Assembly: GCA_964511175.1 (NCBI GenBank) | Contig: CAZEEI010000005.1 | Span: forward strand, 3,416-67,415 | Source of the DNA: an uncultured Pseudomonadales bacterium | GTDB lineage: Bacteria; Patescibacteriota; Microgenomatia; UBA1400; UBA1396 | DNA: 64,000 nt | Direction of reading: 5' to 3' | Part shown: positions 1 to 64,000 of the stretch, piece by piece | How the letters are laid out: the number at the start of each line of letters is the position of its first letter | Position numbering within the stretch: position 1 is the first letter of the stretch | The notes under the pieces: generated by a model | Database searches by the model: none | Told to the model about the DNA's origin: nothing | What the model saw: only the letters and a program-made list of their open reading frames with translations | Program-made: the position numbers and the translations under genes

Positions 1-405
1 TGATATATCAGCATAAACAATAGGTCCCAATAATCCTTCTGGAGAACAATCGTCGATTTTGACGGGAAACAACTTACGTTTTAGTCCTTCTGGATCCGAT
101 TTAAAAAATACCGCCCATTCCGGTTGGGAAAATATCGACTTAAGGTAATTATTTGACAAAACGAGTACTGCCCTTTCGGAAACAATGATTCCTCGCTGCA
201 TTGATAAAACAAAATTATCACCTGAAGGAATGTCTACTGAGGCAATAAAAACCCTATACCCAGATTTTTTTAGTTGATCAGCAATCCAATTGGCAAAATC
301 ATGATCTTTAAATGAATAACTGACAAAAAAATCGAATTCGTAATCCTTCTTCTCAGAATTATTTTGATTGTCGTCCAAATTCTCGTTCTGGCTAACTCTA
401 CCCAT
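1..405 (-). CDS. TIR-domain protein, partial (N-terminal 135 aa visible; gene continues beyond window start)
   Basis: Manual translation of the minus strand from ATG at 405 (SD-like AAGGGA 9 nt upstream) gives MGRVSQNENLDDNQNNSEKKDYEFDFFVSYSFKDHDFANWIADQLKKSGYRVFIASVDIPSGDNFVLSMQRGII..SERAVLVLSNNYLKSIFSQPEWAVFF..DPEGLKRKLFPVKIDDC.. with no stop to position 1. This matches the bacterial TIR (TIR_2) pattern DxFxSY..D...A.W....L...G..V......I..G.N....RGI..S...V.V.S..Y..S.W...E. Local GC is clearly below the window average. Confidence 0.7.
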   Translation of the reverse strand, partial: MGRVSQNENLDDNQNNSEKKDYEFDFFVSYSFKDHDFANWIADQLKKSGYRVFIASVDIPSGDNFVLSMQRGIIVSERAVLVLSNNYLKSIFSQPEWAVFFKSDPEGLKRKLFPVKIDDCSPEGLLGPIVYADIS

Positions 406-503
406 AAAATCTCATCCCTTAATCTAAAATTCCCTAAAAACCATAGATTATAGGCGTGAAATAAATATATCTTCAATCTTCCCGTGTTACAATACACTCT
501 CTC

Positions 504-576
504 GAGTCTATAGCTCAGTTGGTAGAGCGCTTCGTTGACATCGAAGAGGTCACAGGTTCGAGTCCTGTTAGACTCA
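504..576 (+). tRNA. tRNA-Val (anticodon GAC)
   Basis: 73-nt cloverleaf: acceptor GAGTCTA/TAGACTC, D-arm GCTC-AGTTGGTA-GAGC, anticodon stem CTTCG/CGAAG with loop TTGACAT (anticodon GAC), T-arm ACAGG-TTCGAGT-CCTGT, discriminator A. Confidence 0.85.
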
Positions 577-597
577 CTTGTGCTACAATAAATCCCT

Positions 598-849
598 ATG
601 GCAGCCATTACAGCAGGTGGACGACAGCATCGAGAGCGTGTGGAGTGGATGAAGATAATGGGTGGTAACACCGGTTTTGGTGGTGGTCCTCGTCGACCAG
701 ATAAAGACCCCCAAGATGAAGACAAGTCTCTCCTGAAACGTTGCGAGCATTGGCTGGAACATTTTTATCATTCCCTTTACTGCTGGTGGATTAATGTTTG
801 GTATCCTCATCCGAAAAAAGATTCGCCCCAGAAACCACCGACCCGTTAA
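598..849 (+). CDS. hypothetical small protein (83 aa)
   Basis: ATG-initiated ORF directly after the tRNA; its stop lies 3 nt before the next ORF start. No recognisable domain. Confidence 0.25.
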   Translation: MAAITAGGRQHRERVEWMKIMGGNTGFGGGPRRPDKDPQDEDKSLLKRCEHWLEHFYHSLYCWWINVWYPHPKKDSPQKPPTR

Positions 850-852
850 TTT

Positions 853-1200
853 ATGACACTACTTGACACTGGTGAGGAAAATCAAGTCAGTCAAAGTATC
901 AACCGCAAAACGATTTATGACGTGCCGGTGCGCGAAGTTGCCTGGCGCAGTTTTGTGGCTGGTTTGTTTTTAGGTTTAGGCCGAACCGCCGCCAGTGGGT
1001 TACTGTGGCTAGTGGTTTTACTGCTTTCCGTACAGATTTTGCAGCCGCTGGTTATGCCACTTTTTAGCCAATTTGAACAGCTGACCCAGATACTGGGTCG
1101 TCAACCTTCTGGTTCTACTCCCGCCGATTTTGCGACCTTAAACAGCCTGAATTCGGTCGATTGGGGCAGTATTCTACCTTCTCTAAAAACCACCCAATAA
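853..1200 (+). CDS. hypothetical membrane protein (115 aa)
   Basis: ATG ORF with a hydrophobic core (LLWLVVLLLSVQILQPLVMPLF), suggesting a TM segment. Confidence 0.4.
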   Translation: MTLLDTGEENQVSQSINRKTIYDVPVREVAWRSFVAGLFLGLGRTAASGLLWLVVLLLSVQILQPLVMPLFSQFEQLTQILGRQPSGSTPADFATLNSLNSVDWGSILPSLKTTQ

Positions 1201-1208
1201 GGTTTGAT

Positions 1209-1745
1209 TTAAAGCAGAGTGATGGTTAGTTCTAGGGGATCACTAGGGTCTTCCACCACTTGCAATTGCCCGGCTTTCTGTTCGGATAAAAGCAACTTTT
1301 TGGAGTTTTCCCAAACGTTAGCTTTATACCGGCGAATGCCGCGTTTTTTCAACTCTTTATGTTTTCGACGTAACAATAATCGTCCCAAACCATGGCGTCG
1401 GTACTCCCAGCCCACTCCCAAAAATGAAGTGATAAGTACTAGTTTGTCATCCTGTTTTTGGATTACACAGATCGCCACACCAATGGTTTTATTATCCAAC
1501 TTCGACCAAAGTATAAAGCTATTTTCTGCATGACCAGGTACTAGAGCGGCGTTCATCTCCTCAGTGGCCCAAAAAACCAGACGAAAACCATACTCAAAAT
1601 GCGGATCCTGAGAGTTTGCTTCGGTGAAGGCAATCTTTTCTTTTACTAAAAATTTGCGCAATTGCTCTTTGGCTGTTGGGCTAGCCGATACTAGCTCGAT
1701 GTTAACTCTCTTCAGAAAATCCTCTTGTTCCTTATCAAATGTCAT
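1209..1745 (-). CDS. GNAT family N-acetyltransferase
   Basis: 178 aa with an acetyl-CoA-binding motif A-like segment (VGWEYRRHGLGRLLL) and a typical GNAT size. Confidence 0.65.
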   Translation of the reverse strand: MTFDKEQEDFLKRVNIELVSASPTAKEQLRKFLVKEKIAFTEANSQDPHFEYGFRLVFWATEEMNAALVPGHAENSFILWSKLDNKTIGVAICVIQKQDDKLVLITSFLGVGWEYRRHGLGRLLLRRKHKELKKRGIRRYKANVWENSKKLLLSEQKAGQLQVVEDPSDPLELTITLL

Positions 1746-1757
1746 ATTTTCCTTTGC

Positions 1758-3278
1758 TTAGGGCAGGGTAAAAAATTGACTGACTAACGCTTGTCGCTGC
1801 GTTTCATTCCAACCAATCACTACATCTTGTCGCACGTAGAGGTCAGTTACCCGACCGTCGGCGCGATATAAATGGTAATACTGCTTCGTCAGGAGCGGCG
1901 CCAGCGATTGGTAATAGAAACTGCTGGGTTCGGTTTGGAAGTAAACAAAAGCAGGCGGTGCAGCCAACAAAGCCTGCCAGTCGGCCTGAAGTTTGGGTAC
2001 ATTCCAAGCCCAGTTGAGGTGAAACACCTGCTGGTCGGACGTTGGCAGGCTGGTCAGGATGTGCAAATACCCGTCGCCGTCTGGACCGGTCAGAAGAGTA
2101 TCGCCAGGATTCTTCACTAGGTTAAGCGCGTTGGCAATAGCTTGATAAGTCCCGTACTGGATTGCATTTTCGGCTAACCGATTTTTCCGTTCGGCCACCC
2201 AAACTAAATTACCAGTCAGCAAACCTAGCCATATTAGCAGTAATACCCCACGCGCTATTCGGCTGGGCCAGCGCCGCCAGACCGTGGTGGTAGCTACGGC
2301 CAATACTGCTGCCAAGGCTGCCAAATAGGGCCAGAGGTGAAAACCCTGGTAGAACCGAATATTAAAGTGGTCACTGCGGGTGTTTAGTAGCCAAAGACCA
2401 ATCAAAGCCAACCACCACGGCCAGCGTTTTTTACTTTGCCAAATCACCAAACTAACTAGCACAATCGCTGCCGCAAAAAGACGACCTATTGGCTCGCTAA
2501 GTGCCGCTGCTTGAATAAACGGATAAAACAATACGGCCCATCGGTTACCTGGCGTTGCCGCGGGAATGACGTAACGTACTGAAGTTAAAACCGTTTTCTC
2601 CCACCAAGCCGCTGGTGAAATCAGGCCAAACAAAGCGAGGGTCGGCAATAAACCGGCTAGCACTAATAACTTTTTTTGCGGCCAAGGCAGACGCCAAAGG
2701 AACCAGCCAGTCGCCAAGCCAACCAGTGGCCAGAGAGGTAAAAGGTTGAAAAAAGCCCCAAACAAGGCGATTGCCAAAGCAATTACATCAGGAACGGCTA
2801 AACGGTAGTAGGAATCTTGGGCTAAAGCGAAGTAGTAAAGCACAATCGCCGCCACCGCCGGCGCGGCCAAAGATTCACCCAACACATACCAGCCAAAAAA
2901 CCAGTGGGACAACGCCAGCAGCAGCGCACTAGTCAGCAAGCCGCGCCAACGGAAACGAGCCACCAGCCAGGCCGAGCTCACTGCTAAATACACCAGCATC
3001 ACCCAACGAATACGTTCGATTAGTAAGAAAAGCGAATTGTAGGGTAGTAGTTTAGTTAAAATCGCCCCAGCCAGCACCGGCAGAGGTTGGTGCGTTAAGG
3101 AAAGGTCGGTGTACAACCGGCGGCCGGACGACCACATCAGCCAACCCATCGTTAAGTGGTCGGTTTCATCCTGAAAATACCAGGATTGGGAGTGGGAGCG
3201 TAGTCCCCAACCAACCACTACCAACAAAATAAAGAAAATCGGCCAAATCAACCAAGATCGACGGGCAATTAATTTCAT
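1758..3278 (-). CDS. polytopic membrane protein, glycosyltransferase family 39/83-like (ArnT/PMT-type) candidate
   Basis: About 505 aa with more than 10 predicted TM helices (Trp/Leu/Ala-rich) and a C-terminal soluble domain. The supplied ORF starts at TTG 3287; ATG at 3278 gives MKLIARRSW. Confidence 0.5.
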   Translation of the reverse strand: MKLIARRSWLIWPIFFILLVVVGWGLRSHSQSWYFQDETDHLTMGWLMWSSGRRLYTDLSLTHQPLPVLAGAILTKLLPYNSLFLLIERIRWVMLVYLAVSSAWLVARFRWRGLLTSALLLALSHWFFGWYVLGESLAAPAVAAIVLYYFALAQDSYYRLAVPDVIALAIALFGAFFNLLPLWPLVGLATGWFLWRLPWPQKKLLVLAGLLPTLALFGLISPAAWWEKTVLTSVRYVIPAATPGNRWAVLFYPFIQAAALSEPIGRLFAAAIVLVSLVIWQSKKRWPWWLALIGLWLLNTRSDHFNIRFYQGFHLWPYLAALAAVLAVATTTVWRRWPSRIARGVLLLIWLGLLTGNLVWVAERKNRLAENAIQYGTYQAIANALNLVKNPGDTLLTGPDGDGYLHILTSLPTSDQQVFHLNWAWNVPKLQADWQALLAAPPAFVYFQTEPSSFYYQSLAPLLTKQYYHLYRADGRVTDLYVRQDVVIGWNETQRQALVSQFFTLP

Positions 3279-3362
3279 TATAACCAAGCGTACTGCCAGA
3301 TCTATGTTTAATCAATCGTGCTGACTGCCACACCGTATGCTTCCGTTTTAACTCGACTACTC

Positions 3363-3494
3363 TTATGCCGTGAAACGCATATTGGGTAAATGATTGTTTT
3401 GTTTGATAGATAAAGTTAAAAATTAACAGTTAATCGAATATAAAGTCTTCCCCAGATACAAAACCTTGGTTGCTATATGCGTTTCACGGCATAA
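3363..3494. repeat. 20-bp perfect inverted repeat (TTATGCCGTGAAACGCATAT / ATATGCGTTTCACGGCATAA) flanking a 92-bp AT-rich spacer
   Basis: Arms at 3363-3382 and 3475-3494 are exact reverse complements. The element lies in the divergent region between the membrane-protein gene and infC, 10 bp upstream of a TTGACA hexamer. Confidence 0.8.
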
Positions 3495-3584
3495 ACGAGT
3501 CGGTTGACAAAAGATATGTTTACCACCCCCAATACCCCGCCTGCAATGTTATAATCGCTGAGTAGAAAAAATAAGGAGGTCACG

Positions 3585-4157
3585 ATTCGTTTTCGACCAC
3601 GCAAACCAAAACATCATGATGTCCGCCCCGCCATGGCGCGCTATGTGATGAATGAAATGATTACCGCGCCACAAGTGCGGCTAATTGATCAGTATGGCGG
3701 CCAAATTGGCGTCATGTCACGCGAAGAAGCGTTGGCTAAAGGTGATGAGGAAGAAAAAGACCTCATCATGATTGCCGACCAAGCCGTACCACCGGTTGTT
3801 AAATTGATTGAACTTTCCAAATTCCGCTACCAAGAGCAACAGAAGCGTCAAGAAGAAGCCAAAAAGTCCAGTAAGGGTAGCGACCTCAAGGAACTGCGTC
3901 TTACTCCCTTTATTGCTGCTGGCGACCTAGAAGCGCGGATTAACCGGGTGCGTGAGTTTTTGGAAGAGGGAAGTAAAGTACGTCTCCACGTCAAATTCCG
4001 CGGCCGGGAAGTAACTAAACCGGAATTCGGCAATCAAGTACTCAAAAAAATATTTGATGCTGTAGCCGATGTGGGCAAAGTGGAAACGGCTCCCAAACTG
4101 GCCGGTAAGTTCATGACTGCTCAGTTAATGCCAACCGGCAAGAAAAAGACGGTTTAG
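3585..4157 (+). CDS. infC: translation initiation factor IF-3 (probable AUU start codon)
   Basis: IF-3 signature (ITAPQVRLIDQYGGQIGVMSREEALAKGDEEEKDLIMIADQAVPPVVKLIE). An in-frame ATT at 3585 sits 4 nt after a strong SD (AAGGAGGT, 3573-3580), and the region to ATG 3633 has no stops. The extension adds an RPRKPK basic N-terminus that aligns with the E. coli IF-3 N-terminus. AUU initiation is the conserved autoregulatory feature of infC. Confidence 0.8.
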   Translation: MRFRPRKPKHHDVRPAMARYVMNEMITAPQVRLIDQYGGQIGVMSREEALAKGDEEEKDLIMIADQAVPPVVKLIELSKFRYQEQQKRQEEAKKSSKGSDLKELRLTPFIAAGDLEARINRVREFLEEGSKVRLHVKFRGREVTKPEFGNQVLKKIFDAVADVGKVETAPKLAGKFMTAQLMPTGKKKTV

Positions 4158-4208
4158 CGTTGCGATTTTATTACTTGCTGTTATAATACTTCTTCTGTCA
4201 GGAAATTT

Positions 4209-4418
4209 ATGGCGGCAAAAAAGTTTAAACATAAGACTCGTAAAACCGTAATTAAGCGCTTCAAGATTACCGGTACTGGTAAGGTGATGCGTCGCTCCCA
4301 GGGTATGCGCCACTTGCGCCGTCGTAAGGGTAAAGCTCTGCAGCGTCGCTACGCTATCCCGGTAGAAATCAAAGGCCGCTGGGCTAAGAAAATTAAACAA
4401 ATGTTGGGCATCGCTTAA
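4209..4418 (+). CDS. rpmI: 50S ribosomal protein L35
   Basis: 69 aa, MAAKKFKHKTRKTVIKRFKITGTGKV..., typical L35; conserved infC-rpmI-rplT order. Confidence 0.9.
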   Translation: MAAKKFKHKTRKTVIKRFKITGTGKVMRRSQGMRHLRRRKGKALQRRYAIPVEIKGRWAKKIKQMLGIA

Positions 4419-4427
4419 AAAGGAAAT

Positions 4428-4787
4428 ATGTCACGCGTTAAAACTGGTTTTCATCGTCACGCTCGTCACCAAAAAGTGCTTGGTTTCACCAAGGGCTACC
4501 GCATGACGAAAAACCGCCTATACAAAGTGGCGCACGAAGCCATGCTACACGCTGGTCAATACGCTTACATTGGCCGCAAGAATCGCAAACGCGACTTCCG
4601 CGCCCTCTGGATCACGCGTATCAGCGCCGCCGTCAAAGCGGTGTCGGCTCAACTTAATTATTCTCGCTTCATGAACCAACTCAAAGCCGCCAATATCGAG
4701 TTAGATCGCAAGATGCTAGCCGATTTAGCCGTACATGATTTGGACGCTTTTAGTGAGGTGGTTAAGGCCGCCGAAGCTAAAAAATAA
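4428..4787 (+). CDS. rplT: 50S ribosomal protein L20
   Basis: 119 aa, [26 protein letters not shown]...[14 protein letters not shown], typical L20. Confidence 0.9.
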
Positions 4788-4797
4788 AACGCCAAAC

Positions 4798-5220
4798 TTA
4801 TATCGCGTGCCTAGTACTATTCCGTTCAAGTTCGCTCTGCTTTTGTCGATAAAGCACTCGTTGCTCAATATCGCCAATTTGTGGTACCTTTTGTTGAGCG
4901 ATCGTGCTTAAAAGCAAATCACGCGCACCGGAATCTAGCCAGTCTTTAATCGGCAAGCGTAGTTTTTCGCCATTATTGGCTAGAATAATAATTTCTCCCC
5001 AGTGATGCCACACCTCCAGTTCAGGAATTAGCCCCACCACGCTATCTTCTTTAACCGACTGCCCACGCTGTCGAGCTAATAATCTGGACTGATCCAGAAA
5101 TCTCATCTCATCGCGAACGGCCACAATGTCTGTGGCCAATAATTGTGTAGTCCCAACCGCGACCATCAACTGAGGAGAGCCTTCTTTACTACTGCGACCT
5201 ACTGTTAATAATCTGTTCAT
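4798..5220 (-). CDS. hypothetical protein (140 aa)
   Basis: ATG with SD AAAGGA 8 nt upstream; no recognisable domain. Confidence 0.5.
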   Translation of the reverse strand: MNRLLTVGRSSKEGSPQLMVAVGTTQLLATDIVAVRDEMRFLDQSRLLARQRGQSVKEDSVVGLIPELEVWHHWGEIIILANNGEKLRLPIKDWLDSGARDLLLSTIAQQKVPQIGDIEQRVLYRQKQSELERNSTRHAI

Positions 5221-5235
5221 AATTTTCCTTTCCCA

Positions 5236-5266
5236 AACAAAAAACCCTCCTTGTGGAGGGTTTGTT
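5236..5266 (-). terminator. rho-independent terminator (hairpin CCCTCC-TTGT-GGAGGG plus U-tract on the minus strand; weaker on the plus strand)
   Basis: 6-bp GC stem at 5245-5260. On the minus strand it is followed by UUUUUUGUUU (complement of 5236-5244), and it sits downstream of the decarboxylase gene stop at 5406. Confidence 0.6.
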
Positions 5267-5405
5267 CGGCTGCTTTATTTTAGACTACGCGCTTAACCCT
5301 CCCCTTAATTTCGGGAAGAAAAAGAAAGACGCAAAAGAGAATACTATTAAACTTCTCATTAGGGCTAAGGTTACTATATTTATCCCCAATTGGCAAGCAG
5401 AGAAC

Positions 5406-6923
5406 CTACCTATTTGTCGCTGACTCAATTAACTGTTCCAGCAGGGTAATGGCCTCTTCAATATGTGTGGGCTCAGTGCGTGGATGCATTAATACGGCGC
5501 GGTAAGTCCATTGTTGTCTTTCAGCGGGTGACAAAGCATCAACTGACTCATCTACACTTAAGTTGGTGGCGGAAAAGAAATATCCCGACTGATCACGCAG
5601 TTGTTGTCTGGTTAACTCGATGATTGGCTCCAGTTGAGAATTATGGGTTATACCATGCCTGCGACAATACTCGGGTCGGATGGTGAAACAAACCACGTTG
5701 AGATGCGGCTTGTGCAGAGGCTGAAGTATCGGAGAGGCTAAGAGCCGTCGATAAAGGTACCCTGTATTATTCAGAGTGTGGTCTAAAAGTGCTTGCCACT
5801 CTTGTTTAGAAAAAGCATTGATGGCAGCCACGGTGGCTAAAACACAACCCGCCCCCGCCGATCCTTCAATTCTTTTCTGTCCAAGACTAACTTGTCCTGG
5901 CTTGAAAACATAAGCAGCATCATCCGAATCAAATTTTATTTTAGCGTGTTCATGAGGATCACGAAAAACGACTGCCCCAGCCTCATATGGCGTGTTTAAC
6001 GTTTTATGTGGATCCAGTGTAACCGAATTGGCTCTTTGAATACCCTTAAACAAATGTTTTTGGGTAGACATTAGATACGCAAATCCATAGGCGGCGTCTA
6101 CGTGGAGATAAATGTGATATTTCTTAGCGATATCCGCAATAGCATTAAGAGGGTCAACAATACCAGTTTCCGTTTCGCCAGCAATTGCGACAATTGCCAT
6201 AATTTTTTTGCCGCTGTCCGTAATTTCGCGGATCATCGCTTCTAGACCAGCCGGATCCATTTGGAGATTACGACTAGGAGCCTTAAGAACTGAGATTGAT
6301 CCATTGGGTCCGGCCAGAATGCGTACTGCTTTAGTGATGGAGTAATGGATAAACGGATTAGCAATAACGACGAACTCATTATTAGGACGTTCAGTGGTTG
6401 TTAGTCTTTCACGCTCAGCTTTTTCGGAGGCTAACTCACGGGCGACCCAAAGAGCGGTAAGGTTGGCCAGCGAGCCGCCGGAGGTAAAAGTCCCGCTGGC
6501 GCTCTTTTTGTCAAAACCAACTAACTCAGCCAACCAACCAATAGCCTCCGGTTCTAAGGCTGACTCTACTTCCGAAACTTCCCGGGCAACCGTATTAGAT
6601 CCAGACCGAATAGCCAGAATATATGCCAGCATCGCCGGAATTGAAGCCTCCGTCAACATATGACCAAGATAAAACTTATCAAAACGCTGCGCCTTTTTAA
6701 GGTGTTCAAAAATACGTTGAATAGCCTGCATCGCTTGGGGATTTTTTCTACTTACAAAACCCCGATCTCCATCCGCCATGTTTTGCAGAAGAATATAGAA
6801 TTGTTCGAGCTCGGCATCGTGATTTTCAGGGTCAAAAAAAGCAGCTCGCGCTGCCTCTAAATCAGATTGGTTAACCCTAAATTTAAACTCAGGATTTTGT
6901 TTTCGCGATCCTCGCTTATTCAT
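5406..6923 (-). CDS. pyridoxal-phosphate-dependent group II amino-acid decarboxylase (fold type I)
   Basis: HVDAAYGFAYL...SVTLDPHKTLNTPYEAGAVVFRD carries the S-x-HK PLP-lysine motif of GAD/TyrDC/MfnA-type decarboxylases. The supplied ORF starts at TTG 6983; ATG at 6923 (MNKRGSRKQ..., GGTGA upstream) is preferred. Confidence 0.8.
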   Translation of the reverse strand: MNKRGSRKQNPEFKFRVNQSDLEAARAAFFDPENHDAELEQFYILLQNMADGDRGFVSRKNPQAMQAIQRIFEHLKKAQRFDKFYLGHMLTEASIPAMLAYILAIRSGSNTVAREVSEVESALEPEAIGWLAELVGFDKKSASGTFTSGGSLANLTALWVARELASEKAERERLTTTERPNNEFVVIANPFIHYSITKAVRILAGPNGSISVLKAPSRNLQMDPAGLEAMIREITDSGKKIMAIVAIAGETETGIVDPLNAIADIAKKYHIYLHVDAAYGFAYLMSTQKHLFKGIQRANSVTLDPHKTLNTPYEAGAVVFRDPHEHAKIKFDSDDAAYVFKPGQVSLGQKRIEGSAGAGCVLATVAAINAFSKQEWQALLDHTLNNTGYLYRRLLASPILQPLHKPHLNVVCFTIRPEYCRRHGITHNSQLEPIIELTRQQLRDQSGYFFSATNLSVDESVDALSPAERQQWTYRAVLMHPRTEPTHIEEAITLLEQLIESATNR

Positions 6924-6995
6924 TATCACCGCTCCGTCAGAATTACAATTATTGATATTAGCATAAAAGATATTAATCGACAATATCCAATCAAT

Positions 6996-8093
6996 CTATA
7001 TCAATAGATTCTGAATTAATTCTTCATTTACAGCAAAACCTAATCCCAATTGTCGAGATACTTTGACGGTACCATTCTTGGTCATGGTAATTTCCGGCAC
7101 AATAATATCTTCTGTAAAAATCTTAGCCGAAGGAAAAATATCTGCTGGCAAACTAAACTCCGATAGTGAGGCGGTAAAAATATTAAAGGCATTAGCTATA
7201 CCCGCTTCCAACATGCCACCACACCATAGAGGGATATTTTGTTCTTTGGCCAACTGGTTAATTTGTAAAACCTCGACCAGACTGCCAATTCTTCCCGGCT
7301 TCACGTTAATAATGCCGCATGCTTTTAATTCTATGGCTTTTTTAGCTTTGGAATAACTAACAATGCTCTCATCCAAGCAAATTGGTGTTTTGATCTCTTT
7401 TTGTAATAATGAATGGTGCCAAAGGTCATCAAACTCCAAAGGTTGTTCAATCATTAATAAGTTAAAGTTATCCAATTGCTTGAACGTATCTAAATCATCG
7501 AGGGTGTAAGCTGAGTTAGCATCAACCATCAATACTAAATCGGGAAAAGACTGGCGAATAATTTTTACCAACTCCACATCCCAACCCGGCTTAATTTTCA
7601 CCTTAATACGATGATATCCTTCCTCAACACGCTTGGTAATTAGTTGCAAGGTTTCGTCAACGGTGGGTAAAATACCTATACTTTCGCCTAAATTTATCTC
7701 TCGACGTGTTCCGCCCAGCAAATCTACAATTGGTTTGCCCGAAATTTGGGAAATGATCGACCATAATGCACATTCCACGCCAAATTTAGCGATCTTATTG
7801 CCGCGTAAATGTTGTGTCTCTTGGTAGAAATCACTAGGTGTTAAAGCCTTATTCAAAACAATTGGTTTTAAAACATTTTCTAATATCGCTATAACCGTAT
7901 CGGTTGATTCCTCCAGATAAACAGGCTCCGTCAAGGCAGCTGACTCGCCGTAGCCAACAACGCCATCATCTGTTGTTAATTTAATAACCACCGTTTCCCG
8001 AAATGGTATGTCACCAAAACTAGTCTTGAAGGTAAACTTCATTGGCAGTCTCAGGCGAAAAATATCAAATCGGGCAATCTGAACGGGTGTCAT
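6996..8093 (-). CDS. enolase-superfamily enzyme, MLE subgroup (N-succinylamino-acid racemase / o-succinylbenzoate synthase / dipeptide epimerase-like)
   Basis: KVKIKPG (KxK), metal ligands in MVDANSAY, MIEQP, CLDES, and catalytic Lys in VKPGRIG; 365 aa; SD GGAGG 9 nt upstream of ATG. Confidence 0.8.
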   Translation of the reverse strand: MTPVQIARFDIFRLRLPMKFTFKTSFGDIPFRETVVIKLTTDDGVVGYGESAALTEPVYLEESTDTVIAILENVLKPIVLNKALTPSDFYQETQHLRGNKIAKFGVECALWSIISQISGKPIVDLLGGTRREINLGESIGILPTVDETLQLITKRVEEGYHRIKVKIKPGWDVELVKIIRQSFPDLVLMVDANSAYTLDDLDTFKQLDNFNLLMIEQPLEFDDLWHHSLLQKEIKTPICLDESIVSYSKAKKAIELKACGIINVKPGRIGSLVEVLQINQLAKEQNIPLWCGGMLEAGIANAFNIFTASLSEFSLPADIFPSAKIFTEDIIVPEITMTKNGTVKVSRQLGLGFAVNEELIQNLLI

Positions 8094-8135
8094 AAAACTA
8101 ACCTCCGGAGGCTCAATTATCCATTTATCTAACCA

Positions 8136-9092
8136 TTAACGCAAGCTTGGAGAAGATTGAACAACGTAAAAACTTCTCTTTTTTGAACCATCCAAACCCG
8201 TAGCAAATCCTGTGATAAGTCCCCGGCGATTAATATAATCGCTAGCTGTTTCACTGGTCATTACCTGGCTACATACTTGACGAAGCTGCACTCGCCAGGC
8301 CGCACTGTCAGCCGCGGATAAAGAATCTACATCGTAAGGTATTTCGACTAAAAATTTGTTGGGTAGTGATTTTGAACCAACTTCAGCAATAATCGGCAAG
8401 TTTGCCACATCATTGAGTGTTAGTGGTTGATAACTACCTGTGTGAATACCATTAAGACGTTTTTTTGTTGCAGGTTCATTAAGATTCCAGCGCACAGTAA
8501 AGCGATCGGTTGGATTCTCGCCATAGAGTTCACTGGATACTCTGCCATATTTGTTTACTGTGTATTTGTAACCGACAGCCCCTAATTTTTCTAAGTTTAA
8601 CCTAGCATTACTGCCGCGAAGCGGATCGTAAGTCCAATCTATTTCCGCAATCCCTTTAGCTTTAGCCAGTGCAGCTTGAATAAGCGAAAGATTCCAGCCC
8701 AGATCCTTACGGTAGCGCAGTGAGGGGTTGACACCGATCATATGTAAAATAAGCTTGCCGTCGATTGTACCCATAGTGAACACAAATCCTTCAAGCTGAC
8801 CCGAATTGTTCCGCGCAACAACAACATCCCCACCGGTATCACCAGCTATTGCTAGTAAATTACTGGGAACTAAATCCCGCGCGCCCATACCCCAGACCTG
8901 ACCCTGCAAACTGGTCACTTCTTCCAGAGCGGGAATATTCTTCCAATCCACCACTGAAAAAATAGTGTCTTTTCCGGCAAGCTCTTTTTGCCAAGAACGC
9001 GGGTCGACCTGTTGAAAACCAAAATTCTCCGGCCGCAGATATCCAGCTTTGTCTATTTCTATTCCTGAGTGTTCTTTTTTTTGAAAAGGCAT
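8136..9092 (-). CDS. hypothetical protein (318 aa), possibly an acyl-CoA N-acyltransferase-fold protein
   Basis: ATG with GGAG SD; no firm motif. Its position between an NSAR-like enzyme and an aminotransferase suggests a pathway role. The fold assignment is inference only. Confidence 0.45.
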   Translation of the reverse strand: MPFQKKEHSGIEIDKAGYLRPENFGFQQVDPRSWQKELAGKDTIFSVVDWKNIPALEEVTSLQGQVWGMGARDLVPSNLLAIAGDTGGDVVVARNNSGQLEGFVFTMGTIDGKLILHMIGVNPSLRYRKDLGWNLSLIQAALAKAKGIAEIDWTYDPLRGSNARLNLEKLGAVGYKYTVNKYGRVSSELYGENPTDRFTVRWNLNEPATKKRLNGIHTGSYQPLTLNDVANLPIIAEVGSKSLPNKFLVEIPYDVDSLSAADSAAWRVQLRQVCSQVMTSETASDYINRRGLITGFATGLDGSKKRSFYVVQSSPSLR

Positions 9093-9100
9093 CTATACTC

Positions 9101-10276
9101 CTATCTTTGATCCATGATGATCTTTAGCCGCCGATCCAATTCGTGTATATTCGCCTCATTGCCAGGTATACGTAGCCTAACTATTGAATCATCCATTTTT
9201 GCGTGAGTAGGTTTGAATGTTCCACCATCCTCAGAGCTAACTCCATATTCTAAGAGTTTGCCATAAAATCCTTCTGGTCCTCTGGCCATTAAAATACTTA
9301 CGGAAGGATGGGTGGGAGCCACGGCAACATTATTCGCCTGTAGAACCTCCACCAATTTAGTCTTCAGACTAGCAGTCTTAGCTCTAATTCCTGGTAAGAA
9401 CTTGGCCAGTATTTGAGAGTTAAGAGCAACTTGACTAAGCAAGTGAGTGATAGCATCGACGGTAAAAACCAGTTCAAAATTGCGGTACACATCACCCAAA
9501 TCCTTGGACATAACCGCATAACCCAAACGCGGAGAAGCCAGGCCTATCCCTTTAGAGATAGATCGCAAAACAATGAGATTAGAAAATTGTTCTGTCAATG
9601 GAATAGCCGAGTTCTGGTCGTCTATCAAATCGGCATAGGCTTCGTCAATGATAACGAGGTCTCTATTTTGAGTAACTTGAAGCAATCTGGATAACATTTG
9701 TTGGGTAACAGCGTCACCGGTTGGGTTGTTGGGATTATCAACATAAATTACCGCTTCTTTACGACTTTTTCTGCGATTATCAATCAGGGCCTGAATACTA
9801 TCTACCATTGGTGAGCCTAATTCCAGCTGAATGGGAAAATAGGGGATAGCAGCCCGGTCAGCCAGTAAAGCAATGTTAGTGAACTGCGGACCATAACCAA
9901 TCACTTGAGCGCCACCACGCACGGCATCATGAGAAACAAAGTCTGATAATATTGCCGCTAACAGGCCATAGCTCCCTGCACCATTAAAGAAAATCGGAGA
10001 AATTGGATTGCCGTCTTTATCTCTGTGATCGGTAAGACCAAAACGTCTTCGCACACTCTCTTGCAACTTACGAGCGTAAGGATCCTCGGGATATTCATTG
10101 ATCAAGCGTGGCGTAATTTTGCGGAGAGCGGCATTAATTTCTCTAGGATATCCCAATGGTGAATGTCCTAAACCGCAATCAATTAGAGGAAAATTAGGGT
10201 TAGTTTTAGGCTTCTGAGAAACATAATCTTCACGCTCAATGGGCCTCTTTAACAATCTTGCTCTGACTTTATTCAT
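9101..10276 (-). CDS. class I/II pyridoxal-phosphate aminotransferase (HisC-like)
   Basis: LVIIDEAYADL...LIVLRSISKGIGLASPRLGYAV with the SxSK PLP lysine; 391 aa. Confidence 0.8.
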   Translation of the reverse strand: MNKVRARLLKRPIEREDYVSQKPKTNPNFPLIDCGLGHSPLGYPREINAALRKITPRLINEYPEDPYARKLQESVRRRFGLTDHRDKDGNPISPIFFNGAGSYGLLAAILSDFVSHDAVRGGAQVIGYGPQFTNIALLADRAAIPYFPIQLELGSPMVDSIQALIDNRRKSRKEAVIYVDNPNNPTGDAVTQQMLSRLLQVTQNRDLVIIDEAYADLIDDQNSAIPLTEQFSNLIVLRSISKGIGLASPRLGYAVMSKDLGDVYRNFELVFTVDAITHLLSQVALNSQILAKFLPGIRAKTASLKTKLVEVLQANNVAVAPTHPSVSILMARGPEGFYGKLLEYGVSSEDGGTFKPTHAKMDDSIVRLRIPGNEANIHELDRRLKIIMDQR

Positions 10277-10325
10277 ATTTTACAAGTATATGGGTTTTGC
10301 ATATTTTACAAGTATATGGGTTTTG
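10274..10325. repeat. perfect tandem direct repeat, 2 x 26 bp (CATATTTTACAAGTATATGGGTTTTG)
   Basis: Copies at 10274-10299 and 10300-10325 are identical. Copy 1 includes the aminotransferase start codon (CAT is the complement of ATG). Confidence 0.85.
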
Positions 10326-10363
10326 TTCGTGCTGTCAATAATTAGTCATGATAGAATTTAACC

Positions 10364-11440
10364 ATGACCAAAACTCGGGAAGATCTATTAAAAATAATTA
10401 AATCTTTAGTAAGCTACCAAACAACTAATGATAATTTCGCTGCCATTACGGAATGTTATAACTATGTTGATCGACAATTAGATTTTTTCCCATTCCATAA
10501 AAAAATTATCAACCACAACGGTGTCAAGTCGCGCCTTTGGACAACCACAAAAAATAAACATCACACCTATATTTTAAATGCCCACGTCGATGTTGTGCCG
10601 GGAAGTAATAAATTATTCGCTCTGCGGCGCAAAAACGATAAACTATTTGGCCGTGGTGTTTCCGATATGAAGTACGCCATAGCGGTTTACATCCAAACTT
10701 TGCGCACTTTATACGAAAAAACAAAACGGCTGCCATCTCTGGCCCTAATCCTGACCGCAGATGAAGAGCGGGGCGGCCTAAATGGGACGGGCTATCTGGT
10801 TAAAGATTTGGGTTATCGGGCTGACCTTGCTTTTGTGCCGGATGGAGCAGAAAACGATCGTATTGTTGAAGAAGCCAAAGGAGTACTACAACTTAAAATT
10901 ACAACGCGGGGTAGGAGTGCTCATGCCGCGCGATTGTGGGAGGGGATAAGTGCCATTGATAATTTATGTCAAGTAATTGATCAATTGCGCCAGAAATACC
11001 CTTTTCCATCCAAACCCGTCTGGAAGACAACTTTAAACTTAGGGCAAATTAGTGGCGGGCAACAAACTAACCAGGTGGCAGATGAGGCTTCTCTTCTAGT
11101 CGATATTCGTTATACACCCAATCAATCCACGGCAAATATCTTGGAAAACATACGTAAAATTTGCCCAGGTTGTTTGGTAGAAATAGTTGTTAAAGCCGAT
11201 GCTTTTCAGATCAATCGTCAAAATCCTTATATCCAGAAATGGAACCAGATTTTAACTAAAGGCGATAAAAATGCATTTATCCGTGAAGACGGGGCTTCGG
11301 ATGGCCGCTACTTTACCGCCCAAGGAATTCCAACCATTGTTAGTAAACCAGAAGGTGGCCTCATTCATACGGAAAAGGAGTGGACCAGCCTTAGTTCGAT
11401 TGAACATTTCAGCCAATGTTTACAGCAGTTTCTCTCATAG
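10364..11440 (+). CDS. M20 family metallo-hydrolase (ArgE/DapE/N-acyl-amino-acid deacylase-like)
   Basis: LNAHVDVVPG, GRGVSDMKYAIAVYI (DMK motif), ADEERGG; 358 aa. Confidence 0.8.
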   Translation: MTKTREDLLKIIKSLVSYQTTNDNFAAITECYNYVDRQLDFFPFHKKIINHNGVKSRLWTTTKNKHHTYILNAHVDVVPGSNKLFALRRKNDKLFGRGVSDMKYAIAVYIQTLRTLYEKTKRLPSLALILTADEERGGLNGTGYLVKDLGYRADLAFVPDGAENDRIVEEAKGVLQLKITTRGRSAHAARLWEGISAIDNLCQVIDQLRQKYPFPSKPVWKTTLNLGQISGGQQTNQVADEASLLVDIRYTPNQSTANILENIRKICPGCLVEIVVKADAFQINRQNPYIQKWNQILTKGDKNAFIREDGASDGRYFTAQGIPTIVSKPEGGLIHTEKEWTSLSSIEHFSQCLQQFLS

Positions 11441-11476
11441 TGGGAGTTATTGCTATATAATGCAGTAGGAAACAGC

Positions 11477-12520
11477 ATGACATTATCAGAATTCAAACAA
11501 GAAATTGATTCAGCTCAACAAAAACTTACCGATCTATCGGAGTCAGCCGAACTTAAGACGCTTTTTTTCAGTAAAAAAAGTGGTATTTTCACCAAATTAT
11601 CCAAGGAGTTAGCAAATTTATCTGGTGATAAAAAAGAGGCTGGACTACTTTTATGTTCTTTAAGAATTAAAATTGATAAACAAATAAGAAAGTTGTCAAG
11701 CAATACTCATTCTGTTTGGCAGGATCCCACCCTGCCGCCAGAGGACGTTGAGCTAGGTCGTCTGCACCCCGTTTCCCAGGCCATCCGCGACATCACCCGC
11801 ATTTTTGAGCGGATCGGCTTCACCCGCGCACGTTACCCGGAAGTGGACTGGGACTACTACGCTTTCACCAGCCTCAACATGCCGGCTAATCATCCCGCCC
11901 GCGATGAATGGGAGACTTTCTTTGTGGACGCACCGGCTAATGCGGAGAAGGGCAAAATGGTTCTCACTCCCCACACCAGTAACGGCCAGGTACGGGAAAT
12001 GGAACGCCTCCATCACCAGCCACCGATCCGCATGATTAATATTGCCCGTTGTTACCGTCGTCAACAAGATGTGACTCACACCCAGATGTTCCACCAATTT
12101 GAAGGGTTGGTGGTAGACCAGGGGATCAATATCCAGCACCTCAAAGGCACCATTGATCATTTTGCTCATGAGTTTTACGGTCCAGGCACCAAGTCACGAT
12201 TGCGCCCTTTTCATTTTCAGTTCACCGAGCCATCTTTTGAGGTCGATTTTTCTTGTACCATTTGTGGTGGTTCTGGCAAGGTACTTGACGGTGAAAAGAG
12301 TGAAAAATGCCGTTTTTGTAAATCCGGCTGGCATGAAGTAGGGGGCGCCGGCATGGTCCATCCCAACGTCCTGCGTGCCGGCGGTATTGATCCAGAGGTG
12401 TACACTGGTTTTGCCTTCGGCTGGGGAATCGAACGCACTTATGCCCTCCAAAAAGGTTTAAACCTCGACGATATTCGTCAGCTTTATAGTAGTGATTTAC
12501 GTTTTCTGCAGCAATTCTAG
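11477..12520 (+). CDS. pheS: phenylalanine--tRNA ligase alpha subunit
   Basis: FTEPSFEVDF...GWHEVGGAGMVHPNVL...FAFGWGIER class II motifs. The supplied ORF starts at TTG 11450; ATG 11477 has an AGGAAA SD. Contains a CxxC...CxxC insertion. Confidence 0.88.
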   Translation: MTLSEFKQEIDSAQQKLTDLSESAELKTLFFSKKSGIFTKLSKELANLSGDKKEAGLLLCSLRIKIDKQIRKLSSNTHSVWQDPTLPPEDVELGRLHPVSQAIRDITRIFERIGFTRARYPEVDWDYYAFTSLNMPANHPARDEWETFFVDAPANAEKGKMVLTPHTSNGQVREMERLHHQPPIRMINIARCYRRQQDVTHTQMFHQFEGLVVDQGINIQHLKGTIDHFAHEFYGPGTKSRLRPFHFQFTEPSFEVDFSCTICGGSGKVLDGEKSEKCRFCKSGWHEVGGAGMVHPNVLRAGGIDPEVYTGFAFGWGIERTYALQKGLNLDDIRQLYSSDLRFLQQF

Positions 12521-12529
12521 GAGCTTAAT

Positions 12530-14518
12530 ATGAACATTTTAATTCCTCATTCCTGGCTAACCGAATACCTTAAGACTAAAGCTGAACCCGCTGATATCCA
12601 GCGGATGCTGGCTCTCTGCGGCCCTTCCGTGGAGCGAATTGAAGAAGTCGAAGGCGAGCCAGTCTACGATATTGAAATCACCACCAACCGTGTCGATTCG
12701 TTCTCAATTTTAGGAATTGCGCGGGAAGCAGCGGTTATTCTGCCACAGTTTGGCATCGAGGCCAAACTAGCACCACCTATTTTGCCTCTACCAAAAACCA
12801 ATACTGATAACAGCGCTTTGCCACGTTTCACCAATGATCCCAGCCTGAATCGCCGTGTCTTGATGATTTTACTCACGGGCGTTAAACACACCCCCACACC
12901 ACCTTGGATGGCGCGACGCCTGCGTCAGATCGGCCAGAATGTTCATGATAGTGTCATCGACATTACCAACTACATTACGCACGAATTAGGTCACCCCTGT
13001 CACGCTTTTGATGCGGATAAGCTCCAACAACTTGGCGGTGAAATAATTGTGAAAACCGCCAAAGCCGGTTGGCCCTTCACCACGCTGGATGGCGAGTCTT
13101 ACACTACAGTGGGTGGCGAGGTTGTGTTTGTTAACCCGACTGGTGAAATTATTGATCTACCAGGCGTTAAAGGGACAGCCAATAGTGCGGTTGATGACCA
13201 GACCAGTAACGTCTTGTTCTTCATTGAGTCCATTCTGCCGGAGAAAATTCGTTTCACCTCCATGACCCACGCAATTCGTACGCAAGCGGCCCAAATCAAC
13301 GAAAAAGACATTGATCCCCACCTAGCTGACAATACGCTACGGCGGGCGGTCCAGCTTTATCAGGAGTTGACGAGTGCCCAAGTCGCCAGTCCAGTATATG
13401 ACGACTTTCCTGGTAAAAAACTACCTCAAACCATCTCGCTTTCCTTAGCAAAAGTGGTTACTTACCTAGGAATAGAGCTCTCGTTGGAAAAAATCAGCGA
13501 CATCCTAGTTGCTTTGGACTGCCAGGTTGAATCTACTGACGCCAATACCGTGCTAGTTACGCCGCCTACTTACCGCCCGGACTTAAGCATTGAAGCTGAT
13601 TTAATTGAGGAAGTCGCGCGGATCTACGGCTACCACAACTTGCCTAGCGTGTTAATGCCAACCGCCGTTCCCACTATTTATCCGGAAGGCACCAACTTCC
13701 CGCTGGAAGAACGGGTACAACAGTTGCTAGCCGACTTGGGCTACCAGGAACTCTATACTTATTCCCTGGTGAGCGAAGAACTAGCGCGGTTGGTTGATGC
13801 TAACCTAGAGAACACCTTGCCACTCCGCAATCCTTTAACTAGTGACGCGGCCTATTTGCGGCGGCATATTCTGCCCTCTCACGTGGAAGCGATGCATCGC
13901 CAACTGCCCTACACTAAGCTGCGCGGTAGTTTTGAGTTAGCTAATGTTTATGCACCCAGAGAGGGTGATCTGCCGGACGAGCACTTGGTTTTAGCTATTC
14001 TGGACCGTGATTTACGCGCCTTGCGTACTAGTTTGATGGCGCTGTTTAACCGCCTTCACTTAACGGGGATTAAAGTGGATATGACCGAACATAATCCGAA
14101 AATGGCTGATAGGAAAGGGCTTTTTTCAGGTAGTATGGCCGTTATCAGTTGCCACGATCGAGTGCTAGGAAAGATTGGCTATCTTCCTGAAGGATTAGTG
14201 GGTGCAGAGCTGGAGTGGCGCCAATTATTAGCGGTCGCCCGCCGGTATCCAGCGTACCGCAGCTTGCCCACCACGGCGCCTTATTTCGAAGATATCACCC
14301 TAACGATTCCTAACGGCTTACCGGTGGGTAAAGTTCTCACTGCACTGGAATCAGTTAGTGAAGTAATCGATAAAGTCATCCTGCTGGACCGCTACCAAGA
14401 CCGTTGGACTTTCCGTCTACGTTACTGGGACCGAGAGAAACAAGTTGATGCCCAACAAGCCCAGCAGCTGCAGGAACAGGCTTTGGCGGCAGTCGCAAAA
14501 CTGGGCGTAGGATTTTAA
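12530..14518 (+). CDS. pheT: phenylalanine--tRNA ligase beta subunit (short form)
   Basis: 662 aa directly downstream of pheS with a GGAG SD; B3/B4 and catalytic-like core regions recognisable. Confidence 0.85.
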   Translation: MNILIPHSWLTEYLKTKAEPADIQRMLALCGPSVERIEEVEGEPVYDIEITTNRVDSFSILGIAREAAVILPQFGIEAKLAPPILPLPKTNTDNSALPRFTNDPSLNRRVLMILLTGVKHTPTPPWMARRLRQIGQNVHDSVIDITNYITHELGHPCHAFDADKLQQLGGEIIVKTAKAGWPFTTLDGESYTTVGGEVVFVNPTGEIIDLPGVKGTANSAVDDQTSNVLFFIESILPEKIRFTSMTHAIRTQAAQINEKDIDPHLADNTLRRAVQLYQELTSAQVASPVYDDFPGKKLPQTISLSLAKVVTYLGIELSLEKISDILVALDCQVESTDANTVLVTPPTYRPDLSIEADLIEEVARIYGYHNLPSVLMPTAVPTIYPEGTNFPLEERVQQLLADLGYQELYTYSLVSEELARLVDANLENTLPLRNPLTSDAAYLRRHILPSHVEAMHRQLPYTKLRGSFELANVYAPREGDLPDEHLVLAILDRDLRALRTSLMALFNRLHLTGIKVDMTEHNPKMADRKGLFSGSMAVISCHDRVLGKIGYLPEGLVGAELEWRQLLAVARRYPAYRSLPTTAPYFEDITLTIPNGLPVGKVLTALESVSEVIDKVILLDRYQDRWTFRLRYWDREKQVDAQQAQQLQEQALAAVAKLGVGF

Positions 14519-16110
14519 ATGTTAAATCCATGCCGACGCAACATTTCCTTGGATCGTTTATTCATACCGCGCGTTAGTTCAGTAATGGGCGCCTCATATT
14601 CCTGACCGGCGCCAAGATGAAAATGCAGATTTCTCCCTCCTAAAAAGTAAGGCTGAAGACGCATTGTTTGGTTGAAGCCAAAATTAAGACAAATACTGGT
14701 AGTTTCGTTGTCAGAAGCAAAAACTTCGGCTCCGGTTTGGGAAAGATTAGCAGCTAGACTGTCTGGGCCACGGCCAACATAGCAAGAGTCTAAAACGAAC
14801 TTCGGCTGCGACTGGAAACAAGCCATAAACCTAGCCAAAAAACTGCTTTGCGGCCGCAGCGCTATTCCTTTTAACATTTTTTTAATGCTTTCAACCGTTA
14901 CCTGATCATATGGCTTCTCCAGATAAAGAATCGTATCCCCACCATGAGAGTGCTCCACCAACCCAGCGAATAAGCCAAAATGTTGGACCCAATTTTCTAA
15001 GGTATGCAGCATATCAATCGGCTGGCCGTACTCCATCACTAGAAGGTTACAAGTAACTTTGCCGTGGTTGCGCGCCTCCACTTGGTGCATTTTAGTATGT
15101 AGTAGTTCCAGCATATCTTTGCCATCGTACATTTTGCCGGAATGATCATCGTGCGGTTTTACTACCAAAAAGTTTACTGTCCTGGGCGCTTTTTTAACTT
15201 CCTGATTAGACCAACCCTTCTCACCGCGATCGCGCAACTTTTTTACCTGTTCGACCAAGACAGACAGGGGATAGCGGGCAAAACAATAAACCAGTTTCCG
15301 TTGTATTAGGAAAGCGGCAGCACCAGGCAGTGCTGCCTCTAGATCCTGGAGCGCTTGGTAATTATTGGTAAGAGTAACCGGTGCCTGCTTGGGACTACTG
15401 CGTAGCCAACGGTCTAACGTTTCTTCACTTTCTGGCAGGGTTAAAGCCAGCTCGCTTTGGAGATAAAGTAAAAACCACTGCCGCAAAGTGGATTCGATTT
15501 GAGGGTCGGCGGAGTGGAGGAAAATTAAATACTCGGCCGGATCAGTGTTGCGGCGCAACCTCGTTAGTAACGCTTCATTCACATTTGGATCCGAGCGATG
15601 GCGAAGGTAGTTGGTAATCACCTGGTGAATAGTGAAGGTATAGTCCAGGTTGTGGGTGCTGATATGGTCAATTAAAGAAGGTATGGCCTTTTTGGCCAAT
15701 TCGCCCGCCCGTAACCAAGCCTGATGGGATTCGATTTGTTGCAGGCTGGTAATTAAATCTAAAATGGTGTCAACCCCTAAGGGATGCTTGTGCCAATATG
15801 CCGGCGATTGTAGTTGGACAACTAGTAATTCTCCAATACCATGGTAGATGGCTAAAACAAAATCCTGTGCTTCTGGCCGTTCGCGAAGGTTGGTAACCAC
15901 TAGATAGGCAAATAAGCATTGGCCAGCACGGATAAACTCCATCGGATCAGCTTGTTGAAAATAAGTAATTATTTCGGCTTGGACTGCGGTAGCGTTATTC
16001 GCGTCGGCATCAAAAAGTCTAAAGGCAGCTTCCAATTCCGGAGATCCACCCGACCAGCCAGGCTTGGTTTCCGTTCTTACCGACCAACTGCGCGGGGCTT
16101 CCGTTCCCAT
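14515..16110 (-). CDS. hypothetical protein (531 aa), large alpha-helical N-region plus C-terminal His/Asp-rich putative hydrolase-like domain
   Basis: ATG start; C-terminal VKPHDDHSG...HSHGGDTILYL segments are suggestive of a metal-dependent hydrolase but not diagnostic. Confidence 0.45.
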   Translation of the reverse strand: MGTEAPRSWSVRTETKPGWSGGSPELEAAFRLFDADANNATAVQAEIITYFQQADPMEFIRAGQCLFAYLVVTNLRERPEAQDFVLAIYHGIGELLVVQLQSPAYWHKHPLGVDTILDLITSLQQIESHQAWLRAGELAKKAIPSLIDHISTHNLDYTFTIHQVITNYLRHRSDPNVNEALLTRLRRNTDPAEYLIFLHSADPQIESTLRQWFLLYLQSELALTLPESEETLDRWLRSSPKQAPVTLTNNYQALQDLEAALPGAAAFLIQRKLVYCFARYPLSVLVEQVKKLRDRGEKGWSNQEVKKAPRTVNFLVVKPHDDHSGKMYDGKDMLELLHTKMHQVEARNHGKVTCNLLVMEYGQPIDMLHTLENWVQHFGLFAGLVEHSHGGDTILYLEKPYDQVTVESIKKMLKGIALRPQSSFLARFMACFQSQPKFVLDSCYVGRGPDSLAANLSQTGAEVFASDNETTSICLNFGFNQTMRLQPYFLGGRNLHFHLGAGQEYEAPITELTRGMNKRSKEMLRRHGFNI

Positions 16111-16130
16111 AACCAGCGTATTCTACCGTA

Positions 16131-18863
16131 TTAAATTAACGTCACATTTAACTGAGCACTGCTGGAACTAGTCGGTGTGGGAATCGGTGTTGAGGGAGCT
16201 GGCGTTGGAGTGGTCGGCACAGGCGTAGGGGTGGGTTCACGCCAATCCTCATTACTGGTGCCAATGTGAACGTCACCAGTTTTGCCTTCCTTGCCGTCGG
16301 CTCGAATCGCTTTAGCGTACAAAGTGTAGCGGCCGCGCGGCAAATTCAGAGTCGTGTTGTAGGGTTTTTCCCGCAAGGTTTCGCGCAAAGAACCGTTAAC
16401 GTAGATTTCGACGCGATCCACTTTTTCTTCCGAAACAGTTTCCACTTCTATCCCGATATTCTCCTCACTATAAGAATGTTCATTCTCCGGTTTTTTCAGT
16501 AGCACCACTACCTCTGCCTGCGAGTCACAATACTCGGTGGGGGCACGATAATCATTGGGATTGGGCTGACCGTTGACCCAGGCGTCAATCGCTTCCTGGT
16601 AACGATTGCGCCCATCTTGGCTAATCGGATCATCTTCACGCAGGTTAGTAACAATCTTTTCTTCCCAGTTGCCGCGCTGAATATCCACGGCGGTAGCTAG
16701 TTTATTCTGACCTTTACAGAGCCGCGCTTTTTGGTGAATCGGATCCGGGCCAGTTGGTAGAGAACCTTTAATTACCCATTCCTCTTTGGCAGCCAGCTCG
16801 TCATGCGCCGGCCAACCGGAAACAGCATCAACTTGTACTTTTTCGACCCCCTCCGGTACGGGGAAAGGATCGGTCGTGCGACCACTGGCAATTGCCGCCA
16901 GCATAATGCGCCGCCAAATCGGTGAAGCACCGGTAATACCAGAAGCCACTTGTTTCATCTCCGAGTTATCATTGTTACCCACCCACACACCTACGATCGT
17001 GGACAAGCTCCAGCCAATCGTCCAGTTATCGCGTTTATCGTTGGTCGTACCGGTTTTGACAGCAATCGGGCGATTTTGAATATTCAGTTGGGAACCGCGG
17101 CCAAAGGCGCCGGAACGGGCGTCGTCGTCGGACAAAATCGAGTTGATGAGGAAGGACTGTTCAGGCGTGAGCACCTGCCTGCCCGCCACGTCACGGTGCT
17201 TAAAAAGGGTCTGACCTTGGGTGTTTTTGACTTCCAAAATGGAGACCGGTTCGATCCGGTGGCCTTGGTTAGCAAAAGCGCTGTAGGCCGACACTGTGTC
17301 GATTAAGTGCACTTCCGCGCCGCCCAAAGTGACGGACAAACCATAATTGCGCAGGTTTTCCGTGGTTGGTTCCAGTGTGGGAAAACCTAAATCATAGGCG
17401 GTGGCCAACATGTTAGACACACCTACCTGCGACAACAATTTTACAGCCACCACGTTGTTGGATTCAGCCAAACCGCGCCGCAGGGGCATTGGACCACGGA
17501 ATTTGTTGTCATAGTTGTTGGGCTGGTAAGGCTTGGCTGAATCGTTGGGGGCAAACACTGTGGAAGCATCCACCACCATGGTTGCTGGCGTCTTGCCCTG
17601 CTTAAATGCGGTCACGTACGTTACCGGTTTAATCGAAGAACCAGGCTGGCGTAGACCATCCACGGCGACGTTAAACTTGCCAGGGATATCTTCGGCAAAA
17701 TAATCCTTACTGCCGATCATCGACAAAATCTCACCATTGCGCGGATCCATCACGATCGTGGCACCGTTACTGATATTAAAGTTTTTTACCTTTTCTAACT
17801 CTTCCTGCACAATCGTTTCAGATTCCTGCTGGAAAGGAAGGTCTAGGGTTGTGGTCACCGTCAGGCCACCTTTTTCAACCAGCTCCGAACCAAATATTTC
17901 CTCTAACTGGTCCTGCACATAAAACACAAAGTGAGGCGCTTGAATCGGAATGGTTTGGCGCGCAAAAGCCAACGTGTCCATTTGCCGTAGCGCTTCTGCT
18001 TCCAGTTCCGACGAAATATACTCATCTTCCCGCATCCGGCGCAGTACGCCCTCGGTCCGCCAACGCCAGAGGGGAACGCCGTCCTCCGTAGTGCGTCCCA
18101 AAAATGGTGAGTAGGCTGTGGGCCGTTGAGGCAAACCAGCCAGGACGGCCGACTCAATCAGAGTTAGATCAGCCACTGGCTTATTAAAATAGACCTGTGC
18201 GGCCGCACCAATACCTACCGCCGTACCACCATAGGGCGTTTCGTTCAGATACATTTGCAAAATCTCATCTTTCGAAAATTGACGTTCAATTTCTAAAGCC
18301 AGAATAAACTCCCGCAATTTGCGCGTAATGGTGCGCTCGTTGGAAAGTAAGGCATTCTTGACTAGCTGTTGAGTGAGCGTTGAACCACCAATTAGACGCC
18401 TTTTGGTAACCAGGTTATAGGCAATGCGCAGGGGAGTGAGGGGGTCAAAACCGCCGTGTTTATAAAAATCCTTGTCTTCAATGGCCACGGTAGCTTGGCG
18501 CAGATAGGGAGAAACTTGATCAATTGTGATTGGCAGACGCTGTTCGGTATTAAATACGTCGTAAAGCACCGTGCCGTTGCGGTCGGTGATTTTGGTGCTG
18601 AACCCTTCCGTGCGTCGTACACCGCTGGGATCAGGTAAATCACTAGCCACCCAGGCCACTAGAGCCACAAACCCCACGATACCAACCAAAACACTCGCAA
18701 TCGCCCCTAAAGCCAGGAGGCGCAGTAAACGAGCCCGCCACATAGTGCCGTGCTTAGCCGTTAACCGCCGCTCCGCCCAGCGAGCGTGGAAGCGCGCCCG
18801 TCGTTTAGAACGGTGCATTAACCGCCCTACATAACGATTGATTTGCCGCCACCAGCTAACCAT
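16131..18863 (-). CDS. class A penicillin-binding protein (glycosyltransferase + transpeptidase), PBP1A-like
   Basis: GT51 motifs (EDKDFYKHGG, RKLREF..ALEIER), transpeptidase SSIKP (SxxK) and KTGTT. C-terminal Pro/Thr-rich tail PTPTPVPTTPTPAPSTPIPTPTSSS. The supplied ORF starts at TTG 19070; the first ATG (18863) precedes the TM helix. Confidence 0.8.
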   Translation of the reverse strand: MVSWWRQINRYVGRLMHRSKRRARFHARWAERRLTAKHGTMWRARLLRLLALGAIASVLVGIVGFVALVAWVASDLPDPSGVRRTEGFSTKITDRNGTVLYDVFNTEQRLPITIDQVSPYLRQATVAIEDKDFYKHGGFDPLTPLRIAYNLVTKRRLIGGSTLTQQLVKNALLSNERTITRKLREFILALEIERQFSKDEILQMYLNETPYGGTAVGIGAAAQVYFNKPVADLTLIESAVLAGLPQRPTAYSPFLGRTTEDGVPLWRWRTEGVLRRMREDEYISSELEAEALRQMDTLAFARQTIPIQAPHFVFYVQDQLEEIFGSELVEKGGLTVTTTLDLPFQQESETIVQEELEKVKNFNISNGATIVMDPRNGEILSMIGSKDYFAEDIPGKFNVAVDGLRQPGSSIKPVTYVTAFKQGKTPATMVVDASTVFAPNDSAKPYQPNNYDNKFRGPMPLRRGLAESNNVVAVKLLSQVGVSNMLATAYDLGFPTLEPTTENLRNYGLSVTLGGAEVHLIDTVSAYSAFANQGHRIEPVSILEVKNTQGQTLFKHRDVAGRQVLTPEQSFLINSILSDDDARSGAFGRGSQLNIQNRPIAVKTGTTNDKRDNWTIGWSLSTIVGVWVGNNDNSEMKQVASGITGASPIWRRIMLAAIASGRTTDPFPVPEGVEKVQVDAVSGWPAHDELAAKEEWVIKGSLPTGPDPIHQKARLCKGQNKLATAVDIQRGNWEEKIVTNLREDDPISQDGRNRYQEAIDAWVNGQPNPNDYRAPTEYCDSQAEVVVLLKKPENEHSYSEENIGIEVETVSEEKVDRVEIYVNGSLRETLREKPYNTTLNLPRGRYTLYAKAIRADGKEGKTGDVHIGTSNEDWREPTPTPVPTTPTPAPSTPIPTPTSSSSAQLNVTLI

Positions 18864-18884
18864 ACCGTTATTTAGTATACCGGA

Positions 18885-20873
18885 ATGCGCTACAATGCCG
18901 CCAGGGGAGTCATGATCTGGGATCAACGTGTCACTACTATTCCGGGGGTGGGACCTAAGCGCGCCCAATTGTTGGCCGAAATGGGCCTGCAAACCATTGG
19001 CGATCTGGCCCTTAATCTTCCTAGCCGTTACTTGGATGCGTCGCAAGTTACCCCAATTGCTCATCTGCAACCTAACACTACCATCACTTTACACGTCACG
19101 GTAGAGACAGCGCGACTAATCCACACTCGTTCCCGCCAATCAATTGTCACGGCTACGGTTAGCGACGCCAGCGGTAAGTTGCCACTCACTTTTTTCCATC
19201 AGCCCTACATTATCAAAAAATTACCGGTTGGCGAAAAAGTGGCCCTCATGGGAAATGTCTCGGTTTACCAAAAAAAATTAACTCTAATTAATCCTACTGT
19301 GGAAAGCTTAGCCCGGGAAGAATCGATCCACACCGGTCGGATTATTCCGATCTACCGTCAACACGAAACTTTAAAGGCTGCCTGGCTGCGTCAGACGCTT
19401 TTTACTTTGCTGAAGGCGGCATTGCCGGAGTTAAGCGACTCTCTGCCAGATAATATTTTGCGGCAGGAACAGCTAATGCCTTTTCCGGAGGCAATTTGGC
19501 AAGCCCATTTTCCGGATTCGCTGGCACAGGCCGAGGCGGCGCGGCGGCGGCTGGCGTTTGCCGAATTGTGGGACGTTTTCGTCCAACTGCGGGAGCAGGA
19601 CGCGGCCCGGCGCCAGAAAACCGCCGCCGCCGCACTGGAGCCAAACTGGCTAACTGATTTCTACCAGCAATTCCAAACTATCGCGCCCTTCCCGCTGACC
19701 GCCAGCCAACAAACCGCCTGCCAAGAATTGATGACCCTTTTAACCCAAACTCACCCCGATTTTCACCTGGTTCAGGGCGAGGTCGGTAGCGGTAAAACTT
19801 TAGTCGCCGCTTTTGTGCTCCTGGCGATGGCGGCGGCCGGACACCAAGCCCTTTACTTAGCCCCCACCACTGTTTTAGCTCAACAACATTACCAAACACT
19901 CTCGCCACTGGCCGCCGCGCTCAATCTTTCGCTTGCTCTCTGGACTGGCCAGCAAAAATCCAACCAAACTGCGTCCATCCTCATCGGCACCCACGCTCTT
20001 TTGCACCAGCCGGAGCGTTTTTTACCTGGCATTGTAGTTATCGACGAGGAGCACCGGTTTGGCGTGCGCCAGCGCGGCACATTTTGGGAGGGACACTCAC
20101 CTACTGCGCCCGAGGGAAGGGTTCCTCACTTAGTCTCCTTAACCGCCACACCCATTCCCCGCACCCTGGCGCACGCCCTATACGGCTCCCACACCACTTC
20201 CTATCTCCAACCTATTCCTGGCCAGGAAAAGCAAATTACCACGCGCGTCTTTGATCATACCCGTCTAATTCAACATTTCGCCTGGCTGCAAACCCAAATT
20301 GCCACCGGCGCGCAGGTTTTTCTCATTACTCCCTTCATCAACGCCTCCGAAGCCGAAGGTCTCACCGAAGTTTATGATGCCCAGTCGCTCTACCAGCGCG
20401 CTGAGCAGGAACTACCGCAAGCTAGAATCGCTTTGCTTACCGGCCAAACCAAACCGGCGGCTAAACAAAAAATTCTTAACCAAATGCAAGCGGGCAAATT
20501 AGATGTTCTGGTAGCCACACCGGTCATCGAGGTTGGTATTGATATCCCGCACGCCAGCATCATGACCATTTTTAGCGCCGAACGCTTTGGTCTAGCGCAA
20601 CTGCACCAACTGCGCGGTCGGGTAGGACGCCGCGGCCAGGAGAGCTGGTGTTTCCTGGTACCGTCGCCCAACCTTACTGATACCAAACGGTTGGTTAAAC
20701 TCACCCGCGTCAATGACGGCAGCCAATTAGCCGAAATTGACCTGCAAACACGTGGGGTAGGCGAGTTCTTAGGTACCCGCCAGTCTGGCTGGGATACGCT
20801 GCGCACGGCCGATTGGCTGGATCTAAGACTGATTGAGCAAGTTAAGCGGGTTCAGGACCAAATATTGGCTTAA
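18885..20873 (+). CDS. recG: ATP-dependent DNA helicase RecG
   Basis: GEVGSGKTLVAAF (Walker A), VIDEEHRFGV (DEEH), helicase C motifs; alternative start ATG 18912. Confidence 0.85.
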   Translation: MRYNAARGVMIWDQRVTTIPGVGPKRAQLLAEMGLQTIGDLALNLPSRYLDASQVTPIAHLQPNTTITLHVTVETARLIHTRSRQSIVTATVSDASGKLPLTFFHQPYIIKKLPVGEKVALMGNVSVYQKKLTLINPTVESLAREESIHTGRIIPIYRQHETLKAAWLRQTLFTLLKAALPELSDSLPDNILRQEQLMPFPEAIWQAHFPDSLAQAEAARRRLAFAELWDVFVQLREQDAARRQKTAAAALEPNWLTDFYQQFQTIAPFPLTASQQTACQELMTLLTQTHPDFHLVQGEVGSGKTLVAAFVLLAMAAAGHQALYLAPTTVLAQQHYQTLSPLAAALNLSLALWTGQQKSNQTASILIGTHALLHQPERFLPGIVVIDEEHRFGVRQRGTFWEGHSPTAPEGRVPHLVSLTATPIPRTLAHALYGSHTTSYLQPIPGQEKQITTRVFDHTRLIQHFAWLQTQIATGAQVFLITPFINASEAEGLTEVYDAQSLYQRAEQELPQARIALLTGQTKPAAKQKILNQMQAGKLDVLVATPVIEVGIDIPHASIMTIFSAERFGLAQLHQLRGRVGRRGQESWCFLVPSPNLTDTKRLVKLTRVNDGSQLAEIDLQTRGVGEFLGTRQSGWDTLRTADWLDLRLIEQVKRVQDQILA

Positions 20874-20903
20874 ATTGTTATACTACGGTGTTACAGTTAA
20901 TCT

Positions 20904-21761
20904 ATGGTTATAGCTAAAGATCGCATTTATCCTGACCAAGTTATTCCTTTAAGTCTAACCGCCGTGGTTTGCTTAACCGGCGTACTGCTGCTTTATGCCG
21001 TTATCCTGCTGCTAAATCGGCTGGTGGTGGCCCGTGAGACGATCATCGCTCAACTGCACCCGGCTGACATTTTGGTTGGCATGACTATCTACCTCAAGAC
21101 CTCCATTGACTTCGCTATCTTTATCGGCCGTTTAATGCACCGCTACCCCGGTTGGAAAAACCGCATTATGATCGAAGTGGGTACTGCCCTGGGCAATATT
21201 GCTGGCACCCTGGGCATATTGGTCATTTGGGATCTTTTTCGCGAAGTACGGGTGTTGATGGCTGGGATGATCTTTCTGGCCGGTCTGGTCCTGCTGCGCA
21301 TGGCCGAAGATGGACTAGAGCACGTTAAGGATGAAGCGGGCAAGTACCAAGTGAGTTTCGACGGACTGGAGATTACGTTTGAGCGTTGGTTGTCCCGTGT
21401 CAATAAATTAGTGGCACCGGTACTGAACCGTTTAATTCCCGCCATGCACGTTGATGAGACAACCCAAAAGGCTGGTTTCCGGGCAGTGTTTCTTTTATCC
21501 TTTACCATTCCCTTTATCTTGGGTCTGGATGATTTTGCTGGCTATATTCCGCTTTTTAACATTGTTAACGTGTTTGGATTTGCCACCGGAGTTTTCCTGG
21601 GACACATGATTTTGAATATCGCTTTATTCTTGTCACCGCGCCTAACCATCCGCCTGGTTAAACATCCACTAATTTCCTTTACCGGCAGTTTGGCTTTTGT
21701 CGGTCTAGCCTTCTGGGGTTTCTGGGAAGCGGCTAAACTCATCGGTTTTGCGGCCCACTAA
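20904..21761 (+). CDS. hypothetical integral membrane protein (about 7 TM)
   Basis: 285 aa, highly hydrophobic; ATG start. Confidence 0.5.
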   Translation: MVIAKDRIYPDQVIPLSLTAVVCLTGVLLLYAVILLLNRLVVARETIIAQLHPADILVGMTIYLKTSIDFAIFIGRLMHRYPGWKNRIMIEVGTALGNIAGTLGILVIWDLFREVRVLMAGMIFLAGLVLLRMAEDGLEHVKDEAGKYQVSFDGLEITFERWLSRVNKLVAPVLNRLIPAMHVDETTQKAGFRAVFLLSFTIPFILGLDDFAGYIPLFNIVNVFGFATGVFLGHMILNIALFLSPRLTIRLVKHPLISFTGSLAFVGLAFWGFWEAAKLIGFAAH

Positions 21762-22457
21762 CATCAGCATTGCCTGCACCGGTTTTTGTTGGTCATAACG
21801 CCAAGAAAAATAAGTATCGGCGTGGTCGTAAGTGCAAATCGAACTAACTTCAATGCGGCTCGATTCAATTCCCAGTGACACCAACTGCTGACGCGCTACT
21901 TCCTTTAAGTCGAGATAATTTTTACCTGCCCGATAATCAACTACGCCATCGTAGTCGGCAAATTTAGCTACTAAATCGTCTTGCACCTCATAATGACAGG
22001 GTCCAATACCAGGACCGATCCAAGCGGTTAAATCGGCGCTTTTTGTACCGAAGGTAGTCTGCAGCTGTTTAACCGCTGCGCGAATAATTCCCTGATCTAA
22101 ACCGCGCCAGCCGGCGTGCAAGAGAGCAATCACCTGATGCTGCAAATCAAATAGTACTATCGGCAGACAATCGGCCACCGTAATGGCCAGATATAAGTCG
22201 GCTTGATCGGTAATTAAACCATCAGCCTGGTCGACTATCCGGCCAGCATCAGCCCGGGTCACTACTACTACCCGATTGCCGCTGATTAAACCAGCACTAA
22301 CCACTTGACTAGGATCAACCTTCTGTTTAGTCAGCCATTGCTGCCGATTGGTGATAGCCCGATCATTAATCAAATTGGGCTCGAGTTTCATGTTACCGTC
22401 AGGTCGCTGCGAAAGATTAATGCGCAACTGAGGGAAAGTGGGGAAAAAATCGGCCAT
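21705..22457 (-). CDS. pgeF: YfiH/PgeF family (laccase-domain) purine nucleoside phosphorylase / peptidoglycan editing factor
   Basis: VIALLHAGWRGL motif (HAGWRG). The supplied ORF starts at TTG 22550; ATG 22457 (MADFFPTF) is preferred. Confidence 0.75.
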   Translation of the reverse strand: MADFFPTFPQLRINLSQRPDGNMKLEPNLINDRAITNRQQWLTKQKVDPSQVVSAGLISGNRVVVVTRADAGRIVDQADGLITDQADLYLAITVADCLPIVLFDLQHQVIALLHAGWRGLDQGIIRAAVKQLQTTFGTKSADLTAWIGPGIGPCHYEVQDDLVAKFADYDGVVDYRAGKNYLDLKEVARQQLVSLGIESSRIEVSSICTYDHADTYFSWRYDQQKPVQAMLMLVGRKTDEFSRFPETPEG

Positions 22458-22595
22458 GATTATGAAAATATATCCCTTTTTCATGTAGTAGTGTAGTGAT
22501 GCATGAAAAAACGATGCACTCCACCAGCGCGATGGTGACGAGTACGGCAAACCTTATTTGTTTTCAGCATTACACAATGTAGGTATAGTAGGTAT

Positions 22596-23132
22596 ATGTC
22601 TAATTCATTATCACTGTCAGAACGCTTTAAACAAAGAGTGGTGACTGTGGCCGAAAGGGTAGTAGGCGTCAAGCGCCACGAAGTAGGGGAAACAGAACTA
22701 GCCAAGTTAGCCGAAATTTATGCACAGTTAATCGCTAACCGCCGGCGGATTTCGATTGCGGCAGAGGTCCTGCCGCCCGGACTTTTTAATCATCCTGACG
22801 TCATTACCCAACTACAACAAACCCAAGCGCGCAGTGGTGTGGTGGAAATATTTGTCCCTCACCAGCAGGTAGGTACCAATCTAGAAAGCATTGTTGTTCT
22901 GCAACAGGCTGGTCTGCCGGTTTTTTACCACCAATGGGGAAGTTGGATTGAACCATGGGTGGAGGCGATTACTTTGTTGGATCGTCGCGGTATGATAGCT
23001 TTAATGCGCCCTGAGGGAAAACTAACTGGTTGGGAACAAATCTCCATGCCAAGTTATTTGGGAGCCAGAGAGCTAGCCGAACAATTTCAGCGCTTAAAAC
23101 AGCAGTCCATTCCTTCCTTGGGTACGCGTTAA
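22596..23132 (+). CDS. hypothetical protein (178 aa)
   Basis: ATG ORF; no motif recognised. Confidence 0.45.
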   Translation: MSNSLSLSERFKQRVVTVAERVVGVKRHEVGETELAKLAEIYAQLIANRRRISIAAEVLPPGLFNHPDVITQLQQTQARSGVVEIFVPHQQVGTNLESIVVLQQAGLPVFYHQWGSWIEPWVEAITLLDRRGMIALMRPEGKLTGWEQISMPSYLGARELAEQFQRLKQQSIPSLGTR

Positions 23133-23183
23133 AAACCCTAATCAAATTGATCATTTTGGTCTATTTTGATATACTCCCGCGAA

Positions 23184-24125
23184 ATGCCTAGCGAGATAAA
23201 AAAATTCAATCCGGAAAATATTGGTCCGGAAAACTTATTCCGACCGCCAACAGCGGTGGTTCATGATGAATTGAAATATCTAATCACACAGGTCGATTTG
23301 GCTTTGCGGGGCGAGAAGAAACATAAGCGCCTTCTTCAAGTTGGCACAGAACTGGAAATGTTTTTCTTTAGTCCAGATATGGACCCAGTTGACGCGGAAG
23401 CTCAATATGGCGAATCGGACCAAAATCCCAACTATGATCCTTGGCACCGTCGTAAAATTGAAGAACTCGAGAAATTTGGTACTAGCCTATTAAAAAATCC
23501 CCATCGTTTTATGTTTACCAGCGATTTGGGAAGAATATTTCTTGAGTTCCGCACTGCTCCACAATCAGCAAAAGAGTATTTAAAAACAATCGAGATGTTT
23601 GGTAATAGGCTTCGCCGTCAATGTGAACGCTTACGCGTTTGGCCGGTTGTTCACTCTCAGCATATCCATGTATCACTGGTCGACCGACGAAATGCGACCA
23701 CAATCATTCCTTCCGATAAACCGGTGAAAAGTTGGTTCTCTAAGGTAAGTCCTCTAGTGCTACTACCCGAAGAATGGGGTAGCAGAGACTATCGCCCCCA
23801 TTGGGTTAGGAGTAACGGTATCAAACCAAATGGTGTGAATGACTTATCTCACCCCGAATTTCGCATGCTTTCGTCCGAGTATGCTAATGACCCTGTTCTT
23901 AATTTATTATTGAGCTTAAAAACCATGTATGAAGGTTGTTTGGGTAAAGGGGGAATTACCCCACACGTCTATGGTAGAGAATATCAACAATCTGCCATTG
24001 AAATGGGAAATGATCCGGATTTAATTGATTTTTTTGGACAATCAACGCTGGCAACCCTGGCCAGAATCACTAGTCAATATCCAGCTGTTTCACGAAGGGA
24101 AATAACAATCGATCAAGTCCGCTAA
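23184..24125 (+). CDS. glutamine-synthetase-like catalytic-domain / carboxylate-amine ligase family protein (truncated form)
   Basis: GTELEMFFF (cf. GS GPEPEFFLF) and HIHVSL (cf. GS MHxHxSL). About 313 aa, so it lacks the GS N-terminal domain. The supplied ORF starts at TTG 23166; ATG 23184 is used. Confidence 0.4.
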   Translation: MPSEIKKFNPENIGPENLFRPPTAVVHDELKYLITQVDLALRGEKKHKRLLQVGTELEMFFFSPDMDPVDAEAQYGESDQNPNYDPWHRRKIEELEKFGTSLLKNPHRFMFTSDLGRIFLEFRTAPQSAKEYLKTIEMFGNRLRRQCERLRVWPVVHSQHIHVSLVDRRNATTIIPSDKPVKSWFSKVSPLVLLPEEWGSRDYRPHWVRSNGIKPNGVNDLSHPEFRMLSSEYANDPVLNLLLSLKTMYEGCLGKGGITPHVYGREYQQSAIEMGNDPDLIDFFGQSTLATLARITSQYPAVSRREITIDQVR

Positions 24126-24190
24126 ACTAGTACATTTTTTTCTTGAGGCTTATGATACAATCACCCTTCGATTACTAACGAAAGGAAAAC

Positions 24191-24346
24191 ATGGCAGCAC
24201 TACCCAAACGACGGATTTCGACCGGCCGCTCCGGCCGCCGCCGCCAGGCTATCGCCATTAAGCTGAGCTCCGGCAAGAAATACGTTTCCAGCCGCGATCG
24301 CAAGGCCGCCAAGCGCGGTACTGATTCTGCTTCTACTGAGGCTTAA
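24191..24346 (+). CDS. rpmF: 50S ribosomal protein L32
   Basis: 51 aa MAALPKRRISTGRSGRRRQAIAIKLSSGKKYVS... matches the L32 N-terminal signature MAxPKRRxSxxR. AAAGGAAAAC SD upstream. Absent from the ORF track because it is under 60 aa. Confidence 0.65.
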   Translation: MAALPKRRISTGRSGRRRQAIAIKLSSGKKYVSSRDRKAAKRGTDSASTEA

Positions 24347-24374
24347 ACTCTGTGCTACTCTCTAAAGTGTATCT

Positions 24375-24752
24375 ATGGCGTCGGAAAAAAACCGCCACGA
24401 GCAGCGTTTGGAGCGCGTACAAGCGTTGTTTTCTTGGGATTTTCAGCCTGGTGAACAAAGCCATCACTTTGCCCTAATCGCCGACATTGTTAGTCATCTG
24501 GATGAATTGGACGCGATTATTCTCCATTTCGCCCCCAAGCGTGATCTAGCCCAGTTCGATAAAGTCGGTCTTGCAATTCTGCGCCAAGCTTTGTATGAAT
24601 TAAAGTACACTCGTACGCCGCCAGCCGTGGTTATCGATGAAGCAATTAATTTAGGCAAATTGTTAGCCGATGAATCCGCCGCTGGTTTTATTCATGGCGT
24701 ACTAGCCACGTATTTGGATGATTTAAGGAAAGGACCTGCCCGTGAACCGTGA
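24375..24752 (+). CDS. nusB: transcription antitermination factor NusB
   Basis: 125 aa; ...DEAINLGKLLADESAAGFIHGVLATYL typical NusB C-terminus. Confidence 0.75.
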   Translation: MASEKNRHEQRLERVQALFSWDFQPGEQSHHFALIADIVSHLDELDAIILHFAPKRDLAQFDKVGLAILRQALYELKYTRTPPAVVIDEAINLGKLLADESAAGFIHGVLATYLDDLRKGPAREP

Positions 24753-24999
24753 GCAAACTACTAACCAAATTATTACGCTGATTAGCGACATTTATGGTAT
24801 CGAAAGCGCCGACCTTTCCCTCAACTCTAACCTGGTAGAGGATGTTGATATCAAGGGCAATTTGGACGAATTCATTCGTTTTGTCCACCGTCTTAACCAT
24901 ATTTTTGAAATTGACCTACAACCCAAGGACATTAACGTGGAAGAAATTGAGACCGTCGCCGACTTGGTTTACCTAGTCGAGGACGCCATGTTGGGGTAA
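24742..24999 (+). CDS. acyl-carrier-protein-like small acidic protein lacking the phosphopantetheine-attachment serine
   Basis: 85 aa, GTG start overlapping the nusB stop. Aligns to ACP helix II (LVEDVDIKGNLDEF versus FVEDLGADSLDTVEL), but the DSL serine is Asn. Sits immediately upstream of rnc, as acpP does in Gram-positives. Confidence 0.5.
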   Translation: MNREQTTNQIITLISDIYGIESADLSLNSNLVEDVDIKGNLDEFIRFVHRLNHIFEIDLQPKDINVEEIETVADLVYLVEDAMLG

Positions 25000-25005
25000 A
25001 ACTTT

Positions 25006-25698
25006 ATGAACCAGGAATCTACCACTCTAGTACCAGAGCTGGCCGCTTTGCCGCCCAACCTTTTGGCTCAAGCTTTTACCCACCGCTCCTTGTGTGCCCG
25101 GGACGTAACCCACTGTGAAACTAACGAGCGTTTGGAGTTCCTCGGTGACGCTGTTCTGGAATTGGCCGTATCCGAATATTTGTTCGGTGAGTTTCCGCAA
25201 CTGGATGAGGGCACCCTCACCCGTTATCGTTCGGCACTGGTGCGCACCGAGTCACTGGCGCACGTGGCCGCCACGCTACATCTGGGCGAACACTTGCGCA
25301 TGAGCGTTGGCGAGGAACAAAATGGCGGTGAGCAATCGACCTCAACTTTGGCTAATACCTTTGAAGCGGTAATTGGCGCCCTTTACCTGGGTGCAGGTTA
25401 CCTTGCCGTTAAAAAATTCATTCACACCCACTTACTTAGTCATTTTGACGAGTTCGTGACCGATCAAAACGCCAAAGACGCCAAAACATTACTCCAAGAA
25501 AAAGCCCAGGCGCTAGGTAAGCCGGCTCCCACCTATCAAACCGTGCAGGCTGAAGGTCCAGACCACGCCAAGTTATTTACGGTAGCCGTTACCGTAGAGG
25601 CGTTACCGGCCGTAACTGGCCGCGGCGCCAGTAAACAAAAAGCGGAACAGGAGGCTGCGGACCGCGCCTTGAAACAATACTTCTCAGACCAGCCCTAA
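25006..25698 (+). CDS. rnc: ribonuclease III
   Basis: ERLEFLGDAVLELAVSEYLF RNase III signature plus C-terminal dsRBD. Confidence 0.9.
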   Translation: MNQESTTLVPELAALPPNLLAQAFTHRSLCARDVTHCETNERLEFLGDAVLELAVSEYLFGEFPQLDEGTLTRYRSALVRTESLAHVAATLHLGEHLRMSVGEEQNGGEQSTSTLANTFEAVIGALYLGAGYLAVKKFIHTHLLSHFDEFVTDQNAKDAKTLLQEKAQALGKPAPTYQTVQAEGPDHAKLFTVAVTVEALPAVTGRGASKQKAEQEAADRALKQYFSDQP

Positions 25699-25717
25699 GC
25701 TGATATAATTCCTCCCT

Positions 25718-25951
25718 ATGCTGAAAATTAAATTAGCCCGTGTCGGTAGAAAAAATCAAGCCAGCTACCGTATCGTGGTAAACGAAAAACGCGACAAACG
25801 TGACGGTAAATACGTGGAGCAAGTTGGTTTTTATAACCCCTCCATCACCCCTAAGGACGTCCGTTTTACGCGCGATCGTTACGAATATTGGCTACAAAAA
25901 GGCGCCCAACCAACTGCAACGGTGGCCGCGCTGTACCGGAAATCCAAATAG
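25718..25951 (+). CDS. rpsP: 30S ribosomal protein S16
   Basis: MLKIKLARVGRKNQASYRIVV... Confidence 0.9.
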   Translation: MLKIKLARVGRKNQASYRIVVNEKRDKRDGKYVEQVGFYNPSITPKDVRFTRDRYEYWLQKGAQPTATVAALYRKSK

Positions 25952-25954
25952 AGT

Positions 25955-26188
25955 ATGCGCAACTTAATCGAATTTATTTTGCTCCATATTGTTCAACATC
26001 CGGACGAGGTAAAAGTCACGGAAGAAGAAGTTGAGGGTCGCTTTATTTACACCATTAGTGTTCACACGGAAGACGTTGGCCGGGTAATTGGCCGCAATGG
26101 TCGCACCATTGACGCTATCCGCTCACTGGCCAAGGTGCGTGCCATGAAAGACGGTATCGCCGTCCAGGTTAAAGTCGCCAGCGAATAA
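25955..26188 (+). CDS. KH-domain RNA-binding protein (KhpA/YlqC-like)
   Basis: VGRVIGRNGRTIDAIRSLAKV KH motif; conserved position after rpsP. Confidence 0.8.
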   Translation: MRNLIEFILLHIVQHPDEVKVTEEEVEGRFIYTISVHTEDVGRVIGRNGRTIDAIRSLAKVRAMKDGIAVQVKVASE

Positions 26189-26196
26189 TTTTTCTT

Positions 26197-27117
26197 TTAT
26201 TGAGTTGGGGCAGTTTCAACTGGTTTTTCTGGTGCTGCACCCTCGGTCACACCAATGGTGACGGTTTCGGTCGGCAGCTCTGGCACTGGTGAAGGAGTGG
26301 GTGTAGGCGGGCTAGCCTCGACGGCCGTAGGTTGGTTTACGCCAAATAGATTAGGATTATTAAACTCGGGCGGCGCAGTAGTATCGTCAATGGCGGTGGT
26401 TAAACGATAAGTCATACCGGTAATCAGGGCTAAGGTATCTTGCTGAGCTTTACTAAGAGCGGCCGCTCCTTGTTTGGCTAAATCTTTAGCGTTAAGGGGA
26501 GCATAATAGGTATTTAATAATAAATTGGCAATATAGGAGGTGGTTGGCGTCGAAAAATCCGTTTGGTGTTCCGGATTAAGACTCATCTCCACCACTTCCA
26601 TCAGCGGTAAACTATCTTCAATTAAATCGATGGTCCGCTGGATATCGCTAAACTGACCAACTACCTCCACCGAAAGTGGCATTACTTGAGCCTGGGCGGC
26701 GCGGGCTTGTTTAGTGCGGGTAACACGCCGGGTGGTTTCCGCCGCTTGGGTGGAAATCAATCCCGGATTAAGATCATATTTACCTAAACTGACTTTAGCT
26801 TCGGTAGCCACTGCCTCCAAACTTTGGAGAACCACCAGCGGCTGCTTACCCAAAGGCAAGGCTTGCCCGGCTCGTCTAAATGAATTCTGCTCTTCCGGAC
26901 CAATGTTGGTTAGCAAAGCAGCTCGTTGCTGAATCCGCTGTAAGGATATTTTTTCCCGCGTAATATCGGCTTGCACGACACGTGAACGGGTCCAAAAAGG
27001 CATGGTACCAAAAATAAGGAGAGCGGCGCTGGCGACCAACAACACCACTGCAATAAGTAGATTGCGCCGCTGTAACAGCAACTGACTCCAAAGTCGCCGT
27101 GCCTCCAGTTCAGCCAT
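26197..27117 (-). CDS. type IV pilus assembly protein PilO-like
   Basis: N-terminal TM plus periplasmic domain, position after pilN. ATG 27117 has a GGAGGA SD; the longer supplied ORF overlaps pilN. Confidence 0.55.
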   Translation of the reverse strand: MAELEARRLWSQLLLQRRNLLIAVVLLVASAALLIFGTMPFWTRSRVVQADITREKISLQRIQQRAALLTNIGPEEQNSFRRAGQALPLGKQPLVVLQSLEAVATEAKVSLGKYDLNPGLISTQAAETTRRVTRTKQARAAQAQVMPLSVEVVGQFSDIQRTIDLIEDSLPLMEVVEMSLNPEHQTDFSTPTTSYIANLLLNTYYAPLNAKDLAKQGAAALSKAQQDTLALITGMTYRLTTAIDDTTAPPEFNNPNLFGVNQPTAVEASPPTPTPSPVPELPTETVTIGVTEGAAPEKPVETAPTQ

Positions 27118-27676
27118 TTGATTCCTCCTCAGTCTCCAACTGCACCGACATTTCCAACGAGTAAATCTGGTTTTCGTCACGCTTAATGTCGTTGAGTGCT
27201 AAATTAACAAACTTACTACGCACGTTAGGCGAACGCAAGGTATTAAGGAAACGTTCTACGGTCAGCACATTTTGGGCTTTTACCCGAAAAGTCAGTGTCT
27301 TTTTTTCGTCGTCATAGCTAATCCGGTCAAAGGCGATATCCGCCCTGGCTAGTTCGGCTAAAAACTCCAGCGCCCGCTGCTGCGAACCACGACCGGTTAA
27401 AATACTTTGGAGAATGTTTAGCCGCGCGGCGTATAAAATATAATCTGCTTCACTGCTGGCCTGTTTATTCACTAATGCTTGGGTAGAACGTTGTTGCTGT
27501 TTAATAGTTTCTAACTCCTGCACACTATTCTGTGTCCAAAAGAGTAAACCAATGGTAATCACCACCGCCACCACCGCTACTACAATAGATAATTGCAAAA
27601 TCCGCTTATCTAGCGGTTGGTAACGGAGCGCTCGTTGCCGCCGCTTACGTAGAAAATTAATGCCGTTGCCCGCCAT
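27110..27676 (-). CDS. type IV pilus assembly protein PilN-like
   Basis: Short basic N-terminus, single TM, coiled-coil periplasmic region; follows pilM. Confidence 0.6.
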   Translation of the reverse strand: MAGNGINFLRKRRQRALRYQPLDKRILQLSIVVAVVAVVITIGLLFWTQNSVQELETIKQQQRSTQALVNKQASSEADYILYAARLNILQSILTGRGSQQRALEFLAELARADIAFDRISYDDEKKTLTFRVKAQNVLTVERFLNTLRSPNVRSKFVNLALNDIKRDENQIYSLEMSVQLETEEESNG

Positions 27677-27680
27677 AGTG

Positions 27681-28739
27681 TTAGCCCTCTTTTAAAGCCA
27701 AACCAGCCGCTACCAAAAATCGGCTGTCTTGGGGTAGTGCCTCCCGGAAAGTAATTTCCTCTAGGCGGCTTAACTCGACGGGAACTACTTCCAGAGACAA
27801 AATTTGGGACAAATAGGGCAATAATTCCGGCAGGTAAAGTGAACCACCACTGACGTAAATGCGGCCTACTGCTTCGCCGGGATGCTGGGTGGTAAAAAAC
27901 CGTAGGGCTTTTTGCAATTCCATTGCCAGAGCATCAATAATCGGGGCCAGAGCGGCCCGCATTCGCCCTTCCAACTGCTGGGCTTGTAAGCCAAAAGTGC
28001 GCTTATACTCTTCTGCCCGGGCGGCATCCAAACCAACGCCGCGTTCAATGGCGCGGGTAAACAGTGTGCCGCCGGAAGGAATCGCTTGGGCAAAATTAAG
28101 GTTGCCGTGCCAAAGCAAAACAATACTGGAACTGGTGGCTCCTAAGTGCAGGTAGGCCGTATTTTCCTCCGGTTGCAACATGAGAGCCAAAACACGCAAT
28201 GTGGCCAAGGTATCGGTTTCCATGAAGGAGACATCTAAGCCTGCATCTAAAAAGATGTCAGCTAAATCGGTAACATACTGTTTCTGCACACCGATAATGA
28301 GCACCTGCATGTCCTGTACCTTGTCTTTAGGATTACTGCGGCGCAAAACCGAGTACTCATACTCCATCTGTTCGAGTGGAATGGGAATATGCTGCTCTAC
28401 CTGCCACTGAATGGCTGAGGCTAATTCGGCGTCAGATAGGGATGGCATTGTTACTACTTTAGTTACCACCATGGACTCAGACAAACCCAACCGCAGATTA
28501 CTAGTCGGCAGATGTTGTTCCTTAAACAAGCTGCTTAACGCCGTAACTAGCTTTTGCCGCTGATCAGCGTCGGTGGGTAAGAGCGAACCGATTGGATTCA
28601 TGGCCTCCGCCGCCCGTTCTACAGCCAGACCACGGCCTTTCTTCTTACCGACCAGTACTTTAATGGCGTACGAACCAAGATCCACACCAACGTTGGGCAT
28701 ACTCTTATCATAGGGCAAAATCGTACCGGTGCCAAGCAA
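27681..28739 (-). CDS. pilM: type IV pilus assembly ATPase-fold protein PilM
   Basis: Actin-like fold with VGVDLGSYAIKVLV N-terminus; 352 aa. Confidence 0.8.
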   Translation of the reverse strand: MLGTGTILPYDKSMPNVGVDLGSYAIKVLVGKKKGRGLAVERAAEAMNPIGSLLPTDADQRQKLVTALSSLFKEQHLPTSNLRLGLSESMVVTKVVTMPSLSDAELASAIQWQVEQHIPIPLEQMEYEYSVLRRSNPKDKVQDMQVLIIGVQKQYVTDLADIFLDAGLDVSFMETDTLATLRVLALMLQPEENTAYLHLGATSSSIVLLWHGNLNFAQAIPSGGTLFTRAIERGVGLDAARAEEYKRTFGLQAQQLEGRMRAALAPIIDALAMELQKALRFFTTQHPGEAVGRIYVSGGSLYLPELLPYLSQILSLEVVPVELSRLEEITFREALPQDSRFLVAAGLALKEG

Positions 28740-28741
28740 AA

Positions 28742-29533
28742 TTATTTCAAAATAGTAGCACCGGAAACTAGGGCGTAATCGAAAAGAGCTGGCGCATAAT
28801 CGGTTGTCCGGTCAACTTCAATAGCCTTGGTTTCCCGTCCCAACAGGTTTTTCGCTACCGAACTAATCAGAAACTGCTGCGTGGGAAGGGTCCAGTCCAC
28901 GCCATTCACTAAAATATCAGTATCGTTATAAATGGGAGTAACCCGCAGTGTCACATCACCAGCCTGTAGCGTCAGTAAAACCTGACGCGCCAAAGTGGCA
29001 CCAGTATCACTAATTAAGGTAAAACCGTCGCTGCGCTCACAAATTGCGTACGACTCGTAGCGAGCCACGGGAGTCCCACTGTTATTATTAACCACTGCCA
29101 CCACTAAAGAAGCTGGTGACAACGTACAATCGCTGGTATTGCTCCACTCAATCCGCACCTGTTGGCCAGCGGCGGCGCCAGTTACGTTAACTTCCGCCAC
29201 CGATCCTTGGAGTAACTTGGTATTTAACTGAGTTTGGGAAGTAATGGTGTAAGCTACGTTGGCGTTGGTAACATCGGTATACTGGCCGCTACTGGTCTCC
29301 AGCAGATAATCTTGACCCTGGGAAAGAATGTTTTCTACAGCCGACTCCGCCGCCGTAAAAGTCTGCACAGCTTCCTGGGACTGACGGGAAGTTTGGATGT
29401 CTTGAGTGGTGCGGGCGGCAATCGAAATACCAATCGTCGACAATACCACCATAATCAACAACACCGCAATACCAACTTGGCCGGATCGGGAGTTCACCCT
29501 TTTAGTGTAACATTTATTGGTGAGAGCGCACAT
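28742..29533 (-). CDS. PilX-N-like minor pilin / pilus assembly protein
   Basis: N-terminal hydrophobic helix GQVGIAVLLIMVVLSTIGISIA followed by TTQDIQTSRQSQEA, like the PilX_N domain. The supplied ORF starts at TTG 29659; the ATG 29533 start is chosen by inference. Confidence 0.45.
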   Translation of the reverse strand: MCALTNKCYTKRVNSRSGQVGIAVLLIMVVLSTIGISIAARTTQDIQTSRQSQEAVQTFTAAESAVENILSQGQDYLLETSSGQYTDVTNANVAYTITSQTQLNTKLLQGSVAEVNVTGAAAGQQVRIEWSNTSDCTLSPASLVVAVVNNNSGTPVARYESYAICERSDGFTLISDTGATLARQVLLTLQAGDVTLRVTPIYNDTDILVNGVDWTLPTQQFLISSVAKNLLGRETKAIEVDRTTDYAPALFDYALVSGATILK

Positions 29534-30044
29534 AGATATTGCCGGTAAACTCCTGCGCGTAGTAGGCCTCCGGCGAAAGATCTTCCTTATTACCGCTGGC
29601 CACTTTGAAGTAAACATTAAGGTAAGCCCCGTGCGCCGCTGGATCCTGCTGGCAGTCAAAGGTTAAACCAGTAACTTCCACCGTTGGACTGGAAAGGTAG
29701 GCCGCTGGCGGATCAGTCAGCAGGGTGCCGGAGTTAGAGGCGACCCGCTCTTGATCCAAATAAATTTCCACCGTACCGCCATTTTGGTCGACTACACGAA
29801 TCGCCGTCATTTGATTGATACAGACCTGGGAAAATTGGTTGGCTTCCAAATAGCGGGCATTACGGAGCAGGTAGGTGATTGAGCTTAAAATAAAGTCGCC
29901 CTCGCGCCGCACTTGCGAAATAGTATTGGCACGCGTGCTGCGAATCTGGGAAGTTACTAAAACATTCACGGAAACCAAGCTTATGATGGCGGTAATCGCC
30001 ACCACGGTAATCAATTCTATTAAGGAAAAACCGGCGTGCTTCAT
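29514..30044 (-). CDS. type IV pilin-like (pseudopilin) protein
   Basis: Prepilin motif MKHAG|FSLIELITVVAI (G-F-x-x-x-E). ATG 30044; the supplied ORF starts at TTG 30050. Confidence 0.65.
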   Translation of the reverse strand: MKHAGFSLIELITVVAITAIISLVSVNVLVTSQIRSTRANTISQVRREGDFILSSITYLLRNARYLEANQFSQVCINQMTAIRVVDQNGGTVEIYLDQERVASNSGTLLTDPPAAYLSSPTVEVTGLTFDCQQDPAAHGAYLNVYFKVASGNKEDLSPEAYYAQEFTGNIYVRSHQ

Positions 30045-30523
30045 TCCCAATCCCCCAATACCGTTTCCAGGGTGGTAGTAATGGTGCCAGTTCGACCTGG
30101 CCGGCTGACGCTAACAATAGCCTTTACTTGGTTGGCCGCCGGTAGTTGTAGTTCCACTTGCCGTCGATAGTTGGTTGCGGTAATCACTGTAATTTCATCA
30201 CAAGCGCCTACTTCTAAGGCAATCAGGTCGGCTGAGGAAGAGGCAACCGCCGGCAAACAATAAATGGTGTCATTACCAACGGACGCCAAGTTACCATAAA
30301 AGGTGCCCCAACCCTCTTGGTCCCGGACACTGCGCAACCATTCGATTACCTCCTGAGCGTACTGAGTAGACTTAGTTTGTTCCAGCGATACCCGAGCGTT
30401 ACGCAAAGATTGGATTACGGAGGACAATAGGGCTACCAGTACCAGCGATACCACGGCCGTAGCAAAGGTTACTTCGATCAACGACTGACCGGCTTGGCGA
30501 AAAGAAGGGCAGAATCGGTTCAT
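30041..30523 (-). CDS. type IV pilin-like (pseudopilin, PilV-like) protein
   Basis: N-terminal QAGQSLIEVTFATAVVSLVLVALL prepilin-like segment. Confidence 0.55.
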   Translation of the reverse strand: MNRFCPSFRQAGQSLIEVTFATAVVSLVLVALLSSVIQSLRNARVSLEQTKSTQYAQEVIEWLRSVRDQEGWGTFYGNLASVGNDTIYCLPAVASSSADLIALEVGACDEITVITATNYRRQVELQLPAANQVKAIVSVSRPGRTGTITTTLETVLGDWE

Positions 30524-30549
30524 ACTTACCAGGTTACCACGAGCCGGGT

Positions 30550-31050
30550 CTAGGGTGTAAGAATACCGTGGTCTTCTACTACCCCACTCGTCGTAATAAT
30601 AAATTCATAGGGCTGGTCTACCTGATCTAAACGCGAGATGCGTACCGTTACCGGGGCACCAGTGACCGGACCAGGCTGTGCGGGAAAAATGACCGAAAAA
30701 TCATTCTGGAAATACTCCAACTCCCGCAGGCGGCTAACCACTCGCTCATCACTCACGTCCTGACCGTCACAGCGCGGTACTATGCCGTAATCCTGGGTAC
30801 TTTGCGAACCAAAAACACGGTAGCCGTCCAGCGAGTTACAGTCGACCGGCGGCTTATCGCCGGACTGGCTGCGGTTCTGGGCAACCCGCAGTAGAGTAGT
30901 GACGTCGCGCGCCGATTCGGCGCGCGCCTGACGCGTGGAGAGGGAAGAGTAGGCCGCCAAAACACCGGTCAGCATTAATAATCCTAGAGCGGTGGTAACC
31001 AGTAGCTCAATGAGCGTAAAACCGGCTTTAGCGGGGTTGGACGACCACAT
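30550..31050 (-). CDS. type IV pilin-like (pseudopilin) protein
   Basis: MWSSNPAKAG|FTLIELLVTTALG. ATG 31050 has a GGGGAG SD; ATG 31107 further upstream is also possible. Confidence 0.65.
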   Translation of the reverse strand: MWSSNPAKAGFTLIELLVTTALGLLMLTGVLAAYSSLSTRQARAESARDVTTLLRVAQNRSQSGDKPPVDCNSLDGYRVFGSQSTQDYGIVPRCDGQDVSDERVVSRLRELEYFQNDFSVIFPAQPGPVTGAPVTVRISRLDQVDQPYEFIITTSGVVEDHGILTP

Positions 31051-31528
31051 AAATGTTGCTCCCCGTATAACCATAGGTGCTGCCATTAATGCTGGCATCG
31101 TCGTCATTTTCCAAACGGGTTAACAATTGGTAGCTGGTGTTAGTTAAACGCGTGTAGTTGTAAGTGTAAGTCTGCGTGGATAGATTACTGATTTCTCCTT
31201 CATAATTCGATTTAGGATCAACCGGCAATATTTCTAAATAATCCGGCTGAATACCGGGAATCCAGTCACTATCACAACCGGGCCAAGTGAAATCGCCACC
31301 GCAAACCGTCGATTCGGGATAAATACCATTATATTGTTTGTAAGATTCCAGTGCCGCCTGGGTGTTGGCTAAATCTCGCTTACGGCGGGCGTCACGGGTA
31401 AATCGGCCGGTAGTTACGAAAGAAACCGCCACAATTGCCGCCAACACGGCGATAATCACACCCACCACGAGCATTTCAATAAAAGTGAAACCGGTCTGTT
31501 TAGTCGCTGACACAGTAGATACTGGCAT
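31028..31528 (-). CDS. type IV pilin (paralog 1 of 3)
   Basis: MPVSTVSATKQTG|FTFIEMLVVGVIIA...DARRKRDLANTQAALESY; GGAG SD. Confidence 0.7.
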   Translation of the reverse strand: MPVSTVSATKQTGFTFIEMLVVGVIIAVLAAIVAVSFVTTGRFTRDARRKRDLANTQAALESYKQYNGIYPESTVCGGDFTWPGCDSDWIPGIQPDYLEILPVDPKSNYEGEISNLSTQTYTYNYTRLTNTSYQLLTRLENDDDASINGSTYGYTGSNIYVVVQPR

Positions 31529-31961
31529 CGGTTACTCCACAACTAGCACAACTTTGACCGCTGCTAGACTCCATCCGAGCACTCAGCTCATAGGTACAGC
31601 CAGGCAAATTATGCACTCTATAACGATAATAATAGTAATTACCAAATTCGGCGGCAACTAGTGGATCAGTAAACTGATGACTCATAAAATCGGCAGGGAT
31701 GTTCTCTAAAAAGTTGCCGTCAGCACTATATTCATAACCACCCGACTCATTGTTGTAATCCGGATAAGTTCCCATTTCGGCACGGTAATTTTCAATAATC
31801 CCGCGCATTTCTTGAATGTCGGCTTTGCGTTTGGTATCGCGAGCGGTGGCGTTTAACTTGCGGAAACTAACAGCAACGATGGTTAGCAACACGGCCAAAA
31901 TGGTGGTAGAAACCAACAACTCAATTAAGGTGAAACCCGACCTACTGGAGACCTTGGACAC
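31500..31961 (-). CDS. type IV pilin (paralog 2 of 3)
   Basis: ...SSRSG|FTLIELLVSTTILA...ARDTKRKADIQEMRGIIENY. GTG 31961 with a G-rich SD gives a 9-aa leader; the alternative ATG 32012 gives a 26-aa leader. Confidence 0.65.
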   Translation of the reverse strand: MSKVSSRSGFTLIELLVSTTILAVLLTIVAVSFRKLNATARDTKRKADIQEMRGIIENYRAEMGTYPDYNNESGGYEYSADGNFLENIPADFMSHQFTDPLVAAEFGNYYYYRYRVHNLPGCTYELSARMESSSGQSCASCGVTDASIYCVSD

Positions 31962-32358
31962 AGAAATAATCCCCCCCCGCTGCCATATCGCTACAGTCGT
32001 TGGCGTTAGCATTACCGCGGCCGGTTTGCTCTAATAAAGCACAGGCACAGTAGTCGGTAACCGAGCAAGTGAGAGAGTATTGGTAATCCACGGTATTTTT
32101 AGGATCAACCGGTAAACCGTTTGGTAGGACATCCACCAATTCAGTATTATTACACTCGGTTGGGTACTGCGTATTCAGAGCATAATATTGTTCGACTGCC
32201 TTCCGTATTCCTTCAACATCTGCCCGTCGCCGCGAATCACGACTATTTTTTTGAGCGGTAGTGAAACTAACCGTGGCTAGAGCCATCAAAATACCCATAA
32301 TCGAAATAGTTACCAACAACTCCAAAAGACTGAAGCCGCGCCGCTGGACATTGCTCAT
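31942..32358 (-). CDS. type IV pilin (paralog 3 of 3)
   Basis: MSNVQRRG|FSLLELLVTISIMG...SRDSRRRADVEGIRKAVEQY; ATG 32358. Confidence 0.7.
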   Translation of the reverse strand: MSNVQRRGFSLLELLVTISIMGILMALATVSFTTAQKNSRDSRRRADVEGIRKAVEQYYALNTQYPTECNNTELVDVLPNGLPVDPKNTVDYQYSLTCSVTDYCACALLEQTGRGNANANDCSDMAAGGDYFCVQGLQ

Positions 32359-32379
32359 GCTTCCAGTATACACAACTTC

Positions 32380-33306
32380 TTACGGAACCGTAGCGGCGCC
32401 CAATTCAATCGTTAAGCGGTCAATCCGGCTAGCCGCAGCGGCATTACCGTCAACGTCGCGCGCGATTAATTTAACCTGGTAAAGGCAGGGTGGGGTAGCA
32501 CAGGCGTATTCTTTGCTGAATTGGCCGTTACGCTTGCCACTTAACACCTCGGTGGTACCGTCACCATAATCAATGGTTACTTGATCCAACGCCGCCGCCC
32601 GATCGTCAAACACGAAGTTGAACAAAACCAACGCCGTATTTCCGGACAGATTGATCTGGCGTTGTTCGTAATCCAGAGGCGGATCAGTCTGAAACGATAG
32701 TAGTAGCGGACGTTGTTGGCAACTGGTATAACAGGAGGCTGGACAGTCGGTTACGCCGCCGGACTGTAAATCGCCTTTACCCACTTCTTGTACTGGATCG
32801 CAACAACGCAACCCATGCGCTTGACAAACACTCGCTGGCAAATTGGCGCGCAAGTTTGAAATACCCCAGACTTGATTAGCTCGGTCGCCTTCGGCAAAAA
32901 CTAATTTGCGCTGTCCCCACAATTCCAGGGTAATTTCACCCGCCAGCTGCTGGTCGACATAATTGTAAAAGAATCCGGCCGAACCAGTTGTTTTTTTCAC
33001 CCATCCCGGCAATTTTCGGCTGGCTTGCAACCCAGGTGCAGTGCTTAAACAATGTACTTCCAAGTTATAATCACGATCGTTGAGAAAACGTAGTTGAAAA
33101 CCGTCATAACTTTGACCTTCACTAAACTCCTGACTGCAAAGTGTGGCCGCCTCCCGCCAACGCTGGGGGATGGTTAGGGTGCGCACATCGGTAATAACTT
33201 GAGCGCTGGCCCAGTATAAAATTATCTCCCGCCCTCCAAAAAAAACGACGAAAAAAACCATCATTAAAACCACGGCCAAGCGGATCAAGGTGATGAGAAA
33301 GTTCAT
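32380..33306 (-). CDS. membrane-anchored Cys-rich protein with C-terminal PKD-like domain
   Basis: N-terminal TM (LAVVLMMVFFVVFF); C-terminus VTIDYGDGTTEVL...YQVKLIARDVDGN resembles the PKD signature WDFGDG...Y.V.L.V.D. Confidence 0.55.
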   Translation of the reverse strand: MNFLITLIRLAVVLMMVFFVVFFGGREIILYWASAQVITDVRTLTIPQRWREAATLCSQEFSEGQSYDGFQLRFLNDRDYNLEVHCLSTAPGLQASRKLPGWVKKTTGSAGFFYNYVDQQLAGEITLELWGQRKLVFAEGDRANQVWGISNLRANLPASVCQAHGLRCCDPVQEVGKGDLQSGGVTDCPASCYTSCQQRPLLLSFQTDPPLDYEQRQINLSGNTALVLFNFVFDDRAAALDQVTIDYGDGTTEVLSGKRNGQFSKEYACATPPCLYQVKLIARDVDGNAAAASRIDRLTIELGAATVP

Positions 33307-34112
33307 AACTGGCTCAGATACCAGCCTAGCAGAGAATCACCCCACAATAAAGATAATAACGTGCCAATTACTAAAAAGGGACCAAACGGTAAGGGTCGCC
33401 CAAACTTGGCCTTACCGGCCAAGATTAAACCAACTCCAACCACCGCCCCAATGACAAAGGACAAAAATAAAGCCACCCAAACTTGCGGCCAGCCCACAAT
33501 TAGAGCCAGTGGAAAGACTAGTTTAACGTCGCCAAAACCCAAACCGCGCCGGCGCGTAATTAACCACAAACCTAAAAAGATCATGAGGGCCAGCCAAGCG
33601 CCAAACAACGACCTAGCTAAATCAGCCGGTTGGTAAACTCCCCAGGTTACCAGTAATATCCGGTAAACTAGGGTACTTACAGCGAGAGTTAGCACCGCCC
33701 AATCCGGAATAATCATTGCGCGCCAATCAACCACGGTAATCAGTAGTAACAGTAGGCCTACACTCAACCAAAATACAGGCTGGATAACATTCAGAGGCTG
33801 TTGACTTAATTGGAAAAAGGCCGAACCGATCAACCACCACCAGACAAATAATGAACCAAATAGTAATTCTCCTACCGGATGCATCACGTCAATCTCGGCG
33901 TGGCAAGTGCGACAGCGTCCGCGCAGGAAAAAATATGATAGCAGCGGGACTAGCTCATACCATTCCAGCGGGCGGCGGCAGGCATCGCAGCGAGACCGTC
34001 CTCGCACATAATCTTCTCCCGCCAGAGTACGCAAGACGTAAACATTAATAAAGCTACCAACACTGGCTCCCAATAAAAAGATGACTGGCGTTAATAGTAA
34101 TGATAAGTTCAT
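33303..34112 (-). CDS. pilD: prepilin peptidase (A24 family)
   Basis: CDACRRPL...CRTCHAEI zinc motif; catalytic-Asp context GFGDVKL; polytopic. Confidence 0.85.
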   Translation of the reverse strand: MNLSLLLTPVIFLLGASVGSFINVYVLRTLAGEDYVRGRSRCDACRRPLEWYELVPLLSYFFLRGRCRTCHAEIDVMHPVGELLFGSLFVWWWLIGSAFFQLSQQPLNVIQPVFWLSVGLLLLLITVVDWRAMIIPDWAVLTLAVSTLVYRILLVTWGVYQPADLARSLFGAWLALMIFLGLWLITRRRGLGFGDVKLVFPLALIVGWPQVWVALFLSFVIGAVVGVGLILAGKAKFGRPLPFGPFLVIGTLLSLLWGDSLLGWYLSQL

Positions 34113-34121
34113 TGGACCCGC

Positions 34122-34736
34122 TTACGGTAAACACGTCAAGCAGGTACTTACGTCACTGCTGTCCGTGCAAGTAGCCGGGCAGGCATACGCTTCCACATCC
34201 GCACCTACACCCTCGCTGGTGCAGCGAGTTTGGGCTTCCTGCTGGAAGGCGTTGGATGATGGTGCAAAACAAATATACATGGTGGCGTTGGAAGAGTCGG
34301 ACTTATAAATTAGGTACTCCACCCTAGTGTCGGTTTTGAGCCGACTGACAAACCCCTCCTTAACCTCCGCCGTCTCCGTCAAAACATCCAGCCAGTTCCA
34401 GTCAGTAATTGCGCCGGCAATCGGATTAAGGGTACGCTCGTCAAAAGCAAACTCGTCAACGTAGTCAGTCGAAACGCCTGCCGCCACCGGATCAAAAGTA
34501 GCAGAAACAGCATTCCAAGGGTAAACCTCATGAATGGAAAAATAACGATCCACCGCGTTAATTAGTTGAGCTGCGTCAGAGCGGGTACGCGTATCCCGGC
34601 CTTTATTGATTTGTTCAATCGGGTTAATCGAAGACAAAACTGCCACGGCCAAGACACCGATAACCGCAATAACCACCAATAGCTCGATCATGGTAAAACC
34701 CAATGAGCGGCAACGACGAGTAAAAGATGTGATCAT
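34122..34736 (-). CDS. pilA: type IV pilin (probable major pilin, PilA-like)
   Basis: MITSFTRRCRSLG|FTMIELLVVIAVIGVLAVAVL; Cys-rich C-terminus; located between pilC and pilD. Confidence 0.75.
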   Translation of the reverse strand: MITSFTRRCRSLGFTMIELLVVIAVIGVLAVAVLSSINPIEQINKGRDTRTRSDAAQLINAVDRYFSIHEVYPWNAVSATFDPVAAGVSTDYVDEFAFDERTLNPIAGAITDWNWLDVLTETAEVKEGFVSRLKTDTRVEYLIYKSDSSNATMYICFAPSSNAFQQEAQTRCTSEGVGADVEAYACPATCTDSSDVSTCLTCLP

Positions 34737-34792
34737 AATCCACCAACCTCAACTAATATTAAGAGTAGGGACTCTCCTTTGGCTTGTCAAGA

Positions 34793-35995
34793 TCAAAACT
34801 GCGACGTAAGGTTATAAATCGGCATCACGATCGCAACAATAAGAAAACCTACCCCAATACCTAAAACAATCATTATCAGTGGTTCCAGCGCGGTAGTTAA
34901 ACCTTTGATGGCGTATTCCGATTCCCGCTCATAGTAAGTGGCTAATTTAGTTAAAACCTCATCAAGCTGGCCAGTTTCTTCACCAACCGCCACCATTTGC
35001 GGTAAAAGGACTGGGAACACTGCCGATTTTTCCAAGGAGTGACTGAGCGAGCGCCCCTTTTCTACATCCTGACGGGCCTCTTGCACGGCGCGCCGGTAAA
35101 CCAAATTATCAATACCGCCAATGACAATATCCAGTGCTTCCAACAGAGAAATACCAGCGGAGACCAGTAACGACAGCGTACGAGCAAACTCAGTCACTAA
35201 AACCTTTTGGCGCAAATTGCCAAAAACCGGCACCTTGAGCAATAGTTGGTCGAATTGATACTGACCTTGGGCAGTGCGGTGCCAAGCCCGAAAAACAAAT
35301 CCTCCCAAAAAAACAAAACCTAACACGATATACCATTGCGTGGCAAAAAAGTTGGAAATATTAATCAAAACTTGGGTGGGACCAGGCAGGTCGGCGCCAA
35401 AATCTTCATACATGGCGGTCATTTTAGGTACTACAAAAATCAGCATCACCACTGCCACAATTAACATGGCAATCATCACAATGATTGGATAAATTAGTGC
35501 GCCCTTCGTTTTAGAACGAAAATCTTTTTGTTTTTCCAGCGTGTCGGCCAAACGCATGAGAATTGTGTCCAAAGCACCTGCCGCCTCGCCGGCCTGTACT
35601 AGCGAAATAAAAACTTTATCAAAAATCTTACCCTGTTTGGCTAGGGCCGCACCCAAGTTAGACCCGCCCTCAACATCCCGCTGCAAAGCCCGGATTACTT
35701 TTTGCATAGCTGGTGAAGATTGATTTTCCAAAATATGAAAGGCCTGGATTAAAGGTAGACCGGCATTAATCATGGTTGCTAGCTGTCGCGTAAAGTTAAC
35801 AATATCGTCGGTTTTAACCCGGGCAAACAGATTTTGGAACTCGGCTAAGCCAGTACTACCGCTCGCTCGCAGGGAAACAATAAAAAAATTACGTTCCCGC
35901 AAAATGTTGGCCGCCACGACTTCGCTTTTGGCTTCAACTTTACCTTTTACCTTCTGGCCATTTTGACCTCGAGCAACGTAAACAAAAGTGGGCAT
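34793..35995 (-). CDS. pilC: type IV pilus platform protein PilC (GspF family)
   Basis: 400 aa with two GspF repeats and 3 TM segments. Confidence 0.85.
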   Translation of the reverse strand: MPTFVYVARGQNGQKVKGKVEAKSEVVAANILRERNFFIVSLRASGSTGLAEFQNLFARVKTDDIVNFTRQLATMINAGLPLIQAFHILENQSSPAMQKVIRALQRDVEGGSNLGAALAKQGKIFDKVFISLVQAGEAAGALDTILMRLADTLEKQKDFRSKTKGALIYPIIVMIAMLIVAVVMLIFVVPKMTAMYEDFGADLPGPTQVLINISNFFATQWYIVLGFVFLGGFVFRAWHRTAQGQYQFDQLLLKVPVFGNLRQKVLVTEFARTLSLLVSAGISLLEALDIVIGGIDNLVYRRAVQEARQDVEKGRSLSHSLEKSAVFPVLLPQMVAVGEETGQLDEVLTKLATYYERESEYAIKGLTTALEPLIMIVLGIGVGFLIVAIVMPIYNLTSQF

Positions 35996-35999
35996 AAGC

Positions 36000-37064
36000 T
36001 TAGTGTCCCATCAACCGGTCAAACTCTTCCGGACGGATCGAATGTTTGCGGGCTTCCTGGGCAGTAATGGCACCTGCATTAACGAGTTTGGCTAAGGCAG
36101 CTTCCAACAACGTCATACCAATGCCTCCGGAAACTTGGATCACGTTATCAAGTTGGAAGGTCTTGCCTTCTCGGATCAGGTTAGCCGAAGCGGGCGTGTT
36201 GATCAAAACTTCCAGGGCGGGAATCCGGCTGCGGCCGTCGCTGGTGACAATTAGGCGCTGGGATAGAACCGCCTTAAGCGTGGAGGCTAGTTGCTGTCTG
36301 ATTTGGCTTTGCTGAAATTCGGGGAAAACGTCAATGATCCGATCCACCGTTTCCGGACCGGAATTAGTGTGCAGGGTAGCAAAAACCAAGTGGCCGGTTT
36401 CCGCCACCGTAATTGCCGCGGCAATGGTTTCTAAATCACGCATTTCTCCTACGAGCAACACGTTGGGGTCTTCCCGCAAGGAGGAGCGCAGGGCGTTGGT
36501 CCAACCTAGCGTATCTTGATTAATTTCCCGCTGGGAAATGATCGACTTCTGGGGAGTGTAAATAAACTCGATCGGATCCTCAATCGTCAGAATGTGTTCT
36601 GCCCGAGTGGCATTAATTTCCTGAATAATCGCAGCTAGGGTAGAGGACTTACCGGTACCGGTGGGACCGGTTACCAACACCAAACCCGCCCCTTCCTTGG
36701 ACAAAACGTGACAGATATCAGGCAAACCAAGTTCATCAATAGTTTTAATTCGCAGGGGAATGAGACGCAGGGAGACCGCCGTACTGCCTTTTTGGGTATA
36801 AACGTTAACCCGGAAACGGGCTTTGTCGCCCCATTGGTAAGAAAAATCAATTTCCTTCTGTTTCTCAAAAATCTTTAATTGTTCGGGGGTAAAAAGCTGA
36901 AGAGCAAAATCATTAGTTTGGGATGCGTCCAACATTGTCTCACCGTTAACCGGCAGCAGTGCGCCATTAACCCGCACGGTAGGCGGATTGCCGGCCACCA
37001 AATGAAGATCGGACGCCTGCTGGCTAACCAAGAGGTCTAACAATTGCGGAAGAGTGGCAGCCAT
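36000..37064 (-). CDS. pilT: twitching-motility retraction ATPase PilT
   Basis: VLVTGPTGTGKSSTLAAII Walker A; 354 aa PilT size; His box. Confidence 0.85.
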   Translation of the reverse strand: MAATLPQLLDLLVSQQASDLHLVAGNPPTVRVNGALLPVNGETMLDASQTNDFALQLFTPEQLKIFEKQKEIDFSYQWGDKARFRVNVYTQKGSTAVSLRLIPLRIKTIDELGLPDICHVLSKEGAGLVLVTGPTGTGKSSTLAAIIQEINATRAEHILTIEDPIEFIYTPQKSIISQREINQDTLGWTNALRSSLREDPNVLLVGEMRDLETIAAAITVAETGHLVFATLHTNSGPETVDRIIDVFPEFQQSQIRQQLASTLKAVLSQRLIVTSDGRSRIPALEVLINTPASANLIREGKTFQLDNVIQVSGGIGMTLLEAALAKLVNAGAITAQEARKHSIRPEEFDRLMGH

Positions 37065-37097
37065 ATCTTTATTCTATTCTAATTCTAGGGCGAACGC

Positions 37098-38933
37098 TTA
37101 GATTTGCGCAACCCGGAGTACTTCTTCGATGGTGGTAATTCCTTCTAGTGCTTTTAAGTAACCGTCCTGTTTCATCAGCATCATGCCATCCTGACAAGCT
37201 ATTTTTTCAATTTCGGCGGCGCTGCGCCGTTCCAAAATCATGCGGCTGATTTTCTCGGTAACTGGCAAAACTTCAAAAATACCAATACGACCTAGATATT
37301 CGGTTTCGGTCGGCGGGCGGCTAGCACTAGCTCGGTAAAGTTTAATTTCCTCTGGTCGCAAATTTTTCTGCTTAAGATAAACGTCAAAGTAGGGTCCTAG
37401 GGCGGTCTTGATGTCCGCAATCACCTCCGGCGGCGGCGTGTAGGCTTCCACATAAGCCTCATTAAGGCGGCGCACTACCCGCTGTGCCATTACTAGCGTC
37501 ATGGATGAGGCCAACAAAAAAGGTTCAGCCTTCATATCCAACAAACGCGGCAGGGCGCCGGCAGCCGAGTTGGTGTGAACTGTAGAGAGAACCAGGTGAC
37601 CAGTCAGGGAAGCCTGTATCGCCAGTTCGGCCGTTTCTTCATCCCGAATTTCACCGACCATAATAATGTTGGGGTCTTGCCGAAGAAAAGAACGTAACCC
37701 GGAAGCAAAAGTTAGGCCGGCTTGAGGATTGGTCTGCACCTGATTAACACCGTCTATCTGGTATTCAACCGGATCTTCCAGCGTAATAATGTTCACTTCG
37801 GCCCGATTGAGTTTATGCAGAATCGAATAAAGCGTGGTCGTTTTACCGGAGCCAGTTGGACCAGTAACCAGAATGATGCCGTGGGGAACCCGAATCGCTA
37901 CTTCCAGTTGCTTTAGACCCAAACCGCGCATGCCTAATTCGTTCAAAGTTGGCACGTTACCGGACTTCTGTAAAAGACGCATCACTACTTTCTCGCCATG
38001 GACGGTCGGCAGGGTAGAAATACGCAGGTCAACCTCCTGGTCGCCGTCACGGAAAGTAAAACGACCATCCTGAGGAATACGTTTTTCGTCAATTTTTAGG
38101 TCCGACAAAATTTTAATACGCGAAACCACCGCGTCGTGCACCGTCTTGGGTAAAACCAATTTCTCCTGCAAAATACCATCGATACGATAGCGGATCCGCA
38201 CTTTATCGGCCAACGGCTCGATGTGGACATCACTCGCCCGAGCTTTGAGGGCAAAGCTAAGTACTGTTTCCACAATTTTGGCGATGGGGGCCTCACGTAC
38301 TACCTCTCCAGGCGCCATAGTCAGATCACTGGTACCGGCAATTAAGATTTTTTGGCCAAGGGCAGGACCGGTGTCCTTGAGCGCTTGGGTAACTTCCGTA
38401 CTTAAACTCTGAGCATAGCGTTCGGCAATGGCGCGCTGAATATCCGTAGCTGGCGCAATGTGCGGCTTAACCCGCAAACCGCTTTTACGCTGGACAAACT
38501 CGATTGCTTCCAGATCAAGCGGATCAGCCATGACCACCGACAACTCACTATTAACCCGGTCAATCGCGAACGGCAGCATGGTATACATCTTGGCCGTGCC
38601 GTCTGGAATCTGAGCCAGAGCCTCCGGCGAAGCCCCAATCTGACTAATTTCGACGTAGGGAATGCTATACAGAATCGACTTAGCCACCGCCAAATCTGTC
38701 TCGTCAACATAATGTTTGTCTTCTAAAATTTGATCCGGTGCTTTGCCGGTCCGGATTTGTTCCAAACTAATATCGTCGACTTGAATTTGGGTAAGTTTTT
38801 TTTGATCCAAAAGAATATCGACCAAAGAAACATAGCGGCGCGCCGGGCTAGAGGAAGTGTCCGCTATTGAGGCAGGCACCAATTGACCAGGCGAACCAGG
38901 CTGACCGGTCTGGACTGAGGCAGGACCATCCAT
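37098..38933 (-). CDS. pilB: type IV pilus assembly ATPase PilB (GspE family)
   Basis: ILVTGPTGSGKTTTLYSIL Walker A; 611 aa with N-terminal GspII-like domain. Confidence 0.85.
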   Translation of the reverse strand: MDGPASVQTGQPGSPGQLVPASIADTSSSPARRYVSLVDILLDQKKLTQIQVDDISLEQIRTGKAPDQILEDKHYVDETDLAVAKSILYSIPYVEISQIGASPEALAQIPDGTAKMYTMLPFAIDRVNSELSVVMADPLDLEAIEFVQRKSGLRVKPHIAPATDIQRAIAERYAQSLSTEVTQALKDTGPALGQKILIAGTSDLTMAPGEVVREAPIAKIVETVLSFALKARASDVHIEPLADKVRIRYRIDGILQEKLVLPKTVHDAVVSRIKILSDLKIDEKRIPQDGRFTFRDGDQEVDLRISTLPTVHGEKVVMRLLQKSGNVPTLNELGMRGLGLKQLEVAIRVPHGIILVTGPTGSGKTTTLYSILHKLNRAEVNIITLEDPVEYQIDGVNQVQTNPQAGLTFASGLRSFLRQDPNIIMVGEIRDEETAELAIQASLTGHLVLSTVHTNSAAGALPRLLDMKAEPFLLASSMTLVMAQRVVRRLNEAYVEAYTPPPEVIADIKTALGPYFDVYLKQKNLRPEEIKLYRASASRPPTETEYLGRIGIFEVLPVTEKISRMILERRSAAEIEKIACQDGMMLMKQDGYLKALEGITTIEEVLRVAQI

Positions 38934-38970
38934 GATTACATGGTAACATTCTCCGTGCTATCCTCAAAGC

Positions 38971-39660
38971 ATGGACCAACCCGGCGCGCTCGCCCCCGAA
39001 TCCGCCAGTGAAGATGCTAGCGAATCTCCAACCAACTCTATCGGGGCAACGACGGCAACCCCTCCTCCTACCGCTACGCCAGCCGGTATACCCCCTAGCA
39101 GTCTACCGGGCAGTCAAGCTTCCCTAGGTCTTCAGGAATCAATAAAATTATTTTCGCCCACGTCCTTGCTCGCTTCAATTCAAACCCAATTTCTGGGCGA
39201 AAAAACCGAAGCCCAACAAAAACAAGAACAAGCCGATTTAGCTAAAGCTCAGCGGCGCGCGGAAACAGAGCGTCAAGCTTTCACCGCCTACCAAGAACGG
39301 CAAAAGGCGGCCGAGCAGCAACGCGTCCAGGCTACCGTACAACTCAAAAGTCAAGCCCGCCAGTTGGGCGCTTATGATGAAAGCTCGGCCGTATTGAGCC
39401 AAACTACCGGCGGCGACCTCAGTGAACAAACGGTAGTTAATTCCGCCAGCAAAGCAGCTCGGGAAAGACAACTTAAGGAACAGCGGGCGCGGCAGATGAT
39501 GGCACAGCAACGCCACGTCAAAAAGGGTCCTCAACCGGAAGGCGGCGAAGGCAAGGTGAGTTTGGTCGACCAAATGACTACTGGCCAAGAAACAGTGACT
39601 ACACCGGCCGAAGACCAAGACGCCCTCCAACGCCAGGCTGAGCAGGCGCTTGGCGAATAA
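38971..39660 (+). CDS. hypothetical low-complexity protein (Pro/Thr-rich N-terminus, Gln/Ala/Arg-rich coiled coil)
   Basis: ATG ORF of 229 aa; compositionally biased. Confidence 0.5.
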   Translation: MDQPGALAPESASEDASESPTNSIGATTATPPPTATPAGIPPSSLPGSQASLGLQESIKLFSPTSLLASIQTQFLGEKTEAQQKQEQADLAKAQRRAETERQAFTAYQERQKAAEQQRVQATVQLKSQARQLGAYDESSAVLSQTTGGDLSEQTVVNSASKAARERQLKEQRARQMMAQQRHVKKGPQPEGGEGKVSLVDQMTTGQETVTTPAEDQDALQRQAEQALGE

Positions 39661-39679
39661 GCTTGGTAAAATAGCTCCC

Positions 39680-40441
39680 ATGTCGGCATTGCGCATAGTT
39701 GAGTTAACTGCCTCGATTAATAACCAGGAAATTTTGCACGGCCTGTCTTTAACGGTTAAACCGGGTGAAATTCACGCAGTCATGGGTCCAAATGGTGCCG
39801 GCAAGTCAACTTTAGCAGCTACTTTGGCCGGCCATCCAGCTTACCAAGTGGGCGCCACTTCACGTTTACAACTAGATCGCCACAATCTCGTGACGCTTAC
39901 GCCCGACGAACGGGCGCGGTTGGGTTTATTCCTGGCTTTCCAATATCCTACTGAAATTCCAGGTGTTTCGGTCCAAAACTTTTTGCGAGCCATGTGGGAG
40001 GCGCGGTTTGGACCACTGGGACCACAAAACCGCTATCCTTCCGTGTTAGCTTTGCGCCAATATTTAACCCAGCTGGCCCAAGAACTTTCGATCAAACCAG
40101 AATTGCTGCGACGCAACCTGAATGAGGGTTTTTCTGGTGGCGAAAGGAAGCGTCTAGAGATTTTGCAGATGGCAGTTTTTGAACCTAGGTACGCTATTTT
40201 GGATGAAACGGATTCTGGGCTGGATATCGATGCTATTAAAATTGTGGCTCAGGGAGCGCAGACTATTGTGAACCGCTTCCATACTGGCATTATTATAATT
40301 ACTCACTACCAACGTATCCTCCAATTTTTGCGGCCAGATTTTGTCCACGTTTTGGCGGGCGGCAAAATTGTGACCAGCGGTGGTGTCGAGTTAGCTGATA
40401 AACTAGAAAAGGAAGGGTACGCCCAATATCAAAACTTATGA
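39680..40441 (+). CDS. sufC: Fe-S cluster assembly ATPase SufC
   Basis: GPNGAGKSTL Walker A, ABC signature FSGGERKR, Walker B ILDETDSGLD. The supplied ORF starts at TTG 39650; ATG 39680 is used. Confidence 0.85.
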   Translation: MSALRIVELTASINNQEILHGLSLTVKPGEIHAVMGPNGAGKSTLAATLAGHPAYQVGATSRLQLDRHNLVTLTPDERARLGLFLAFQYPTEIPGVSVQNFLRAMWEARFGPLGPQNRYPSVLALRQYLTQLAQELSIKPELLRRNLNEGFSGGERKRLEILQMAVFEPRYAILDETDSGLDIDAIKIVAQGAQTIVNRFHTGIIIITHYQRILQFLRPDFVHVLAGGKIVTSGGVELADKLEKEGYAQYQNL

Positions 40442-40929
40442 ATGAATCAGTCCGTCAACCACAACAATTAACTCCTAACGTCAAACTGCTCCAAAAAATA
40501 GCCTTGGTTAGCCAGGGCAAAGTTCTCCTGTTACGCCGCGATGCGGCTTCGTTCTCCCGCCCCGGCGCTTGGGATTTACCAGGCGGCAACTCTGAATGGC
40601 CCGCCACCACTGAGCCAACGGTCAATCTGCACCAAATTGATGCTGCCAGGGAAGTAGAAGAAGAAACCGGGATTGGCCTCACACCCGACCAGTTTGCGTT
40701 GGCAAATTTAATTCATCTAGAAACCCATTTTGACCCAGAGCGACAAATCTTCACGGTTTTACTGGGTTGGCGAATAGTTTTACCTGACTCTTTTGGTCTT
40801 GAGTCGATTCGTCTTAGTCAGGAGCACACTGATTACCTTTGGAGCAAACTGGACGAAGCCAGTTTAATGGACTTTGGTGGAAATAAAGGCCAATTTATGC
40901 AACGTATTTTACAGGAAGCAGCCGCTTAA
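40438..40929 (+). CDS. NUDIX hydrolase
   Basis: Nudix box GG...REVEEETGI; the start overlaps the sufC stop (ATGA). Confidence 0.7.
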   Translation: MNESVRQPQQLTPNVKLLQKIALVSQGKVLLLRRDAASFSRPGAWDLPGGNSEWPATTEPTVNLHQIDAAREVEEETGIGLTPDQFALANLIHLETHFDPERQIFTVLLGWRIVLPDSFGLESIRLSQEHTDYLWSKLDEASLMDFGGNKGQFMQRILQEAAA

Positions 40930-40980
40930 AAATTCTTGTTTTGCGCCGTTTGGTAACTATCTCATCAGGATGTTCTGTTT

Positions 40981-41000
40981 ATTTGTACATATGTACAAAT
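40981..41000. promoter_or_regulatory. 20-bp perfect palindrome ATTTGTACATATGTACAAAT (candidate operator), copy 1
   Basis: Exact self-complementary 20-mer; identical to 60798-60817. With flanks the match extends to a 24-mer GTTTATTTGTACATATGTACAAAT plus a shared GAACA at +6..+10. Overlaps the putative promoter and start of the downstream two-gene cassette. Confidence 0.6.
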
Positions 41001-41281
41001 TCTCTGAACACGATAAAAAGGCACTCTATCTGCGTCGTGGTCTAGAAACCAGAATCATCTCAGCAGGTGAATTTAGGCAAGATATGTTTATTTTACACCG
41101 CCAATTTTTGCACCCTCACACCGAGCAACAATATCTCATTGTTGTGCGTAATATGAAGGAAGGACATGACATGTTTCTCGTTACTCCTCTAGATCCGCTT
41201 GGCCGTTTTGAAGTACAAGAGTATATGAATTATGTTCAATCCGAATTAACCTATTACCGACAAAAGGGGTTGTTACCATGA
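40991..41281 (+). CDS. small hypothetical protein, putative antitoxin-like partner of the downstream PIN-like gene
   Basis: First ATG lies at the palindrome centre (leaderless?); alternative ATG 41084. The stop overlaps the next start (ATGA at 41278). The supplied ORF starts at TTG 40874. Confidence 0.35.
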   Translation: MYKFSEHDKKALYLRRGLETRIISAGEFRQDMFILHRQFLHPHTEQQYLIVVRNMKEGHDMFLVTPLDPLGRFEVQEYMNYVQSELTYYRQKGLLP

Positions 41282-41658
41282 CTGGCGGTCTTCTCGTAGA
41301 CGAAGTTGCCTTTCTTTATCTGGCACAACAGCGAAATAGGGCCTACCGCAACTTGCTGCGCGAAAGCTTTCAGAATAATGCCGCTTTATACCTTCTGCCG
41401 GAAGTGGTTTTATACCTCTACCAACACCAAAATTTAAACTTGCCTCTCAGTGTTTTTGAACCGTTTCGGTTGCTAACCCCAGAAACAGCCGTATTGGTCG
41501 GAGCTTGCCGCTGGGCCGTCAAAAAACAACTGCCACTACACCGAGCCTTAATTATTTATGCGGCCCACTTCTATCGCACTAGGGTAGCAATTATCGATTA
41601 CCACCTTTATGGTGGTTTGGGTCTGCCACACCACTATCGGCATTACATTAGCGGGTAG
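41278..41658 (+). CDS. PIN-domain-like (VapC-like) protein candidate
   Basis: 126 aa with an acidic residue pattern compatible with PIN: D8 (LLVDEVAF), E42 (LLPEVV), D107 (AIIDYH). Translationally coupled to the upstream small ORF. Confidence 0.4.
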   Translation: MTGGLLVDEVAFLYLAQQRNRAYRNLLRESFQNNAALYLLPEVVLYLYQHQNLNLPLSVFEPFRLLTPETAVLVGACRWAVKKQLPLHRALIIYAAHFYRTRVAIIDYHLYGGLGLPHHYRHYISG

Positions 41659-41674
41659 CAGGTACAATACACCC

Positions 41675-43105
41675 ATGGCGCGCTTTGCCCCTATCCACAG
41701 TCAGACTCCAGTCAACAATTTGACTGATCAGCCATATGAACATGGTTATTCTTTTAGTACCGCCGATTATGCCCTTATTACGGAACCGGGAATCAACCAA
41801 CGCATTGTGGAATTAATTAGCCACCATAAGAATGAACCGGATTGGATGCGTCGGCTTCGCCTGGATGCCTTACACCAATTCTTGGCTAAACCTTTGCCGA
41901 CTTGGGGAGCCGATTTGTCGGGCATTAATTTTGATACCCTTCACTACTATCTTCGGCCGCTCAGTCAAGCGGCTAAAACTTGGGCGGAAGTACCGGCGGA
42001 CATCAAAACCACTTTCGAACGGATTGGCGTACCGAAAGCTGAACGGGAATACTTAGCCGGGGTCAAAATGCAGTACGACAGCGAGGTGGTGTATGGTTCG
42101 CTGAAAAAACAGTGGGAACAAGACGGCGTTATTTTCCTGTCTATGGACGAAGGACTAGCGCAATATCCCGACTTGGTGCGGGAGTATTTTGGCAGAATTA
42201 TTCCAGCCGGCGATAACAAATTTGCCGCTCTCAACACCGCCGTTTGGAGCGGCGGATCATTCGTTTACGTGCCGCCTGGCGTAGAAGTAAAAATGCCTCT
42301 CCAAACCTACTTTCGCATTAATGCCCGTAGTGCCGGCCAGTTTGAGCGTACTTTGGTTATTGTCGACGAGGGCGCCAAAGTTCACTACCAAGAAGGCTGC
42401 ACTGCTCCTTCTTTTACGGAAAGCTCTCTGCACGCAGCGGTCGTGGAGATTATTGTAAAAAAGGGTGCTCGCTGCCAGTACACCACCGTCCAAAATTGGT
42501 ACAAAAATGTTTACAACCTAGTGACCAAGCGAGCCAAAGTGGCGGCGGAGGGGACTATGGTCTGGACCGACTTCAACCTGGGCTCAAAAGTAACGATGAA
42601 ATATCCTGGGTTTATCTTGGCCGGCGCCGGTGCAACCGGAGAAGTTTTATCCATGGCCATCGCCGGCGCCGGCCAGCACCAAGACACCGGCAGTAAGGCC
42701 ATTCATCTGGCTCCGCACACCAGTTCGACTATCGTCGCCAAATCGATTAGTAAGGATGGCGGGCGGGCGGGCTATCGTGGTCTAGTTCACGTCAGCCCGC
42801 CCGCCCACCACAGCAAAAACAAAGTCGTCTGCGACGCTCTCATTTTGGATCCGCGCAGCCGCAGCGACACCTATCCCACACAGCGCGTCTATACCAGCCA
42901 AGTACAGTTAGAGCACGAAGCCACCGTCAGCCGCATTGGTGAAGAACAGCTTTTTTACCTAATGAGCCGCGGCCTCACCGAAGAAGCGGCTGGTAAAATG
43001 ATCGTTCGGGGTTTTGCTGAACCATTGGTTAAGAAACTACCGCTCGAGTACGCAGTGGAAATGAATCGCCTCATCGACCTGGAAATGGAGGGATCCATTG
43101 GTTAA
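41675..43105 (+). CDS. sufB: Fe-S cluster assembly protein SufB
   Basis: About 477 aa with the SufB/SufD beta-helix core; alternative longer start ATG 41609. Confidence 0.85.
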   Translation: MARFAPIHSQTPVNNLTDQPYEHGYSFSTADYALITEPGINQRIVELISHHKNEPDWMRRLRLDALHQFLAKPLPTWGADLSGINFDTLHYYLRPLSQAAKTWAEVPADIKTTFERIGVPKAEREYLAGVKMQYDSEVVYGSLKKQWEQDGVIFLSMDEGLAQYPDLVREYFGRIIPAGDNKFAALNTAVWSGGSFVYVPPGVEVKMPLQTYFRINARSAGQFERTLVIVDEGAKVHYQEGCTAPSFTESSLHAAVVEIIVKKGARCQYTTVQNWYKNVYNLVTKRAKVAAEGTMVWTDFNLGSKVTMKYPGFILAGAGATGEVLSMAIAGAGQHQDTGSKAIHLAPHTSSTIVAKSISKDGGRAGYRGLVHVSPPAHHSKNKVVCDALILDPRSRSDTYPTQRVYTSQVQLEHEATVSRIGEEQLFYLMSRGLTEEAAGKMIVRGFAEPLVKKLPLEYAVEMNRLIDLEMEGSIG

Positions 43106-43610
43106 AGTTTTCACCATCAACTCGGCTGATCAGTTACACGTCATTAAGCTGGTTCGATCCGGCCACTACCGTGTCGAAATTAAGGCCGAGGGAGCGCGAG
43201 TGGAAATCAGGGGTGATTGGCTGGTGCGAGGTAAAACCAAAACTGCCATCACACTGGAGGTCATCCACGCGGCGCGGCACACCCATTCTAATACTCTGCT
43301 ACGCGGGGTAGTCGACGACCAAGCCCAGCTGCAACTCCAAGGCACGATCATTGTCGAACCTGGCGCTCAAGATACCAACGCTTTCCTCACGGAAAATATT
43401 CTCCTACTCAGCGACCGGGCCGTAGCTCATGCCATACCCAACCTGGAAATTAGCGCCAACGAAGTAAAGTGTTCCCACGCGGCCACCGTTAGCCCGATTC
43501 CGGAAGAGTACTTGTTTTATCTCCAGTCGCGCGGGCTGACCCGGAAAACGGCACAAAAAATGATTGTGGATGGTTTTTTGGCAAAAACTACCGCAAACTC
43601 GCCGGCCTAA
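43098..43610 (+). CDS. SufD-like Fe-S assembly protein, truncated (170 aa)
   Basis: Resembles the SufD C-terminal region (LLSDRAVAHAIPNLEI...). The TTG start overlaps the sufB stop. Confidence 0.55.
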   Translation: MVKVFTINSADQLHVIKLVRSGHYRVEIKAEGARVEIRGDWLVRGKTKTAITLEVIHAARHTHSNTLLRGVVDDQAQLQLQGTIIVEPGAQDTNAFLTENILLLSDRAVAHAIPNLEISANEVKCSHAATVSPIPEEYLFYLQSRGLTRKTAQKMIVDGFLAKTTANSPA

Positions 43611-45099
43611 AACCCACCCGGCGTCGTTGTCGCCTGCCGGTTTCGCGCACTTCCTCTTGATTGTCTTTTTGCTTCGCCAATGCCTCCACTACCATAGCGT
43701 GATTAACTAACATCGGCTTTTTGCGCCGCGACTCATCCAATAACAACTGTTCATTAACTTGGAAAAGTGCCTGTTCCAAAGCGGCGGCTAATTCAGCCTG
43801 GGCCACATCCTCACTCACCGTAGCCAATTCGTCCCAATGCAGACGACCGAAAATCTTACGTCTAGCCTTACGCTCTAATCGTTGGACATGCAATCGCAAT
43901 ACTTGTTTTCTTTCCTCAAAGGTGGGTAATTCAAAAGTGAAAACCCGGCTACCAAATCGGCCAGCCCGGTAGAGAGCGGGGTCGAGGTTATCCTTCCGGT
44001 TAGTAGCGGCAACCACTAGGTAGTTATTACCGGCAGTCGCGCCACCAACATATCCCAACATTTGATTCATAGCCGCGGTTCGATACTCATTAGTACTATG
44101 ACCACGCGCACTAAACAAAAGATCTAAATCATCGAAAAAGATAATGGAAAATACTCCGGGAAGCTGTCCCTTAGCATCATTAAAGATGGTTTGGATATTT
44201 CTTTCTAAATCGCCCACTAAGCCGCCAATATAAAATGAGGAATCAACCAAAACAAAACGGCATCTAGCTTGATTAGCCAGGGCTTCAATCATTAGAGTTT
44301 TACCTGTTCCTGGCGGACCAACCAACAAGATACCCGGGGGCAATTCAACTCCTAACTGCTCCCGACGCTGAGGATCGGCAATGGCCCTAGCCAGGGCCAT
44401 CATGCTACGCACAATTTCCCGATTACCAACAATGTCGTGAAAAGTATGTTTCGGCTCAATTGGACTAAGCGACCAAACCGGTTTTTCAGCCTTCTTGCTC
44501 GGTGGTTCAGGTGACGCTTTTTTTACCTCAGACTCAGCTTTGACTGTTTTGGGCTGTCTAGTCTTTAGGTCTAATTCATATACATTCGAAGAGGGCAGAG
44601 CTCCATATTCATTGTAAGCAAAATAAATCATGGTCGCGAGAAAAGTGACTAATTCGTTTAATATGCGTCTCACTTCAGCAACCTCGGGCTTACCATTCAC
44701 CATGATGCGCAGCCCATTATGCAGGCTATTTTCCAGAATAAACTGCGTCCCGGAACGACTTTGAAAAACCGGAAAACCGTGTACCAGTTTCAGCTCATAC
44801 GCCTTACTTAGAGCCATTATTAAAGGCTGAAAATCAATCGAGGGAATTTCCTCATAGTAAGGATTAACCTGGGTTACAATCTGAAAACCCCGCTCGGTAG
44901 GTATTATGTCCGACTGCAGTAAATTGATCGGATCACAATCCTCATAGTACTGGAAACCAATCGTATGTGGGTAGCCATCCTGAATAACTTGCAGATACTC
45001 CCGAGGATGACCAAATAATCTTACGTGAAATTCTGACTGTGGCGCTTTTTCTGGAGAAGTATGTTTAGTCCCTGTCTCTAACCGATTTTGTCCTGCCAT
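43588..45099 (-). CDS. AAA+ ATPase with unknown N-terminal domain
   Basis: GILLVGPPGTGKTL Walker A, FFDDLD Walker B, and a second region of homology with an Arg finger; 503 aa. Confidence 0.75.
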   Translation of the reverse strand: MAGQNRLETGTKHTSPEKAPQSEFHVRLFGHPREYLQVIQDGYPHTIGFQYYEDCDPINLLQSDIIPTERGFQIVTQVNPYYEEIPSIDFQPLIMALSKAYELKLVHGFPVFQSRSGTQFILENSLHNGLRIMVNGKPEVAEVRRILNELVTFLATMIYFAYNEYGALPSSNVYELDLKTRQPKTVKAESEVKKASPEPPSKKAEKPVWSLSPIEPKHTFHDIVGNREIVRSMMALARAIADPQRREQLGVELPPGILLVGPPGTGKTLMIEALANQARCRFVLVDSSFYIGGLVGDLERNIQTIFNDAKGQLPGVFSIIFFDDLDLLFSARGHSTNEYRTAAMNQMLGYVGGATAGNNYLVVAATNRKDNLDPALYRAGRFGSRVFTFELPTFEERKQVLRLHVQRLERKARRKIFGRLHWDELATVSEDVAQAELAAALEQALFQVNEQLLLDESRRKKPMLVNHAMVVEALAKQKDNQEEVRETGRRQRRRVGFRPASLR

Positions 45100-45149
45100 T
45101 ATCTGGTTCTCCTGCGTAGTCCGCTAAATTGTTAGAAGTTTACCACCCT

Positions 45150-45362
45150 CGACTGAACGCGCAAGCATCAGATTGGTAATTGTGTTAGAATTAAGGAACA
45201 ACTAACAACAACGTTAACTTGGCTTCCAACCAGGGAGTTGGCCGGGGTCGCAACCGGTTCGGGTAAGCCCGTCACAGCCGGAATAAGTAGCAAACGGTGG
45301 CACCTTCGTCCCGAACCGTGCAGGGGAAATGGGAGGGTGCCTTTTTAGCACTCTCTATAGTC
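45150..45362 (+). promoter_or_regulatory. candidate T-box riboswitch leader of serS (Ser-specific)
   Basis: AAACGGUGGCACC matches the T-box consensus AnnnGGGUGGnACC, with UGGC complementary to the tRNA-Ser 3' end GCCA (discriminator G). A terminator GGCACC..UCCC / GGGAGGGUGCC plus UUUUU lies immediately before the serS SD. UCC-A occurs in the upstream stem region. Confidence 0.35.
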
Positions 45363-45392
45363 GACTGCTAACAAAACAGCAAAGGAGAAAAG

Positions 45393-46682
45393 GTGCTAGA
45401 CATCAATTTTATTCGAACAAAACCCGAAGAACTGCGCCAAGCGGCGCGGGATAAGCAGCTGGATCCCAGTGTCATTGACCGCGTCCTGGATTTGGACGGC
45501 CAGCGGCGGGAATTACTAAGCCAGGTGGAAGAACTACGCCATCGGGCAAATGACCTCCAAGACCAAATCAAAGGCCGCCAACCCAGCGAGGGTGAAATCG
45601 CCGCTGGCCGCCAACTAAAAGAACAACTGCGGGAAGTGGAACCGACACTACGTTTGGTTGAGGAAGAACTCGCTGCCGCCCTGTATGCCGTACCCAATCC
45701 GGCCAGCAGCGACACACCCGTGGGACCAAACGAAAGCGGCAATGTGGAAGTACGGCAAGTCGGCACCAAACCTGCCTTCGACTTTGCCCCCAAAACCCAT
45801 GACGAACTACTCACCGAACTAGGTTTATTGGACACCAAACGCGCCGTCAAAATCGCCGGCACCCGCTCGTATTTTCTGAAGGGAAAACTGCTTTTGCTGG
45901 AACAAGCCATTCTGCAGTACGCCCTGCACTTCATGGTCGAACAAGGCTTCACCCCGTTTGGCGTGCCAGTGATGGTTAAGCACGAAGCCTTCATGAACAC
46001 TGGCTATGGTCCGTGGGGAATGGACGATATTTTCAGCATCGGTAATCCGGAAAAAGAAGGCGACTGGCGCGGCCTAGTGGGCACCGCCGAAGTACCCCTT
46101 ACCGCTTATTACCAAGGTGAAGTCCTGCGCGAAGCCGATCTGCCCATGCGGATGGTAGGCATTAGTCCCTGTTTCCGCAAAGAGGTGGGCTCTTACGGCA
46201 AAGACACTAAGGGTATGTTCCGCGTCCACACCTTCACTAAGGTCGAACAAGTGGTTTATACCATCGCTGATGAAGAGGTAACGCGAGCTTGGCACGACAA
46301 GATGCTAGGCTACGCCGAACAGCTCCTCCAAAATCTCGGTTTGGCTTACCACGTTTTGCTCATGTGCACTGGCGACATGGGGGCCGGCCAACGACGCAAG
46401 TACGACATCGAAACTTGGTTCCCGGGACAAAACGCCTACCGCGAAACCCATTCGGACAGTTACTTTAACGATTTTCAGGCGCGGCGGCTGAATATCCGTT
46501 ACCAAGCGCAGGACGGCAGTCTCAAATACGTCTATACCATTAACAATACGGTTGCGGCCACGCCGCGCCTGCTGGCCGCGGTGGTAGAAAACTACCAACA
46601 AGCGGATGGTTCGATTGTGGTACCGGCAGTACTGCGCCCACTGACTGGCTTCGATCGGATTGAGGCGAAAAACCTGATGTAG
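45393..46682 (+). CDS. serS: serine--tRNA ligase
   Basis: N-terminal coiled-coil arm plus class II core; GTG start with an AAGGAG SD. Confidence 0.9.
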   Translation: MLDINFIRTKPEELRQAARDKQLDPSVIDRVLDLDGQRRELLSQVEELRHRANDLQDQIKGRQPSEGEIAAGRQLKEQLREVEPTLRLVEEELAAALYAVPNPASSDTPVGPNESGNVEVRQVGTKPAFDFAPKTHDELLTELGLLDTKRAVKIAGTRSYFLKGKLLLLEQAILQYALHFMVEQGFTPFGVPVMVKHEAFMNTGYGPWGMDDIFSIGNPEKEGDWRGLVGTAEVPLTAYYQGEVLREADLPMRMVGISPCFRKEVGSYGKDTKGMFRVHTFTKVEQVVYTIADEEVTRAWHDKMLGYAEQLLQNLGLAYHVLLMCTGDMGAGQRRKYDIETWFPGQNAYRETHSDSYFNDFQARRLNIRYQAQDGSLKYVYTINNTVAATPRLLAAVVENYQQADGSIVVPAVLRPLTGFDRIEAKNLM

Positions 46683-46726
46683 TTGATGTCTTATGATATA
46701 CTTTGGCAAGCAAAAGATAAGTGGTT

Positions 46727-47125
46727 ATGCCAAAACATCGTCATGTTTCGATTGAACCAGAAACCCTACGGGCTACTGTTGTTGATTTTTCTCTCCCACC
46801 TGACTCACAATGTGGTTTAAGTTTCAGAAATTGGTTATTGGGATTTGCTCAAGAACATGGATTACCGATAGCTCTATATCCAAATGACGTTGCAGTACAA
46901 CCGGTTCTGGATTGGATAAGACAGAATCATCCAGATGAGTCCAACTTTCTCGTTTGGATCGATAGTTTAAGGATATTTGTCCAACACGACCGAGAGTTGA
47001 TTAACCAGTGTTTAACTAGGGGGTGGCCGAATAGGAATTATTCTACTATAACTAACCAGCGCAATTATATTGCGTGGGTTAATTTACAACTAGAAGTTAT
47101 TGACAATTACAACGCTATACCGTAA
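46727..47125 (+). CDS. hypothetical protein
   Basis: ATG 46727 (supplied GTG 46721); no motif. Confidence 0.45.
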   Translation: MPKHRHVSIEPETLRATVVDFSLPPDSQCGLSFRNWLLGFAQEHGLPIALYPNDVAVQPVLDWIRQNHPDESNFLVWIDSLRIFVQHDRELINQCLTRGWPNRNYSTITNQRNYIAWVNLQLEVIDNYNAIP

Positions 47126-47151
47126 CTTTACCGAAAAGCAGAAAGGCACCC

Positions 47152-47544
47152 ATGGCGTCACCAGATCGATTAGGTTTATCACCAGATTCGCTGGATATTC
47201 TCCCTAATCTGCAGCGTAATCTAGGCAAAGCCATTCGGCTTTATGTTGAACGAATTGCCCAGGAAAACCAGTGTCTGGTAGGCAAAGACGAAATAGATGG
47301 CAGTTTAAATATCAAATCAATTGTGCGTTTTCTGCGACTGCTTAACTATCATGGCTACTATACCCGTTTCGTCGATTCAAAAGTGCTAATGGGGACTACG
47401 GTTGAGGCCCACTTTATTATTGAAGACCGCAATGGTTCAGCGGCAATTAGTACTGAAGTGACATTTATTTCCGAAGATTTAAATGACTATGTCGTTTATG
47501 GCCTTGGCAAAATACCTGATAAAAAACCTAAAAAACGGCGCTGA
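47152..47544 (+). CDS. hypothetical protein with Lys-rich C-terminus
   Basis: ATG ORF, 130 aa. Confidence 0.45.
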   Translation: MASPDRLGLSPDSLDILPNLQRNLGKAIRLYVERIAQENQCLVGKDEIDGSLNIKSIVRFLRLLNYHGYYTRFVDSKVLMGTTVEAHFIIEDRNGSAAISTEVTFISEDLNDYVVYGLGKIPDKKPKKRR

Positions 47545-47618
47545 AATCATTAAATATCCAAACCAGATAGGGAAATGCCCCTATCCGGGCGGTTCGCCGA
47601 GGGTTATAATCAACTTCC

Positions 47619-49310
47619 ATGAGCCTTCATGGGATATCCCAAGCGATTTTGCCGAAACGTGAGTTCCTACCGAATTATATTTTTGTGTCGGGTGGAGTGC
47701 TGTCATCACTGGGTAAAGGCACTACCACCGCCTCCATTGCCTTACTGCTGAAGTCGCGCGGCTACCAAGTCACGATCGTTAAGTGCGAAAATTACCTCAA
47801 TATTGATGCTGGTTTAATTAATCCGATCGAACACGGCGATGCTTTTCTCTGCGAAGATGGTACCGAAGCCGACATGGACTTGGGTACCTACGAACGCTTC
47901 ATCAACCAAGACTTAGGACGGCATAATTTTGTCACGATGGGCCAAATCTACCAGACGGTAATCGAACGCGAACGGGCTTTTGGTTATAAGGGCGAAGACG
48001 TAGAGGCCGTGCCACACGTTACTGACGAAATCATTGACCGTATTAACGAAGCCGCACGACGCGATAAAGCCGAAGTGGTAATTGTGGAGCTTGGCGGCAC
48101 GGCCGGCGAGTACCAAAACGCTCTTTACTACGAAGCCTCCCGCATCTTGGATTACCAGCATGGTAACCGGGTGGTCCACGTGCACGTCAGCTACTTACCT
48201 ACACCAGCGCATATCGGTGAACCCAAGACCAAACCCACCCAGCTGTCGGTACGCAACCTCAATAGTATGGGCGTCCAACCAGATTTCATTGTTACCCGCG
48301 CCACGCGTCCCATCGACGAGCGCCGACGGGAAAGATTGGGCTTGTTTTGTCACGTTCCCTGCGAAAACGTAATTGACAGTCCGGATGTCAGCAACATTTA
48401 TGAAATTCCTCTAATCTTAGCCCAGCAGGAGTTTGATATAAAACTACTGCACCAGTTACACCTGCCAACGCGCCGCCTTAACTTGCGCCGGTGGCAAAAA
48501 TACGTTACCCAAGCTAAAGCACCCAAAACTCAAACGGCAACGATTGGCATTATTGGCAAGTACTTTGCCACCGGCGATTACGAGCTACGTGATTCCTATG
48601 CTGCTTTGTTGGAGGCTATTAATCACGCTGCGGTAGCCGCCAACGCCCAAACTAAAGTAGTTTGGGTTAACGCCGAAGAATTAGCCAAAGTGGAAAAGGC
48701 CGAAACTTTGTTGGGCCAATTGGACGGCATTATTGTGCCGATCGGCTGGGGCGAACGCGGGGTGGAGGGTAAAATCCGTGGTATCGCTTACGCCCGGGAA
48801 AACAAGATCCCATATTTAGGTCTTTGCTACGGCATGCAACTGGCAGTGGTAGAGTACGCCCGCCACGTGTTGGGTTGGCCGGACGCCCACACCACGGAGG
48901 TTAACCCTGATACTACTCATCCGGTTATTCACATCATTCCTGAGCAAAAACGGGTTCTGGAAAACCGCGCCTACGGTGGCACCATGCGGCTGGGACGATG
49001 GGATTGTCACCTAACCAAAAATACTGAGGTACAGCGCATCTACCAAAAAGACTTAATTGCGGAGCGCCACCGCCACCGCTATGAGTTCAATGACCAATTT
49101 GCTAAACAACTAACTAAGGGTGGTTTAGTGATTGCCGGCCGTTCGGTGCAGGAAAATTTGGTGGAGTTTATTGAATTGCCCAGGAGCGTCCACCCGTTTT
49201 TTGTGGGGACGCAGGGACACCCGGAATATAAGTCCAGACCGCTACAACCGCACCCGTTGTTTGTGGCGTTTGTGCAGGCGGCACTGCAACAGAGTATTGC
49301 TAAGTTATAG
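47619..49310 (+). CDS. pyrG: CTP synthase
   Basis: YIFVSGGVLSSLGKG, glutamine amidotransferase LGLCYGMQ. A perfect TATAAT at 47605-47610 lies only 8 nt before ATG 47619, which suggests a leaderless or very short-leader mRNA. Confidence 0.9.
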   Translation: MSLHGISQAILPKREFLPNYIFVSGGVLSSLGKGTTTASIALLLKSRGYQVTIVKCENYLNIDAGLINPIEHGDAFLCEDGTEADMDLGTYERFINQDLGRHNFVTMGQIYQTVIERERAFGYKGEDVEAVPHVTDEIIDRINEAARRDKAEVVIVELGGTAGEYQNALYYEASRILDYQHGNRVVHVHVSYLPTPAHIGEPKTKPTQLSVRNLNSMGVQPDFIVTRATRPIDERRRERLGLFCHVPCENVIDSPDVSNIYEIPLILAQQEFDIKLLHQLHLPTRRLNLRRWQKYVTQAKAPKTQTATIGIIGKYFATGDYELRDSYAALLEAINHAAVAANAQTKVVWVNAEELAKVEKAETLLGQLDGIIVPIGWGERGVEGKIRGIAYARENKIPYLGLCYGMQLAVVEYARHVLGWPDAHTTEVNPDTTHPVIHIIPEQKRVLENRAYGGTMRLGRWDCHLTKNTEVQRIYQKDLIAERHRHRYEFNDQFAKQLTKGGLVIAGRSVQENLVEFIELPRSVHPFFVGTQGHPEYKSRPLQPHPLFVAFVQAALQQSIAKL

Positions 49311-49510
49311 CGGTAATTTTTTTAACCCTATTGGATGACTGAACGGGTTCGCAGATGAATTGAGGGTGTTTTGAGTCAAGATTCAAGACACTAGATAAAA
49401 CAATAGTGTTTGGGTATAATTCGTATCTAGCAAACTGTCGAGGAATGTTATATAAAATTATCTAATCTCGTAACACTTTCGTAATATTCTCGTAGTAAAG
49501 TAAGAAGAGT

Positions 49511-49675
49511 ATGAAAAAAAATAAATCCAAAACCACTATCCGAGATATTGAAAGAGAATACAAAATAGACTTTGGGGTCAGTGGTGATATGAATCTAAGT
49601 ACTTACCTAAAAAATCAAGGTCTTTTATCCCTCAGTCGTTTCCTTAAAAAAATAGAGTCTAGACCTAGTATTTAA
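49511..49675 (+). CDS. small hypothetical protein (54 aa) in AT-rich island
   Basis: ATG ORF MKKNKSKTTIRDIEREYKIDFGVSG..., 4 nt upstream of the next ORF; region GC is about 30%. Confidence 0.3.
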   Translation: MKKNKSKTTIRDIEREYKIDFGVSGDMNLSTYLKNQGLLSLSRFLKKIESRPSI

Positions 49676-49679
49676 TTAA

Positions 49680-50210
49680 ATGCCTGATTCTCTTGTTCTT
49701 TGGCATAACATTAAGACCACATTTAGTGATGTTGCTGTTCAATACAAACACGCTCAATCCGTGGGTACTAGAGCTAGAACAGGTTATTATCGAGCTGCTT
49801 TTATACTTCTAGCTTCTATCGTAGAGGCTATGTTATATCGCCTAATAGAAAAAGCTATTGATCAAGATGAATCTGTTGTCCAAAGACAACAATTTGAAAG
49901 AATAAAAAAGATTCAAAAAGTTAATAGTTCCCATATTGGAACAAATAAAACCATTTATATTTGCGAAATATATAAAGAAAATTTTATTTTAACTCCAGAA
50001 AAATCCAAGTTTAGTGGTATGAATACTTTCTGTCTAACATCTGGATTAATTGACTTACAGCTATATAAAAAGATTGATAAAGTAGTAAAAAAGAGGAAAG
50101 AAATACACCTTCAAGGTCTTGTTACAAAAAGAAGACAATACAATGAATTAACTTTAGATATGGCAGGAGAATTAATGGATGAAATTTTGGCAAAGATAGA
50201 TTCTATTTAA
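49680..50210 (+). CDS. hypothetical protein (176 aa) in AT-rich island
   Basis: ATG ORF with AT-rich codon usage unlike its neighbours; no recognised domain. Confidence 0.5.
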   Translation: MPDSLVLWHNIKTTFSDVAVQYKHAQSVGTRARTGYYRAAFILLASIVEAMLYRLIEKAIDQDESVVQRQQFERIKKIQKVNSSHIGTNKTIYICEIYKENFILTPEKSKFSGMNTFCLTSGLIDLQLYKKIDKVVKKRKEIHLQGLVTKRRQYNELTLDMAGELMDEILAKIDSI

Positions 50211-50315
50211 TTTTCATTCATTCATTTACTTGTTTATATTAAGGAGGTGCCCCCAAAGCCTCTCGACTATCAGCTAATTCCTGCTATAATAGACCCCTCA
50301 AGCAAAGGCTGATCT

Positions 50316-50657
50316 ATGGCAAATAACTTAACTTTTAACGAGCAACGCTTCAACGTGGGTGACACCGTGCGTGTCCACCAGCGGATTACCGAAGCCGGCA
50401 AGTCGCGTATCCAGATTTTGGAAGGCGTTATCATTGCCATCAATAATCGGGAAAGCGGCAAATCCTTTATTGTGCGCAAAATCGGCGCCAACGGCATCGG
50501 GGTCGAGCGTATTTTTCCCCTCAATTCACCAGCAATCGTTAAATTGGAAATGAAACAGGCCGGCCGGGTTCACCGCGCCAAGTTATTCTACCTGCGTAAC
50601 CGGATTGGTAAGGCGGCTTCAGCCATTAAAAAGCGCCTCATTACTACCGAAGCGTAA
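50316..50657 (+). CDS. rplS: 50S ribosomal protein L19
   Basis: [12 protein letters not shown]...[15 protein letters not shown]...FIVRKI typical L19. Promoter-like TCGACT-N16-TATAAT upstream. Confidence 0.9.
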
Positions 50658-50691
50658 CCTTTTTGACACTATTGTCTGGCATGTTAAATAC

Positions 50692-51060
50692 ATGCCAATT
50701 TCACTTCCCTCCACTCGTACCCGCGGCCAAATTGCCGAAGATTTAGTGGCGACGTATTTGCAACGCACTGGCCACATTATTCTCCAGCGCAACCTCTATA
50801 CCCGTTTTGGCGAAATTGATATTTTAGCCCGCAAGGGTGATGAATTTATTGCGGTCGAGGTCCGCTCCCGCACCCGCCAAACCAATATTCCGCCGGAACT
50901 TTCGGTCAGCCGGAACAAGTACCGCCATTTAGTAAAAACTTTACTCAGTTTGTCTTTTTTGCAAAATAAACCTACCCGAATCGACCTAGTTACCGTGGAG
51001 GCTGGCCGTATTCGGCATCATTTCCGGGCGATCAATCCGCTACAGGGAAGTTACTGGTGA
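50692..51060 (+). CDS. yraN: YraN family (UPF0102) endonuclease
   Basis: GEDLVATYLQRTGHIILQRN...GEIDILARKGDEFIAVEVRSR. The supplied longer ORF overlaps rplS. Confidence 0.75.
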   Translation: MPISLPSTRTRGQIAEDLVATYLQRTGHIILQRNLYTRFGEIDILARKGDEFIAVEVRSRTRQTNIPPELSVSRNKYRHLVKTLLSLSFLQNKPTRIDLVTVEAGRIRHHFRAINPLQGSYW

Positions 51061-51866
51061 GAGTTACTGCCAGATTGATCTTTTTTAATTTGGGCCATCA
51101 TGGACTCCGGCACTACCACGTATTGCAGCGGTTTTTCGGCTTCCGGTTCCGGCTCCGGAAATAGTTTGTGGTAAAGGTAAACAGTCTGGCGAATAATCAC
51201 CACCAAGAGGCTAAATAATAGTGTGGTGATAATAAACACCTTTTTACCGGCCGGCAAAAAGGCAAACACCATAAAGGACACAATCGGCAAAGTCAGTTGG
51301 ACGCGGAAAATCTCTTGGCGACTAGTGGGGTATGGTGAAGTCATTAGAGCCGCGGCCTCCAAAACAAAAATTACCAGCGATTGTAGTAGGTTAAGCCAAA
51401 CATTAGAGCGGCTGAGATCGAATCTTCCCAAGAACATCAAATTATAAGGTTGGGGCACAGTGGGAATCCAGGAATAAAGCAGGTGGAGGTCTTCGCCTTC
51501 TAAGCCTGTCGTAAAAATACGGTACAAAATCAAAGCAATTACCAGCTGAACCAAAAACATGAAACCTTCGGCCAGGATAATGCGCGGTTTAGAACGTAAA
51601 ACGACTTTAGTTTCTTGTTGTAGGAGCAGGGGATCACCCGCAAACTGCTGTTGAACTTGTTTGACTTTAACCTCGATTTCGCGTCGTTCTTTTTCCGAAC
51701 GGTGACCCAGAATAGTGAGGGGTAAAAGGATAATCCGAATCAGAATCGTCAAAAGGATCACGGCTACACCCATGTCGTAGCCGGTGCTGGTTCGACCTAG
51801 CGCCCAGTAAAACAACACCAAAATATTGAAAAAGGGCTGGTAAACAAACTGAACAAAAAGATCCAT
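51051..51866 (-). CDS. yidC: membrane protein insertase YidC/Oxa1 (short form)
   Basis: QPFFNILVLFYWALG...YDMGVAVILLTILIRIILLPL signature; ATG 51866. Confidence 0.8.
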   Translation of the reverse strand: MDLFVQFVYQPFFNILVLFYWALGRTSTGYDMGVAVILLTILIRIILLPLTILGHRSEKERREIEVKVKQVQQQFAGDPLLLQQETKVVLRSKPRIILAEGFMFLVQLVIALILYRIFTTGLEGEDLHLLYSWIPTVPQPYNLMFLGRFDLSRSNVWLNLLQSLVIFVLEAAALMTSPYPTSRQEIFRVQLTLPIVSFMVFAFLPAGKKVFIITTLLFSLLVVIIRQTVYLYHKLFPEPEPEAEKPLQYVVVPESMMAQIKKDQSGSNSHQ

Positions 51867-52432
51867 CACTGCTGTATTGTACCCTGCTGGCTTTTCTTTG
51901 TCGTCGAAATCGCCGGATTGTGTTGGTGCACTACTACCAGTTTTCCGCCGAACTCACGCAGAATGGCAGCTTTGGCAGTTTGATGCGGCGAATGACTGGA
52001 AACCGCCAAAATGTGCGGACGAAGCAGGCTAATTAAAGCCCGATGGTGAGCGGGTGTATCAAAGCGCTCCGGTAGAATGGCGGCGGCGTCCACTAGACCA
52101 GAAGCTAATACTGCCGCCAGACGCTGTGCCTGCGGATCGTACGGCCGATCTGGACCCTTGGTGCGTCGTACCCGATCATCTGATTCAATACCCACCACCA
52201 AGAAATTACCTACCTCCCGTGCTTTGGCCAAAAAACGCTGGTGCTCTTCGTGGAACAAATCGAATACACCTGACACAAACACGATCCGCCGCAAATCTTT
52301 TTTAGCTTGTTCTACTGCCCGCCAAACCTCCTGCCAGGCGGTAATTTCGGCTGGTGTCCAGTCGGTAGGAAAAGTATGTTTGGCGATTAGTTGGGCGCGG
52401 CGAACCATGCGGGTATTCCTTGCGATGTGCAT
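51866..52432 (-). CDS. cytidylyltransferase-like nucleotidyltransferase (TagD/RfaE-domain II-like)
   Basis: VSGVFDLFHEEHQRFL (HxGH-type motif) and VVGIESDDRV...VDAAAILP resemble glycerol-3-phosphate cytidylyltransferase. Confidence 0.6.
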   Translation of the reverse strand: MHIARNTRMVRRAQLIAKHTFPTDWTPAEITAWQEVWRAVEQAKKDLRRIVFVSGVFDLFHEEHQRFLAKAREVGNFLVVGIESDDRVRRTKGPDRPYDPQAQRLAAVLASGLVDAAAILPERFDTPAHHRALISLLRPHILAVSSHSPHQTAKAAILREFGGKLVVVHQHNPAISTTKKSQQGTIQQ

Positions 52433-53256
52433 ATTGTCTCATACCGCCGCTGCACCCAGGAACGAGTATCGCGAGGGTGAAAAAAAGCTAGCGCTGGTTG
52501 AACCACCTCCCGCGAACGGTGTTTCGCCATCAGTCGGCACTGCAGCCGCCAAAGAACACCATTGAGGATCCGCTCTAACCAAGCGGGGGCAAACACGGGC
52601 CAGAACGCTGGAGCAGAGCGGGCGCGGCGGGCGCGCTGCCAAGCTTGGTTAAAGCCATTGGCCGACCACCGCCGCGCCCAACGGTTATGTTCTAACAAGA
52701 GGGTGGCGCGCTCGCCCGGCCGGACGTAAACCGGAACGGCCTGCATCAGCTCGCGCGCTTCGTACAGCGTTTGCCGCTCCGGCGGCAGGGCGAGCGCGCT
52801 AGGTTCCAGCCAAATATTGCAGCACCAACGATCGCGATTAGAACGACGCGGCAGCCAACGCGAGCGGTACCTATTAAGTAATAAGCCGATCGCTACTAAG
52901 CAAAAACGGGTCAGCCACAGACGATGCGAGTCGGTGACGATCAAAAAATCCAGATCGTCATTCTCTTTCACCACGCCAGCGGCCAAGGCACCGGTCAACC
53001 AGACACCTTTAATCCAGGGAAGCCAGCCAAAAAAACTCACCGCTTGGGCCACGGCGCGCCATTTCGCCAACACTATTTGATTCGCTGAATTAGTACTGGG
53101 TAGTTTTCGAAAACACGGCACGGTCAATAAGACCAGGTAAGTTACTCGCTCGTCAGTTGCTAAATACTGCCACACTTCGCGACGACTAGGTCGATAACCA
53201 AAAACTTCGGCATAAGCCAAAGTGCGAGCCACGGCTTGGTGGAGATCGGTGGACAT
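52387..53256 (-). CDS. nucleotidyltransferase-fold protein (Arg/Trp-rich)
   Basis: GALAAGVVKENDDLDFLIVTD matches the pol-beta-like NTase motif [GS]x9-13Dh[DE]. ATG 53256; the supplied ORF starts at TTG 53340. Confidence 0.5.
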   Translation of the reverse strand: MSTDLHQAVARTLAYAEVFGYRPSRREVWQYLATDERVTYLVLLTVPCFRKLPSTNSANQIVLAKWRAVAQAVSFFGWLPWIKGVWLTGALAAGVVKENDDLDFLIVTDSHRLWLTRFCLVAIGLLLNRYRSRWLPRRSNRDRWCCNIWLEPSALALPPERQTLYEARELMQAVPVYVRPGERATLLLEHNRWARRWSANGFNQAWQRARRARSAPAFWPVFAPAWLERILNGVLWRLQCRLMAKHRSREVVQPALAFFHPRDTRSWVQRRYETICTSQGIPAWFAAPN

Positions 53257-53320
53257 GGCCCTCAGTCTCGGCGAGTTGGGACGGAAAGTCAAGCTGGCGT
53301 GTGCTAGAACTGCGCTCAAC

Positions 53321-53635
53321 TCACCGCGTAATACTGGCAAACACTTCCTGGCTGTGTTGGAGCATGCGATCGTAATACGCTGGGCTATACAGTGTTCTTA
53401 GCAAAAGTGCCGACCAATTTTCATCTCGAGGAACTGCTTCCCATTCGATTTGCGCGGCGACCAAACCCGGTGCTTGTAGGCCTTGTTCATCAATAAAAAG
53501 GGCGATTTCGGCATCTACCAGCGCATTGACATTATTCTTTTCGGGTACCGGCCAGCGACCATCATGCTGTCGAGGTGCCACCATCGCTTCCCAAGCCCCT
53601 TCACCATGGATTTCCACAAATTCATCTCTACGCAT
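53321..53635 (-). CDS. hypothetical protein (104 aa)
   Basis: ATG 53635 with an AAGGAG SD. Confidence 0.45.
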   Translation of the reverse strand: MRRDEFVEIHGEGAWEAMVAPRQHDGRWPVPEKNNVNALVDAEIALFIDEQGLQAPGLVAAQIEWEAVPRDENWSALLLRTLYSPAYYDRMLQHSQEVFASITR

Positions 53636-53654
53636 CACTCTCCTTTCCCTTTAA

Positions 53655-55430
53655 TTAACTAGCCGCAGCACTGGGTGGTTGGTGTTCCGCACTAATGTTG
53701 TAGCGGGACAGCACTTGTTGGACGCCAGGCAGAATCGTCTCTAAAGCCTGTTGCGCGTTACCGGTGCGCACCGTCTCATTTACTGCATCGGTGTAGTACT
53801 GGATTAGTTGGTCATCCAAACCTTCGTCATGGGTGTACGACGCCATAAACCAGGAGTCGGCATACAACGCATCTTCTAAATAAGGCGCAATGAGTTTATT
53901 ACTGCTCAGTTCCGCAGCCATATCAACCCGTGGATAAAGCTCGCCGAAACCGCGCACGGAAGCGGCCTGGGTTTGGAAGCGACGCAACTGCTCCGGCTGA
54001 CTAAGCCAGGCCAGAAAACGCCAGGCTTCCGCGGTATTCTTAGAGGCCTTACTAACCCCTTCCACCCAGTAGCTGGACCAGGCTAAACGCTGTCCACCCA
54101 ACTGCGGCAAAGCGGTAACCCCAAACTGTAAATTTGGATTCAAGCGCTGAATTTCAAAAATACGCCAGGAAGGAGCCAAAATCATGGCTACCTGTTCGTT
54201 GGCAAAAGCTACCGTGGAGTTGGGCATGGTTTCGTCCCAAACTTTATCCGAACGGCTGAAGATGGTATAGAACTCCAGGGCGTGCCGGGCATTTTCACTA
54301 ACCGGATTACCCGGTTGAGCCGAATTCTGGAGGAGCATTAGAGCCAGAATGTCGGAAAAAGAATCAACGTTGCTGGTTGTCCCCAAGGCAATACCACCGC
54401 GTTCCAGGCGATCGTTGTTGCGAACGGCTAATTGGGAAGCCAAGGTGCGCACTTGCTCCCAATCCTTAGGAGGTTGGGCGTTGGCCGTGGTCAGCATGGA
54501 TTGGTTGTAGAGCAGCGCCAGACCTTCGTACATTAGCGGCACACCCAGTACGTCAGTGCCACCGGCCAGTTCTTTAGCCATGATTGGATAATAATTTTGG
54601 CGCAGTTCGGCTAAACTAACGGTGTCGGTGGTGGCGGGCGCCAGATCGGTAGATAACATCGGCAGCCAAGTATTGTGGTAACGGAAAATATCTGGACCCG
54701 AACCATCACGGATGGCGGCTTGCAGCCGCTGGCGGTATTGTTCGCTTTTTTGTTGAACGTAAGTTATTTTGATATTGGCGTGGTCTTTTTGGTACGCCTC
54801 GATTAAAGCGTTCATCACCTCCGGCGGTTCCCATAGTCCCCAGTAAGTAAGGGTCACGTTACGACTGGCGGGAGTGGTAGTTTTAACCGCTACTTCCGGC
54901 TCGCTGGGTCGCAAAAACAGATAGCCGCCAATCATGATAAGTAGCATTAGCAATCCGCCCACCGCCGCCATAATTAAATTACGCCGCCGGGTAAAGAAGG
55001 AGGGCAGTTTAGCGGCAGCTGCCGCGACTGGTTGACCAGCCGGCGGTTTACCACTGGGAGGCAAACCAAAACCAGCTGTCTCCTGCGGAACACCACCTAC
55101 TGAAGTGGGAGACGGGATTTTTGGCGCCGCAACTGAGGCTGGCGGCATACCTGGTAAACCAGTGACTGGCGGCGGCGTAGGTTGAACCGCGGCAGCAGTC
55201 TGGAAGGGAGCCGGGTTAACCGATTGCAAATTCTGGAGGAAACGACTAGAAATTGGCGGCGGCTGTACAGGCTGTACACTAGCTACAGGAGTTACTGGTG
55301 CCGGCGTCACTGATAGGGGAGGCGCTACCGGCGGTGCTACCGGCCTCACCGGAGTTGGCACCATCCCAGGGGATACCGGGGTCAAAACCGGCCGGGAAGG
55401 CGGAATGAGCGGATTAGTGGTGTCAGCCAT
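53655..55430 (-). CDS. ABC-type extracellular solute-binding protein (family 1, MalE-like) with Pro-rich N-terminal repeat region and TM anchor
   Basis: VTLTYWGLWEPPEV...GPDIFRYHNTWLPML SBP_bac_1-like. The N-terminal 90 aa are PxxP-rich, followed by a TM helix. Confidence 0.7.
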   Translation of the reverse strand: MADTTNPLIPPSRPVLTPVSPGMVPTPVRPVAPPVAPPLSVTPAPVTPVASVQPVQPPPISSRFLQNLQSVNPAPFQTAAAVQPTPPPVTGLPGMPPASVAAPKIPSPTSVGGVPQETAGFGLPPSGKPPAGQPVAAAAAKLPSFFTRRRNLIMAAVGGLLMLLIMIGGYLFLRPSEPEVAVKTTTPASRNVTLTYWGLWEPPEVMNALIEAYQKDHANIKITYVQQKSEQYRQRLQAAIRDGSGPDIFRYHNTWLPMLSTDLAPATTDTVSLAELRQNYYPIMAKELAGGTDVLGVPLMYEGLALLYNQSMLTTANAQPPKDWEQVRTLASQLAVRNNDRLERGGIALGTTSNVDSFSDILALMLLQNSAQPGNPVSENARHALEFYTIFSRSDKVWDETMPNSTVAFANEQVAMILAPSWRIFEIQRLNPNLQFGVTALPQLGGQRLAWSSYWVEGVSKASKNTAEAWRFLAWLSQPEQLRRFQTQAASVRGFGELYPRVDMAAELSSNKLIAPYLEDALYADSWFMASYTHDEGLDDQLIQYYTDAVNETVRTGNAQQALETILPGVQQVLSRYNISAEHQPPSAAAS

Positions 55431-55468
55431 TTACTCTCTCAGTATAATGAAAACACTACTTTGCAACA

Positions 55469-57241
55469 ATGGACACACACCCGTTTAACTTTCACCATCG
55501 CTCTCATCAAACCGTCTGGCTGGCAACGGCAATTGGTTTTTTGTTGACTGGACTGTTGGCTGCCTATTTGCTTTGGACGCGTTCGCCCCGCATCGTGCGC
55601 GGTGTCACTATTCAAGGCATTGCCGTGGCTGGTTTAACTCAAACCGAAGCCCGCCAAAAGTTGATTGCTGAACTTCCGGAACTGCCCAATCACCAAATAA
55701 AGGTATCCTCGGCCGACCAGGAATGGGCCACCGCGGCGGCTCAGCTGGGTTTACACCGCGACCTTGACACCGCCCTTAATCAAGCTGTGGCTCTAGGCCG
55801 ACACCAACTCTTACTCACCAGCCAATCCTTAGAGCGAGTTCAACTTTTAGCCACACCGCGCGACATCGCTATTCCCTGGTTACTGGATGATACCGCCGTG
55901 CGTGACTGGGTAGCTACGATTGCCGCTGAGGTTAATATCGAAGGCCAAGCACCGACCGTGAAACTTACTAAACAATCTTTTGTCATTGACCCAGGTATTT
56001 ATGGCCAACGGCTCCAAAACGAAGTTTTAATTCAAGATTTAAAAGATTACCCCCTCAACACAGCGGCACGGCCAGCACCGATTGAACCCACCCATATTCC
56101 CCTCACTCCCGACGCTCTTATTATGGCGGAAAAACGCCTGCAAGTTTTACGCTCGGCACGGCTAATTTTGCACCTTAGCGACGCTGAACCGGATCAGACC
56201 CTAACCGCGGTCGACTTCTTCCCTTGGGTTGAGTTGCCTTTGGGTTGGAACGCCGCGGCAATCGACCAGTATCTAACTAACCTGGCTTCTAAGGAAAACC
56301 AAGCGGCGGTCGACGCTATCTTCGAGTTGGACGAAACTCAGACCAAACTACAAAAATTCCAACCCGAACGTATTGGCCGCACACTTGATCAAGCCACTTT
56401 GCGGGAAACTCTACTGCACCAACTACTGCTGATCGAACAGGGTCAGGCCGAAGCCAAACCGACCGTCGCTGTACCATGGCAAACGCTTGAGCCAGCCGTC
56501 AAGTTGGCCGATCTGAATACATTAGGTGTTAACGAACGCCTGGGAGTGGGTGATTCTACCTTCTTTCACTCCATTCCTAACCGGGTTGATAACGTTGCCT
56601 TAACCAGCCGCCGCCTCCACGCCACTCTGGTGCCGCCAGGAGAAGAATTTTCCTTCAACCGAGCGGTGGGCGAAATCAGCCGTCAAACCGGCTACAAGCC
56701 GGCCTACATTATTGCCGAAGGACGCACTATCTTGGGCGACGGCGGCGGCGTTTGCCAAGTAAGCACTACTACTTTCCGAGCCATGCTCAGCGCCGGTTTA
56801 CCAATTACCCAGTGGAAAGCCCATAGTTACCGCGTGGGCTACTACGAGCAGAACATGAAACCGGGTTTTGATGCTACGGTTTACTCTCCCAGCGGCGATC
56901 TGCGCTTCCGCAATGACACCGACCATTACGTGGCTTTAGCCACTATTATTGATGTTGATAATCGCCACCTAACTATCGAAATTTGGGGCACTAGCGACGG
57001 CCGCCAAGCCACTACTAGCAATTACCAGATTAGCAATCAAACTGGTGCGCCGGCGCCGGCCTATCTACCCGATCCTACTTTGCCCAAAGGAACAACGCGG
57101 CAGATCGATTGGTCTGCCCCAGGAGCCACTACTCGTTTTACCTACACGGTCACCGACCAAAACGGCGCCACTACTTTTCAACGTGAATTTGTCAGTCACT
57201 TCCAAGCCTGGCGGGCCGTCTACCTCGTCGGCACCCAATAA
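55469..57241 (+). CDS. VanW-domain protein
   Basis: C-terminal GGGVCQVSTTTFRAMLSAGL...DLRFRND VanW signature; N-terminal TM. Confidence 0.75.
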   Translation: MDTHPFNFHHRSHQTVWLATAIGFLLTGLLAAYLLWTRSPRIVRGVTIQGIAVAGLTQTEARQKLIAELPELPNHQIKVSSADQEWATAAAQLGLHRDLDTALNQAVALGRHQLLLTSQSLERVQLLATPRDIAIPWLLDDTAVRDWVATIAAEVNIEGQAPTVKLTKQSFVIDPGIYGQRLQNEVLIQDLKDYPLNTAARPAPIEPTHIPLTPDALIMAEKRLQVLRSARLILHLSDAEPDQTLTAVDFFPWVELPLGWNAAAIDQYLTNLASKENQAAVDAIFELDETQTKLQKFQPERIGRTLDQATLRETLLHQLLLIEQGQAEAKPTVAVPWQTLEPAVKLADLNTLGVNERLGVGDSTFFHSIPNRVDNVALTSRRLHATLVPPGEEFSFNRAVGEISRQTGYKPAYIIAEGRTILGDGGGVCQVSTTTFRAMLSAGLPITQWKAHSYRVGYYEQNMKPGFDATVYSPSGDLRFRNDTDHYVALATIIDVDNRHLTIEIWGTSDGRQATTSNYQISNQTGAPAPAYLPDPTLPKGTTRQIDWSAPGATTRFTYTVTDQNGATTFQREFVSHFQAWRAVYLVGTQ

Positions 57242-57264
57242 AGAAGGTACAATAGAGAAACATT

Positions 57265-58296
57265 ATGCCGCTAGTCCTAGGTGTACTCATTTTTAGCTTC
57301 TGCGTCACTAGTGCGTTTATTGTGCCTTTCATTAATGCTCTTTATCACTTTAAGTTCCAGCGCCGGAAGCAAATGACCACCGACACTTTTGGCGAACGGG
57401 CCACTATCTTTGATACTTTTCACGCTCACAAGGCTGGTGTACCGGTGGGCGGTGGCATTTTGATTATTGCGGTGATTTTAAGTATTTTTGCCTTAATTTT
57501 TCCAGCTCTGCGCTGGCTGGGTATTAATGTTACTAATGTTTACCCTCTGAAGGCGGAAATTACGATTTTATTCTTCTCCTTTCTTTCGTTTGGTTCGATT
57601 GGTCTTTATGATGACATTAAGAAGTTCTTTGGTATTAAAAAATCCAAATTTTTCGGCTTACGGTGGCGGCATAAACTTTGGCTGCAGGTAGCCAGCGCCG
57701 CTGCCCTGGGATCCATGATGTACTTCTGGCTAGGCATCAACTTTATCCATATCCCATTCGTGGGACAGATTCAGCTTGGAGCCTGGTTTATTGCCTACGC
57801 CACTTTTGTGATTGTGGCCTTTGCTAACGCGGTCAATATTACCGATGGCCTGGATGGTCTGGCGGCTGGCGTGCTGCTGTTTTGTATGTTCGGTCTCTGG
57901 GTGCTGTCGGCCTCGATTCTGGATACAACTTTGTCGATTTTTGTCGCCCTAATTATTGGCTCGATTATCGCGTTTTTATACTTCAATATTTATCCAGCCC
58001 GATTATGGATGGGGGACGTGGGAGCGTTGGCGTTGGGCGCCAGTTTGGCGGTAATTGGTTTATTGCTAGGCAAAAGCATGGCGCTGGTAGTAATCGGCGG
58101 AATTTTTGTGGCCGAAATTGCGTCCAGTGCCGCACAGTTGCTATCCAAGCGTTTCCGTCACCGCAAGATTTTGCCGGTAGCCCCGCTTCATCTCTGGCTG
58201 CAATACGTCGGTTGGGAAGAACCTAAGATTGTGATGCGTGCCTGGGTAACCGGCATCATCTTGACTGCCATCGGCGTTTGGCTGGCCATGATTTAA
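57265..58296 (+). CDS. mraY: phospho-N-acetylmuramoyl-pentapeptide transferase
   Basis: NAVNITDGLDGLAAG signature; 10 TM. Confidence 0.9.
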   Translation: MPLVLGVLIFSFCVTSAFIVPFINALYHFKFQRRKQMTTDTFGERATIFDTFHAHKAGVPVGGGILIIAVILSIFALIFPALRWLGINVTNVYPLKAEITILFFSFLSFGSIGLYDDIKKFFGIKKSKFFGLRWRHKLWLQVASAAALGSMMYFWLGINFIHIPFVGQIQLGAWFIAYATFVIVAFANAVNITDGLDGLAAGVLLFCMFGLWVLSASILDTTLSIFVALIIGSIIAFLYFNIYPARLWMGDVGALALGASLAVIGLLLGKSMALVVIGGIFVAEIASSAAQLLSKRFRHRKILPVAPLHLWLQYVGWEEPKIVMRAWVTGIILTAIGVWLAMI

Positions 58297-58309
58297 GGAA
58301 AGGAAACTT

Positions 58310-58699
58310 ATGTCTGATAAAGAAAAAAAGGAAAAAGGTCGCCCCTTTTTATCTCTTAGTGTTAAGGAAAGTGTTTTGCTCCTTGATCCTCTAGGTAATG
58401 ATCTTCTTCAACTTACCGATTACGAAGTATATGGACGGTTGCTGCCGGAAACAATTGATTTCCTTAACCAAAAACGCCAACTTTATATTCGGCTCGCCCG
58501 CGCCATCAGAACAGTTAATCAGTTAACGATCGAGCAAAAACTGAGTATGGGTTTAGTCGATCTATTAACCGAAACTGAACTGGAGCGGATTACTGCGGCA
58601 ACACAGCCGGGAAAATTACAGCTAAACAACCGAAACTATGCTCTCTATGCTGAGTATTTTTTGGCACAGAAAAGAGCGGAGTACGAATCGCCGCGCTAG
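58310..58699 (+). CDS. hypothetical protein (129 aa)
   Basis: ATG with an AAGGAAAGGAAA SD. Confidence 0.5.
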   Translation: MSDKEKKEKGRPFLSLSVKESVLLLDPLGNDLLQLTDYEVYGRLLPETIDFLNQKRQLYIRLARAIRTVNQLTIEQKLSMGLVDLLTETELERITAATQPGKLQLNNRNYALYAEYFLAQKRAEYESPR

Positions 58700-58701
58700 T
58701 T

Positions 58702-60462
58702 TTATTTGACCGTAACGCTTTTGGCCAAATTCCGCGGCCGATCAGGATTATTGCCCCGTAAAATGGCCAGGTGGTAGGCCAGCAGCTGGCTGAAGAGCGC
58801 GGCGGCGGCGAGTTGAGCCAAAGGTTCTTCCGGCAAGATAATGGATCGGTCAAATACCGCATCCGATTGGGTTGCGATCCCCACGAGCCAGCCGCCGCGC
58901 GCTTTTAACTCCAGCGCCGTGGTTATCGTTTCCGTCTGCTGTTGAGCCGAACCAAATAACAAGCACGGCACTCCCGCCTCAATTAAGGCCAAAGTTCCGT
59001 GTTTTAACTCACCGGCTGCCATCGCTTCTGCGTGCAAATAACTAATCTCTTTAATCTTCAGAGCTGCTTCTAAGGCGATCGGTAAAAATGAACCACGCCC
59101 TAACAAAAAAAGATTAGGTTGATTGGTCAGTTCTTTGGCTAATTGTTCGATTTTACCCAGCCAAATTTGATCCCGTAGTAAGCTGTCCAATACCTCTGCT
59201 GCTGCTTCAACCGAACACTTTCCTGCGGAGAAGTGGCCGCTAATCATCTGGGATAACCAAAAAAGCAGAGCCATTTTAGCCATGAAGGCTTTAGTCGAAG
59301 CCACCGCTTTTTCCCGACCGGCCGCTAATTGTAATTTAAGGTCGGCCATCCGGTCTAAGGTTGACCAGGGGGAGTTGGTAATAGCGATCACCTTGGCGCC
59401 GCGCGCCTGCCACTGGATCAACGGCTCAACCACATCAATAGTTTCACCACTCTGAGAAAGTACAACTACTACTGTTCCCTCGGCGATGAAACGTGTGAAA
59501 GAAGACGCCTCACTCGCTAAAATCGTACGGGAAGCAATGCCTTGGGCTGCTAAAAATTGTTCACCAAGTAGAGCGGCGTGCCAGGCTGTTCCGCAAGCTA
59601 GGAAGTAAATTGCCGGTGCTTTGACTAGGCGATCAACTACCGGTTGCAGTTCTGTCTCAGCGCGCTGACTCAGACGATGAAGTACTGTCGGTTGTTGGTT
59701 AATTTCGCGCAACATTTGGTGGGGGAAACGACCATCATCTTGATCAATCGTATCGGCCGATATTTGACGCCATACCGGCATTATCACTTCTCCCGATTCT
59801 TGGTAAAACCAAGCTTGCTCGGCCGATAATTGAGCCAACTGGCCATCGGCTAGAAATAAGACTTGGTTAGTCAAACTGGCCAGCGCGGCGCCGTCAGAAG
59901 CCACTGCGTAACCATCGGCCAAACGACCTACGGCTAAAGGGGAACCGCGTCGCCCTAAAAATAGGCGCCGCGCGCGCAAGGCCAGCAGTACCACCGCATT
60001 CAAACCGGTCAACCGTGACCACGTCTGTTGCCAGGCTTGCCAAACATCCCCACACTGCTGGTAGTTGGCCACCATTAAGTGAACAATCACTTCGGAGTCG
60101 GTTTCGGAACGGAAACTGTATCCCTGATTTTGCAATTCCTCACGCAGCAACAAAAAGTTTTCAACAATACCGTTATGAACTACGGCAAATTGGCCGTCCG
60201 CACTCAAATGCGGATGGGCGTTAGCTACGGTTACGCCGCCGTGGGTAGCCCAACGGGTATGGCCGATACCCAATTGGGTAGGTTGCCAATGCAAAGATTC
60301 CACTTTAATCGGCCCCACTTCTTTGTGTGTCTCCAACCGACCATTTTGTTCGACAGTCACGCCCCAGGAGTCATAACCCCGGTACTCCAAATCCCGCAAT
60401 CCAGCCAAGATTTCGTCAGCGGGATGTTTTTTACTGGTCACTAAACCAAAGATGCCGCACAT
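58702..60462 (-). CDS. glmS: glutamine--fructose-6-phosphate aminotransferase
   Basis: MCGIFG N-terminal nucleophile; two SIS domains; 586 aa. Confidence 0.9.
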   Translation of the reverse strand: MCGIFGLVTSKKHPADEILAGLRDLEYRGYDSWGVTVEQNGRLETHKEVGPIKVESLHWQPTQLGIGHTRWATHGGVTVANAHPHLSADGQFAVVHNGIVENFLLLREELQNQGYSFRSETDSEVIVHLMVANYQQCGDVWQAWQQTWSRLTGLNAVVLLALRARRLFLGRRGSPLAVGRLADGYAVASDGAALASLTNQVLFLADGQLAQLSAEQAWFYQESGEVIMPVWRQISADTIDQDDGRFPHQMLREINQQPTVLHRLSQRAETELQPVVDRLVKAPAIYFLACGTAWHAALLGEQFLAAQGIASRTILASEASSFTRFIAEGTVVVVLSQSGETIDVVEPLIQWQARGAKVIAITNSPWSTLDRMADLKLQLAAGREKAVASTKAFMAKMALLFWLSQMISGHFSAGKCSVEAAAEVLDSLLRDQIWLGKIEQLAKELTNQPNLFLLGRGSFLPIALEAALKIKEISYLHAEAMAAGELKHGTLALIEAGVPCLLFGSAQQQTETITTALELKARGGWLVGIATQSDAVFDRSIILPEEPLAQLAAAALFSQLLAYHLAILRGNNPDRPRNLAKSVTVK

Positions 60463-60757
60463 GTCGACCTTTCTTTTTTCGCTTAATCAGAAAACCGAAG
60501 CAGTTGCTTCGGACAGTGTGATCAAAGACTTTGTTCCAGCGTTTACACGCTGGCTTTAATCCTGATCTCAGTTGGTGGACTGCCAACCACCAGAGGGTCT
60601 CCGCTGATGCTCGCTTTCGCCACGGAAAGCGGTCCGATCACGCTTTAGGGTGTAACCCTCCAGGCGTATCCCTCCTCCTCGTTACCCGCCAATTGGCGGG
60701 CCAGACGCTCGTCAAAAGTGTGATTTAGGGAGGCCTCCTTTCGCTATGATTGGTCTC
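60463..60757 (-). promoter_or_regulatory. long structured glmS 5' leader (candidate riboswitch / attenuator)
   Basis: Minus-strand promoter TGtgTATAAT at 60758-60767 gives a roughly 290-nt leader. The leader holds multiple GC hairpins (CCCGCC-AAUU-GGCGGG, CGCUUUC-N6-GAAAGCG, CCAGCG-UGUAAA-CGCUGG) and UAACGAGGAGGAGGG, which resembles the glmS-ribozyme GACGAGGAUGGAGG core. It ends in the terminator hairpin. Confidence 0.4.
60485..60512 (-). terminator. intrinsic terminator-like hairpin (CCGAAGC-AACU-GCUUCGG plus UUUUCUGAUU) inside the glmS 5' leader, about 25 nt before the SD
   Basis: 7-bp GC-rich stem followed by a U-tract on the minus strand, between the leader and the glmS RBS. This is the classic expression-platform position. 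Confidence 0.55.
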
Positions 60758-60797
60758 ATTATACACATTACCGACTTCTTTTTTGGCTGCTCAGTTT

Positions 60798-60817
60798 ATT
60801 TGTACATATGTACAAAT
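60798..60817. promoter_or_regulatory. 20-bp perfect palindrome ATTTGTACATATGTACAAAT (candidate operator), copy 2
   Basis: Identical to 40981-41000. It sits in the divergent region, about 30 bp upstream of the glmS leader -10 and 92 bp upstream of ORF 60909. Confidence 0.6.
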
Positions 60818-60908
60818 AAATCGAACATGCTGACGTAATAATTACGACCGATTTATATGCTAGTGAGTGTGTTAGAATAACCGAAAACTTATCGCTTGAA
60901 AGGAAAAT

Positions 60909-61289
60909 ATGGGTCGCACTCCTCATAGTAGTAGCCGTGAAAATGTAGAATCTACTCTTCAGGACAGTATGAACCTCCGGGATGCACTCTTGACTTTAGG
61001 CGCGGAGCAGCGCCTCCTTTCTATGCACCCTGTTCCTGAAGAAGCGGTGACAATGGCCATCCATCAAATTACTAGGAATAAAAATCGTTTACAGGCCATG
61101 GCCGATTTACAAATCCTTCATAACATTGCTACAAATCTCTTGCGAATGTTCGAAACCACCGAATATTTAAGTCTTTTCCCACATTATAATCGACTGTGGA
61201 ACATCATCAATGATGCTCGCGCTCTTACTCAACTAGGAGATGACTATCGCGTCGAATTGACGCGTCGTGGCGCTAAAAATCCGCGCTAA
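60909..61289 (+). CDS. small hypothetical protein (126 aa), paralog of the next gene
   Basis: ATG with an AAGGAA SD. Shares AMADLQILHNI...FPHYNRLWNII with the downstream protein's VMADLQTLQTHI...FDHYTDLWLIV. Confidence 0.5.
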   Translation: MGRTPHSSSRENVESTLQDSMNLRDALLTLGAEQRLLSMHPVPEEAVTMAIHQITRNKNRLQAMADLQILHNIATNLLRMFETTEYLSLFPHYNRLWNIINDARALTQLGDDYRVELTRRGAKNPR

Positions 61290-61355
61290 CACTTGACCAC
61301 TAGATGGTGTGTTTGTGTTAGAATGATCGACAAAGCCAAAGATTGGAGCTAAATT

Positions 61356-61685
61356 ATGGCGCGTATCCTAAATCAAGAAACTACCTTTTCGCCGGAAATT
61401 CTTGCGGGCTGGGGTATAAAACCGGAATCACTCAGTCATCCCATCACAACTGAGACTATTCAGCAAATTGTTGCGCGGATACGGCTACAACAAGACCCTG
61501 CTTGTGTTATGGCTGATTTACAAACTCTGCAGACTCATATCGAAAAGATAAAAGGTCGGTATGATGATGACGATGACGATGATGTTCGCCAAAAAATTTT
61601 TGATCACTACACCGATCTCTGGCTTATTGTTTTTGACACCATGGAAGCTTTGCAGGAAATCGAAACTCCTAATACTTTAAGATAA
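61356..61685 (+). CDS. small hypothetical protein (109 aa) with poly-Asp run, paralog of the previous gene
   Basis: ATG with a GGAG SD; DDDDDDD run. Confidence 0.5.
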   Translation: MARILNQETTFSPEILAGWGIKPESLSHPITTETIQQIVARIRLQQDPACVMADLQTLQTHIEKIKGRYDDDDDDDVRQKIFDHYTDLWLIVFDTMEALQEIETPNTLR

Positions 61686-61716
61686 GGACCAAAAACCAGC
61701 GTATACTGAGGCTGAG

Positions 61717-63054
61717 ATGACCGTCTGGGAGCGCTTTCAACAAGAAGTTAAGGGCAAACGTGTCCTAGTGTTCGGCTTGGGCATCCAGGGTGGGGGAGTA
61801 GCCGCAGCCAATACTCTCGTCCAGGCTGGCGCGGTGATGCGCGCTACTGATCAACAGCCGGCCAAACAACTAGGTGAAGCATTAACTCAACTGGATCACT
61901 CGATCGAAGGCACTTACGGCGAACACCGTAAGTCAGATATCGATTGGGCCGACATCGTCTTAAAAAATCCCGCTGTGCCATTTACCCATCCCTTAATCAA
62001 ACAGGCCCAAGCCGCTGGCAAATTAGTCTTAACTGAAACCGCTTGGGCTCTGCAGTACCTGCGCGACCAAACGATCGGCGTCACCGGTACCCGCGGCAAA
62101 ACCACCACCAGTCATTTGATTGCGGCCATCCTGACGGCCAGCGGCCAACCGACTTTACTGGGTGGCAACATTCCGCAGCAACCCGCTCTTTCCCTGTTGC
62201 CTAAAGTCACTGCTGACACTGCCGTTGTGCTGGAAATTTCTTCTTTTCATCTCGAATCAAGTGATCGGCAGCAAGTTTCGCCCCGCTACGCCGTTGTCAC
62301 CAACCTTTATCCTGACCACCTTAACCGCTATACTTCACTAACTGAATATGCGCAGGCTAAAGCGGCGATTTTTGCTTGGCAAAAAGCCGGAGATCACGCT
62401 TTTTACGGCAAACATCACCCTTGGTCGGACACCCTAGCAAAAGCCATTCAGCCAGGAGTGCAAGCTCATGTTTTAACCGCAGCCGATTTTGCCGCTGCCG
62501 CGTCTTATGACACTCACTTACCAGGCGAACATAATCGCGAAAATATGGCCTTTGCCATAGCGGTAACCCAAGCTTGGGGAATTGCTGAACCCTTGATTAG
62601 GGCGGCGATCGCTAATTTCACCGGCGTGCCGTTCCGTCTGCAAACGGTGGGTCGGGTAGGGAAAATTGAGTTCATTAACGACACTACTGCTACGACACCG
62701 GTTGCTTTGGAAAAAGCCCTGGACACCATGACCGAACCTTTTGTTCTCATCGTTGGTGGTGCCACTAAACATCTACCACTGGAAGCTAACTTGCTAACTA
62801 AATTGCGGGAAAAACCTAGTGCGATCATTTGGCTGGCCGGTTCGGGCACAGACGAACTACAGTCGGCTTTAGGATTAAATAACATCCGGGCAACCACAGC
62901 TCTGCCGCTGGCCGTCAGCCAAGCGTTAGAACAGGCTAAGCAAAATGGTGCCACTAAGATTCTCTTTTCGCCTGGTTTTACTTCTTTCGAATTCTTCCGT
63001 AACGAGTTTGACCGCGGCGAACAATTTAACCAAGCTGTACAGGCTTATACCTAA
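61717..63054 (+). CDS. murD: UDP-N-acetylmuramoylalanine--D-glutamate ligase
   Basis: Rossmann N-terminus VLVFGLGIQGGGVA, Mur ligase P-loop GVTGTRGKTTTSHL. Confidence 0.9.
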   Translation: MTVWERFQQEVKGKRVLVFGLGIQGGGVAAANTLVQAGAVMRATDQQPAKQLGEALTQLDHSIEGTYGEHRKSDIDWADIVLKNPAVPFTHPLIKQAQAAGKLVLTETAWALQYLRDQTIGVTGTRGKTTTSHLIAAILTASGQPTLLGGNIPQQPALSLLPKVTADTAVVLEISSFHLESSDRQQVSPRYAVVTNLYPDHLNRYTSLTEYAQAKAAIFAWQKAGDHAFYGKHHPWSDTLAKAIQPGVQAHVLTAADFAAAASYDTHLPGEHNRENMAFAIAVTQAWGIAEPLIRAAIANFTGVPFRLQTVGRVGKIEFINDTTATTPVALEKALDTMTEPFVLIVGGATKHLPLEANLLTKLREKPSAIIWLAGSGTDELQSALGLNNIRATTALPLAVSQALEQAKQNGATKILFSPGFTSFEFFRNEFDRGEQFNQAVQAYT

Positions 63055-63057
63055 ACC

Positions 63058-64000
63058 ATGATGAAAATCGGCACCGGCTGGCTCCAACCCTGGCGTTTTT
63101 TTGGCCTAGTGATGGCCATTTCCTTTTTTGGGCTGGTGTTAATCTACGATGTTTCAGTGGCCGAAAGTCTGCAGACTTTCGGCCACCCCTGGTATTTCGC
63201 CGCCCGCCACTTGGCTTGGATTGGCATTGGAGCAGTGGCCTTTCTCTTGGCCAGTTACGTTAAACCAGAATTATGGCAGAAAACAGCTGGGCTGGTTTTT
63301 CTGGGAGCGGTAGGACTCCTCATTGCCGTTCTTATTCCCGGCATCGGCCAGCGGGTGCAAGGCGCCCAGCGCTGGATTGTCATTGGCGGACACGTTCTCC
63401 AACCGTCTGAATTTGCCAAACTTGGCTTAGTTTTATTCTTCTCCTCTTGGTTGTCTAAACACCAGCGTTTTGTTCCCTTCCTGGTCTTTACCGGCTTACT
63501 GTTCGGTTTAATCCTCCTGCAACCTAACTTAAGCACGGCCTGTATTGTGGCTACCTTGGCCGCTACTTTGTACTTTCTGGGTGGTGGTAACCTCAAACCA
63601 CTGCTAGTATTTGGTTTGGTGGGAGTAGTGCTCTTAGCTGTTTTGATTTTGACAGTTCCGTACCGTCGACAACGCCTAACCACTTTCCTCAACCCAGCTA
63701 GTGATCCCCTGGGCAAGTCCTACCATATCCGCCAAATTACGATTGCTTTGGGCCGCGGTGGCCTCCTGGGGCAGGGGATTGGTTTATCTAAACAAAAACA
63801 GCAGTATATCCCCGAGGTTGCCAGCGATTCTATTTTTGCCATTTATGCGGAAGAGACAGGCTTTATTGGCTCAGTGGCTCTGATTGGCCTCTATGTTTGG
63901 CTGATCAATTTGGGCTATACCACGGCTAGTCAACAACCCACGCGTTTCCGCTCTTTGGTAGCCAGCGGCATTACCAGCTGGCTGACCCTGCACTTTATTT
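63058..64000 (+). CDS. ftsW: FtsW/RodA (SEDS family) peptidoglycan glycosyltransferase, partial (continues beyond window end)
   Basis: Manual translation MMKIGTGWLQPW...GAQRWIVIGGHVLQPSEFAKLGLVLFF shows the SEDS signature. Not in the ORF track because it has no stop in the window. Confidence 0.8.
   Translation, partial: MMKIGTGWLQPWRFFGLVMAISFFGLVLIYDVSVAESLQTFGHPWYFAARHLAWIGIGAVAFLLASYVKPELWQKTAGLVFLGAVGLLIAVLIPGIGQRVQGAQRWIVIGGHVLQPSEFAKLGLVLFFSSWLSKHQRFVPFLVFTGLLFGLILLQPNLSTACIVATLAATLYFLGGGNLKPLLVFGLVGVVLLAVLILTVPYRRQRLTTFLNPASDPLGKSYHIRQITIALGRGGLLGQGIGLSKQKQQYIPEVASDSIFAIYAEETGFIGSVALIGLYVWLINLGYTTASQQPTRFRSLVASGITSWLTLHFI

What the first reader, a model, noticed from the sequence alone, without database searches (positions are those of the whole stretch)
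49320..50230. Roughly 30% GC two-gene island between pyrG and rplS
About 900 bp are strikingly AT-rich relative to the flanks. They encode a 54-aa and a 176-aa protein with no recognisable domains. Each has its own TATAAT-like promoter, and a ribosomal-protein gene follows immediately. The composition and the small two-gene layout are typical of horizontally acquired defence, abortive-infection or toxin-antitoxin cargo.
Basis: seen in the sequence. Interest (0 to 1): 0.6.

Follow-up and report, generated by a model that had tools for sequence, protein, structure and literature searches.

The report
Mobile HEPN-RNase two-gene cassette insertion
The AT-rich stretch is a horizontally acquired two-gene cassette, absent from 80 related genomes, that pairs a predicted RNA-cutting toxin of the HEPN fold with a new small basic partner protein; it is probably a toxin-antitoxin or abortive-infection type module of an undescribed family.

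Summary
Window 49320-50230 has 30.8% GC against a window mean of 48.5%, the lowest 900-bp value in the window. It carries a 54-aa and a 176-aa ORF only 4 nt apart, with GC3 of 0.25 and 0.19 against 0.475 for other genes.

It is an insertion. The host is a Patescibacteria (Microgenomates-type) genome. In 51 of 61 relatives pyrG and rplS lie 17-152 bp apart, and none of 80 relatives carries either gene.

The 176-aa protein belongs to an unannotated family of about 240 sequence clusters. A confident model (pLDDT 95.5) has the canonical HEPN topology, and the closest solved folds are HepT toxins. The family conserves E49, R139-N140 and H143 at the HEPN active-site positions, but with Rx3H rather than Rx4-6H spacing.

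A homologous basic protein of about 54-85 aa lies directly upstream in 22 of 22 loci and matches no known family. The cassette turns up between unrelated housekeeping genes and beside restriction-modification, AIPR and Cas12a genes.

Best reading: a mobile HEPN RNase toxin with a small cognate partner. Function is inferred, not shown. The window copy carries two unusual substitutions (N140K, R136V).

The parts
47619..49310 (+). pyrG (CTP synthase). Left flank and host gene, not part of the cassette.
   Evidence: Pfam CTP_synth_N E=1.3e-95 and GATase. GC 0.512.
49311..49510 (+). Left junction and leader of the cassette. It contains the only promoter-like site upstream of the small ORF (TAGATA-17-TATAAT at 49392-49420).
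   Evidence: GC 0.34. Not alignable to the pyrG-rplS spacers of relatives. Not unusually structured (z = -0.16). No Rfam match.
49511..49675 (+). Small partner gene: 54 aa, pI about 10, of a new family. Candidate antitoxin or nucleic-acid-binding partner.
   Evidence: A homolog lies directly upstream of the HEPN gene in 22/22 non-redundant loci (HMM E from 1e-34 to 2e-5; alignment A5). Substitutions are biased to codon position 3 (870/655/1900). No Pfam, NCBIfam, PHROG or PDB-sequence match.
49680..50210 (+). HEPN-fold protein of 176 aa, a predicted metal-independent RNase (toxin/effector). Active-site candidates are E49, R139 and H143.
   Evidence: AF2 model with pLDDT 95.5. Foldseek top hits are HepT toxins with probability up to 0.99. 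Pfam HEPN-clan hits in 10 of 116 family members. Conservation table.
50211..50262 (+). Right junction, AT-rich and then GC-rich. No terminator-like site was detected.
50263..50315 (+). Native rplS promoter and leader (TCGACT-16-TG-TATAAT, then CTGATCTATGGCA). Host sequence that marks the right limit of the insert.
   Evidence: The leader motif is shared with relatives L005, L006 and L012.
50316..50657 (+). rplS (ribosomal protein L19). Right flank and host gene.
   Evidence: Pfam Ribosomal_L19 E=1.7e-34.

Best explanation
The island is a horizontally acquired, self-contained two-gene operon inserted into the normally very short pyrG-rplS spacer of a Patescibacteria (Microgenomates-type) chromosome.

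The downstream gene encodes a single-domain HEPN protein. By analogy with characterised HEPN enzymes, it would act as a metal-independent endoribonuclease. H143 and R139 (end of helix 3 and the following loop) together with E49 (helix 2) would form the active site, probably completed across a homodimer.

The upstream gene encodes a strictly co-inherited, translationally coupled small basic protein. It most likely binds the RNase and holds it inactive, as an antitoxin-like partner, until a trigger such as phage infection, stress or loss of the cassette releases it. RNA cleavage would then arrest growth.

Shown here: the insertion, the cassette architecture and its conservation, the HEPN fold, and the conserved residues. 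Inferred: RNase activity, toxicity, neutralisation by the small protein, and any anti-phage or addiction role.
For: Insertion: 0 of 80 relatives have either gene. pyrG-rplS gaps are 17-152 bp in 51 of 61 relatives, against 1005 bp here. GC is 0.31 against 0.485, and GC3 is 0.19/0.25 against 0.475. The sequence is identical in an independent assembly.

Family: 241 cluster representatives at E<=1e-3, nearly all 170-190 aa.

HEPN fold: the deep-alignment model has pLDDT 95.5 and pTM 0.87, with H1 4-26, H2 30-62, an insert at 64-120, H3 126-140 and H4 156-175. This matches the published HEPN definition: insert between helices 2 and 3, motif at the end of helix 3, acidic residue in helix 2 (PMC3710099). 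Foldseek top hits are HepT/SO_3166 toxins (probability 0.97-0.99), followed by other HEPN proteins. Seven members hit Pfam HEPN_RiboL-PSP (best E=1.7e-6), two hit DUF4145 and one hits HepT-like. There are weak PADLOC hits to Csx1/Csm6-HEPN and HEPN_IX.

Active-site conservation: E49 115/116, R139 115/116, N140 112/116, H143 115/116.

Partner: present upstream on the same strand, with gaps of about 0-25 nt, in 22/22 loci. Both genes are under protein-level constraint.

TA-like behaviour: the cassette is scattered between unrelated genes (uvrA|uvrB, a pilus cluster, dinB|dsbA, near polA, rpsP/rnc). It also sits beside an EcoRI-type methylase, inside a Mod/SDH-protease/ResIII cluster, next to AIPR, next to Cas12a-Cas1-Cas2, and near IS1595 transposases and MazEF. 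In 2 of 22 loci the large gene is split by a frameshift while the small gene stays intact. Module GC is below flank GC in 22/22 loci. Most copies have their own -10 box.
Against: No activity data exist.

The invariant R-H spacing is 3 residues, not the canonical 4-6. The alternative Rx6H arginine (R136, present in 101/116 members) is Val in the window copy. The near-invariant Asn after the Arg is Lys in the window copy. This particular copy may therefore be attenuated or inactive.

The small partner is strongly basic (mean pI 10.25), whereas classic type II antitoxins are usually acidic, and it matches no antitoxin family.

No conserved palindromic operator was found upstream.

Foldseek E-values are weak (0.03-0.3), and the profile finds no HEPN chain in PDB by sequence.

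There is no match to any PADLOC defence-system model above noise. The family is absent from the phage, plasmid and IMG/VR collections searched.
Confidence: 0.6

Rival explanations
1. This is a two-component effector rather than a toxin-antitoxin pair. The small basic protein would be a nucleic-acid-binding or targeting subunit, or a transcription regulator, that works with the HEPN RNase instead of neutralising it. It might, for example, recruit the RNase to RNA or to ribosomes during phage infection.
For: The partner has pI of about 10, a Lys/Arg-rich N-terminal tail and no antitoxin-family match. It has a weak, non-significant resemblance to the rRNA-contacting N-terminus of archaeal eL21 (E=0.28). 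No operator-like palindrome was found. Several copies sit in defence contexts: AIPR, restriction-modification genes and Cas12a.
Against: The gene order (small gene first, tight coupling) is the classic antitoxin-toxin arrangement described in PMC3710099. Where the cassette decays, the large gene breaks and the small one stays intact (2 loci). The eL21 similarity is not significant.
Confidence: 0.2
2. The window copy is an inactive or decaying remnant. It would be a horizontally acquired cassette whose RNase has lost activity (N140K, R136V) and which now has no function in this genome.
For: N140 is Asn in 112/116 members and Lys in only 2. Position 136 is Arg in 101/116 members, and Val occurs only in the window copy. 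In the KEN domain, the polar residue after the Arg contributes to catalysis (PMC3710099). Frameshifted copies exist elsewhere (L095, L098).
Against: Both ORFs are intact and full length. E49, R139 and H143 are retained. Position 136 is also non-Arg in several of the closest relatives, which otherwise look intact (alignment A3). The extreme GC difference suggests recent arrival, leaving little time for decay.
Confidence: 0.12
3. The HEPN domain is non-catalytic and has a host function, acting as an RNA-binding or regulatory protein (as MtlR does) that the cell uses for RNA or ribosome metabolism. The position next to rplS would then be meaningful.
For: Some HEPN domains are non-catalytic binders (PMC3710099). 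Several copies lie near translation genes: rplS, rpsP, rplJ-rplL, rpsT and infB.
Against: The catalytic-type residues are almost invariant across the family. The distribution is patchy, mostly singleton clusters, and the cassette is absent from 80 relatives. Its locations are unrelated to each other. Translation genes make up a large share of these small genomes, so proximity to them is expected by chance.
Confidence: 0.06
4. The island is an assembly or binning artefact, with foreign low-GC DNA wrongly joined into this contig.
For: The compositional break is very sharp.
Against: An independent Logan assembly of SRR8925769 (L004) is identical over window 46616-50408 and crosses both junctions. 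Homologous cassettes are similarly embedded between housekeeping genes on contigs of up to 206 kb.
Confidence: 0.02

Closest known systems
HepT-MntA (HEPN-MNT, type VII toxin-antitoxin; PDB 7bxo, 6m6w, 5yep)
   Same: It is the best structural match to the model (Foldseek probability 0.97-0.99). It is a single-domain HEPN toxin encoded downstream of its partner in a two-gene operon, with the catalytic R...H at the end of helix 3.
   Different: Its partner is a nucleotidyltransferase of about 100-140 aa that AMPylates a Tyr in the RX4HXY motif. Here the partner is an unrelated basic protein of about 54-85 aa. The motif here is R-N-x-I-H-L-Q (Rx3H, with no Tyr two residues after the His). A roughly 55-residue insert containing a beta-hairpin sits between helices 2 and 3.
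Pfam HEPN_RiboL-PSP (PF18735), distantly related to AbiD/AbiF (Abi_2) abortive-infection proteins
   Same: It is the most frequent sequence-profile hit for the family (7 of 116 members, best E=1.7e-6). Members are stand-alone HEPN proteins with a conserved motif. The family is described as distantly related to AbiF and AbiD (PMC3710099).
   Different: The window protein and 109 of 116 members do not hit the model. Neither the fusion to endoRNase L-PSP nor the operon with ParB that characterise that family was seen.
RnlA-RnlB / LsoA-LsoB (HEPN toxin with a small protein antitoxin, anti-phage)
   Same: A HEPN RNase is held in check by a small dedicated protein, and the module functions in TA and anti-phage roles (PMC8266594 abstract).
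   Different: From general knowledge, not tested here: RnlA is a larger multi-domain protein and its antitoxin gene lies downstream. There is no sequence similarity to either component.
DUF4145 HEPN domains in restriction-modification contexts, and Csx1/Csm6 HEPN
   Same: There are weak profile hits: DUF4145 in 2 members, and PADLOC Csx1/Csm6 E=0.004-0.007. Some cassette copies lie inside or beside restriction-modification and CRISPR-Cas loci. Csx1 also carries beta-hairpin elaborations (PMC3710099).
   Different: There is no fusion to REase, helicase or CARF domains. The cassette occurs equally often away from any defence gene.

Membership tests
HEPN superfamily | Four-helix core made of two alpha-hairpins | tested here: met
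HEPN superfamily | [quoted passage not shown] | tested here: met
   Residues 64-120 (a beta-hairpin at 71-81/92-101 plus a helix at 111-120) lie exactly between H2 and H3. Definition from PMC3710099.
HEPN superfamily | [quoted passage not shown] | tested here: inconclusive
   The position is right: R139-N140 end H3 and H143 begins the loop, and R and H are each conserved in 115/116 members. The invariant spacing, however, is Rx3H. An Rx6H reading using R136 holds in 101/116 members but not in the window copy, which has V136.
HEPN superfamily | Polar residue (N, D or H) immediately after the conserved Arg | tested here: inconclusive
   It is Asn in 112/116 family members, so the feature is met for the family. 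The window copy has Lys140.
HEPN superfamily | Conserved acidic residue in helix 2 | tested here: met
   E49 is conserved in 115/116 members and lies within H2 (30-62).
HEPN superfamily | Metal-independent endoRNase activity | not testable with these tools
   This needs biochemistry.
Pfam HEPN_RiboL-PSP (PF18735) | Significant match of this protein to the family model | tested here: not met
   The window protein has no hit even at E<=1. Only 7 of 116 relatives hit at E<=0.01. It is related at clan level and is not a member.
HEPN-MNT (HepT-MntA) toxin-antitoxin | Adjacent minimal nucleotidyltransferase partner | tested here: not met
   The upstream partner is a protein of about 54-85 aa with no NTase or any other Pfam or NCBIfam match.
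HEPN-MNT (HepT-MntA) toxin-antitoxin | RX4HXY motif with the AMPylated Tyr | tested here: not met
   The motif here is R-[NK]-x-I-H-L-Q. Position H+2 is Gln in 72/116 members, and Tyr is not among the five commonest residues there.
Type II toxin-antitoxin module (generic) | Two small adjacent co-oriented genes, with the partner upstream and tightly coupled | tested here: met
   The gap is 4 nt in the window and about 0-25 nt elsewhere. The partner is present in 22/22 loci.
Type II toxin-antitoxin module (generic) | Patchy, mobile distribution independent of the neighbouring genes | tested here: met
   It is absent in 80 relatives. The flanks are unrelated in each locus. Clusters are mostly singletons.
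Type II toxin-antitoxin module (generic) | Antitoxin with a recognisable DNA-binding fold, and a palindromic operator in the promoter | tested here: not met
   There is no RHH, HTH, AbrB or Phd match. Only chance-level inverted repeats of 6-7 nt lie upstream, and they are not conserved.
Type II toxin-antitoxin module (generic) | Toxicity of the large protein and its neutralisation by the small one | not testable with these tools
   This needs expression assays.
Known anti-phage defence systems (PADLOC v2) | Match to a system-specific model | tested here: not met
   Only noise-level hits were found (best E=0.00038 in 1 of 116 members; Csx1/Csm6 E=0.004 in 2 members).

The most novel reading that the evidence does not exclude
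The cassette defines a new, Patescibacteria-associated HEPN system. A non-canonical Rx3H ribonuclease would work with a previously unseen small basic nucleic-acid-binding protein that is not a conventional acidic, DNA-binding antitoxin. The partner might, for example, tether the RNase to rRNA, tRNA or invader RNA, or neutralise it by a new mechanism. This would give ultra-small, defence-poor CPR bacteria a compact immunity or addiction module of about 700 bp.
Probability: 0.2. Interest if true: 0.65.

Novelty: new variant of a known kind. Interest (0 to 1): 0.45.

Why it matters
HEPN RNases are among the most widely reused effectors of bacterial conflict systems: TA modules, Abi systems, Cas13 and Csm6. 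This family has no Pfam, NCBIfam, PHROG or PADLOC model. It departs from the canonical motif spacing, and it always travels with a partner protein that has no known relatives.

So far it has been seen only in metagenomes, including two Patescibacteria lineages (Microgenomates-type and Saccharibacteria). Those organisms have tiny genomes and few recognised defence systems. If the pair is an active toxin/partner module, three things follow:
- It adds a compact new module to the TA and defence repertoire.
- It provides a marker of recent horizontal transfer in CPR genomes.
- It offers a minimal HEPN enzyme of 176 aa with an altered active-site geometry for structural study.

If it is only another HEPN toxin-antitoxin pair, it is a routine addition to a large known class.

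Tried and rejected
1. Direct domain scans of both window proteins (Pfam, NCBIfam, PHROGs, PADLOC) gave nothing significant. The only hint was a weak Csx1/Csm6-HEPN hit.
2. The word-indexed homolog search found only 2 relatives of the large protein and none of the small one. With the family profile it still returned only 11. The exhaustive HMMER search was needed to reveal the family.
3. A profile search of PDB sequences found no HEPN chain for either protein.
5. Phage or plasmid origin was tested and not supported. There were no relatives in IMG/VR, INPHARED phages or PLSDB plasmids by tblastn.
6. Transposon or integrase signatures were tested. The island has no flanking direct or inverted repeats, there is no tRNA nearby, and the window holds no transposase. 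IS1595 transposases lie upstream in 2 of 22 loci, but no inverted repeats bracket transposase plus cassette. This remains a lead only.
7. A hidden RNA element or type III-style RNA antitoxin was rejected. There is no Rfam match, the leader is not structured, and the small ORF evolves as a protein.
8. An apparent natural fusion of the two proteins (P0121) was rejected as evidence. Under the standard code the reading frame contains two in-frame TAG stops, so the 'fusion' depends on a TAG=Gln gene call on a 1.3-kb contig.
9. The idea that the pyrG-rplS junction is a dedicated defence hotspot was rejected. Other insertions there in relatives are a phosphoribosyltransferase-like gene or purB/purA/guaB-like genes, identified by reading the translations only.
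10. No autoregulatory operator was found.
11. An assembly chimera was rejected.

Full report
**1. The observation**

Window 49320-50230 is 30.8% GC. The window mean is 48.5% (SD 4.0% for 900-bp windows), and no other 900-bp window is as low.

Two ORFs lie on the + strand: 54 aa at 49511-49675 and 176 aa at 49680-50210, separated by 4 nt. Their GC3 values are 0.25 and 0.19. The 58 window ORFs of at least 100 aa average 0.475 +/- 0.079, and the 176-aa gene is the most extreme of them.

The flanks are pyrG (CTP_synth_N, E=1.3e-95) and rplS (Ribosomal_L19, E=1.7e-34), followed by a UPF0102/YraN gene.

An independent Logan assembly (L004) is identical to window 46616-50408, so both junctions are real.

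One promoter-like site (49392-49420) precedes the small ORF. The other (50263-50290) is the rplS promoter, whose leader is shared with relatives. No site lies between the ORFs, and the number of sites found equals the shuffle expectation.

**2. It is an insertion**

pyrG-anchored loci from 80 species representatives identify the host as a Patescibacteria of the Microgenomates/Woesebacteria type. The best pyrG identity is 81%.

rplS lies downstream on the same strand in 61 of them. In 51 of those the gap is only 17-152 bp, whereas the window gap is 1005 bp. Neither island gene is detectable in any of the 80 loci, by tblastn or by family HMMs.

The few other insertions at this junction look, from their translations, like housekeeping genes: a phosphoribosyltransferase-like gene and purB/purA/guaB-like genes. 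These were read by eye and not scanned against Pfam.

No repeats, tRNA or transposase mark the island.

**3. The 176-aa protein**

Direct scans find nothing significant, and the word-indexed search finds only two relatives. An exhaustive HMMER profile search finds 241 cluster representatives at E<=1e-3 (104 at E<=1e-10). Nearly all are stand-alone proteins of 170-190 aa. The 30 I looked up are from metagenomes, are mostly singleton clusters, and are at best named 'hypothetical protein'. One is from a Candidatus Saccharibacteria MAG.

Across 116 full-length members, four positions are nearly invariant: E49, R139, N140 and H143.

Scanning every member against Pfam gives hits only to HEPN-clan families above noise: HEPN_RiboL-PSP in 7 members (best E=1.7e-6), DUF4145 in 2 and HepT-like in 1.

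The deep alignment yields an AlphaFold2 model with pLDDT 95.5 and pTM 0.87. A 3-sequence alignment had given pLDDT 73 with the same topology. The model has these elements:
- helix 1 at 4-26
- helix 2 at 30-62, containing E49
- an insert at 64-120, with a beta-hairpin and a short helix
- helix 3 at 126-140, ending in R139-N140, with H143 at the start of the next loop
- helix 4 at 156-175

This is the arrangement given for HEPN domains by Anantharaman et al. [quoted passage not shown]

Foldseek against the PDB puts HepT toxins of the MntA-HepT and SO_3165-SO_3166 systems first (probability 0.97-0.99, E 0.03-0.15, target TM 0.5-0.6). Other HEPN proteins follow: 1wwp, 1ylm, 1jog, 7ae8, 4nqf and a Csm6.

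I conclude with about 0.9 confidence that this is a HEPN-superfamily domain of a family not covered by current models.

Two caveats apply. The invariant Arg-His spacing is 3, not 4-6. The window copy has Lys instead of the near-invariant Asn140, and Val at position 136, where 101/116 members have Arg. Position 136 is also non-Arg in several of the closest relatives.

**4. The partner**

A basic protein of about 54-85 aa (called gene lengths) is encoded immediately upstream on the same strand. The family core is `IEKKY.VDF.VR.DMKLGTYLK.KGLPSLSKAL.KV`, and mean pI is 10.25 over 16 copies.

It is present in all 22 non-redundant loci that include upstream sequence, with gaps of about 0-25 nt. Substitutions concentrate at third codon positions in both genes, so both are translated and constrained.

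The partner matches nothing in Pfam, NCBIfam, PHROGs or PDB sequences. The best hit is a non-significant similarity to the N-terminus of archaeal eL21.

An apparent fusion protein (P0121) turned out to depend on reading two TAG codons as Gln, and is not counted.

**5. Where the cassette lives**

Module GC is below flank GC in 22/22 loci (median -0.065). The window and L086 are the extremes at -0.184.

| Locus | Neighbourhood |
|---|---|
| L002 | rpsP-side genes and an rnc-like gene fragment |
| L088 | NrdD-like gene (by eye) / radical-SAM activase and an HtrA-type protease |
| L098 | infB and an M23 peptidase |
| L103 | inside a type IV pilus cluster |
| L104 | between uvrA and uvrB |
| L105 | near polA |
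| L106 | between dinB and dsbA |
| L100 | rplJ-rplL, plus an IS1595 transposase |
| L101 | IS1595 transposase, with MazEF nearby |
| L094 | EcoRI-type methylase and a Bro-N protein |
| L096 | inside a Mod / ClpP-like SDH protease / ResIII cluster |
| L091 | next to an AIPR abortive-infection gene |
| L085 | near a rolling-circle Rep |
| L107 | directly upstream of Cas12a-Cas1-Cas2 in a Saccharibacteria contig |

In two loci (L095, L098) the large gene is split into two frames while the small one is intact.

Most copies carry their own TATAAT-type -10 box, but no conserved operator is apparent.

No relatives were found in IMG/VR, INPHARED phages or PLSDB plasmids. No PADLOC system model matches.

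**6. Mechanism**

The best-supported reading (confidence 0.6) is a mobile toxin-partner operon. A HEPN endoribonuclease, with H143 as general base, R139 and E49 assisting, and probably acting as a dimer, would be kept inactive by its co-translated small partner. It would be released on infection, stress or loss of the cassette.

The architecture, the fold, the conserved residues and the mobility are shown. The RNase activity, the toxicity and the neutralisation are inferred from established knowledge of HEPN families (PMC3710099).

The main rival (0.2) is that the basic partner is a nucleic-acid-binding adaptor or regulator rather than an antitoxin. Lesser rivals:
- This particular copy is inactive (0.12).
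- The HEPN domain is a non-catalytic host factor (0.06).
- The island is an assembly artefact (0.02, effectively excluded).

**7. Comparison and novelty**

It works like HEPN toxin systems: HepT-MntA, RnlA-RnlB, and AbiD/AbiF-type Abi proteins. It is not a member of HEPN-MNT, because it has no nucleotidyltransferase partner and no RX4HXY tyrosine. It is not a member of PF18735, because the window protein does not match that model.

It is best described as a new variant of a known kind: an unmodelled HEPN family with Rx3H spacing, a beta-hairpin insert and a novel small basic partner. So far it has been seen only in metagenomic, Patescibacteria-type contexts.

Literature searches found no description of this pairing.

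Interest is moderate at 0.45. HEPN TA and Abi modules are common, but the partner, the motif variant and the CPR setting are new and easy to test.

Noticed in passing
window 46721-47544: Two hypothetical genes (134 aa and 130 aa) lie between serS and pyrG. They have no domain hits and low GC3 (0.33 and 0.35). In relatives L005 and L006 serS and pyrG are only about 150-210 bp apart, and only L011 has a 42%-identical homolog of the 130-aa protein. This is probably a second, older insertion beside pyrG.
   Followed up: partly
window about 6500-11440: This is the second lowest-GC block in the window (about 0.37-0.40). It holds four consecutive ORFs with GC3 of 0.37-0.38 (6996-8093, 8136-9092, 9101-10276, 10364-11440). 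It may be another acquired gene cluster.
   Followed up: no
L107 4775-11524: In a Candidatus Saccharibacteria contig the cassette sits about 460 bp upstream of a Cas12a (REC1/RuvC/NUC)-Cas1-Cas2 locus.
   Followed up: partly
L096 3087-8774: The cassette is embedded between an N6/N4 DNA methylase and a ClpP-like SDH-type serine protease plus a ResIII helicase. This looks like a composite restriction or defence island.
   Followed up: partly
L100 6007-6858; L101 5148-6035: Homologous IS1595-family transposases (37% identity) lie 0.2-1 kb upstream of the cassette in two unrelated loci. No inverted repeats bracket transposase plus cassette. This is a possible but unproven vehicle for its mobility.
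   Followed up: partly
L108 381-1139: The source called a 252-aa 'fusion' of partner and HEPN domain, which requires reading two in-frame TAG codons as Gln. The terminal stop is TGA. The contig is either TAG-recoded or the gene was miscalled, and at 1.3 kb it is too short to decide.
   Followed up: partly
L095 4992-5565; L098 4490-5012: In these two loci the HEPN gene is split across two reading frames while the small partner gene is intact. These are either pseudogenised toxin genes or sequencing errors.
   Followed up: partly
L010, L015, L017, L021 (gap after pyrG); L018, L034, L054, L077: In some Microgenomates relatives the pyrG-rplS junction holds a 197-199-aa phosphoribosyltransferase-like gene or a 3-4 kb purB/purA/guaB-like block, identified from the translations only. 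The junction is therefore a recurrent site of gene-order change, not only of foreign insertions.
   Followed up: partly
window 50605-51060: The longest ORF for the UPF0102/YraN-like gene starts at a TTG that overlaps the end of rplS by 53 nt. The real start is probably further downstream.
   Followed up: no
alignment A5 (small partner), profile positions 31-59: There is a weak, non-significant similarity (E=0.28) to the N-terminal segment of archaeal ribosomal protein eL21 (KLSKHPRRRGLPPLTRFL). It is noted only as a lead for a possible RNA-binding role.
   Followed up: no

Follow-up and report, generated by a model that had tools for sequence, protein, structure and literature searches.

What kind of regulatory element occupies the long leader of glmS at this locus? 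In the window, by which we mean the whole 64-kb stretch of DNA that was analysed, the gene lies on the minus strand, and a sequence-only reading had described a structured leader of about 290 nt upstream of it, offering as candidates a divergent glmS ribozyme, an attenuation riboswitch ending in an intrinsic terminator, or a different class of GlcN6P-responsive RNA. The description of the leader itself proved accurate: given a putative transcription start near 60751 it is ~289 nt long, and its whole fold reaches -104.6 kcal/mol (z = -3.6). The gene and its signals are these:

58702-60462, minus strand: glmS coding sequence (586 aa; Pfam GATase_6/7 and two SIS domains; glutamine--fructose-6-phosphate aminotransferase)
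60462-60460, minus strand: glmS start codon AUG, read from the sequence
60473-60468, minus strand: Shine-Dalgarno sequence GAAAGG, read from the sequence
60742-60734, minus strand: conserved Shine-Dalgarno-like purine motif GAAAGGAGG, within the 5' fragment that the predicted cleavage would free
60763-60758, minus strand: predicted -10 box TATAAT

A consensus scan upstream of glmS returned no full sigma-70 promoter; a TATATA/TATAAT box and a purine motif of comparable kind lie upstream of the ribozyme in all five sequences compared (the window and the four relatives introduced below), and for both of these 5' elements we only infer a functional role.

In a scan of all 64 kb with the Rfam 15 models at their gathering thresholds, as the sequence-only reading had suggested, we obtained two matches in total, one tRNA and one to the glmS ribozyme family RF00234, the latter being the sole riboswitch or ribozyme match in the 64 kb. 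At 60.2 bits it clears the family's gathering score of 37, with an E value over the 64 kb (2.2e-11) that puts the structure far outside chance expectation; it spans model positions 1-167 of 167, i.e., the full length, and its predicted ribozyme 3' end at 60512 lies 50 nt upstream of the glmS AUG at 60462 on the same strand. We consider it very likely that the leader is a ribozyme of the glmS class, an RNA that senses GlcN6P and cleaves itself in feedback control of glmS, which on the sequence evidence would be the gene that it regulates; the parts established by computation are family membership, complete architecture, conservation and covariation. The window copy is thus a variant in sequence and structure of the known class and no new kind of regulator; that it represents some other class of GlcN6P-responsive RNA found no support and was rejected. 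To our knowledge, the glmS ribozyme is the sole natural cofactor-dependent ribozyme. We assigned its elements in the window by comparison with the secondary structure, derived from crystallography, on which PMC7125110 relies (a slash within a sequence marks the cleavage site):

60510-60720, minus strand: glmS ribozyme RF00234, full-length covariance-model match
Between A60709 and G60708, minus strand: predicted cleavage site A-1/G1, GACGA/GCGUCUG aligned to A/GCGCC of the model
60707-60702, minus strand: P2.2 5' strand C2 G3 U4 C5 U6 G7, pairing with 60606-60602; U4 in place of canonical C4
60701-60684, minus strand: P1 hairpin GCCCGCC-AAUU-GGCGGGU (-13.6 kcal/mol), with a G.U pair at its base
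60683-60677, minus strand: core strand AACGAGG (canonical GACGAGG), invariant in five sequences
60674-60670, minus strand: P2 5' strand GAGGG, pairing with 60597-60593
60669-60638, minus strand: Insertion 1, a variable hairpin in the P2-to-P2.1 linker (canonical linker ~4 nt)
60637-60635, minus strand: P2.1 3' strand UCG (canonical U43 C44 G45)
60631-60612, minus strand: Insertion 2, a 7-bp hairpin CGCUUUC-CGUGGC-GAAAGCG in the P2.1-to-P2.2 loop (canonical loop ~5 nt)
60606-60602, minus strand: P2.2 3' strand C52 A53 G54 C55 G56, followed by G57 at 60601
60597-60593, minus strand: P2 3' strand CCCUC
60592-60573, minus strand: P3 hairpin, six pairs, two of them with compensatory changes
60584-60579, minus strand: loop L3 GGCAGU, which forms the P3.1 pseudoknot
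60567-60520, minus strand: P4/P4.1 peripheral domain with a GUAA tetraloop and an A-rich internal loop UAAA / ACAAAG, from the Rfam alignment and the fold
60517-60512, minus strand: P3.1 3' strand ACUGUC, six pairs with GGCAGU of L3

Like the canonical members of RF00234 (B. subtilis, B. anthracis, T. tengcongensis), the window copy sits in the glmS 5' UTR and has every helix (P1, P2, P2.1, P2.2, P3, P3.1, P4, P4.1), the GNRA loop on P4.1, the A-rich internal loop, the A-1/G1 dinucleotide and the essential residues C2, G3, C28-G29-A30, U43-C44-G45, G56 and G57. The P4.1 tetraloop and the internal-loop adenines are known to be important (PMC11602151), and residues 43-45 form part of the cofactor pocket (PMC7125110). 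The A-1/G1 dinucleotide together with C2, G29, U43-C44-G45, G56 and G57 occupies the aligned positions and is invariant in the five sequences, in all of which the position of the predicted cleavage site is kept. The window retains G1, C2, G3, G29, G45, G56 and G57, residues lethal on mutation in the T. tengcongensis (Tte) core; mutants of G1, C2, G29 (file index G35), G45, G56 and G57 are dead in that core (PMC7125110), and these six residues are likewise invariant in the window and the four relatives.

The core-like motif on which the sequence-only reading had based its ribozyme suggestion, UAACGAGGAGGAGGG, is present at 60684-60670 on the minus strand. Its remark that AGCGCC and CGGCGGAUG are missing holds for the exact strings, which are absent from the leader; it fails at the level of position, where the equivalents A/GCGUC (60709-60704) and CAGCGGAGA (60606-60598) are found. 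The canonical trio AGCGCC, GACGAGG and CGGCGGAUG is thereby replaced in the window by AGCGUC, AACGAGG and CAGCGGAGA, and since these are consensus strings and no strict requirement, the deviation marks a variant rather than exclusion from the family. A useful yardstick is L022 (GCA_017884065.1), a canonical glmS ribozyme of the same family on the same gene, with a GlmS 44% identical to that of the window: it has AGCGCC, GACGAGG and CGGCGGAUG, core loops of 4 and 5-6 nt, and a score of 88.7 bits, the window falling 28 bits below it mainly because of a 61-nt insert and the core substitutions.

The GlmS protein of the window is without a close homologue, the best being 53-55% identical (P0002-P0004) and the next 46% (P0005). 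Four leaders upstream of glmS genes whose products are 46-55% identical to it (L002, L003, L004 and L018) share the element. In the window VanW, MraY and MurD lie around glmS, an arrangement as in the loci of the relatives, where VanW-MraY flank the inverted glmS on one side in L002, L004 and L018 and MurD(-FtsW) on the other in L003, L004 and L018. The nearest labelled relative is the contig of L004 ('MAG: Candidatus Woesebacteria bacterium'); its glmS has a frameshift, which may be an assembly error. On RF00234, L018 scores 58.5 bits and L003 43.9 bits, L004 reaches 20.0 bits, below threshold, and L002 gives no match to this model even at E <= 10. Rfam thus misses two of the five sequences, both of which have weak P4 domains; going by the alignment, all four leaders are clearly the same element.

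Across the 30 core pairs (P2.2, P1 outer, P2.1, P2, Insertion 2 and P3) and five sequences of the alignment (A1), all 150 of the 150 cells hold standard pairs, and five of the 30 pairs are altered on both sides. None of 500 shuffles reaches the observed pairing and compensation values, and partners slid by 1-3 columns give 34-53% pairing and zero compensatory pairs. The covariation check that the sequence-only reading had proposed is accordingly positive, and its suggestion of a divergent glmS ribozyme is borne out by a score above the gathering threshold and by a leader conserved with compensatory changes in four relatives; as the five sequences are mutually related, the covariation statistics are supportive, not conclusive. 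Helix by helix, P2.2, P2.1 and P2 together comprise 13 pairs that are all standard in the five sequences, with compensatory changes in P2.2 and in P2 (one A-U to G-C change, in L018). The AACGAGG strand contains the P2.1 5' strand C28 G29 A30 with the essential active-site guanine, the string UCGGACC opposite is invariant, and all three P2.1 pairs hold in five of five. P1 is paired throughout despite differing loops and some differing pairs, and the P3.1 partners are found in all five sequences and covary (e.g., GCAGC/GCUG in L003). Insertion 2 is likewise present in all five, its stem reading C(G/A)CUUUC / GAAAG(C/U)G, with a compensatory G-C to A-U change and variable loops. Insertion 1, which lies within the 61-nt insert of the Rfam alignment, is unconserved in sequence; it folds as a hairpin in the window, L018 and L003 (-11.3, -20.2 and -9.8, respectively), and inspection by eye suggests a hairpin in L002 and none clear in L004. 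Core identity among the five sequences is 69-92%, as against 52-63% for the glmS coding DNA.

The substitutions that set these RNAs apart can be compared with the Andreasson 2020 source data (PMC7125110), in which every single mutant of the T. tengcongensis core has an entry for kobs and one for natural frequency, the frequencies going back to the McCown 2011 collection (core number + 6 gives the file index). Relative to a consensus rate of ~0.064 /s at 10 mM GlcN6P in the Tte core (PMC7125110), the values for the changes seen here are:

C4U, in all five sequences: natural frequency 0, kobs 2.4e-5 /s at 10 mM (PMC7125110)
G3A, in L002 and L004: natural frequency 0, kobs 2.6e-5 /s at 10 mM (PMC7125110)
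C55U, in L002 and L004: natural frequency 0, kobs 1.2e-5 /s at 10 mM (PMC7125110)
G54A, in L002 and L004: natural frequency 0.0035, kobs 2.0e-5 /s at 10 mM (PMC7125110)
G53A, in all five sequences: natural frequency 0.059, kobs 7.4e-5 /s at 10 mM (PMC7125110)
G26A, in all five sequences: natural frequency 0.058, kobs 3.7e-3 /s at 10 mM (PMC7125110)

The cleavage context of the group reads A/GCGUC or A/GCAUC, where canonical ribozymes have A/GCGCC and where C4U has a frequency of 0 in the McCown 2011-derived table. P2.2 in the window, L018 and L003 comprises C2-G56, G3-C55, U4.G54, U6-A53 (C5 bulged) and G7-C52; in L002 and L004 it comprises C2-G56, A3-U55, U4-A54, U6-A53 and G7-C52. In the window, A53 probably pairs with U6, making C5 the bulge, so that relative to canonical ribozymes the bulge has probably shifted from position 6 to position 5. 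By analogy, this P2.2 corresponds to the 'bulge-shifted' alternative P2.2 that was inferred from rescue data and shows partial activity in vitro (PMC7125110); in the same study, compensated P2.2 pairs regain activity to within ~35-fold of the consensus (PMC7125110). Further differences from the canonical form are A26 for G26, GGAGA for GGAUG, a hairpin of ~30 nt in the P2-to-P2.1 linker and the conserved 7-bp hairpin in the P2.1-to-P2.2 loop. As judged from the alignment, the window copy belongs to a small divergent, lineage-specific subgroup with an altered P2.2, A26 for G26 and two inserted hairpins in the loops of the core pseudoknot. U4, A3 and U55 appear new to the record, going by the 2011-derived table and by Rfam under-scoring or missing these sequences. 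Two global suppressors in vitro, A6U and A8G, both occur in the window, and as common natural variants (frequencies 0.16 and 0.44) they are not counted as special.

The boldest reading, which we hold only tentatively and think unlikely, is that the clade represents a structurally rewired subclass of glmS ribozyme, combining a bulge-shifted P2.2 whose pairs (U4.G54 or U4-A54, A3-U55) are unseen in the reference collection with two extra helices in the catalytic double pseudoknot, the window copy being perhaps also terminator-coupled. Given the rewired P2.2 and the extra helices, catalytic and ligand properties could therefore differ in cofactor affinity, specificity or dependence on the inserted helices, and part of such a subclass would be invisible to Rfam.

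Quite improbable in our estimate is a relic or repurposed ribozyme that has kept the fold but responds to GlcN6P with very slow cleavage or none. The leader would then have a constitutive effect, either on mRNA stability or folding or by cleaving independently of a cofactor. The rates listed above lend this reading some weight: U4, A53 and A26 each cut kobs in the Tte core, by 17- to 2,700-fold, and the reference collection contains no example of U4. The deviations of the window being singly deleterious in the minimal Tte core, activity would hinge on a hypothetical compensation by other features of the variant. [quoted passage not shown] The core is moreover better conserved than the coding DNA, and the P2.2 changes are compensated (G3-C55 to A3-U55 and U4.G54 to U4-A54), as selection for a working active site predicts.

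We think it very improbable that the leader is a transcription-attenuation riboswitch, in which the ligand would control the hairpin and U-tract at 60512-60485 and so end transcription before glmS. The hairpin that the sequence-only reading had quoted as a terminator, together with its U run ahead of the ribosome-binding site, is indeed present:

60512-60495, minus strand: terminator-like hairpin CCGAAGC-AACU-GCUUCGG, followed by UUUUCUGAUU at 60494-60485; no conserved part of the ribozyme

Its stem has 7 bp with 5 GC pairs, UUUUCUGAUU holds four consecutive U, and the hairpin alone is stable (-11.1 kcal/mol, z = -3.6 against shuffles) and is located between the ribozyme and the ribosome-binding site. 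In addition, GGCAGU of L3 could pair either with ACUGUC (P3.1) or, over 6 bp, with ACUGCU inside the hairpin, conceivably as an antiterminator. Yet the terminator pattern is found once in the 700 nt scanned, against 0.9 +/- 0.9 times in shuffles of the same 700 nt, so that shuffled sequence yields equally many such sites. Of the five leaders, that of the window alone combines a hairpin with a U-tract: in L003 the hairpin is succeeded by AAUUAUUACC and not by a U-tract, the hairpins of L002 and L004 are different ones and likewise lack a U-tract, and in L018 no stable hairpin follows the ribozyme. The hairpin overlaps the ribozyme by a single nucleotide, C60512, which forms the last pair of P3.1; with so small an overlap the two can coexist and are not mutually exclusive, and in the full-leader ensemble the hairpin pairs have probabilities of 0.94-1.0. 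The alternative pairing of L3 with ACUGCU is specific to the window, and with this lack of conservation and only C60512 shared with P3.1 the antiterminator hypothesis was rejected. Known glmS ribozymes are, besides, largely preformed and undergo no fold switch on ligand binding. With a U-tract unique to the window and no competition with the ribozyme fold, the attenuation mechanism is unsupported. The likeness to terminator-type riboswitches such as SAM-I and FMN extends to a structured leader and a GC hairpin with a U run ahead of the ribosome-binding site, but the window has no competing antiterminator, its hairpin and U-tract are unconserved in relatives, and its sensor domain, being a ribozyme, can do without an expression platform. 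Relative to the canonical glmS ribozymes, a terminator-like hairpin after the ribozyme is a distinguishing feature of the window; the GC hairpin with its short U run is most likely an accessory, window-specific element, which may insulate folding or attenuate weakly and constitutively, and is not a ligand-controlled expression platform. Published glmS ribozymes, finally, repress by self-cleavage followed by mRNA decay and not by termination (PMC5473149). On these counts the attenuation part of the sequence-only reading is not supported.

That the leader instead encodes a small conserved peptide, acting by leader-peptide attenuation and not as RNA, we dismiss almost entirely: short sense ORFs do occur in every leader (25, 32 and 51 codons in the window), but their starts, frames and lengths differ among the relatives and the frames diverge where helix lengths differ, no start codon lies at Shine-Dalgarno distance from the conserved GGAGG motif, the substitutions compensate one another in pairs and show no codon periodicity, and no small ORF is conserved across the five leaders.

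Returning to the glmS ribozyme as the preferred reading, the model of its action with the best support is the classical one, proposed here as follows. The RNA transcribed from the promoter near 60763-60758 would fold into a double-pseudoknot core of P2.2-P2-P2.1, with P1 and the P3/P3.1/P4/P4.1 domain as supports. On accumulating, the GlmS product GlcN6P would bind a preformed pocket as cofactor, a dependence that we take over by analogy with published glmS ribozymes. Cleavage would then fall between A60709 and G60708, with a chemistry presumed to be that of the known class, which yields 2',3'-cyclic phosphate and 5'-OH products, removing a 5' fragment of ~43 nt and leaving a glmS message with a 5'-hydroxyl end. 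By the same analogy this message would be degraded and less GlmS synthesized; decay of the cleaved glmS mRNA is known from Bacillus (PMC5473149). RNase J was not found among the window's ten largest ORFs of unknown function (498-662 aa).

The proposed feedback has a counterpart in Enterobacteria. There, GlcN6P feedback on the glmS mRNA operates through the trans-acting sRNAs GlmY and GlmZ with RapZ and RNase E, so that the regulated gene and the feedback logic are the same as in the window. No sRNA of the GlmY/GlmZ type was found in the window, Rfam giving the glmS ribozyme and one tRNA only.

For annotation, the meaning of the locus is ordinary: a glmS gene preceded by a glmS ribozyme. As a natural experiment it offers more, for changes beside the scissile phosphate that are singly near-lethal in the model ribozyme (C4U, and in the sister sequences G3A/C55U/G54A) have become fixed here in the background of a shifted bulge and two inserted helices. 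The RNAs of the subgroup thus provide a natural test of epistasis and of whether peripheral additions rescue a catalytic core, and they would enlarge the sequence space recorded for the glmS ribozyme; part of the family (two of five sequences) escapes current covariance models, whose coverage the subgroup could also widen.

The host of the window is uncultivated, in distinction to the canonical cases, and its nearest labelled MAG is Ca. Woesebacteria; the lineage is probably of the Patescibacteria type. No paper in the literature searched mentions the Candidate Phyla Radiation (CPR) alongside glmS ribozymes, and the variant comes from a lineage in which none is described in that literature. 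The glmS ribozyme reaches into a small-genome, uncultivated lineage where most relatives have glmS in operons without a leader. Other GlmS homologues at 42-46% identity (L019-L021, L023-L025 and P0007) are of this kind, their glmS belonging to operons in which the gaps measure 1-12 nt, without a ribozyme or leader; two of them carry CPR labels (Levybacteria and Beckwithbacteria). A scan of genome contigs with a GlmS protein pattern gave no further relative. A DNA pattern, GAGCRTCTGG...TAACGAGGAGGAGG, searched in genome and metagenome contigs, recovered only the known Woesebacteria MAG from the former and nothing from the latter. A looser pattern, AACGAGGAGGAGG...GGARACCCTC, returned 12 metagenome loci (L006-L017), all of them chance matches that fall within GC-rich coding DNA and were set aside. 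A search with MurD led to a more distant relative (L026), on a 1.08-Mb contig, which has the same cluster but no glmS there. The named MurD relatives, at ~42% identity, are Ktedonobacteria.

At 57265-63054 of the window, the glmS gene and its ribozyme leader form a cassette that lies inverted between mraY and murD, and the same arrangement is seen in two relatives, the Candidatus Woesebacteria MAG (L004) and the L018 locus; in two further relatives with homologous leaders, L002 and L003, it is likewise present as far as the contigs extend. A more distant relative, recovered through MurD, has mraY adjoining murD without glmS (L026, positions 3928-6365 of a 1.08-Mb contig). This comparison of gene orders suggests that glmS and its ribozyme were inserted as one unit. 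Three open reading frames flank the cassette in the window, none with a match in Pfam:

58310-58699, plus strand, ORF of 129 aa with mraY on one side and the 3' end of glmS on the other
60909-61289, plus strand, ORF of 126 aa
61356-61685, plus strand, ORF of 109 aa with seven consecutive aspartates

The 126-aa and 109-aa ORFs, situated between the glmS leader and murD, are found in the window only; in L003, L004 and L018 the leader is directly adjoined by murD. The 129-aa ORF is called likewise in L001, a Logan contig (SRR8925769) in which this sequence was assembled independently from short reads. In L018 the corresponding gap is just 3 nt. The glmS frame of the Woesebacteria MAG (L004, 1835-3593) is disrupted at around codon 61, giving two called ORFs of 61 and 530 aa; this marks a pseudogene or else an error in the assembly.

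Two of the relatives carry sister ribozymes with an eroded P4 domain:

L002, 1099-1290, sister ribozyme with A|GCAUC and CAAUGGAAA (A3-U55, U4-A54), P4 domain eroded
L004, 1563-1763, sister ribozyme with A|GCAUC and CAAUGGAAA (A3-U55, U4-A54), P4 domain eroded

The L004 ribozyme scores 20.0 bits in Rfam, under the threshold, and that of L002 has no Rfam match even at E <= 10; current models therefore overlook part of this subgroup. L001 yields no more than a 5'-truncated Rfam match, at 30.7 bits against a gathering score of 37, because the contig ends within the inserted region of the ribozyme, its position 1 falling there, 163 nt upstream of glmS. In the window, the P3 loop GGCAGU (60579-60584) can pair either with the P3.1 strand ACUGUC (60512-60517) or with its near-repeat ACUGCU (60499-60504), which lies inside the terminator-like hairpin; the latter pairing is confined to the window and unconserved.

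A Shine-Dalgarno-like purine motif, GAAAGGAGG in the window, lies near the predicted transcript 5' end, with the cleavage site following 25-35 nt downstream, and was found in all five leaders:

window, 60734-60742, minus strand, purine motif GAAAGGAGG
L002, ~1077-1086, purine motif
L004, ~1549-1558, purine motif
L003, ~1733-1745, purine motif
L018, ~1260-1272, purine motif

No start codon occurs at Shine-Dalgarno spacing from the motif in any of the five; a speculative role for the motif would be to stabilise the 5' end until self-cleavage removes it. Further upstream, the divergent intergenic region of the window contains a perfect 26-nt palindrome, TTTATTTGTACAT|ATGTACAAATAAA (60795-60820), located 32 nt ahead of the -10 box of glmS. 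It is a candidate for the operator of a dimeric regulator, or else for a shared promoter element.

Follow-up and report, generated by a model that had tools for sequence, protein, structure and literature searches.

The antitoxins YefM and Axe bind paired 5'-TGTACA-3' palindromes that overlap their own promoters (PMC1802561, PMC7730913), and in YefM-type operators the two TGTACA hexamers are spaced 12 bp from centre to centre (PMC1802561). MqsA acts at 'mqsRA-like' palindromes in the promoters of rpoS, cspD and csgD; its csgD site lies 78 bp upstream of the start and is reported to repress (PMC4894380). The stretch of DNA analyzed here, 64,000 nucleotides in total and henceforth referred to as the window, carries a palindrome with two TGTACA boxes at two places: at the 5' end of a small toxin-antitoxin-like gene pair, A1/B1 (copy 1), and in the divergent region between glmS and two small orphan genes (copy 2). 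How much the MqsA cases matter physiologically is disputed. glmS ribozymes, for their part, are found in Firmicutes, Chloroflexi and many genomes of candidate phyla (CPR, Patescibacteria).

Copy 2 is a perfect 26-bp palindrome, TTTATTTGTACATATGTACAAATAAA (60795..60820; half-sites TTTATTTGTACAT and ATGTACAAATAAA), embedded in a 40-bp inverted repeat at 60788..60827 (TGCTCAGTTTATTTGTACAT / ATGTACAAATAAATCGAACA, outer arms TGCTC / GAACA) that is 85% complementary according to an inverted-repeat search. Copy 1 likewise forms a 40-bp inverted repeat, at 40971..41010 (TGTTCTGTTTATTTGTACAT / ATGTACAAATTCTCTGAACA, arms TGTTC / GAACA, 80% complementary), in which the counterpart of the 26-mer occupies 40978..41003 and a perfect 20-bp core, ATTTGTACATATGTACAAAT, occupies 40981..41000, with the A1 start codon at its centre. 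The TGTACA boxes, at 40984 and 40992 in copy 1 and at 60801 and 60809 in copy 2, are in both cases 8 bp apart from centre to centre. The copies share 24 consecutive bases (GTTTATTTGTACATATGTACAAAT) plus the outer arms TG(T/C)TC ... GAACA; alignment limits the likeness to the symmetric unit of 40-45 bp, the flanks being unrelated. When the window was shuffled 100 times with dinucleotides preserved, two matches with at most three mismatches never occurred, whether for the 26-mer or for the 16-mer core, which rules out chance or low complexity as the source of the two copies. Relaxed patterns revealed no third or weaker copy across the 64 kb. The sequence-only reading had claimed a second copy of a symmetric, operator-like element near glmS, and this is borne out by the shared bases, both arms and the shuffles: the element is non-random, forms a perfect palindrome over 26 bp and behaves like a protein operator.

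A mobile repeat or MITE was rejected, as there are no further copies in the window and no flanking repeats, and copy 1 is orthologous in three lineages. An intrinsic terminator was rejected as well, since the terminator scan was negative at both copies, each having an AT-rich stem and no T run on either strand.

Copy 1, A1 and B1 sit between sufC and sufB. A1 (40991..41281, plus strand, 96 aa) is the antitoxin-like protein that we propose as the binder of the palindrome, and copy 1 is centred on its start codon. Its partner gene B1 (41278..41658, plus strand, 126 aa) overlaps it by 4 nt (ATGA) and encodes a protein that is at best degenerate PIN-like. A -35-like box, TTGGTA (40950..40955, plus strand), lies 41 nt ahead of the A1 ATG, and a NUDIX gene assigned by profile match (40438-40929) lies upstream of copy 1. 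An exhaustive HMMER search returned two homologues of A1, P0123 and P0124. P0123, encoded on contig L051, is 52% identical to A1. Because its alignment begins at residue 1, the A1 start is fixed at the mid-palindrome ATG. L051 is syntenic with the window (pilB ... sufC-NUDIX-A1-B1-sufB), and there too the A1 ATG is the centre of the 14-bp core TGTACATATGTACA. P0124, on contig L053, belongs to a NUDIX-A1-B1 cluster in which the full 20-mer ATTTGTACATATGTACAAAT is centred on an in-frame ATG. B1 homologues with 35-38% identity follow the A1 homologues in L051 and L053. Among 5.8 billion protein clusters, B1 retrieved only itself.

The order NUDIX-A1-B1 is kept in three lineages (window 40438-41658; L051 4966-6272; L053 3-1101), in L053 without sufB next to it, and the NUDIX protein may be a functional partner of the pair. 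sufB itself is preceded by a conserved arrangement of TACAAT, 7 nt and ATG (window 41662-41677; L051 ~6270-6290). It probably has its own leaderless-type promoter instead of belonging to one sufC-to-sufD operon, in which case A1/B1 would be a separate unit.

L051, L052 and L053 all retain copy 1 at the orthologous position, and in the three lineages represented by the window, L051/L052 and L053, whose A1 proteins are about 50% identical, the core is centred on the A1 ATG. With a fourth lineage included (L158, see below), there are five instances, and none departs from the 14-bp core TGTACATATGTACA, even in its non-coding left half, although the A1 proteins are only 34-52% identical. Each of the five spaces its TGTACA boxes by 8 bp, and the arrangement TGTACA-N6-TGTACA was absent from every locus checked. 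All three NUDIX-linked A1 loci carry TTGGT(A/T) exactly 41 nt ahead of the ATG, and L051 and L053 additionally have a TATGAT/TATGGT box 11-12 nt ahead of it; this spacing places the predicted A1 transcription start inside the palindrome.

The fourth lineage emerged from a metagenome scan with the 18-mer, which yielded at least 120 loci, mostly unrelated human-gut and Rhizobiales sites; among the matches listed, L158 (42% GC) was the only relevant locus. Its A1-like ORF starts 27 nt past the 18-mer, with the dyad centre 36 nt ahead of the ATG, and matches A1 residues 18-62 (E 2e-5; 3.7e-6 in the reciprocal search against the window). The gene directly after it encodes a PIN protein (PF01850, E 3.6e-16). 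The right TGTACA of the 20-mer is followed by 17 nt, TAGACT, 6 nt and ATG, a geometry in which the operator would overlap the predicted -35 of a leaderless promoter. The genomic context is NUDIX/suf in three lineages, whereas L158 has the site downstream of mnmA and unannotated ORFs; the site accompanies A1-type genes in organisms whose GC content is 42-60%. Given the same palindrome beside A1-type genes in four lineages and two contexts, once with a true toxin partner, an autoregulatory operator is the simplest reading, and copy 1 appears to serve A1/B1, an antitoxin-like/toxin-like pair, in this way. These comparative data tie the palindrome to A1-type genes, and with them the proposed link between copy 2 and the cassette at copy 1 is upheld.

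The binder cannot be deduced from the DNA motif alone, as the 18-mer also precedes TetR genes of Rhizobiales. A scan of a genome collection with the 18-mer gave 29 matches, none from this lineage, mostly in Bradyrhizobium/Rhizobium near TetR-family genes, plus Brevibacillus. In Bradyrhizobium/Rhizobium and similar metagenome contigs (L003, L007, L009, L013, L056, L083 and L109), TTTGTACATATGTACAAA precedes TetR-family genes by 2-30 nt, frequently with a TTGTTGAC box ahead of it, and looks like an unrelated, conserved TetR operator. A further conserved form, caatatatacaaaa-TTTGTACATATGTACAAA-aaacaataaaagta, occurs in Ruminococcus-type genomes (L010, L030) and dozens of metagenome loci, mostly human-gut contigs (e.g., L057 and L064), with no gene start within ~60 nt. 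A phage or plasmid origin was rejected, viral contigs giving only 16 single matches of the 16-mer with unrelated flanks. A scan of metagenomes with an A1 protein pattern returned nothing, and a literature search for the exact 14-mer found one irrelevant paper.

A1/B1 has the layout of a type II toxin-antitoxin system, with two small, co-oriented, overlapping genes of which A1 is first, and the same order recurs in L051, L053 and L158. The resemblance to VapBC systems extends to gene sizes, the 4-nt overlap and a palindromic site at the 5' end, and the homologous pair of L158 has a clear PIN toxin. On the other hand, B1 and its orthologues in L051 and L053 gave no Pfam PIN match and keep only part of the acidic residues, a PIN domain was not demonstrable for B1 in PDB sequence searches, and hhalign aligns B1 colinearly but weakly with the PIN protein of L158 (E 0.034, probability 1.5%). 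Nor is A1 of a known VapB type (AbrB, RHH, HTH or Phd), and A1/B1 is fixed beside the NUDIX gene in three lineages rather than mobile. The cassette at copy 1 had been described as vapBC-like from the sequence alone: a toxin-antitoxin-like character is retained, considering that an A1 homologue precedes a PIN gene in L158, whereas the failure of B1 to score as PIN makes this an analogy and not membership. We accordingly speak of a putative, toxin-antitoxin-like pair.

None of the four A1-family members belongs to a Pfam, NCBIfam or PHROG family, and a PDB profile search with A1 was negative, its best hit, the C-terminus of a bacterioferritin, being not significant (E 0.07). Aligned to E. coli YefM by hhalign, A1 matches over 14 residues (E 0.042), comprising the N-terminal RxIS..E.R motif only. 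AlphaFold models of A1 alone and with two homologues are of low confidence (pLDDT 52 and 48); their beta-alpha-beta-beta-alpha topology would be compatible with a Phd-like fold and carries no weight.

As in the YefM and Axe operators, there are two TGTACA boxes with palindromy extending past the core, and the leading gene of an overlapping pair has the site at its promoter or start (copy 1 and L158). The L158 site overlaps the predicted -35, and those of the A1 loci overlap the predicted start. Copy 1, its orthologues and the L158 site all fall within ~80 bp of the antitoxin start and over the predicted promoter. Copy 2, by contrast, has no A1-type gene alongside and no TTGGTA box or A1 promoter. 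Several features set the element apart from YefM/Axe operators: the spacing is 8 bp instead of 12 bp, within one continuous palindrome of 14-26 bp; the start codon is the dyad centre in three lineages; A1 does not score as a Phd/YefM protein; and instead of YoeB, the partner is a PIN-type protein in L158 and an unclassifiable one in the window. The match to YefM/Axe would therefore be one of mode of action, not of family.

Copy 2 lies upstream of glmS (coding sequence 58702..60462, minus strand). The long glmS leader postulated by the sequence-only reading does hold a standard glmS ribozyme (RF00234; 60510..60720, minus strand), matched over its full length from 60720 to 60510 with 60.2 bits against a gathering score of 37. 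The predicted -10 of this leader, TGTGTATAAT (60758..60767, minus strand), is the only good minus-strand -10 there, and its location matches the extended -10 boxes of relatives; the boxes lie 14-19 nt ahead of CGAAAGGAGG. On the plus strand, copy 2 is followed by A2 (60909..61289, 126 aa), the first small orphan gene, and by B2 (61356..61685, 109 aa), neither of which belongs to a Pfam family. They are paralogous as had been claimed, though weakly (25% identity, E 5e-6). A box of the extended -10 form TGnTAnAAT, TGTTAGAAT, is predicted to serve A2 (60870..60878, plus strand), and a second TGTTAGAAT box is found ahead of B2 (61316..61324, plus strand); the promoter regions, with promoter-like GTGTGTTAGAAT boxes, were duplicated along with the genes. 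The TGnTAnAAT form occurs 13 times on the plus strand of the window, mostly ahead of called genes or tRNA. A2 retrieved only itself among 5.8 billion protein clusters, the window holds no more paralogues of A2/B2, and no similarity was found between the A1/B1 and A2/B2 proteins.

With respect to these promoters, the 26-bp palindrome of copy 2 ends 27 nt from TGTGTATAAT and 31 nt from its TATAAT hexamer, in agreement with the claimed distance of ~30 bp. It also lies upstream of the small-gene pair as stated, although the gap to the ATG at 60909 is 88 nt and not 92. Taking transcription to start ~7 nt past each -10, which gives inferred positions, the palindrome would span ~-44 to -69 relative to the glmS start and ~-65 to -90 relative to the small-gene start, the 40-bp form ~-37 to -76 and -58 to -97, respectively, and the centre would be at ~-56 and ~-77. 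Copy 2 hence falls outside both predicted core promoters, adjoining the -35 region of the glmS promoter, which has no recognisable -35, and its position just upstream of that region and distal to the small-gene start argues for modulation rather than simple occlusion. As a putative orphan operator upstream of unrelated genes, copy 2 would resemble the MqsA sites, but protein family and motif are different. The right TGTACA of copy 2, a 19-nt spacer and TGACGTAAT could, speculatively, form a weak plus-strand promoter.

Between copy 2 and the small-gene promoter lies a second, unrelated palindrome, CGTAATAATTACG (60834..60846; 6-1-6; ~-39 to -51 from the small-gene start). It occurs once in the window, is flanked by the inverted sequences AAATCG / CGATTT (60818-60823 and 60849-60854), and resembles a Zur/Fur-type box.

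The closest GlmS proteins are 55% identical to that of the window and the next closest 42-46%, from Patescibacteria and Thermomicrobiales, so the organism represents a poorly sampled deep lineage. Three relatives (L031, L032 and L034) keep the neighbourhood VanW-mraY-glmS <-> murD-ftsW, with the murD ATG ~75 nt or less from the ribozyme and the murD -10, TATACT, back to back with the extended -10 of glmS. They retain glmS, the ribozyme, the -10 and divergent murD, but the palindrome and the small genes are missing from all three. In the window, the conserved murD -10 (61702..61707, plus strand) marks the right-hand edge of an insert: ~950 bp of unique DNA (60764-61701), holding both palindromes and the two small genes, separates the conserved -10s of murD and glmS. 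Copy 2 thus resides in a lineage-specific insert absent from three distant relatives, not in an ancestral glmS control region. The sole other contig available is identical. Co-regulation of glmS through the palindrome, as the sequence-only reading had it, becomes less likely, with copy 2 outside both predicted core promoters and relatives running glmS without the site. That reading had looked to close relatives for a verdict on the intergenic region; the finding that relatives keep glmS without the site counts against it only formally, as they are distant (55% GlmS identity). Given that the first gene of the insert is a small paralogue, A2/B2 form a more natural, and the likelier, target of copy 2 than glmS.

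Several further observations were made in and around these loci. The conserved murD -10 lies 9 nt ahead of the ATG, suggesting a near-leaderless murD mRNA. The glmS leaders of L031 (9560-9760) and L034 (1090-1290) align by eye with the ribozyme of the window (GACGAGC.TCTGGCCCGC..., AACGAGGAGGAGGG); the L032 leader passes the Rfam gathering score (43.9 bits) and those of L031 and L034 are below it. In L034, a locus of 7974 nt and 63% GC, all five TGTACA hexamers fall within 110 nt past glmS (3187-3297; ~1 expected), in the glmS/mraY 3' intergenic region, the first two 8 bp apart and the last three with 23-bp spacing; L034 and the A1-bearing contig L051 stem from one metagenome. A 129-aa ORF between mraY and the 3' end of glmS in the window (58310-58699) belongs to no family and has no detected homologue in the loci compared; at its position, L031 has no gene and L034 a 247-nt gap with the TGTACA cluster. 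A perfect 30-bp palindrome, GTGGCCGAAAGTCTGCAGACTTTCGGCCAC, is located ~100 nt downstream of murD (63157-63186). Finally, TGTACAGGCTGTACA (55264-55278) contains a TGTACA pair with 9-bp spacing in the 5' part of the minus-strand CDS 53655-55430 and may be due to chance.

The identity of the copies, the constancy of the core and its association with A1-type genes are observed, whereas binding by A1, the promoter positions and the regulatory outcome are inferences. The palindrome would be a protein operator specific to A1-family antitoxin-like proteins, copy 1 being autoregulatory and copy 2 a derived orphan, a reading that we hold at a probability of roughly 0.55. Copy 1 would represent the ancestral site, straddling the predicted transcription start and the A1 start codon, and copy 2 an orphan operator in the ~950-bp insert by which the back-to-back promoters of murD and glmS became separated. 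Copy 2 is most likely a binding site for an A1-type protein, and if copy 1 is bound by A1 or A1-B1, the same should hold at copy 2. An A1 dimer or A1-B1 complex would then occupy 26-40 bp at copy 2 whenever it sits on its own promoter, thereby coupling the divergent region to the state of A1/B1. Simple occlusion of a core promoter is not expected at copy 2. The effect would rather be one of modulation, through steric interference with upstream RNA polymerase contacts or, alternatively, through a block of the weak secondary promoter that may use the right-hand TGTACA as its -35.

The binder might instead be a host factor encoded outside the window, such as a TetR-, BlaI/CopY- or LexA-type dimer, that recognizes both copies and has A1 as a target. 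A1 is without a recognisable DNA-binding domain, and the identical 18-mer 2-30 nt upstream of the Bradyrhizobium/Rhizobium TetR genes illustrates that unrelated repressors can use the palindrome. Moreover, its centre, TACATATGTA, found within the window at the two copies only, fits TACAnnTGTA, the consensus of the cop box and the BlaI-MecI-CopY operator, which is bound by a winged-helix repressor; GTAC-N4-GTAC within the palindrome also resembles some LexA boxes. Yet there is no regulator-like protein, BlaI/CopY type included, among the ~40 ORFs scanned in the window, and a linkage to A1 in unrelated contexts fits a self-contained, autoregulated module rather than a host regulon, which renders an unlinked factor unlikely. 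A LexA box, an NrdR box, a dif site, an integron attC and a DasR/NagR dre site were each rejected for a mismatch in spacing, orientation or copy number.

Somewhat more doubtful is the notion that copy 2 is a functionless by-product, namely a short piece of the A1 5' end, duplicated or recombined, that came in with the 950-bp insertion or mediated it. Copy 2 does retain the first three A1 codons as a stub, ATG TAC AAA followed by a TAA stop, it resides outside both predicted core promoters in DNA absent from relatives, and with the sole other contig being identical, purifying selection would not be visible. The shared segment, however, is exactly the symmetric unit with both arms and does not extend further along the A1 coding sequence, and copy 2 is more perfectly palindromic than its parental copy (13 of 13 paired positions compared with 10 of 13). 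The right arm of copy 1 is constrained by A1 codons, a restriction from which copy 2 is free; the greater symmetry of copy 2 and the symmetric ends of the shared segment thus point to a unit set by a bound protein, not to a decaying duplication. Titration of the binder would be expected even from a neutral copy. Least probable in our view is an action of the palindrome as RNA, in which a hairpin holding the A1 start codon controls translation or processing and copy 2 is the same hairpin in RNA transcribed from the glmS/small-gene region. Each copy at an A1 start folds such that the AUG falls in the apical loop or in the stem, pairing is kept, a G-U pair included, where the outer arms differ (TGTTC/GAACA in the window, GGGTCCT/AGGGCCC in L051), and for copy 2 the minus-strand RNA gives the best fold (-19.5 kcal/mol, z -5.8), its arm mismatch becoming G-U. 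Any palindrome folds, however, and the 14-nt core is invariant where a stem could covary. L053 and L158 have no outer stem. The L158 element is upstream of the predicted -10 of a seemingly leaderless mRNA and so is probably untranscribed, and copy 2, upstream of both predicted starts and with no U run on either strand, is probably untranscribed too.

A protein operator for A1-type proteins thus remains our preferred reading. If A1 binds, its family would be a new one of antitoxin-like DNA-binding proteins, with an invariant 14-bp target, and binding to both sites would provide a natural case in which a second locus has recruited an antitoxin-type repressor, in an organism almost without recognisable transcription factors and next to a ribozyme-controlled gene. 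If true, this would bear on the contested question of whether antitoxins control genes beyond their own. Even if copy 2 is inert, the comparison yields operator, promoter architecture and start codon for a conserved orphan pair, and identifies the small genes as a recent insertion. It is conceivable, though as doubtful to us as an inert copy 2, that A1/B1 is a domesticated, toxin-antitoxin-derived chromosomal transcription factor with a small regulon, comprising its own NUDIX/suf promoter and the glmS/small-gene region, in a deep lineage near CPR/Patescibacteria and Chloroflexi; the TGTACA cluster of L034 would then be a second, independent trace. While the ribozyme itself is of the standard type, a putative protein operator upstream would be an extra layer of control, and if the domesticated-regulator reading holds, that operator would act atop the glmS ribozyme and the supply of cell-wall precursors would be tied to the state of A1/B1.
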